From Candidatus Babeliales bacterium (GTDB lineage Bacteria; Babelota; Babeliae; Babelales; JANWKD01), in contig CAVRJM010000001.1 of the NCBI GenBank assembly GCA_963722075.1, positions 1,300,690 through 1,364,689 on the forward strand: DNA of 64,000 nt, read 5' to 3'. Shown here in pieces: positions 1-64,000 of the stretch; within the stretch, counting starts at the first letter, position 1; every line of letters begins with the position of its first letter. The translations under genes and the position numbers were made by a program. The notes under the pieces were generated by a model, which was not told the origin of the DNA, did no database searches, and was given only the letters and a program-made list of their open reading frames with translations.

Positions 1-1179
1 GTGATGCTCTACACTAAATTATTTGATATGTTTTCCCGCGAAAAAATGTTTTATATTCTTTCGGGAGTATACGGCATATTAACGGTTGTTTTTTCATTAT
101 TATTGATAAGCCCTATAGGCATATCAACTGCTGAAAATATATGTGCGCGTGAGGGTTCTGCTTTTTGGGCTACCCAAATTATTGGCTTTTTGTGGTATGT
201 ATTTGTTGAAAGTTATGGTTCATTGGTGATTGCTCTTTTCTGGGCGATAGCTTCTGATATTACCTTACCTGATTCAGCAAAAAAGGGGTTTTCATTGGTT
301 GTTGCTATTGGGCAACTTGGTGGTATTGTAGGCCCCTATTTTATTACCCGTTTACCGCGCTTTTTAGGGTTTTCTACCAGCGCACTTTCGGTATTTACCT
401 GCACCTTTTTTATTATTGGATCGATTCTATTACTGCGAAACTTTTTTAAAGTAACGCCATCAAATTTGCTGCAATCATTCCATGGCAAAAATGAAGCGCA
501 AGAAGAAAAAGAACAAGAGCCAGGATTTATGGAAGGGCTGGTGCTTTTATTAAAACATGGGTATTTGATTGGTATCTTTGGCGTTCTTTGTTTTTTTGAA
601 ATTATTGTTACCATTTTTGATTTCCATTTTCATACGCTGGCCGCATCGCATTATTCTGGTACGGCATTAGCAGAATATTTGGGAATTTATGGTTCCTCAG
701 TAAATGCCATTACCTTCTTATTCTTACTCCTTGGTATTAGTAATATCACGCGCATTTTGGGCGTTGGTGTTTCATTGGCATTGGTTCCGTTAATTTTTGG
801 TTTTGCGGTATTTGGTTTTACCATGTTCAATAGTTTAACCTTCTTATTTGCATTAATGGTCAGTTCAAAAGGTATCAATTATGCACTTAACGGACCTGCA
901 TTAAAGCAACTCTATATTCCTACCACGCATGATGTTCGCTTTAAATCACAAGCATGGATTGAGACCTTTGGTTCACGCGCATCAAAAGAAGCTGGATCAT
1001 TATTTAATATGTTGATGATACCATTACAAAAAAGTTTAGGAGAAGTTGCTGGGCGTGCACGCCATGTGGTGCTTAGTTCTTATTTAGGATTTGGTTTAGT
1101 TATTGCATGGTTTTTAATTGCGCTATATTTAGGAAGAACGTATAAACGTGCAATTGATGCTAAGAAAGTAGTGTGTTAA
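1..1179 (+). CDS. NTT/TLC-family nucleotide (ATP/ADP) translocase, 5'-truncated by window edge
   Basis: About 10 hydrophobic helices; motifs FVESYGSLVIALFWAIA and LKQLYIPT..RFKSQAWIETFGSR typical of TLC/Npt transporters. Confidence 0.85.
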   Translation: MMLYTKLFDMFSREKMFYILSGVYGILTVVFSLLLISPIGISTAENICAREGSAFWATQIIGFLWYVFVESYGSLVIALFWAIASDITLPDSAKKGFSLVVAIGQLGGIVGPYFITRLPRFLGFSTSALSVFTCTFFIIGSILLLRNFFKVTPSNLLQSFHGKNEAQEEKEQEPGFMEGLVLLLKHGYLIGIFGVLCFFEIIVTIFDFHFHTLAASHYSGTALAEYLGIYGSSVNAITFLFLLLGISNITRILGVGVSLALVPLIFGFAVFGFTMFNSLTFLFALMVSSKGINYALNGPALKQLYIPTTHDVRFKSQAWIETFGSRASKEAGSLFNMLMIPLQKSLGEVAGRARHVVLSSYLGFGLVIAWFLIALYLGRTYKRAIDAKKVVC

Positions 1180-1206
1180 AAAAGGGAGCTTTATGCTCCC
1201 TTTTTT
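1178..1206. terminator. Bidirectional intrinsic terminator
   Basis: AAAAAAGGGAGC-TTTAT-GCTCCCTTTTTT perfect hairpin with A/T tracts on both sides, at the translocase stop. Confidence 0.85.
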
Positions 1207-1566
1207 ATTCTTTGTTTGTGATGCTATTAAGCGTTTTCTTCTTCAAAAATAGATCCGCAGGCAAAGCATAAGAAGCCATCTTTAATATGTGAAGTTGCAT
1301 CTTGGGCCCATGTTAATAACTCATCGGCAGATTCTTGATCAAGTCTATTTGCTTTCATCAGATGGAGGTAACGTGAACATTTTTTTAAATTCTGACTACG
1401 TGAATCTTTTTTTAACCATTTCTCAATTTTTGCTTTTTGTTCTTCTGGTGATAATTGTGAAAATTTCTCTATGAATTGTTGTTTTTTTTGGGAGAGCTTA
1501 CCGAAAAACCCAATTTTAAAAAATAACCGTCCATCGCGATTGAATAGATTGTAAATACTTTCTCAT
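1205..1566 (-). pseudogene. Probable frameshifted hypothetical gene
   Basis: GAGAAGGTG-ATG start (MRKYLQS..) stops after 16 codons, while another frame stays open for more than 100 codons (KIGFFGKLSQKKQQFIEKFSQLSPEEQKAKIEKW...NKE*) and ends in the terminator. Confidence 0.45.
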
Positions 1567-1618
1567 CACCTTCTCAATGCTTTTATAAATTATATGGTTT
1601 TAGAATATCACGCCTTTT

Positions 1619-1646
1619 GTCATTCCGAACGAAGTGTGGGAATCCA
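1619..1646 (+). repeat. Family-A GTC-tagged palindromic repeat, single copy
   Basis: GTCATTCCGAACGAAGTGTGGGAATCCA; stem TTCC/GGAA. Confidence 0.75.
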
Positions 1647-1665
1647 TTTATTTATTGATACCTCC

Positions 1666-2169
1666 TTATTGATTCTTATAATACAAACTAAGAATTGCTT
1701 TTAAATTAGTGGTGGCAGTATCGCCTTGTTTTAATCGTTCTTGAATCTCTTTTGCCGTTAGCCAATAAGCAGCGCTAAAATCATTTTTTTCAAATGAAAT
1801 ATCGGTATGGGGAACTTTAATTTCATAGACCGCAACATAGCCATTTACTGTATGTTCAAAAGGAGAAATAAAACCCAAAAATGTATATGAAACGGTGCTG
1901 ATATCAAGCATCACTTCTTCTAAGACCTCGCGCTTTAATGCTTCTTGATAGGTTTCGCCTGAAATAACGCATCCGCCTACGCAGGCCAAATTATTGGGAT
2001 AATCAATCTTGGTAGGCGCGCGGCGTGGAATAAAAAATTTATTTTCATGCCTAATGAGTGCACATACTAAACGGAAATTTTTCTTTTTTTGTGCGAATGC
2101 ATCAGTGCGTTTCATGGTTGCTATAATAGTGCCAGAGGCATCTACTAAATCTATTAATTCATCAGTCAT
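1666..2169 (-). CDS. NUDIX hydrolase (Idi/YfcD-like)
   Basis: Nudix box GGCVISGETYQEALKREVLEEV; N-terminal ELIDLVD. Confidence 0.85.
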   Translation of the reverse strand: MTDELIDLVDASGTIIATMKRTDAFAQKKKNFRLVCALIRHENKFFIPRRAPTKIDYPNNLACVGGCVISGETYQEALKREVLEEVMLDISTVSYTFLGFISPFEHTVNGYVAVYEIKVPHTDISFEKNDFSAAYWLTAKEIQERLKQGDTATTNLKAILSLYYKNQ

Positions 2170-2251
2170 GATAATTCCAAATTTATAGCTTTATATAATA
2201 ATTATTTTATTATTATACCACAGTGATCGTTAAAACTAAAAAGGTGACATT

Positions 2252-2872
2252 ATGCTATTCAGATCAAAAATTGCTTGTGCAGCTCTATTACTAAATTTAT
2301 TTTTGTGCCCGTTAGCACAATCGAATGAAAGTCCTTTTAACCAAATAATAGAATTATTAGAATCCGGTGGTAACCATGATTATATTGGCGAACCGGTTTG
2401 CCAATTAGAACATGCCTTACAATGTGCTCAATTGGCAGTTGATGCTGGTGCTGATGATCAAACGGTACTAGCGGCATTACTTCATGATATTGGCCATTTA
2501 TGCGCATCTGGTGATAACGCAACGATGGGTGAATATGGCATCGATCAACATGAAAAAGTGGGCGCTCAATTTGTTCGTGATCATGGTTTGCCCGAAAAAG
2601 TTGCGCAACTTATTGAAGGTCATGTACAAGCAAAGCGGTATTTAACCGCTAAATATCCGGAATATTATCAAAAGCTTTCTGATGCTAGTAAACAAACGCT
2701 TGAATATCAAGGCGGCCCGATGTCGCCAGAAGAGGCTTTAGAATTTGAAAAAGACCCGTTATTTGAACAAAAGCTGCAAATGCGTTATTGGGATGAGCAA
2801 GCAAAGAAAGTGGGTTGGCAGGTAAAGCCGTTAGAAGATTATAAAACTTTGCTTGTTAATTATTTGCGTTAA
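2252..2872 (+). CDS. HD-domain metalloenzyme, PhnZ/TmpB-like oxygenase, with predicted signal peptide
   Basis: GEPVCQLEHALQCA, AALLHDIGH, HEKVGA, HVQAKRYL, LSDASKQTLEYQGG and RYWDEQAK fit the PhnZ-like HD family. Confidence 0.8.
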   Translation: MLFRSKIACAALLLNLFLCPLAQSNESPFNQIIELLESGGNHDYIGEPVCQLEHALQCAQLAVDAGADDQTVLAALLHDIGHLCASGDNATMGEYGIDQHEKVGAQFVRDHGLPEKVAQLIEGHVQAKRYLTAKYPEYYQKLSDASKQTLEYQGGPMSPEEALEFEKDPLFEQKLQMRYWDEQAKKVGWQVKPLEDYKTLLVNYLR

Positions 2873-4907
2873 AAAGATGTTTATGAGGGTAATTTTCTTT
2901 AATTTTATCCTGTAAAAACTTTTTAACTGCATCTGGTAATTTCTGAAGTGACGGTATAAATAGTTTAAATTCATCTGAGAATAAATAATCACTATTATCT
3001 TCTTCTATATGCTGTAAAGCATAATCAAATAGTAACATGGTTAAGAGGGATTGATCTTCTAGTTGCTTTTTATCATAAAAGCTATATTCAATTATTTGAT
3101 TTTCAAAAGAAACAAATAGTCGTCGATTATCATACGAAAATGCACAAGCGTTAGGTAGATCATAGGTATTATAAGGGATGGTTGTTATACATTCGCCGGT
3201 TTGGATTTCTATTATTTGAATTTCTTCTCGTGCTGTTGGTGCATGCTTGTTTTTCAAAGTTGCCATAAGGGCACCATTAGGTGAAAAAACTAATTTATCT
3301 AAAGGTGATTTTTGTGGCAATTCTTTAAGAGATTTTTCAGCTTGTATATCCAATAAGCAAATGGCGTCTTCATCATTATATGCTAATACATTTGATGTTG
3401 GTGAAAAAGCAAAATCATATATTTTTTTATGAGTAGTATATGTTGTCACTATTGAATGTTTGGAATAATCATAAATATGAATTTTGCTATTCTCTTTTGA
3501 ATCTTCATTAATAGCAATAAGAGGGCCGTTGCGTGAAAATGCATGTTTAGTTGATAGTTGGTTATTAACGGTGATGGTTTGGTTAGTATTAAAATCATGC
3601 AAATAAGTAGCATGCGGGTTTTGAGTAGAATATACTAGCTTATTATTTGGAATGAAGGTTATTGCTGCACAACAGCTATCTGAGTTAATAGTTTTAATAC
3701 ATTTACCAGTGTTTACATCCCATATTTTAATTAGATTATTATCGGTCCCTTTTTTTTGTTGGCTTGCTAAAAAAGCACCATCTGGTGAAAAGCTAAAGCA
3801 TACATCTACAAGATTAATAGGTAGCTTACGTATTGGTTTCTTGGTTATGCAATCAATGAATGCAGTATCTTTAATTGTTTTTCTTATAAAAGCTGTTTGA
3901 GTGGGTGATATAATAAATGCACCGTAATGACTGCTGGGTAGTTGTCTTAAAATGAACGATGAGGTTACTTTTTGTGCTATCTGCTTTGAAATGGTATTAA
4001 TTCTTGTTGAATGATTAATGATCTGCTGTACTAATAGCTGTTCTTGCTGCGGGGTAAGTTTAAACGCATTAAACCAAGAAATAAAGCCGGTAATAGTTTT
4101 GCTATATTTTTTTTGGGCTAATTCATACAGTTTTTCTAAGCAACTACTAGTTATTAATGAGAAATTAGTTTGCTGAACATAATCCAATAAGTGTGCAAGA
4201 GATGTTTGCGTATAAGTAGTCCTAATACGGTTAATAATATGTGGTATACATAAATTTACTAAAGAAGGTATTTCAGCAGCTGGTAAAAAATAAGAAGTTT
4301 GCGGTGCTCGTATTTTTTGCTCGGTTGAAGCATATTCAAAAAATAAACTGTCTGATTTTTTTAGCAAGGGATATCCTATTTGAGCAGATTGCCCAATAAG
4401 GTTGTTAATGGCATTGCGCAGTGCGTTGACAGTTTTTGTCCACTTATCGCACCCATTATTATACAAAGTAATAATTTGTGATAACCCATGCAGTTGCTTA
4501 TGATGAATAAGAAAATCAATCAAAGGTAAAAGTTGTTCCAGAGCATTGTTAAAAAGCAGTTGATCTTCTTCTTGTTGAAGATGAATAATAGGCTCTATTA
4601 GTGTGCTGCATAAATAATCAATCAGCTCATGATGAGTAGTATGCTGAATTAATTGAATCATAGCATTAAGTTGTTGATTAAGTGGTAGATTAGGGGTAAA
4701 GATCGAATTCAAAATATCTTGAAAGCAGTTATTATCCTGGTGATTAAAGGCATGTTCAAGTTGCTGTGCAATGTGGGTAATTGAAGAACTTTCTTGAATT
4801 GATATGTTGGTATTGCTTGTATACGCTGTCTCCATAGAATATGTAAAGAAACCAGCAGTACTTAATGCAAATAGAAAATAAAGTAATTGCTTACCAATGA
4901 AATCCAC
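2856..4907 (-). CDS. Secreted WD40 beta-propeller protein with helical N-terminal region
   Basis: Signal peptide then MET; repeats FSFSPDGAFLAS..IKIWDVNTGKCIKT, FAFSPTSNVLA, LVFSPNGALMA, CAFSYDNRRL. Confidence 0.8.
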   Translation of the reverse strand: MDFIGKQLLYFLFALSTAGFFTYSMETAYTSNTNISIQESSSITHIAQQLEHAFNHQDNNCFQDILNSIFTPNLPLNQQLNAMIQLIQHTTHHELIDYLCSTLIEPIIHLQQEEDQLLFNNALEQLLPLIDFLIHHKQLHGLSQIITLYNNGCDKWTKTVNALRNAINNLIGQSAQIGYPLLKKSDSLFFEYASTEQKIRAPQTSYFLPAAEIPSLVNLCIPHIINRIRTTYTQTSLAHLLDYVQQTNFSLITSSCLEKLYELAQKKYSKTITGFISWFNAFKLTPQQEQLLVQQIINHSTRINTISKQIAQKVTSSFILRQLPSSHYGAFIISPTQTAFIRKTIKDTAFIDCITKKPIRKLPINLVDVCFSFSPDGAFLASQQKKGTDNNLIKIWDVNTGKCIKTINSDSCCAAITFIPNNKLVYSTQNPHATYLHDFNTNQTITVNNQLSTKHAFSRNGPLIAINEDSKENSKIHIYDYSKHSIVTTYTTHKKIYDFAFSPTSNVLAYNDEDAICLLDIQAEKSLKELPQKSPLDKLVFSPNGALMATLKNKHAPTAREEIQIIEIQTGECITTIPYNTYDLPNACAFSYDNRRLFVSFENQIIEYSFYDKKQLEDQSLLTMLLFDYALQHIEEDNSDYLFSDEFKLFIPSLQKLPDAVKKFLQDKIKENYPHKHLFNANN

Positions 4908-5181
4908 TAAACCCTCCCATTTTAAATCAAGGTTATATAATCTAATTATAAAGAATAAAAAGAATTGTTCAAGAGTTGTTTTTTACAAATATAAATATTT
5001 TATTGTTGTTGCCTCCGATTATTTCTGAATTAACCGCAATATTTAATATTGGAATTTACGGTCTTTTAAAAACGGTAGAATCTTTTTATGATTGAAAAGT
5101 AGAAGCATATAATCTAGAAATATATGATAGAAAAGAAAGAAGATGATAGAATAGAGCAAAGTAAAGCAGTAGGAGAGTAGT

Positions 5182-5541
5182 ATGATTAGGGCATATACGT
5201 TCCTTTTCTTTTTTTTAATTATGGCTCATTTATATGGCCAAAATGATCCGGATTTGGTTCGTTTTAAAAATCTTATTGAAAAAACCGTATCGGGCGATTT
5301 TAAAAAAATACATGGTGAAGAACTTTTTGATATGTTTAGCTCTATTATTTCAAAGCCATCTAATACTTGTTATAAAAAATTAGCTTTTTTTGAATTGTTA
5401 AAAAGAAAATCAACGCATCCAACTATTAAAGAGGTTCTTAGCAAGAGCAAAGAAAAGCATCCGCGCATTTATAAGCAACTTGAGCAGATTTATAAACTGA
5501 ATCGAACGGCTCCGGTGGTTATTATGAATGAATGCTCTTAA
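5182..5541 (+). CDS. Hypothetical secreted protein
   Basis: AGGAG RBS, hydrophobic N-terminus, 119 aa. Confidence 0.65.
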   Translation: MIRAYTFLFFFLIMAHLYGQNDPDLVRFKNLIEKTVSGDFKKIHGEELFDMFSSIISKPSNTCYKKLAFFELLKRKSTHPTIKEVLSKSKEKHPRIYKQLEQIYKLNRTAPVVIMNECS

Positions 5542-5979
5542 TTACTTTTTAGAAAAATAATCATTGAGATGTTTCAAGAGTAAAGAAGGGTAGAGGGTAT
5601 GCAACTGCGGATCAAATTGGTTGATCTCCCACCAGCGATAATGAATCATTTCTCTGCGTTCATCTTCAGTATTATTATCAAAACTAATTGAAGCATTATC
5701 TATTTGCGCCAAGAAAATATATTCTTTAAATAAAATAGGCTGATCACGAACTGTGCGTACTTCTTGGGTGTACCAGCGATGAGTAGATTCTATTAGTGCG
5801 TTTTCTATTCCCGTTTCTTCAAAAAGTTCGCGCTGTGCTGCTTGAAAAAGTGTTTCGCCTTCTTCAACACCACCGCCGGGAGTGAGCCAAAATATTTCTT
5901 TGCCGTTATTAAATTGTAACAATAAAAATTTATTTTCAGTATTTAAAAGTACAACGCGTGCAGTGATTCGTTCTTTCAT
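5542..5979 (-). CDS. NUDIX hydrolase
   Basis: WLTPGGGVEEGETLFQAAQRELFEETG Nudix box; overlaps the upstream gene stop (coupled). Confidence 0.9.
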   Translation of the reverse strand: MKERITARVVLLNTENKFLLLQFNNGKEIFWLTPGGGVEEGETLFQAAQRELFEETGIENALIESTHRWYTQEVRTVRDQPILFKEYIFLAQIDNASISFDNNTEDERREMIHYRWWEINQFDPQLHTLYPSLLLKHLNDYFSKK

Positions 5980-6656
5980 AGGTAGGCCTTATAATTTAAA
6001 AATTCTTTAATTTTTTGTGCAATTTCAGCTGCAGATTCTTTATCGGTATTAACGGTTAAATCATAGGGCATATCCCAAAATACGGTAGCATAGTGGCTTC
6101 GCGCATGGCCTTTTGGAGAAGTGCCGCGTGCTGTTTCACGTTCTTCTAAGACCGTGATAGGTGCCTGCACCTTAACCCATACGGTAGGTATATTTTGTAG
6201 CTTATTTTGTAAATCTTGTAACCATTCTTTTTTATAAGCGATGTAATCAACGATACAGTTGCAGCCATTTTGTGCATAGGCGGCGATTGTGCTATTCATA
6301 GCGTAGGCAACTTTTTCGCCTTGTTCTCCTACATATAAGGTAATAATTGAATTATTATCATTGTCTTGTGTAGTTTCAACCCAACGAATAGGATTTGATG
6401 ATTGCCAATACGATAAATTTTGAGGGGTAATTTCTGGCATCGGGTTATCAAAGAGATTATCAATTCCCGGTTTAAGCCATAAATTAGGCATCATTAATGC
6501 TTGAAATTCTTTTTGAATAGAACTTTTTCCTGCCGCAGAAGGGCCATTAAGAATAATAACGGTTCCATATGAAGGTTTTTGGTTGTTATTATATATCATA
6601 TATATTCCACCAATGGTAATTAGTGTGCTTACTAAAATAATAAATTTATTGATCAT
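5976..6656 (-). CDS. Chloramphenicol phosphotransferase (CPT)-like P-loop kinase with N-terminal membrane anchor
   Basis: IILNGPSAAGKSSI Walker A, IVD, LEERETARG..GHARS, YDLTVNT. Confidence 0.75.
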   Translation of the reverse strand: MINKFIILVSTLITIGGIYMIYNNNQKPSYGTVIILNGPSAAGKSSIQKEFQALMMPNLWLKPGIDNLFDNPMPEITPQNLSYWQSSNPIRWVETTQDNDNNSIITLYVGEQGEKVAYAMNSTIAAYAQNGCNCIVDYIAYKKEWLQDLQNKLQNIPTVWVKVQAPITVLEERETARGTSPKGHARSHYATVFWDMPYDLTVNTDKESAAEIAQKIKEFLNYKAYL

Positions 6657-6676
6657 ATAAACTCTTTCATAACTTT

Positions 6677-6705
6677 ATGAGGAGATCAATTTTTGATCTC
6701 CTCAT
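6677..6705. terminator. Hairpin between hydrolase and CPT-like gene
   Basis: ATGAGGAGATCAA-TTT-TTGATCTCCTCAT 13-bp perfect stem; no clear U tract on the minus strand. Confidence 0.55.
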
Positions 6706-6714
6706 TATTATCGG

Positions 6715-7842
6715 CTAATTATTTTTTAAAATCCACTCAGCAATGATCTGCATTACTGTTGGTGCTATTGTTTCTTTTATCGTAGCATATTCGGCTAATG
6801 CACCTGTTTTGCATGTTTGAAACATATGATTCAAATTTGGTAATTCGATAAATGTACAATTATTATTCCCCGAATCGTTGAATGCTTGCTGCAATATAGG
6901 AAATGTTTTTTCACATGACACTATTGTATCGTGTGGACTTGCGATTACCAAGACAGCGCATTGCATTTCCTTAAGCATGTTACGAGGATCATAATAAGTA
7001 AAAAAGCGATAGCTTGGTGCCGTTAATTTCTCAATAAGCATATCAGCATTTTCTTGAGTAAAAGCAAAAGGTAACTTTTTTGCTTCTTCTTGTTGTGATG
7101 TGGGTAAACTCTGTAAGTATTGCATAATTACTTTGTGGATCATCTTTTGTGCTTTAGGCTGATCAGCTTCTTCTTTAATAATGTTGTAAACAATAGTCCG
7201 CACATGCTTATCGCGTTCAATAAAATCATGACTTGCGCCATCGGCTTGCAATTGTAATCCAGCTTGATAAATCAAATCGTGAACGCCAAGTGCAACATGA
7301 GGTGCCATAAGAATAGCAAAAGCGATATTTTTGCATTGTGATGCTACTAAAGATGCTATTAACCCTCCTTCGCTAAAACCAATAAGTCCGATTTTTGCTG
7401 AATCAATTTCTTCACGTGTTTTTAAATAATCGATACCAGCCATAACATCACGCGCAAGGTCTTCGCTCGTTACTGTTGACCAATCACCCGTTGATTGCCC
7501 AACGCCTCGTTTATCGTATCGTAATACGGCAATCCCTTGTTGTGTTAAATATTCTGCAAGCACCTTAAAATAAGTATGTCCCATACCGGTTAAGTTGCGA
7601 TCGTTTGGACCAAAACCTGCAATTAAAATAACCGTTGGGAAAGATGTAAGATTGTTGGGTACGGTTAAGGTACCAGCAAGGGTAATATGATCGATGGTGT
7701 TTTCAAAAAAGACCTCTTCTTGATGATATGTTATTTGGTTTTTAGAATTCATTGTTTTTATTCTTTCAATAATAAGATTATTTGTTTTTACTTGTGTAAT
7801 AAAAAAGAGCAGGCAGAACGCCATGCACTGTGTTTTATGCAT
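6715..7842 (-). CDS. Alpha/beta-fold serine hydrolase, probably exported
   Basis: LAGTLTVP, LRYDKRGVGQS, nucleophile elbow GFSEGG, LNHMFQ; start moved to ATG 7842 (AGGAA RBS). Confidence 0.85.
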   Translation of the reverse strand: MHKTQCMAFCLLFFITQVKTNNLIIERIKTMNSKNQITYHQEEVFFENTIDHITLAGTLTVPNNLTSFPTVILIAGFGPNDRNLTGMGHTYFKVLAEYLTQQGIAVLRYDKRGVGQSTGDWSTVTSEDLARDVMAGIDYLKTREEIDSAKIGLIGFSEGGLIASLVASQCKNIAFAILMAPHVALGVHDLIYQAGLQLQADGASHDFIERDKHVRTIVYNIIKEEADQPKAQKMIHKVIMQYLQSLPTSQQEEAKKLPFAFTQENADMLIEKLTAPSYRFFTYYDPRNMLKEMQCAVLVIASPHDTIVSCEKTFPILQQAFNDSGNNNCTFIELPNLNHMFQTCKTGALAEYATIKETIAPTVMQIIAEWILKNN

Positions 7843-7952
7843 GAAAATTCCTATGGAATTAATAACATTAAAAATTAATAAATGAGAAAAGTAGATAACT
7901 ACCCACTTTTTTAACAAGCGGTTCTATAGTAAAAATTGATAAAAGTTGGTAA

Positions 7953-7979
7953 TTAATTGAAAAGAATAAAAACTTTCAT
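7953..7979 (-). promoter_or_regulatory. Candidate leader ORF MKVFILFN
   Basis: 8-codon ORF upstream of the hydrolase, followed by a CCGCTT/AAGTGG hairpin; weak RBS. Confidence 0.3.
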
Positions 7980-8094
7980 AAGCTACCCGAATTCTTTCTA
8001 GTAAAGGGTAATGGAGATATTATTTTAATAATAGCAGGAAAATTGATACAAAACAAAAAAATTTAATGATTCTTACAATAGACTCAAAATAAGT

Positions 8095-8140
8095 AAAAAA
8101 ACGGAGTCTGGATAAATTTTCATCCAGACTCCGTTTTTTT
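8095..8140 (-). terminator. Intrinsic terminator of the ABC-2 exporter operon
   Basis: AAAAAAACGGAGTCTGGAT-loop-ATCCAGACTCCGTTTTTTT. Confidence 0.9.
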
Positions 8141-8931
8141 TATACATAATCAAGACGTTTTTTTAAATTGCGAATTCCCACAATAAAGCAAAAAGCTGAG
8201 AAAATAAGTATTACGCCAATGCATATCCAAAAATTAAGATAGCCTTCTTGCCCTAGTAGTGCTACTCGTGCGGCTTCAGTAATATAGATCATGGGATTGA
8301 GCAAATTAATATACGCAGCAATCGGCATTACTTTATATAATGAAAGCCAAGAAAATTGAAAACCACCCATGAACCACATAGGGAAAATATAACGCATCCA
8401 AATATTTTCCATTTGCATGATGTTTGGAATCTTGCTGGCTGCCCATAAAACAAATCCTGCATAAAAGATATTTTGTACCAGTAAAATAATTAGTAATTTG
8501 CCATACTGTATCGTAGTTAAATCAAACTGATTCCATAATGCTAATTTACCCATGGGAAGTATAAGCAGTGTAAAAATGAAATAGATAATAAAATAATAAA
8601 TAGCTTTACAAAGTAAAACGAACCATGAAGGTATAGGAAGTGTTAGATAGAAATTGATAATGCGCTCACCTTCTAAATCTGAGATAAATTCCACTACACT
8701 TGTATACATGGTAAAAAGACCTCCGGCACCAATCATAGCTGCATATTGAAACATACCAAAATTAGCATTTAAACCAAATAATGGCATAACATAGGCGGTT
8801 ACAATTAAACTCATTATCACCCATATAGCTAGGTTGATAAGTTTATCTAAAAAACCTTGTTTGAAGACGGTCATTTCTATTTTTACTAGTTGCGCACAAA
8901 TAGTGGCATATGATTTTATATTTGTATTCAT
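8140..8931 (-). CDS. ABC-2 type exporter permease (DrrB/NodJ-like)
   Basis: 6 TM helices, C-terminal LNPMIYITEAAR; downstream of its ATPase. Confidence 0.85.
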   Translation of the reverse strand: MNTNIKSYATICAQLVKIEMTVFKQGFLDKLINLAIWVIMSLIVTAYVMPLFGLNANFGMFQYAAMIGAGGLFTMYTSVVEFISDLEGERIINFYLTLPIPSWFVLLCKAIYYFIIYFIFTLLILPMGKLALWNQFDLTTIQYGKLLIILLVQNIFYAGFVLWAASKIPNIMQMENIWMRYIFPMWFMGGFQFSWLSLYKVMPIAAYINLLNPMIYITEAARVALLGQEGYLNFWICIGVILIFSAFCFIVGIRNLKKRLDYV

Positions 8932-8973
8932 ATAATCAATCTTCGTTTAAAAGTTTTACAAAAAGGTAAAGAT

Positions 8974-9060
8974 GTCATTGCGAGCTTGCGCGGCAATCCA
9001 TTTATGAAAATAAAGACTTTTATTTACTCACTGGATCCCCACGCTTACGCTCGGGATGAC
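8974..9060. repeat. Family-A repeat doublet, ATCCA ends facing, between ABC ATPase and permease
   Basis: GTCATTGCGAGCTTGCGCGGCAATCCA (8974-9000) and inverted GTCATCCCGAGCGTAAGCGTGGGGATCCA (9032-9060) around a 31-bp AT-rich spacer. Confidence 0.9.
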
Positions 9061-9123
9061 AATTGTTTATTTTTACTTACTTGACCCATAGTATTGAGTT
9101 TATCAAAGTGAATCTCATGGCTA

Positions 9124-9855
9124 TTAACCTTCGTTTAATAGGTTAACAAATAGATCTTCAAGATTTTTTTGTTGAAAATCAGCCATTAATTTTTCAGGGA
9201 CATCAATTAATTTTATTTGTCCTTTATCCAAAATACAGACGCGATCAGAAAGCTTTTCTGCTTCATCAAGATAATGGGTAGTTAATAACACCGTGATGCC
9301 ATTATTTTTAAGATCTTTAATTATTTCCCATAAATTTCTTCTAATATGCGGATCTAAGCCCACTGTTGGTTCATCAAAAATGATGATTTCGGGTTGATGG
9401 ATCAAGCTGCGGGCAATCATAAAGCGTTGTTTATAACCACCAGATAAAACGCCGGCATTTTTAGATAGATATTGCTGTAGATTCAGTTGTTTTGCTAAAA
9501 GATCAATACGTTCTTTTATAATCTCTTCAGAAAGACCGTATAATTTACCGGCAAAAGTAAGATTCTGTTCCAGCGTAAGTGCATTATTTAGATTTGGATG
9601 TTGCGGGCAAAAACCGATTTTAGACCTGAAAAAGGTAATATCATTATAAATTGAACTGCCATTATATTCGATATCGCCGCTGGTTGGTGGATGTAAGGTG
9701 GCAATGATTGATGATAAAGTTGTTTTGCCTGCGCCATTAATACCCAGTAGTGTAAGTATTTCGCCTTGATATATATCTAAGTTTATTCCTTTTAGAACGG
9801 GAGTAGCACCATAACTTTTTTGTATATTTTTAATTTTTAATACAATATTTTGCAT
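9124..9855 (-). CDS. ABC-2 type exporter ATP-binding subunit (DrrA/NodI-like)
   Basis: GINGAGKT, LSGGYKQR, FDEPTVGLDP, LTTHYLDEAEKLSDRV. Confidence 0.92.
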   Translation of the reverse strand: MQNIVLKIKNIQKSYGATPVLKGINLDIYQGEILTLLGINGAGKTTLSSIIATLHPPTSGDIEYNGSSIYNDITFFRSKIGFCPQHPNLNNALTLEQNLTFAGKLYGLSEEIIKERIDLLAKQLNLQQYLSKNAGVLSGGYKQRFMIARSLIHQPEIIIFDEPTVGLDPHIRRNLWEIIKDLKNNGITVLLTTHYLDEAEKLSDRVCILDKGQIKLIDVPEKLMADFQQKNLEDLFVNLLNEG

Positions 9856-9984
9856 GATTGTAACTATTTTTGATTTTTAAAATAGTAAAAATGTTATTAC
9901 TGTTTTAAAAAGGGGGTGTAATGAATGAAATAAAATAACAGAGTTTAATTATTATTATCCGTAAAAGAAAATTAATAATTAAAG

Positions 9985-10014
9985 TTAGCGGATGAAGGTG
10001 CTTGAAACTTTCAT
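9985..10014 (-). promoter_or_regulatory. Candidate leader peptide MKVSSTFIR
   Basis: AGGAGA RBS 8 nt before ATG; lies between a consensus promoter and the ABC ATPase; hairpins follow. Confidence 0.55.
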
Positions 10015-10062
10015 GACTTTTTTCTCCTGAAATGAGAGAAATGTTTTATAGATTATTTTATC

Positions 10063-19593: not shown

Positions 19594-20329
19594 TTCAGTT
19601 CACAATGAAGAAATAAAGGCAATAGTAAAATTACATACGGTAAAAGGACGTAAAGAACAAAAGCGCTTTTTTGCCGAAGGGTATACCGTATGTGCTACGT
19701 TAATTGCTGCTGGTTATAAACCACTGCAGGTATACAGCACCGAATTACTCTTACCCCAGGCACAGCAACTAGCAGGCGTGCGGTTCATAACCGTTGTTGA
19801 TTCCATAGTGCTCGCCAAAATGTCGGCAGCGCAAACGCCAAGCGGTATTTTATCAGTATTTTCATTGCCATCAATGCCCGAACCAGCATTATTAAGTGCT
19901 GGCATAGTGCTCTATAATGTTACCGATCCGGGTAATATGGGTACCTTATTAAGAACATGCGCAGCCATGGGCAAAAAAACTGCCGTAATAATAGAGGGTG
20001 CCGATCCTTGGAGCCCTAAAGTGGTACAAGCATCAGCGGGAACGCTTGGTTTATTAGATATTTTTGAACTGAGTTGGCCGTTGCTAAAGATGCACCAGCG
20101 GGATTTGCAATTGCATGCATTGGTATGCAAGGGCGGCAAAACAATTGATAAAAAGACACAGGATAATATACTATTTCTTGTAGGCAATGAAGCACAGGGG
20201 ATTCCTGAACATATTGTTCAAGAATGTGATCAACAAATTACCTTAGAAATGCCGGGTAAGATTGATAGTTTAAATGTTGCTGTTGCGGGTTCCATTGCGT
20301 TATATTTAGCATGGTACACTTCTTCATAG
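19580..20329 (+). CDS. TrmH/SpoU-family RNA 2'-O-methyltransferase
   Basis: DPGNMGTLLRT, GNEAQGI, SLNVAVAGSI SPOUT motifs. Confidence 0.93.
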   Translation: MKKISSVHNEEIKAIVKLHTVKGRKEQKRFFAEGYTVCATLIAAGYKPLQVYSTELLLPQAQQLAGVRFITVVDSIVLAKMSAAQTPSGILSVFSLPSMPEPALLSAGIVLYNVTDPGNMGTLLRTCAAMGKKTAVIIEGADPWSPKVVQASAGTLGLLDIFELSWPLLKMHQRDLQLHALVCKGGKTIDKKTQDNILFLVGNEAQGIPEHIVQECDQQITLEMPGKIDSLNVAVAGSIALYLAWYTSS

Positions 20330-20342
20330 TGAAAGGTATTTT

Positions 20343-20732
20343 ATGAACTATATTTTATTACTAATGAGTCTGGCAATAATGACTTCTTCGTTACAAGCAA
20401 TGAGATCTAAAGATGATACAAATCTTCCCAATAGAATTTACGGTAATAGCCGTGCAAATTCTGAAAATGAACCGCGTGTAGTAACGCTTCGTGTTTTATT
20501 AAATGCTAATACCCACAATATTACTATGCAAGATCGTGAATTATTAACCGATTCTCCTTATTTGGTGCGCCCTCTTACTCGAGCGCAGCCTATATCAATG
20601 CAGTATAGATTACCATGGATTCCGGGTACCCATTACAGGTCATTAGAAGATTGTTGTTGGTTAGGATTTTATTGTAGTGCTGCTGCAGGAATCGTGGGAA
20701 TGGCATATTTAGCTTCGATGTTTGGTCAATAA
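20343..20732 (+). CDS. Hypothetical secreted protein with C-terminal TM anchor
   Basis: Signal peptide SSLQA then MRS; tail CCWLGFYCSAAAGIVGMAYLASMFGQ. Confidence 0.7.
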   Translation: MNYILLLMSLAIMTSSLQAMRSKDDTNLPNRIYGNSRANSENEPRVVTLRVLLNANTHNITMQDRELLTDSPYLVRPLTRAQPISMQYRLPWIPGTHYRSLEDCCWLGFYCSAAAGIVGMAYLASMFGQ

Positions 20733-20769
20733 AATGTCACACAACTACTATTTGGATGCAATATAAATA

Positions 20770-22071
20770 ATGGGTGGACATCATAAGTTATCATTTTGGA
20801 CTGCCGTATTAGTTAATTTGAATGTAATGTTTGGTGCAGGCATATTCATTAATACTATATCGGTGGCCAAACAGGCAGGTTTTTTGGGATTCATAAGCTA
20901 TTTGGTAGTAGCAATTCTTCTTATTCCCTTAATCATAGGTATGAGTCGTTTAATTGCGCTTTTTCCTAATGGGGGCTTTTATGGGTATGGTGCCCATACC
21001 ATTAGCAAGGGCGTTGGTTTTTTTAGTGCATGGGCTTATTTTACTGGTAAATTAGCATCAGCGGCATTACTGGTTCATGTATTTTCAACGTTGATAGTAT
21101 CATTATTTCCCGGGTACCTAGGAATATCAACTATTGCTCTTGATAGTATTATTATTTGTTTGTTTGCATGGCTCAATTTGCATCATATGAAAACAGGCAG
21201 AGCAATTATGTATACCTTTATGGTTTTCAAAGTAGTGCCTATTCTCTTTGCTATTTTGAGTTGCCTTTATTTATATTCGTATTGGTCGGTGCCGGCCGAT
21301 TTATTCTTATGGTCGGGAATACCTTATGCCATTCCATTGGTAATATTTGCTTTTACTGGTTTTGAAGTATGTTGTTCGTTAAGTAGTTCAATTGAAAATG
21401 CACAAAAAAATGGACCACGCATTATTTTTTTAACGTATGGCTTAGTCGTTTGTACCACTATCATATATCAATTTTTTATGTTTCTTACCGCGGGTTCTTC
21501 TTTAATGGGTCAAGAAAGCTATTTAGGGGTTTTCCCAACACTATTGAGTTTATTATTTGCTGATAATTCTCTATTGGTGCAGCATGGTACGCACATCATT
21601 CATGTTGCAATAGCGTGCGCTTCCCTGGGCGGAAGTTATGGCATATTATTTAGCAATCACTGGAATTTATATGCACTTGCTGAGCATAACCATACTTTTT
21701 TCCCTCAAATACTTACCACTCTTAATAGTTATTCAATTCCGTTCTATTGCATACTAGTAGAAGCTATTCTTTGCATTTTTTATTTAGTGGTTACCCAAGC
21801 ATCAGTAGTGATATTACAACAGATTAGTGTGATGGGAAGTGTGCTTGCGTATACGATGAGCATGGTGGGACTTTTATATTTTAGCCGTACGCAGGATTCC
21901 TTCAATGGTCGTTATATAATATGGGGTGCCTTATTAAGCTGTTTATTATTTATAAGCTGTTGTGTAAGAAATTTTTATTATAATGGATTATATGCCTTTT
22001 ATTTTTTCACCATTATTTTAATTTTTGGCATTGGTATGTATTTAATTACCAAAAAGAAAGGTAGTGCGTGA
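20770..22071 (+). CDS. APC-family amino acid permease
   Basis: MFGAGIF in TM1, FAFTGFE in TM6, about 12 TM helices. Confidence 0.9.
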   Translation: MGGHHKLSFWTAVLVNLNVMFGAGIFINTISVAKQAGFLGFISYLVVAILLIPLIIGMSRLIALFPNGGFYGYGAHTISKGVGFFSAWAYFTGKLASAALLVHVFSTLIVSLFPGYLGISTIALDSIIICLFAWLNLHHMKTGRAIMYTFMVFKVVPILFAILSCLYLYSYWSVPADLFLWSGIPYAIPLVIFAFTGFEVCCSLSSSIENAQKNGPRIIFLTYGLVVCTTIIYQFFMFLTAGSSLMGQESYLGVFPTLLSLLFADNSLLVQHGTHIIHVAIACASLGGSYGILFSNHWNLYALAEHNHTFFPQILTTLNSYSIPFYCILVEAILCIFYLVVTQASVVILQQISVMGSVLAYTMSMVGLLYFSRTQDSFNGRYIIWGALLSCLLFISCCVRNFYYNGLYAFYFFTIILIFGIGMYLITKKKGSA

Positions 22072-23234
22072 AATGGCTCTTGTTATGCTTAAATATAACA
22101 ACTATTGTGTATGGCATGGAAATTGAGGATGATAAAAATACTCAAAGCGAATGCCAATTACCGGCTGAAATTTTTTGTCTTATTCAAAAACAAGTAAATA
22201 CGCGTCAGTACTATACTATTAAATATTCTCCTGATACAGAAATTTTTAGCCCTAATAATAATAAGCTGGGGATTATTTCTCATGCAAGGGATAACCAACG
22301 ATTTCAATTTACAAATTTTGTTCATTATTCACCTGGATTTAATGATATGGAAGACCCGGGTTCTAAAACGGGTTTTATAGTTCATCATGAATTAGTAAAA
22401 TTTCTATTTTTTGATGCTGGTTCTGGGGAGGCACATTTTGATGGTCCAAATGATGCTAATACATTTTTACTGAGTAATCCTATAAAAAATAGCAATGGAA
22501 TCGTAGGTTATAATATTTTTATGGCTTTTATAAAAAATAAGGATCAACGTAAAAAAATGCATCAGGATTGTTGGGATCGTTATTGCGATACATTTGATAA
22601 CGCTATATTTAGGTGTGGATCTTTAACCGCTTTAGCATTATATAACAAGGACAATATAATTGCTTGTGCTGATAATTATGATTTAGACAAAAAGATAGCT
22701 CTTTATGATTCAACGGGAATCTTAATTACAGAAAGTGTTCTGCCTAAAAAGTATGGACTTTTAAAAAAGTTATCATTTTTAACTCATCGTACTTTGTTTG
22801 GATTAACGCAAAAAGGGCGATTGATTACTGTAGCGTTTCATGAAGCCTCGGGTACCTTAACTATCCATAAACAAAGAATAAAAGCAAACAATACCAAAGT
22901 TAAAGTACAAAATTTTGCGGTGGATCCGTGCCATCTTGGGCAATTACTGTTGCTCCTGGAAGATAATCGGTTGTTTTTAGTGAACATTAAAAAACCTGCT
23001 ATTGAATCCTTTTATATATTAAATACTGGTCCAATAGAAAACCTCTGGTTTTATAATGATAAAGTTGGGTATCTAGAAAAAGATTCAATTAAAGATAATA
23101 AAGCGACGTTTGTTACCTTTGATCTGTATCAATTTGTTAATGAACATGAGGTTAATAATAAGCATGCTAATGAATATTTGACTAAATTGGTAGAAAAATT
23201 TATAGATGATGATAGAAATAGAAAACATAACTAA
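22068..23234 (+). CDS. Secreted orphan protein with F-box-like start and beta-rich body
   Basis: GTG start coupled to the permease; signal peptide then MEI; QLPAEIFCLIQ; propeller-like strands. Confidence 0.6.
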   Translation: MKWLLLCLNITTIVYGMEIEDDKNTQSECQLPAEIFCLIQKQVNTRQYYTIKYSPDTEIFSPNNNKLGIISHARDNQRFQFTNFVHYSPGFNDMEDPGSKTGFIVHHELVKFLFFDAGSGEAHFDGPNDANTFLLSNPIKNSNGIVGYNIFMAFIKNKDQRKKMHQDCWDRYCDTFDNAIFRCGSLTALALYNKDNIIACADNYDLDKKIALYDSTGILITESVLPKKYGLLKKLSFLTHRTLFGLTQKGRLITVAFHEASGTLTIHKQRIKANNTKVKVQNFAVDPCHLGQLLLLLEDNRLFLVNIKKPAIESFYILNTGPIENLWFYNDKVGYLEKDSIKDNKATFVTFDLYQFVNEHEVNNKHANEYLTKLVEKFIDDDRNRKHN

Positions 23235-23316
23235 ATGTCATTTAATAAAATTTATTTAGCTAAAAAGGTTATTTTGTTTCTTATTCACTTATCTTGATCG
23301 AAGAATTTTACGTTAC

Positions 23317-24381
23317 CTATCTGATCTTGAGCGTCAGCAAAGCAAATAAGCACAAAATAAGCGAAATGATACCAAATCGCACCGTAATTTTAGATTCTTG
23401 CCACCCTAATAATTCAAAATGATGATGAAGGGGGGCCATTTTAAAAATGCGCTTACCAAAATATTTAAATGATACTACTTGCATAATAACTGATACGGTT
23501 TCCATCACAAAAAGACCGCCTGAAATTACTAAGAGCAGTTCTTGTTTTGCAAGAATAGCCATAAGAGCTAATGCGCTTCCCAGTGCTAATGATCCGACGT
23601 CTCCCATAAATATTTGTGCTGGATAGGTATTGTACCACAAAAATCCTAATGAGGCGCCTACTAATGCGCAACCAATGATGGTAATTTCTGAAGAATGTGC
23701 GTACGGAATATGTAGGTAATAGGCCAATAAAAAATGGCCAGCAATGTAGCAAATTAAGGAATAGAGCGCAAAATTAGGAATCAATGAACCGATGGCAAGT
23801 CCATCCAAGCCGTCAGTTAAATTTACGGCATTACACATGGCAACTAAAATGAAGGCAACCCAAGCGATATAAAAATAACCAAGATCAATAGTGAGATTTT
23901 TAAAAAACGGGAAACTGATAAAAGCTTGGTTGGGGTTATGAGCATAAAGGCAGATAGCTATAATAAGCGCAAATGTTATTTGTAGTAGAAATTTGCTACG
24001 AGCCGATATTCCTTTCTTTCGCTTAATTTTGAACCAATCATCTAAAAAGCCAATGATACCAAATCCTGTGATGCAGGCCAAAAACAGTAATACCGTATAC
24101 TGAAGCAGATTACACCATAATAAGGATGAGAAAATAACCGTGGCAATAATAAATATACCCCCCATAGTGGGCATATTGTTTTTAATTTTATGTGCCTCGG
24201 GTGTCCATTCTCGTACGTTAGTGCGAAAAAATTGTTGAGACTTATTAATAAACCAATTACCAAAGATAAATGAAAAAAAAAGGGAGGTAAGGAGTGCTGC
24301 TATGGCACGAAAACTAACATAATGAATAACATTAAAAATGGAAAAAGTATGTTTTAGATAATTTGATAAATGATATATCAT
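23317..24381 (-). CDS. mraY: Phospho-N-acetylmuramoyl-pentapeptide transferase
   Basis: PTMGG, GFLDD, NAVNLTDGLDGLA, FMGDVGS, MAPLHHHFE. Confidence 0.97.
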   Translation of the reverse strand: MIYHLSNYLKHTFSIFNVIHYVSFRAIAALLTSLFFSFIFGNWFINKSQQFFRTNVREWTPEAHKIKNNMPTMGGIFIIATVIFSSLLWCNLLQYTVLLFLACITGFGIIGFLDDWFKIKRKKGISARSKFLLQITFALIIAICLYAHNPNQAFISFPFFKNLTIDLGYFYIAWVAFILVAMCNAVNLTDGLDGLAIGSLIPNFALYSLICYIAGHFLLAYYLHIPYAHSSEITIIGCALVGASLGFLWYNTYPAQIFMGDVGSLALGSALALMAILAKQELLLVISGGLFVMETVSVIMQVVSFKYFGKRIFKMAPLHHHFELLGWQESKITVRFGIISLILCLFALLTLKIR

Positions 24382-24454
24382 AGTAAGCTTTCAAAATTAA
24401 TATTTTTTGGTTTACAAAATTACTCAAAGCTTAATAATAAGGCTTAAGAATGAT

Positions 24455-24654
24455 GTCGTTGCGAGCTTGTCGAAGCAATCCAGGTTCATTTAATATTTGG
24501 TAATTTATTCTTGTTTACTGGATCCTTACACTCCGTTCAGGATGACATTCACAAGCCTCCCCGTCATTCTGAGGCCTTTGGCCGTAAGAATCCAGTGATA
24601 AAATGATTTCTAATAATAATCAAGCCTGGATTGCTTCGCAGGCTCGCAACGACA
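24455..24654. repeat. Family-A repeat tetramer, alternating orientation
   Basis: Copies at 24455-24484 (+), 24518-24547 (-), 24563-24596 (+), 24625-24654 (-). Confidence 0.92.
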
Positions 24655-24944
24655 TTTCTTTGGAAATTGTATATCCTTTGAGCAAAATTTCTTTCGTATT
24701 TAAATAAGCAAAGCTCAATGTGCTTTTAGTTCTCATTATAGCAATTATTACAATTGTTGCTGCGGATATTTAAAGAAAAGCGAGACATGGTCATATTTAT
24801 AATTTCTCTTTGGAAATAAATAATTTATTAATATGGCTAAAAGGGCTGTTGAATACCCCCTTTTGACAATAAAAGTGAGCTATTTAAACTATTAAGTATG
24901 CTAGTTTCATCTACATAAGATATGATATCGGAGGAAAACTAACT

Positions 24945-25385
24945 ATGAAATCGAGTTATTTAGGTAAAGCAGGAAAGTGTGGAGCGTTGTTTTTATTACT
25001 GTATGGTACTATACCATCCACCAACAAAGCAGTACCCATAGCAAGTACTGCTATGGTAACCTCAAGCAACGATGCGAAATCACCTGGCCAAGAATTTATT
25101 GCTGAACTGAGAAAGTTTTGCAATGACTTTAAGGATACCACTTCTTTTAGCAAGTTTTGCGTAAAACTTGTAACCTTTCTTGAACAATATGCAGCCGCTA
25201 TTAAAAATGAGTTTCCTACGCTTAGTATCCAGGAGCTTATAAAAGCACTCAAAGATGTTCAAAATAAAACTAGCTCTATGATGATAGGGTTTAAACTACA
25301 TCCGTTTTTTAAAGAATTACCACATGACCTGCAAGATGTTTCTAAATGGCGAGCGGCCCTGAACAGGCGGTTGTCTCTGCAATAA
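24945..25385 (+). CDS. Hypothetical secreted helical protein
   Basis: GGAGG RBS, upstream TTGACA-16-TAAACT, signal peptide. Confidence 0.7.
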   Translation: MKSSYLGKAGKCGALFLLLYGTIPSTNKAVPIASTAMVTSSNDAKSPGQEFIAELRKFCNDFKDTTSFSKFCVKLVTFLEQYAAAIKNEFPTLSIQELIKALKDVQNKTSSMMIGFKLHPFFKELPHDLQDVSKWRAALNRRLSLQ

Positions 25386-25458
25386 ATCTATTTCGATTAT
25401 GGATAAGGGGAAATGGAGGCCTTTTAACATCAATTGAAATCTTACGCTAGATACGATA

Positions 25459-25498
25459 CCATTATCTCTAGGAGAAATCTTAGGGATAATGGCTTTTT
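25459..25498 (+). terminator. Terminator hairpin overlapping the predicted mnmG promoter
   Basis: CCATTATCTCTAGGA-GAAA-TCTTAGGGATAATGG then CTTTTT; TTGAAA-17-TACCAT overlaps the left arm. Confidence 0.6.
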
Positions 25499-25509
25499 AG
25501 AATGATATC

Positions 25510-27315
25510 ATGGCAAAAACTGGTTCATATGATTTTGATGTAATAGTAGTAGGTGGTGGGCATGCTGGTATAGAAGCTGCTTATGCATCTGCTCGTTTAG
25601 GGTCAAAAACATTATTAATTACTTTAAATTTAGATCGTATTGGCTATATGCCGTGTAACCCTGCAATTGGCGGGGTGGGCAAAGGACATATTGTATTTGA
25701 AATTAGCGCCTTAGGCGGCTTAATGCCTAAATTATGTACGCAAACATATTTGCAAGCGCGTATGCTGAACACCAAAAAAGGGCCGGCGGTTCAAGGATTG
25801 CGATTACAAATTGATAAACATGCTTATAACGATCATGCCAAGCAAACATTAGAACGAACGGAAAATTTACAGATTATTTCTGGCATGGTTGAATCCTTAT
25901 TTCTTGATAATAAAGGTGCAATTTGCGGCGCCAAAACGCGTGAAGGGGTAGAATACAGTGCTGGTGCTGTTATTTTAACCACCGGTACGTTTTTAAATGG
26001 CGTGGTGCATATTGGCAAAAATAATTATTCTGCTGGTCGCCAAGGGGATGAAGCGGTTCCTCATTTAACATCATTTTTAAATAAATTGGGTTTAATAACC
26101 GGTCGATTAAAAACAGGAACACCACCGCGCTTATTGCGCTCAAGTATTGATTTTTCTCAATTAGATATGCAAGCGCCAGATAACTTGAATCATCTTTTTG
26201 AATTTCATCCGCATACCGTTACCAATAAGCGCGATTGCTTTATTGCGTATACTAATTCTAAAACCCATGAAATAATAAGAAAAAATTTACCTTTATCTGC
26301 CATGTATAGCGGCAATATTAAAGGTATTGGACCGCGTTATTGCCCGTCTGTTGAAGATAAAATTGCGCGCTTTCCTGATAAAACAGCGCATCATATTTTT
26401 GTAGAACCAGAAAGTGCTTCAAGTGATGAGATTTACCCAAACGGTATTTCTACTTCATTGCCATTACCGGTGCAACTTGAAATGGTACATTCGATTGTTG
26501 GATTTGAACAAGCGGTTATTGTGCGTCCTGGCTATGCGATTGAGTATGATTTTGTGCTTCCTGATCAATTATCCCATACATTAGAAGTTAAAAAAGTTCC
26601 CGGTCTTTTTTTGGCGGGTCAGATTAATGGCACTACCGGCTACGAAGAGGCGGCCGGCCAAGGAATTATGGCGGGAATCAATGCTCATTTGAAAGTACAT
26701 AGATTGGCGCCGTTTATACTTGATAGAAACCAAGGATATATTGGCGTTATGATCGATGATTTGGTTACCTTAGGTGTTGATGAACCATATCGTATGTTTA
26801 CTTCTCGTGCTGAACGGCGTTTAACATTGCGGCAGGATAATGTGTTTTTACGATTAGCTGACACCAGTTATAATTTAGGCCTTATTGATAAAACTATGTA
26901 CGAAGCTATTCAACAAGAAAAAGCTATTGTATCTGATACCATAACGCAACTTAAATCGGGAAAAAATAGCTGTGATATTTTGCAATTATTAGGCAATCAA
27001 GAAGAGCATAAACAGAAGCTTAATGAATTTACGGATGGCAAATTATCCAACCGATTACTAGAAACAATTTGGGCTGATATACGGTATGAGCCCTATTTAA
27101 AACGTGAAGAAAAAGAAATAGAAAAGTCAAAGGTATATCAAGAGTTGAATATTCCCGAAAGCTTTAATTATAGCATTATTCCCGGTCTTTCTACGGAGTT
27201 AAAACAAAAATTAACTAGGCATAAACCCAAAACAATTGCGCAAGCAATGCTTATTACGGGAATGACACCAGCGGCAATTTCGCTGCTTATCTTTAAGGTT
27301 CGAGAACATCAATAA
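25510..27315 (+). CDS. mnmG: tRNA uridine-5-carboxymethylaminomethyl modification enzyme
   Basis: VVGGGHAGIEAA, MPCNPAIGG, RLKTGTPPR, GPRYCPSVEDK, GQINGTTGYEEAAGQG, EPYRMFTSRAE. Confidence 0.98.
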   Translation: MAKTGSYDFDVIVVGGGHAGIEAAYASARLGSKTLLITLNLDRIGYMPCNPAIGGVGKGHIVFEISALGGLMPKLCTQTYLQARMLNTKKGPAVQGLRLQIDKHAYNDHAKQTLERTENLQIISGMVESLFLDNKGAICGAKTREGVEYSAGAVILTTGTFLNGVVHIGKNNYSAGRQGDEAVPHLTSFLNKLGLITGRLKTGTPPRLLRSSIDFSQLDMQAPDNLNHLFEFHPHTVTNKRDCFIAYTNSKTHEIIRKNLPLSAMYSGNIKGIGPRYCPSVEDKIARFPDKTAHHIFVEPESASSDEIYPNGISTSLPLPVQLEMVHSIVGFEQAVIVRPGYAIEYDFVLPDQLSHTLEVKKVPGLFLAGQINGTTGYEEAAGQGIMAGINAHLKVHRLAPFILDRNQGYIGVMIDDLVTLGVDEPYRMFTSRAERRLTLRQDNVFLRLADTSYNLGLIDKTMYEAIQQEKAIVSDTITQLKSGKNSCDILQLLGNQEEHKQKLNEFTDGKLSNRLLETIWADIRYEPYLKREEKEIEKSKVYQELNIPESFNYSIIPGLSTELKQKLTRHKPKTIAQAMLITGMTPAAISLLIFKVREHQ

Positions 27316-27328
27316 AAAAGGGTTCATT

Positions 27329-27538
27329 ATGAAATACCATCTTCCATTACTAACATTAATTTGTTGCTTGGTAGTAATGAGTCATAGTATGGATAATAGT
27401 AGGCAAGAGCGTGATAAAAGAAATCAAAAAGCTCAGGCAGAATGTCAGGCAAAGCGTAAAAAAAAACCTGACAGAACCGAAGAGGAACTAGCCCAAGATG
27501 CTATTTATATTGCAACTTTAAATTGTATTTTAATGTAA
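27329..27538 (+). CDS. Small secreted protein ending in CaaX box (CILM)
   Basis: Signal peptide then MDN; KRKKK basic patch; C-terminal CILM; spaced like an operon gene between mnmG and the next ORF. Confidence 0.65.
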   Translation: MKYHLPLLTLICCLVVMSHSMDNSRQERDKRNQKAQAECQAKRKKKPDRTEEELAQDAIYIATLNCILM

Positions 27539-27543
27539 AGTAA

Positions 27544-28206
27544 ATGATGATTAAAAAAAGATCTTTTTTTACCAGAAATAGTTTTTTTGTTTTTATTTTA
27601 ACCTTTTATAGCGTGCTTTTTATAGAATATGTTTTTACAACCAAAGAATTAGCAGCTTTAAAAATTGAAGAGGAGCTTAAAGAACAAGATGCAGTTCCGT
27701 TACTTGATGATTCCATTTTGACCATGGAGCCATTAAAGCCTAAAAATGAAGTAGTTGCCCTTACTCCAAGAAAAGAAGCAGTACCGGTAATAAAAACGGC
27801 ATCAAGTCTTACCATAGCACCAGAAAATAAAAAAAAACCTATAACGCAACAGCACGCTACTGATCATGAACGTATTGTTACCATATGCAATGATATTACT
27901 CAAGATATGGTTACCTATAAAAAACATTGGTCAGGCCATCATGCGCCGTCAAAATTTATAGTAAAAGTAAATGATCAAGAATTAAAAAAGGGCGTGCCGA
28001 CACCGGTGAAAGTGGTTGATGACAACGTGCGAATTTCTTATAGCTATGAATTTCGCGCCATGGGATGTGTGTATCGCACTGGTGGAAGAAATCTTGAATA
28101 TAAGATTCCAAAAAAAGTTGAACAATGTAGTTCAACTTTTTCCTGGGATGCCCCCCATAATTTGATTCTTGAGCATGGACAATTAGTTGCGGTTACTGAT
28201 TTTTGA
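27544..28206 (+). CDS. Hypothetical membrane-anchored protein
   Basis: N-terminal TM helix, P/K-rich linker, beta-rich C-terminal domain. Confidence 0.7.
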   Translation: MMIKKRSFFTRNSFFVFILTFYSVLFIEYVFTTKELAALKIEEELKEQDAVPLLDDSILTMEPLKPKNEVVALTPRKEAVPVIKTASSLTIAPENKKKPITQQHATDHERIVTICNDITQDMVTYKKHWSGHHAPSKFIVKVNDQELKKGVPTPVKVVDDNVRISYSYEFRAMGCVYRTGGRNLEYKIPKKVEQCSSTFSWDAPHNLILEHGQLVAVTDF

Positions 28207-28287
28207 ATAATTCTCTTATGTTTATAAAACTTTTATCGCTTACAAATGAGATCTACCTTGAGCCTTAGTGTAACGAATTGGAAAGAT

Positions 28288-28406
28288 GTCGTTGCGAGTT
28301 TACGAAGCAATCCAGGCTCATTTAAAGTTTTCTAGTTTGCTGATAAATTTTTTAATTGTTTAAATAATTGATATTTCTGGATTGCCGCGCTTCGCTCGCA
28401 ACGACA
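28288..28406. repeat. Family-A repeat doublet, ATCCAG ends facing
   Basis: GTCGTTGCGAGTTTACGAAGCAATCCAGG, 60-bp AT-rich spacer, CTGGATTGCCGCGCTTCGCTCGCAACGACA. Confidence 0.92.
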
Positions 28407-28576
28407 GCCTGTCTTTATTATTGTAATTTGAGGCAAATTTTTTTATACATTGCAAATAAGCTTCCAGAGAACCCATTAAATAAGTTTATTGAGTTTTTTC
28501 AGTAATATATGCTATTATTAAATTATCGATAAAAACAGCATATAAATAGCAAGAATCGCTTAAAAAATGAGAGGTT

Positions 28577-30028
28577 ATGAAAGCCTATTTTAAACATCTT
28601 TATTTATCATTTTTATTATTTTCTTGGTTTATTCCGTATGACCTTTTTTCCAATGTAACTGTTTACAATATCCCTAGAGAAAGCAATTTGGTTGATATTT
28701 CTGCAAATGAGAATATTCAAGATACCATAGAACTAGGTGTTAAAAGCTTTATAGAAGGTAAAAGAAATATTGGAAGAATTAGTTATTTAACGCCGCGAGA
28801 AGTTCGAGCCCTATTTTCCAATAAAGTTAAGGAGTTGTATGGTGAAAAAAAGGGTAATGAAATAATTAATAACTATTTTACTGATGATTATTTTGGTAGA
28901 AAAAGAGAAGTCGAAGAAGAAAAATCGCCGTATCAAATAGTTCAAGAAGATCCTTATTTAGCTACGCATATATATAATGCTTTAGGGTCTCCTACAAATA
29001 AACCTGGTAGGGAAGGTACTATGGAAGAGGCGCGAAAAAGATGGGGTATAGAAACTTTGCTTTTAACACCTCAAGAAGTTTTTGAGGCATTACCAGATTA
29101 TGTGACAAATAGATTAAATCTTACATCGGGAACATTTGAAGAATTTAAGGAAAAATACCCAGAAAAGGCAAAAGTAATTTTTTCTAAAGATTTTTTTATC
29201 CCAAGGGATCCTGCAGCGCGTAAATCTTATTTTTTAACGCATTCATTTGGATTTTTTGATCAACAATTAGTTGCTGATATTTACATAACAGCAAAAAGAA
29301 TCATGGGATTAACTAAAAAGGGTGATTACATTATTATTTTTGGTAATACTCCCTATTTTGTAGGAAGAGCATTATCTAAATTAATTTCTTTAGACCCAAG
29401 CAATGAAAATTATCGAGAAATTATTGAATTCCCGTTTTCAGGTTCGCCTAATAGAGTGAGGCCTTTGAGTTTTCCCACTTATAAAGATATTGTAACTTCA
29501 GAGCGATTGAAATATTTACAAACTAGATTGAAGAAAGTTGGTTTATCACCAGAAAATAAAAATTTGCAAAAACATGGAATTTATTTTCTTGATGTAATTG
29601 CAACTGGAAGTGGTGTTGCATATACGATTGAAGAAATATTACGATCATTTATTGCTGCAGATCAGCAAATTCCAAATATTAATATTATATCATTAAATCA
29701 AATTGATATACATAAGGAAGAAGACCAAAGAAATGCTCAAATAGCTGAAACAGACGCATCTGATGGGGATGAACTTACGTTATTTTTTCCTAGTAAATTT
29801 AACCCTCATTTTGCAGTGGATGCATTCGTTATTTATTTGCCGCGTCATGGAATGTTAGATATTTTGCCATCAACTGAATGGCGTATTTTCCCTGAATATA
29901 ATGCTGCTTTTTGGGTTCCTGAGTATGATTACTTATTACATTGGCCGCAAACTGAAGTTGCTCATATATTACTTCAATTTTTTGATGCGAACCTTGAACA
30001 TATTATGAAACAGGATACTGGCAAGTAA
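28577..30028 (+). CDS. Secreted hypothetical protein with PRTase-like motif
   Basis: GAGG RBS, signal peptide; IYFLDVIATGSGV resembles a PRPP-binding loop. Confidence 0.6.
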   Translation: MKAYFKHLYLSFLLFSWFIPYDLFSNVTVYNIPRESNLVDISANENIQDTIELGVKSFIEGKRNIGRISYLTPREVRALFSNKVKELYGEKKGNEIINNYFTDDYFGRKREVEEEKSPYQIVQEDPYLATHIYNALGSPTNKPGREGTMEEARKRWGIETLLLTPQEVFEALPDYVTNRLNLTSGTFEEFKEKYPEKAKVIFSKDFFIPRDPAARKSYFLTHSFGFFDQQLVADIYITAKRIMGLTKKGDYIIIFGNTPYFVGRALSKLISLDPSNENYREIIEFPFSGSPNRVRPLSFPTYKDIVTSERLKYLQTRLKKVGLSPENKNLQKHGIYFLDVIATGSGVAYTIEEILRSFIAADQQIPNINIISLNQIDIHKEEDQRNAQIAETDASDGDELTLFFPSKFNPHFAVDAFVIYLPRHGMLDILPSTEWRIFPEYNAAFWVPEYDYLLHWPQTEVAHILLQFFDANLEHIMKQDTGK

Positions 30029-30142
30029 TATGAGGTATCTTATTATTATTTTTGCTTTAAGTTATAATGAATACTGTCATCATAGAAAATTGCAAGGCAG
30101 TAACAGTTGAAGTGCCAAAAATTTAAAGGTTTATTTACTTAA

Positions 30143-30214
30143 TGGATTGCTTCGTAAACTCGCAATGACGTCTAGTGGGTTGTCATTAGGAGCCGGCGGG
30201 AGTAGTGATCCAGT
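30143..30214. repeat. Family-A repeat doublet, GTC ends facing
   Basis: TGGATTGCTTCGTAAACTCGCAATGACG, 10-bp spacer, degenerate TGTCATTAGGAG..GTGATCCAGT. Confidence 0.85.
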
Positions 30215-30240
30215 AATTAAAGAGAAATATAATTATTCCA

Positions 30241-31014
30241 ATGTATCCAAAATTACTACATATTTACGGTCCTTTTTTTGTACAAAGCTATGGTGTATGT
30301 ATAGCGTTAGGGTTAGTGCTTTATACCTGGTTACTGTTCAAGGATCCCATTCGTAAGAAACTCGTAACTGATGATCAGTTTCACACCCTGCTATTAGCAG
30401 GGGTGTTGAGCGCATTGTTGGGCGGTAGAATACTCTATTTTCTTACCGAAGAACCACTGGGATCGTTAAGAGAGTTTTTTGAAGTATGGACCGGAGGCTT
30501 TGCCGTATTAGGTTCGGTGTTGGGGGTATTGGTGGTACTTTCATATTTGTTAAAAAGCTATAAATTACCGGTGCTTCTATCTCTTGACCGGGCTGCGTTA
30601 TATGGGCCATTATTGCAAGGAATTTCGCGCATTGGCTGTTTTTTAGCCGGGTGCTGTTATGGGAAGATAACGAACGTAAGCTGGGCTATTACCTATACTG
30701 ATCGTGACTGCTTGGCTCCTTTGCACGTTGGCCTACACCCGACGCAATTATATAGTGCATGTTCCTTATTTCTTATTTTTTTCCTATTAATCTATGCGCA
30801 GCGTGTATTAAAAAAAGATGGCCAATTATTCCTATTATATTTAAGCTGTATGAGCTTTGAACGGTTTTTTAATGATTTTTTACGTGCCGACCGTTCTTTT
30901 TTTGGTAATTTTATCTATTCTAATCATCAACTTATAGCATTAGCAATTGGTATCATTTCTATAACCTGCTTGGTATTTCGTTCAAGGAAAGCCGTTGGTG
31001 CCCACGGATTATGA
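30241..31014 (+). CDS. lgt: Prolipoprotein diacylglyceryl transferase
   Basis: MYPKL..GP..VQSYG, LGGRILY, RIGCFLAGCCYG, HPTQLY, ERFFNDFLRAD. Confidence 0.95.
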   Translation: MYPKLLHIYGPFFVQSYGVCIALGLVLYTWLLFKDPIRKKLVTDDQFHTLLLAGVLSALLGGRILYFLTEEPLGSLREFFEVWTGGFAVLGSVLGVLVVLSYLLKSYKLPVLLSLDRAALYGPLLQGISRIGCFLAGCCYGKITNVSWAITYTDRDCLAPLHVGLHPTQLYSACSLFLIFFLLIYAQRVLKKDGQLFLLYLSCMSFERFFNDFLRADRSFFGNFIYSNHQLIALAIGIISITCLVFRSRKAVGAHGL

Positions 31015-32783
31015 ACACAAATATTTTTAATTATATTAAAAATAGAATTGCGATTCTTGAGATTGTTAATAATTATACGACGGTAAAAAAAACGGGCCAA
31101 TATTGGAAGGGTGCCTGCCCATTTCATAGTGAAAAGACGCCTTCATTTACGGTAAGCCCTGATAAAAATATCTTTTATTGTTTTGGTTGCCACAGTGGTG
31201 GAGACGTTATTACCTTTATTGCCAAAGTTGAAAATATTACTCCTTTACAAGCAGTACATCATTTAGCCGAGCAATATTCTATTGATATACCACAGCAATT
31301 AGATGCTTATAAAGATCAAACCAACCTAGAACAAAAAAAACATTATTGGCATGTATGCCAGCTGGTGGCTCAATGGTGCCATGAAAATCTGCTTAAATCG
31401 ACCCCAGCCATGCACTATCTTAAAGAGCGGGGATTAAGCAAGGATTCATTATCGTTATTCATGCTGGGGTACTTCCCCAAAGGAATGCGGGAGCTTAAAG
31501 GACTTTTGGAATTTATTAAACCATACCATTATCTTGCACAAGATCTTATAGAAGCGGGTATCTTGAGTGAAGGCAAAACGCAGCTCTATTCTCCTTTTGA
31601 GGATCGCATCATGTTTCCCATCAAGGATTATCTAGGAAGATTTTGTGGTTTTGGGGCGCGAATTTTTAATGCAACTGATGAGCGCTCGAAATATTATAAT
31701 TCAAAAGAAAATAGCTATTTTTTAAAAGGGTCACTTATTTTTGGCTTTGATTCAGCAAAACAAGCTATTCAAAAGGCTGATGCGGCTTTTTTGGTTGAAG
31801 GCTACATGGATTGCATTGCTATGGTGCAGCATGGATTTACTAATACGGTGGCAACCCTGGGTACAGCCTGTACGCTTGAGCATTTAAAACTTATGGCGCG
31901 GTACACCTCAACGGTCTACGTGGTCTATGATAGTGATTTGGCAGGGCAAAATGCCATTTTACGGTTGGTTGAATTGTGTTGGCAGGTGAATCTGGAATTA
32001 AAGGTGATACAATTGCCGCGGCATGAAGATCCTGCTTCTTATTTACAAAAGAACCTGGATTTTACTCAATTACTGAAGGATGCGCAGAATATTTTTACCT
32101 ATTATATTCAGCACATGGGTGCAGATTTTGAAGGAAAACCACTTAATGAAAAGGTACGCCTAACCCGGCATTTATTAAAGATAATTCTTCAGGTTGCTGA
32201 GCCGCTCAAACAGGATTTCTTATTGCAAATGGCCGCTAAATCCTACCAAATACCCTTTGATACCCTGAAAAAAGAGCTTCTAAAGAGCGGTGAACGGGCG
32301 TCAGATAAGCCCGAAACAGCCGCAACAAGCTCAGTGGCTACGGCTTTGCCGGAATCTTTATCCTTGAAAACAAATTCAGAATTGGAAAAAAAATTATTTT
32401 CTGTTATAATAAATAACGTGGGGATCCTTCAGGAAGAGGATTGGCATTTTATTGATTACTTTAATGGCCCATTGCAGGATATTTTAAAGAATATAAAACT
32501 TATAAAAAGTGAAAATCCGTCCCATGACTTTATCAATTTTTTTGAATTGCTGAGTTCGGAGCAAAAAAGTGTGGTGAGTAAATTATTAGTAGAATTTCAA
32601 GAATATACTCATGAAAAGAACTTTGCACACCTATTTACGCAATTTCAAAAACAACACTGGAAATCATTGATGGCGGTTTTTAAAATAAAGCTTGCTAAGG
32701 CTGAGCAAGAAGGAAATAAAAATTTAACACAAAAACTGCTGCACGATCTGCAAAAAGTTAAAAATAAATTTAAAAATATCTAA
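31011..32783 (+). CDS. dnaG: DNA primase
   Basis: CPFHSEKTPSF, YCFGC zinc finger, KYYNS, VEGYMD and YDSDLAG TOPRIM motifs. Confidence 0.97.
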   Translation: MNTNIFNYIKNRIAILEIVNNYTTVKKTGQYWKGACPFHSEKTPSFTVSPDKNIFYCFGCHSGGDVITFIAKVENITPLQAVHHLAEQYSIDIPQQLDAYKDQTNLEQKKHYWHVCQLVAQWCHENLLKSTPAMHYLKERGLSKDSLSLFMLGYFPKGMRELKGLLEFIKPYHYLAQDLIEAGILSEGKTQLYSPFEDRIMFPIKDYLGRFCGFGARIFNATDERSKYYNSKENSYFLKGSLIFGFDSAKQAIQKADAAFLVEGYMDCIAMVQHGFTNTVATLGTACTLEHLKLMARYTSTVYVVYDSDLAGQNAILRLVELCWQVNLELKVIQLPRHEDPASYLQKNLDFTQLLKDAQNIFTYYIQHMGADFEGKPLNEKVRLTRHLLKIILQVAEPLKQDFLLQMAAKSYQIPFDTLKKELLKSGERASDKPETAATSSVATALPESLSLKTNSELEKKLFSVIINNVGILQEEDWHFIDYFNGPLQDILKNIKLIKSENPSHDFINFFELLSSEQKSVVSKLLVEFQEYTHEKNFAHLFTQFQKQHWKSLMAVFKIKLAKAEQEGNKNLTQKLLHDLQKVKNKFKNI

Positions 32784-32792
32784 AGGAATAGA

Positions 32793-34780
32793 ATGATTAA
32801 AAAAGTAATAAAGAAAAATGAAAGTCACGGTGCTAAAGGTCCTAAAAAGAGTAAAAATCTGATTGAAGAAGAGGCACCTAAAAAAGGTCAAAAAGCGGTA
32901 TTAAAAGAAGTTCCGGGTGATGAAGAATCATTTGATCCTACCGCACGCTTAGAAATTAAAAAAGGATTGATTGAGCCTTTATTAGTTAAAGGGAAAAAGC
33001 TTGGTTATTTAACGTATGAAGAAATTATGGAATTTAGCCATAAGCATCACTTATCTGACCAAGATACCAATTCAATCATGCGTCTTTTTGATAAAGAAAA
33101 CATTGATTTATTAATGCAAGAAGAGCTGGATACTAATTCACCTGATATACATGATTATGAAAAAGATGATGAGCCGCTTAAAAGCAAAAATTTAAAAGAA
33201 AAATTTGAAAATTCATTAGATATTGATTCTGATGAAGATTTGATTGAGGATGAAGAAGATACAGAAGCGGAAGATGAAGAGCGCCTTGCCGCTATTAAAG
33301 AAGCGGTATCTTCAACGCAAATAGCCGATGGGGTAAAATGCTACTTACGTGATATCGGTAAAATTCCTCTCTTAAATAAGAAAACTGAAACGGTTATTGC
33401 TGAGCAGATCGCTAGTGGTAAAAAAGGATCTATTGAAGCAATTTCAAAATTTCCTTTTATTCATAAAGAATTCGTTTCTATTGGTGAGCGTTTACAAAAA
33501 GATTCTATTGCACTTAAAGATGTGATTCAATTTTCTGAATTCGATCAAGAAAACTTACCAAAGGTGCAAGAAGAAAAAGATGCCTTACTGGCAACGATAA
33601 AAACAATTGCTGATTTGATTGATAATGAAGAAAAAATATATCGATCATATCGAGGAAAATTGGATACCGATGCTAAAAAGAAAGAGATGCTTGATAAGGT
33701 TAAGCAAAATAAAGAAAAAATTGCACAGACTATTCAATCAATTAAGGTCGCCAATAAACTTATTCGTAAATTAGGTAACCGTATCGAAAAAGCGGTAACT
33801 AAAATTAACGAAAAGAATCATGACATTGATCTGAGCAAAGAGAAAGTTAGTCTCTTACAGCGAAAAAAAGCAGCGCCAGAAATTCAAGCAGAGATAGAAG
33901 AACTTGAGCGTTCAATTCGTTCCTCTCAAAAGATTATTAAAAAATATGAAGGAGAGATGGGATTAAACCAAGATCTTGTTATTAAATATTATACGCAGCT
34001 TAAAATAAGTCAGGTAAAAGATAAACGTGCTAAAGATGATCTTGCTAAAGCAAACTTACGCTTAGTGGTAAATATTGCAAAAAAATATATAAACCGCGGA
34101 CTCCATTTCCTTGATCTTATTCAAGAAGGTAATATTGGTTTAATGAAAGCGGTGGAAAAATTTGAGTTTGAACGAGGCTATAAGTTTTCTACATATGCCA
34201 CTTGGTGGATTCGTCAAGCAATTACCCGTGCTATAGCAGATCAATCACGTACGATTCGTGTTCCAGTCCATATGGTGGAAACCTTAAATAAGATTAACAA
34301 AATTAAAAGAATCTTTGTGCAAGAGCATGGCCGTGAACCAACGCATGCCGAGCTTGCTAAAGAATTAAATATTGATGAAAAGAAAATCAAAAATATTATT
34401 AAGATCTCTAAAGAGCCTATTTCACTTGAAACCCCAGTAGGTGATAGTGAAGATGCCTTTATTAAAGACTTTATTGAAAACGAAGATGAATTTTCACCCG
34501 CTGATACCGTAGCAGTAATGATCTTAAAGAACGTGTGCGAGAAGTGCTTAAAACATTAACACCGCGTGAAGAGAAGGTACTTAAAATGCGTTTTGGTATT
34601 GACGTAGCGTCAGAGCATACACTTGAAGAAGTGGGTAAAGATTTCTCAGTAACGCGAGAACGTATTCGTCAAATTGAAGTTAAAGCATTACGTAAATTAC
34701 GTCATCCATCACGAAGCAAAAAATTAGAATCGTTTTTTGATAAAGAATTTGATAGCATTTCAAATGATTCTATTGAATGA
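32793..34780 (+). CDS. rpoD: Primary sigma factor RpoD, split by a 1-bp deletion near 34514
   Basis: [42 protein letters not shown]; region 4 ([29 protein letters not shown]) continues in another frame; adding one base at GTAGCAGT restores [17 protein letters not shown]. Confidence 0.95.
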
Positions 34781-34812
34781 CGCATTTATTGAAAAAAAGG
34801 TAAAAAAGAACA

Positions 34813-36120
34813 ATGGAACCTGATCATTTTTGGGGATTATTATATAGTGAAATTGCTGGGTTTATTATTGCAATAATAAGTTGCGCTTTATTCTCTTTTT
34901 TAGAAACAACCGTAACGGCGTTGCGGCTTTTTAAATTAAAAGAATTAGCTACTTCTGCCAAACGATACAAAACCTTATTAGAGACGCTCGAAAATAATCC
35001 TCATCAGGTTTTGATTACTATCTTAATTGCTAATAGTTTAGCAAATGTTACCGCGGCAGCTTTAATTACCACTATTACTGAGCAGATTTTTTCGCGTTTA
35101 CATCTTTCTTCTGGGTTAGGATTTTCGGTGGGTATTGGATTTGGCACCTTTGCAATATTACTGTTTGGCGAAGTTATTCCTAAAAACTTTGCAAAGCTGC
35201 ATGGTGAAAAGCTATTTAAATCGGCCTTATGGATTACTAATATTACTTTTTACATACTGTATCCATTTGTAAAATTCTTAATTGCACTTTCAGATTTTTT
35301 TGTATCATATGTAGGTGGCAGAGCCGAATCAACCGAGCTTGTTACTTCTGAGCGTGAGATTCGATTTTTGATTGATTATATTAATAAAAAAGGGCTTATC
35401 GAAACAGAAAAAACAGAAATGCTCCAAAGTATCTTTAATTTTGGCAGTAAGCCCGTTAAAGAAATTATGGTTCCTATGATTGATATTATTATGGTCAGTT
35501 CAAAAGAATCATTAAAGGAAGCGCTTACTACCTTTTCTACCTATCAATTTTCTCGTATGCCTGTTTATGAAGATAACCCCGATAACGTTATTGGGTTAAT
35601 TTATCAAAAGGATATTTTTACGCTTCTTTCAAAGGGAGAAGATAAACCGCTCATTGACCTGGTGCGGCCTATTATTTTTGTACCAGAGAATATGAAAATT
35701 AATCAGCTATTACGTCAATTTAAGGTAGAACGTATGCATATGGCTATGGTTATTAATGAATATGGCAACAGTACCGGATTAGTTACCCTTGAAGATATTC
35801 TTGAAGAAATTGTGGGTGAGATTAATGATGAATATGAAGAAATTACTGAAAAAATAGTTTCATTAAAAGAAGGCGGTTGGCTTGTTGATGCTACCGTCGA
35901 TTTAGAGACGCTTAGTAATCTGCTGGGCATTAATTTTGAAGTTGAAGATGCCTTTACCTTAGCAGGTTTTTTAATGGAGCAGATGCAGCATTTGCCTAAA
36001 AAGGATGAACGGATTTTATACCATCACTATTATTTCCACGTACAAAAAGCCAGCCATAAGCGCGTAATTCAGGTATGGATTTATAAAGAGAATAGTGCTG
36101 ATAAGAATGCCATTATATAA
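34813..36120 (+). CDS. CNNM/CorC (hemolysin TlyC-like) membrane protein with CBS pair
   Basis: FGEVIPKNFA, FSRMPVY, MAMVINEYG..GLVTLEDILEEIVGEI.DEYE, TLAGF. Confidence 0.93.
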   Translation: MEPDHFWGLLYSEIAGFIIAIISCALFSFLETTVTALRLFKLKELATSAKRYKTLLETLENNPHQVLITILIANSLANVTAAALITTITEQIFSRLHLSSGLGFSVGIGFGTFAILLFGEVIPKNFAKLHGEKLFKSALWITNITFYILYPFVKFLIALSDFFVSYVGGRAESTELVTSEREIRFLIDYINKKGLIETEKTEMLQSIFNFGSKPVKEIMVPMIDIIMVSSKESLKEALTTFSTYQFSRMPVYEDNPDNVIGLIYQKDIFTLLSKGEDKPLIDLVRPIIFVPENMKINQLLRQFKVERMHMAMVINEYGNSTGLVTLEDILEEIVGEINDEYEEITEKIVSLKEGGWLVDATVDLETLSNLLGINFEVEDAFTLAGFLMEQMQHLPKKDERILYHHYYFHVQKASHKRVIQVWIYKENSADKNAII

Positions 36121-36132
36121 TAAGATCGTATT

Positions 36133-36410
36133 ATGAAAAATGTGTCTGTTGGGATAAGCGATTTTAAGAAACTTATCACTGGAAATTATTATTATGTCGA
36201 TAAGACACTGTTAATTAGAGAGCTATTTGAAAGCCCTGGAATAGTACAATTAATTCCCCGTCCGCGTCGGTTTGGCAAGACGCTTAACCTTTCCATGTTA
36301 AAATATTTTTTTGAAAAAACCGAAATTGATAATAGTGGCCTTTTTACGAACACCAAGATTTGGCATGATGAGCAATATAGAAAACTGCAAGGAAAATATT
36401 CGGTAATCCT
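36133..36410 (+). pseudogene. N-terminal fragment of AAA-ATPase-like (PD-(D/E)XK nuclease-associated) protein
   Basis: VGISDFKK..YYYVDKT..RPRRFGKTLNLSMLKYFF..GKY; similarity stops after about 92 aa and the ORF runs on into the convergent gene. Confidence 0.8.
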
Positions 36411-36494
36411 TTATTGGCCGCTGTTAAATAAACTTCTTTTGCATAGTCTTGTGATTGGAAATAATTTTGTTGTTTTGCTTCTGGAAAATATTTT

Positions 36495-36794
36495 TTATAG
36501 AAATCTATGTAGAGGTCCAATCCTTTTTGGAGCAAATTTATAAATATGGGGTTTGTCAGTTTTTGGTAGTTTGCTTAAAACTTCTGCATAATGGGCATTT
36601 ACTAATGCAATTTGCCGAATACAATCATGTGCTTCAACCGCTTTTTTAAATTCTTCTTGATACAGTTCTTCATTATTTTTAAGTTCTCGTCTCAGTGCAA
36701 AATGTTCTTCCATAGGATTGCTGCTGGTAATAGGCGTGGATGTGGATTCACAGTCTTGCATGCAATAAGGAGATACAGAAAATAAGATACTCAT
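36495..36794 (-). CDS. Hypothetical protein
   Basis: 99-aa ORF co-oriented with the upstream cluster; no recognised motif. Confidence 0.45.
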   Translation of the reverse strand: MSILFSVSPYCMQDCESTSTPITSSNPMEEHFALRRELKNNEELYQEEFKKAVEAHDCIRQIALVNAHYAEVLSKLPKTDKPHIYKFAPKRIGPLHRFL

Positions 36795-36871
36795 TAGTTA
36801 TAAAGGAAAAAGGCGTTATTTACAATGCTTTATGTAAAAGTTTGCTGTTTTTTTAAAGAATAAATTTGTAT

Positions 36872-39622
36872 TTATAGAATATTTTGTAACCAAGAATAAT
36901 GTGGTTGCTTTTTTAATTTATCCAATTCTTGTTGATGTTCTAGAGATAATTGAGCGCCATATTTTTTTAATATTCTAATAACTTTTCTAACTTGCCTTCG
37001 TTCCAAGTAAAATTCCATATCCCATCCTTCGTGCATATATTGAATTAGCTCTCGATATTTATTAAGTAATAGTTCTGATTGCAAATTTGAAGAAATGCCA
37101 TATGAACACAATAATTTAATCTTTTTTAAACCATCAGCATCATCGCCAAACGTAAATACTCTTTTTACAAATTCTTCGTCTTGATTATAGCCGGCATCTA
37201 AAAATAATTTAAAAATTTCTTCTTGAGTGTATGATGATAAATTTAGATTAAAATTATCCGCTGATGGCTTGAAATTAAGCACTTCTTTTAAAAAAAGATT
37301 AATTTTTGATAAAGCAGCTTGCGGATTATGATCATGTTTGCTCCATGAAGCCTCAAGCAAAAGTCTATCTATAATTCTATAAGATTGAGCACCCATATTC
37401 AGTAATTCTATAAATTCAGATAGTTTGTTTTTGTAAAGTGTGTATTCCAATAGATTATATGCAGTCACGGATCCAGGGATATTAGAATTAACGGATTTAG
37501 AAAGCTCATCCGCGATTGTTGTGTTTAAATAATCGCTATTTTCTGCGTTATAGTTAAAAATTCTTTTCAGGGATTCTTTTTGTTCTTGATGGGATATTTG
37601 TAACTGCGAATGCCGTTTTAACGGTAATAAGTTTTTAAAAATAAGAGCATCAATTAAGTGATTTTCTCCATATTTAAACCTACGAAGTAACGATTTAACC
37701 TCGTTAGTATCTAGAATGATGTCCAATTGTTCTTGTTGAGGTAAATAATAAATAAGCCCATCAATGAATATTTTTTCTTCCCCAGAAAGGTCCTGCCTAA
37801 AAATTTTTTTTAGTAAAGGGATATGATTTTTTAAATACTCCTCAAATCGCTTATCTTTTAAATGAATTTTATAACGAATAATTGCCTTAATGACTGACTC
37901 GATAAAATGTTCATCATTAGGAAGACTTTGCATTAAACTGAATGCTAAATCAAAAAAAGCAGGAGAATGCTTATAATAAAATATCTCATTAATAACCAAT
38001 AGTGCTTGATTGGGATCATGTAATGGTTGGCTAATAAAGTAATGATACAAAACTTCGTCAGATGAAGTTTGGCACCGCTCACGTGGATTCAATGCAGTAA
38101 GGCAACTTAAATTTTGTTTTGTTAACGGATTAAGTTCATAATCTTTTGCATTAAGAAAGGTCAAACAATAAGGAGAGCCATATTTTGAATCTTTTTTTCT
38201 TAAATCTTTTATAAACGTATGCCCGGGAACGATAGTTAATAGCAATTTATCAGACTGATTCTTTTCAGTTATGGTAATAGTAATGGTATTATGTTTAGCT
38301 TCAATATCATTAACTGGTTGGAATGTTATTTTCCTGCGATGATCAGAAAGAGCTTCACCTAATTCTTGGAAGGTGGTCACCTTTATATTCAACAAGTAAT
38401 TAAACAGATTGATGACATTAATCGCTGATGAACGAATTTCATAATTACCGCGAACATATTCTATAGTTGGACTATCTGAAACGGTATTCATCCATGCTTG
38501 GCCGGCACCACGTACCAAGGTGCTATCTTTTTGATTATTAACTGAGTCAAAAGAGCAATAATCAATATAAAATTGAATTAATTCTTGACGTGGGCTGATT
38601 GTATCGGGGAGCATTGAAAGGTCAAACGAACTATCCTTATGGTTTACTAATAAACGGTTAAAAATACTCCGCATTGAAGTTTCAAAACAATCCGGTGCTC
38701 TGTTTTGTGAATCGCCATATGCATAAGCACTTTGAATTACTTGAGGAGGATATACATTTGCATATTGTTCTTTAATAGTAGTAATGATTGTTTGCTCATA
38801 ATGATCAGTAGCAAATCCTATAGGATTTGTTTGACTATAATTTTGTTTAAAGTTTTCTAAAAATTCAGCGTATTTTTGTTCTGTTTCATTGGAATAATGG
38901 TCAGCTATTAATTGTTGCGCATTATTTGATTCTTTAAAAACGGGTAGATGGTTATGAAGTGACTCTAAATATTGTACCGGCTCTTCTTTTTTATTGGCTT
39001 TAAGATGTAAAAAGCCTAACAGTGATGATTGCGTACTATGTGGTAATAAGTGCTTTTTATGTTTGCTTTCCTGGGCAGCTTTTTGTATGGTATCAAGAAC
39101 GGCGTTAATTTTAGCTAAACTAGCTCTATCAGCAACTCTATTATGCTCATCTTTCCATTGCTGGGCAATGTTATCTTTCGTTTTATCAAAAGTATTATTC
39201 TGTAAGCTTCCTATAATGGTCCCTACTAGGCGCGGGTTTAATGAGTAACAAGGGTTACTTTTATTTTGAGTTGGCCTAAATTGATCATCGCGCAAGTGGA
39301 ATAATCCTGTTTTTTCATCTGATACCAATTTTGTTAATGCATCTTGCTCGCTGCCATACTGATATAATCGTTTTAACCATCCACTTTCAGCGAGCGCTGC
39401 ACCATGAATAGGGGAAAAAGGCTTTGCTTCATCAGTAAGCCCATTATAAAGATGCTTTAAGTGATCATGATGGAGTGAGCGGGTTCTGGAAAATGAAAAA
39501 GGAGAAAAGGCATTAAATAAATTTGAAATAGTTTTTCGAGAACGGGCAGTGATACGACTCATAGCCCAGGCTGCAGGGCTAGTGGATAGTAATAACACTA
39601 TTAAAAATTTATAAAAAGACAT
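36872..39622 (-). CDS. Large secreted orphan protein with presequence-like mature N-terminus
   Basis: GGAGG RBS; signal peptide AAWA then MSRITARSRK..; central APDCFETSMR; degenerate ankyrin-like C-terminus (LLNMGA, FLDAGY, LCSYGI, LKKYGA). Confidence 0.75.
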   Translation of the reverse strand: MSFYKFLIVLLLSTSPAAWAMSRITARSRKTISNLFNAFSPFSFSRTRSLHHDHLKHLYNGLTDEAKPFSPIHGAALAESGWLKRLYQYGSEQDALTKLVSDEKTGLFHLRDDQFRPTQNKSNPCYSLNPRLVGTIIGSLQNNTFDKTKDNIAQQWKDEHNRVADRASLAKINAVLDTIQKAAQESKHKKHLLPHSTQSSLLGFLHLKANKKEEPVQYLESLHNHLPVFKESNNAQQLIADHYSNETEQKYAEFLENFKQNYSQTNPIGFATDHYEQTIITTIKEQYANVYPPQVIQSAYAYGDSQNRAPDCFETSMRSIFNRLLVNHKDSSFDLSMLPDTISPRQELIQFYIDYCSFDSVNNQKDSTLVRGAGQAWMNTVSDSPTIEYVRGNYEIRSSAINVINLFNYLLNIKVTTFQELGEALSDHRRKITFQPVNDIEAKHNTITITITEKNQSDKLLLTIVPGHTFIKDLRKKDSKYGSPYCLTFLNAKDYELNPLTKQNLSCLTALNPRERCQTSSDEVLYHYFISQPLHDPNQALLVINEIFYYKHSPAFFDLAFSLMQSLPNDEHFIESVIKAIIRYKIHLKDKRFEEYLKNHIPLLKKIFRQDLSGEEKIFIDGLIYYLPQQEQLDIILDTNEVKSLLRRFKYGENHLIDALIFKNLLPLKRHSQLQISHQEQKESLKRIFNYNAENSDYLNTTIADELSKSVNSNIPGSVTAYNLLEYTLYKNKLSEFIELLNMGAQSYRIIDRLLLEASWSKHDHNPQAALSKINLFLKEVLNFKPSADNFNLNLSSYTQEEIFKLFLDAGYNQDEEFVKRVFTFGDDADGLKKIKLLCSYGISSNLQSELLLNKYRELIQYMHEGWDMEFYLERRQVRKVIRILKKYGAQLSLEHQQELDKLKKQPHYSWLQNIL

Positions 39623-39637
39623 ACAACCTCCTAATTT

Positions 39638-64000: not shown

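Follow-up and report, generated by a model that had tools for sequence, protein, structure and literature searches.

Proteins of the Babelota lineage that carry a predicted signal peptide and start their mature part with Met (Met+1 proteins) show selection for C-terminal CaaX boxes. One such protein is a 69-aa orphan ending in CILM, for which a first-pass annotation had proposed lipidation by the host. Part of that proposal stands, as the enrichment of CaaX ends in the class and yeast data on CILM suggest that the orphan's CaaX box has probably been selected as a tag for host prenylation; the other part, a K-Ras4B-type signal, does not. On balance, we favor a reading in which Sec would export the orphan; once in the cytosol of a protist host, it would receive a farnesyl group on Cys66 from the host enzyme and become anchored to a host membrane.

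The orphan ORF occupies positions 27329..27538 (+, stop included) of the window, i.e. the whole stretch of 64,000 nucleotides that was analyzed, and reading the sequence confirmed that it encodes 69 aa and ends in CILM before a TAA stop (27536-27538). Its ATG lies 14 nt 3' of the stop of mnmG (gidA; 25510..27315, +; Pfam GIDA PF01134, E=1.6e-153) and is preceded by a putative Shine-Dalgarno-like AAGGG (27318..27322, +) that ends 6 nt before it. The ORF end is 5 nt 5' of a conserved 220-aa gene (27544..28206, +) with no Pfam or NCBIfam match, which is found close to mnmG in 5/5 of the relatives searched (Babeliales). The placement directly after mnmG, as originally annotated, is thus borne out, and the two neighbors delimit a variable slot in which the orphan sits. 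This slot is empty in relatives G002 and G014, and holds a 468-aa gene on the opposite strand in G001, an ankyrin protein ending in CILQ in G003 (L150:13368-14159), and ankyrin proteins ending in CTLQ and CTLQ in G004 (L171:14308-15931). Because the tag is conserved there, the slot ankyrin proteins of G003 and G004 would serve better than the orphan as test cases.

Several observations bear on the reality of the ORF and on its source. Per codon, the ORF reaches a dicodon coding score of 0.48, where genes of ≥300 aa have a median of 0.38. Contigs of public run X4 match positions 27373-27523, which span an A9 run, and contigs of public run X1 match 27518-27681, which span the CILM-stop, in both cases with 0 differences and 0 gaps; therefore, neither the A9 run nor the stop is an assembly error, although the source sample may be one of the two runs. 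A promoter/terminator scan stayed at shuffle level, with 12 promoter-like sites versus 14.3 in shuffles. The best named relatives of this mnmG are Babeliales/TM6 records, and the genome measures 1.47 Mb and is 99% complete. Judging from its relatives, the source bacterium is likely to be an intracellular parasite of protists; cultured Babelota relatives are described as intracellular in the text of PMC4378268. Elsewhere in the window, an rpoD-like gene (32793-34780) is broken up into two overlapping ORFs (588 and 81 aa), most likely because of a frameshift or an assembly error, and this yields a spurious Cys(-4) ending.

The hydropathy heuristic predicts a Sec signal peptide at residues 1-20 (27329..27388, +), ending in S-H-S, with a cut after S20 that would leave a 49-aa mature peptide starting MDN (27389..27535, +), in keeping with the signal peptide and mature part of about 50 residues initially described. 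With MSHS before the predicted cut and MDN after it, the orphan has the features of the Met+1 class, i.e. a signal peptide, a small residue, Met, and a polar stretch downstream. The CaaX box CILM (27524..27535, +) has the canonical layout, with Cys66 at -4, aliphatic a1 and a2 residues, and then the stop (CILM-TAA, 27524-27538). The mature peptide has just one further Cys, Cys39 (27443..27445, +), a possible disulfide partner or acylation site. A single-sequence AlphaFold model (mean pLDDT 75, pTM 0.29) consists of a charged helix (residues 6-43), a loop, and a second helix (51-68); it keeps the tail helical up to residue 68, which counts against the reading that we favor. The same holds for the stretch upstream of the box, which is unusually hydrophobic (0.39, above 22/24 secreted CaaX proteins); it contains 0 K/R at positions -11 to -5.

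The mature peptide also contains an NLS-like basic patch, KRKKK (residues 42-46; 27452..27466, +), which had been taken as the polybasic half of a K-Ras4B-type polybasic and farnesyl signal. In K-Ras4B, the polylysine run directly precedes CVIM. In the orphan, KRKKK and the Cys of the CaaX box are 19 residues apart, with acidic residues and a net charge of -4 between them, which makes this analogy weak. An unlikely variant of the favored reading would instead have KRKKK act as an NLS that cooperates with farnesylation to direct the peptide, in the manner of a lamin, to the inner nuclear membrane of the host. Runs of five K/R are indeed rare (11/685 Met+1 proteins), the distance between patch and Cys is too great for a K-Ras-type signal, and PMC2120380 states that farnesylation along with an NLS is necessary for inner-nuclear-membrane targeting of lamin. 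On the other hand, K[KR]x[KR] is no commoner in CaaX Met+1 proteins (7/18) than in the class (243/685), the patch is followed by an acidic stretch, and there are no homologues to show its conservation.

As an X residue, Met favors farnesylation. CILM as such belongs to the positive sets for both prenylation and cleavage in yeast Ras61/Ydj1 reporter screens (S1 File of PMC9231725). The supplementary rows of the same paper give positive predictions for CILM by SVM, PrePS, and Freq and a negative one by FlexPepBind. In the supplement of PMC10320760, CILM has a Ras HM score of 17.1, versus 19.4 for CVIM. Acceptance of CILM by FTase and the CaaX protease is supported by look-up in these supplements, for yeast enzymes and reporter proteins. 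Because yeast FTase is permissive and accepts many CXXX sequences (PMC10320760), substrate status alone is weak evidence.

Searches for homologues returned only the orphan itself, whether in its own genome, in a set of 5.8 billion sequences (restricted to near lengths, 37-121 aa), or among 1.84 billion representatives, and a search of the ESM Atlas gave no usable match. Against Pfam there was only noise below the cut-off and against NCBIfam nothing. Two weak matches in G004 from the family search, one at E 0.06 with internal stops and the other at E 0.13, were not accepted. The idea that the orphan is a remnant of the slot ankyrin-CaaX genes of G003 and G004 was also rejected (hhalign probability 0.1); when the orphan was compared with these proteins, the best pair was equaled in 19/500 shuffles, among 15 targets. 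As these searches found no homologue, CaaX enrichment was examined at the level of the class.

Genes were called with our own dicodon model, and signal classes were assigned from the N terminus alone using the hydropathy heuristic; that both steps rest on heuristics of our own counts against the favored reading. A CaaX end was defined as C at -4, a1 in AVILMFCT, and a2 in VILMF, a definition that was drafted after the endings of the own genome had been seen and then fixed before the analysis was repeated on new DNA. In the own genome (G000), CaaX ends occur in 9/246 Met+1 proteins, 0/368 other signal-type proteins, and 1/769 proteins without a signal (Fisher 2e-5). Looser filters gave 9/249, 0/384, and 2/870, respectively. 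The C-a-a triplet peaks exactly at -4; its mean count in these Met+1 proteins at offsets -5 to -44 is 0.42, and the expectation from shuffled tails is also 0.42.

The Met+1 class has other characteristics. It makes up 246 of the 614 signal-type proteins in G000, although Met is required by the class definition, so its frequency is partly circular. The residue after the mature Met is D/E/N/Q in 70% of these proteins (57-68% in seven relatives), and for comparison D/E/N/Q is found at residue 2 in 27% of proteins with no signal. This start matches the eukaryotic NatB acetylation motif, and the mature N terminus of Met+1 proteins may mimic that of a host cytosolic protein. Mature starts with N-terminal MG, resembling a myristoylation site, are uncommon (4/246). 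The window itself contains three tandem Met+1 genes (53634-59351; 817, 714, and 386 aa), apparently paralogues, each with MEAP at the start of its mature part. Elsewhere in the genome, a 14-kb stretch (C1:812523-826176) contains six Met+1 genes with Cys(-4), with ends CLLN, CLVS, CILF, CIIN, CLIS, and CNLY, and a copy of C1:814114 (94%) is found at C3:20045. Three further Met+1 proteins (C1:18717, 19226, and 851294) have Cys clusters near the C terminus, two of them followed by basic runs, that resemble S-acylation sites; the class shows no enrichment of CC within its final 25 residues (5/246).

The enrichment that the first-pass annotation had suggested looking for was found again in held-out DNA, consisting of 400 kb from each of seven relatives (2,648 genes). 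Here, CaaX ends occur in 9/439 Met+1 proteins, 6/644 other signal-type proteins, and 5/1,565 proteins with no signal; the difference from no-signal proteins has p=7e-4 for Met+1 and p=0.09 for other signal-type proteins, and the offset control for Met+1 gives p=1.4e-7. By genome, the Met+1 counts are 2/56 (G001), 2/59 (G003), 3/84 (G004), 1/44 (G014), 0/58 (G020), 0/60 (G022), and 1/78 (G037). The enrichment is clearest in relatives of the same family as the own genome, where 7/199 Met+1 proteins end in CaaX (offset control, p=2e-7). It is weaker in other families, with 2/240 Met+1 proteins (p=0.055) and 5/613 proteins with any signal (p=0.003) by the same control. Because kin are not independent, proteins of the eight genomes were collapsed into BLAST clusters. 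CaaX ends then occur in 13/431 Met+1 clusters versus 1.15 expected, and in 5/890 no-signal clusters versus 4.2 expected. At mnmG loci outside the Babelota, the counts (0/39 signal-type and 1/452 other proteins) are too small to inform.

The last residue lies outside the CaaX definition, and its choice follows farnesyltransferase preference. It is S, Q, or M in 15/24 secreted CaaX proteins versus 226/1,652 others (10/15 versus 142/1,052 in the held-out DNA alone), and it is charged in 0/24 versus 577/1,652. Some tails in relatives (KKKKCVIL, KSKKRCTIQ, RRKRCIIS, and KKKCIFQ) resemble those of Rho/Rac. Upstream K/R are not raised overall in secreted CaaX proteins (p=0.19), and a polybasic second signal was therefore rejected as an overall feature of the class; at least three upstream K/R are found in 5/24 of these proteins versus 116/1,652 (p=0.025). 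The box is kept in five sets of homologues at 25-39% identity, and one alignment shows an invariant C-x-L-Q following a linker that cannot be aligned. Some CaaX proteins (C1:980535, with three such paralogues; G037 L232; and G022 L217) have paralogues lacking the tag, which counts against the favored reading. Ankyrin or LRR domains are present in other members of the CaaX class.

These figures also weigh on another unlikely explanation, namely that the CILM of this particular orphan is a chance ending or a decaying relic in a fast-evolving protein, in a genome that selects CaaX ends elsewhere. The hypervariable slot and the atypically hydrophobic upstream stretch would fit such an origin, as would the frequency of C-a-a triplets in 224 hydrophobic tails (∼0.5% per offset). 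Against it, the selected rate is ∼3.5% in the class, with CaaX ends in 11/162 Met+1 proteins of ≤150 aa, versus 0.2-0.5% by chance, which gives roughly 5-13% that the orphan's box is due to chance. Shuffling the last 14 residues of the orphan produces CaaX in 2.2% of cases, a partly circular test that would lift this figure to ∼40% as an upper bound. Moreover, the box is canonical both in X (M) and in a1a2 (IL), and no remnant of the G003/G004 slot ankyrin-CaaX genes is detectable in the orphan.

The assumption that bacteria lack a CaaX prenyltransferase agrees with our searches, in which PF00432 matched in 0/41 genomes; 14 control genomes also had no match, and 1/5 other genomes did. PF01239 scored over the cut-off in 0/41 genomes. 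Rce1-like (CPBP) PF02517 matches are common, with two in the own genome, 30/41 genomes overall, and 11/14 control genomes. One of the proteins matched by PF02517 in the genome search (G000:C1:732227-735598, L261; 1,123 aa) is a multi-pass membrane protein in which the Rce1-like domain lies internally; it has similar open frames of ∼1,110-1,160 aa in 12 other genomes among the matches listed. When 1,090 residues of this protein were scanned whole, no Pfam or NCBIfam family was found.

These proteases speak for a quite improbable alternative, in which the bacterium itself would read the tag: after cleavage of the Cys tail by an Rce1-like CPBP protease, the protein would be lipidated or sorted to the surface in a MYXO-CTERM-like manner. 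PF02517 occurs twice in the own genome, including a conserved multi-pass protein of ∼1,120 aa, and Rce1-related enzymes do act on Cys-containing C-terminal signals in prokaryotes, as 10.1101/2023.06.07.544157 describes. However, the known signals are tripartite (motif, TM helix, and Arg cluster), whereas the orphan has its Cys at -4 and no TM helix, and 0/224 hydrophobic tails end in CaaX. In addition, the X preference and the Rho-like basic tails fit eukaryotic prenyltransferases, and PF02517 is common in ordinary bacteria. The accompanying enzymes point the same way: no prenyltransferase was found, a weak ICMT-like match is DUF1295, and myxosortase models score far below the cut-off.

It is very improbable, and has no specific support, that the peptide is a prenyltransferase decoy, as had also been proposed, a bulk product competing with host Ras/Rho for FTase or farnesyl diphosphate, for although its mature part is tiny and without a recognized domain and its motif is a strong canonical substrate in yeast, the ankyrin/LRR CaaX members point to the tag being an anchor in this lineage, and a block of FTase would also hit the bacterium's own other CaaX proteins, of which there are at least 8.

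The machinery for export was surveyed in the own genome. It contains two signal peptidase I genes and, for type II secretion, two secretins and two T2SSE ATPases. Despite 99% completeness, there was no match for PF00771 (FlhA/SctV, type III), PF03135 and PF02534 (VirB4 and VirD4 markers), or PF05943 (type VI marker), all of which matched in controls. PF12293 (DotH/IcmK) also had no match, with no positive control matched. Sec or type II is the only secretion reported in the texts on Babela and Chromulinavorax (PMC4378268, PMC6561590), with type II the sole system detected in Babela, which grows in a vacuole (PMC4378268), and vesicle release was seen in Chromulinavorax (PMC6561590). On the basis of signal peptides, the same two texts place the action of many orphan and ankyrin proteins in the cytoplasm of the host.

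Following the reading that we favor, signal peptidase I would cut after S20 to release the predicted 49-aa peptide starting MDN, which would pass the outer membrane by way of the type II secretin system or packed into outer-membrane vesicles and arrive in the host cytosol. There, going by eukaryotic chemistry and the yeast data for CILM, host FTase would add farnesyl, Rce1 would remove ILM, and ICMT would methylate the new C terminus. The peptide would become anchored on the cytosolic face of a host membrane, where a hydrophobic helix just upstream of the box (AIYIATLN), rather than an adjacent polybasic run, would make the second contact with the membrane, while the charged N-terminal helix would be presented to a partner in the host. 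The weak link, which counts against this scheme, is topology: a type II system would not cross a vacuole, and prenyltransferases are cytosolic. Given growth in a vacuole and type II secretion alone in Babela, an extra crossing step or escape from the vacuole would be needed.

More generally, we lean slightly toward the view that Babelota deliver proteins with Sec signals to the host cytosol in the absence of a type III, IV, or VI injector, and possess a repertoire of host-anchored CaaX proteins ranging from ankyrin/LRR proteins to a 49-residue peptide. By known chemistry, a CaaX tag is read only by cytosolic eukaryotic enzymes, and its specific selection among exported Met+1 proteins is independent evidence for cytosolic delivery. 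If this view is correct, the CaaX signature would amount to sequence-level proof of such delivery for hundreds of Met+1 orphans per genome. The tag would also be a ready reporter for finding the delivery route; since prenylation marks a protein that has arrived in the cytosol, the question of delivery becomes testable. The value of these findings lies mostly in the CaaX class rather than in the single peptide. In a phylum that has received little study, they would add signal-peptide cargo to the injected type III/IV effectors for which host prenylation is known. In the literature searched, which did not cover subscription journals, we found no report of host prenylation for Babelota or for signal-peptide cargo. 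The term 'prenyl' is absent from the main texts of PMC6561590, PMC4776705, PMC4378268, and PMC12172432, and for CaaX cargo with signal peptides or type II secretion only a Lawsonia Rce1 orthologue and the myxosortases turned up.

The orphan was compared with several known systems. It shares with K-Ras4B a C-a-a-M box, and CILM scores like CVIM in yeast screens; it differs in the position of its basic patch, 19 residues away, and it is relatives, not the orphan, that have Ras/Rho-like tails. Lamins, as described in PMC2120380, resemble it in having an NLS-like basic patch upstream of a CaaX box ending in M. The orphan has no lamin domains, and the NLS-like motif is not enriched in its class. 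The MYXO-, JDVT-, Synerg-, and CGP-CTERM signals are likewise Cys-containing C-terminal signals of exported prokaryotic proteins, and Rce1-like genes are present in the orphan's genome, but according to 10.1101/2023.06.07.544157 their Cys precedes a TM helix and an Arg cluster, whereas the orphan has its Cys at -4 with neither.

The closest parallels are bacterial effectors. Prenylation and vacuole localization have been shown for Legionella pneumophila AnkB and for Pel/CMP effectors, which are translocated by the Dot/Icm type IV system (passages of PMC2916131 and PMC13081727). The likeness is that of a protein from a protist parasite with a C-terminal CaaX box and predicted lipidation by the host, and it extends to the ankyrin-CaaX members of the relatives; the orphan differs from AnkB and the Pels in its predicted Sec signal, its 49 mature residues with no known domain, and a genome in which VirB4/VirD4 markers were not found. 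Salmonella SifA, a type III effector, is modified by GGTase I and S-acylated, as stated in parts of PMC2916131 and PMC4951486. It illustrates how a CaaX box at the C terminus can tether to membranes a bacterial protein that acts within the host, which is what is predicted for the orphan. SifA is injected by type III and geranylgeranylated, while the orphan's genome has no match to the FlhA/SctV family. In common with AnkB, the Pels, and SifA, the orphan comes from an intracellular bacterium (a lifestyle inferred from relatives) in which no CaaX prenyltransferase of its own was found; in place of their type III/IV translocation, it has a predicted Sec signal. Host prenylation is established for the injected effectors AnkB, the Pels, and SifA, and the orphan, which belongs to a CaaX class of Babelota that is clear by statistics, is likely to be a host-prenylated protein that bears a signal peptide.
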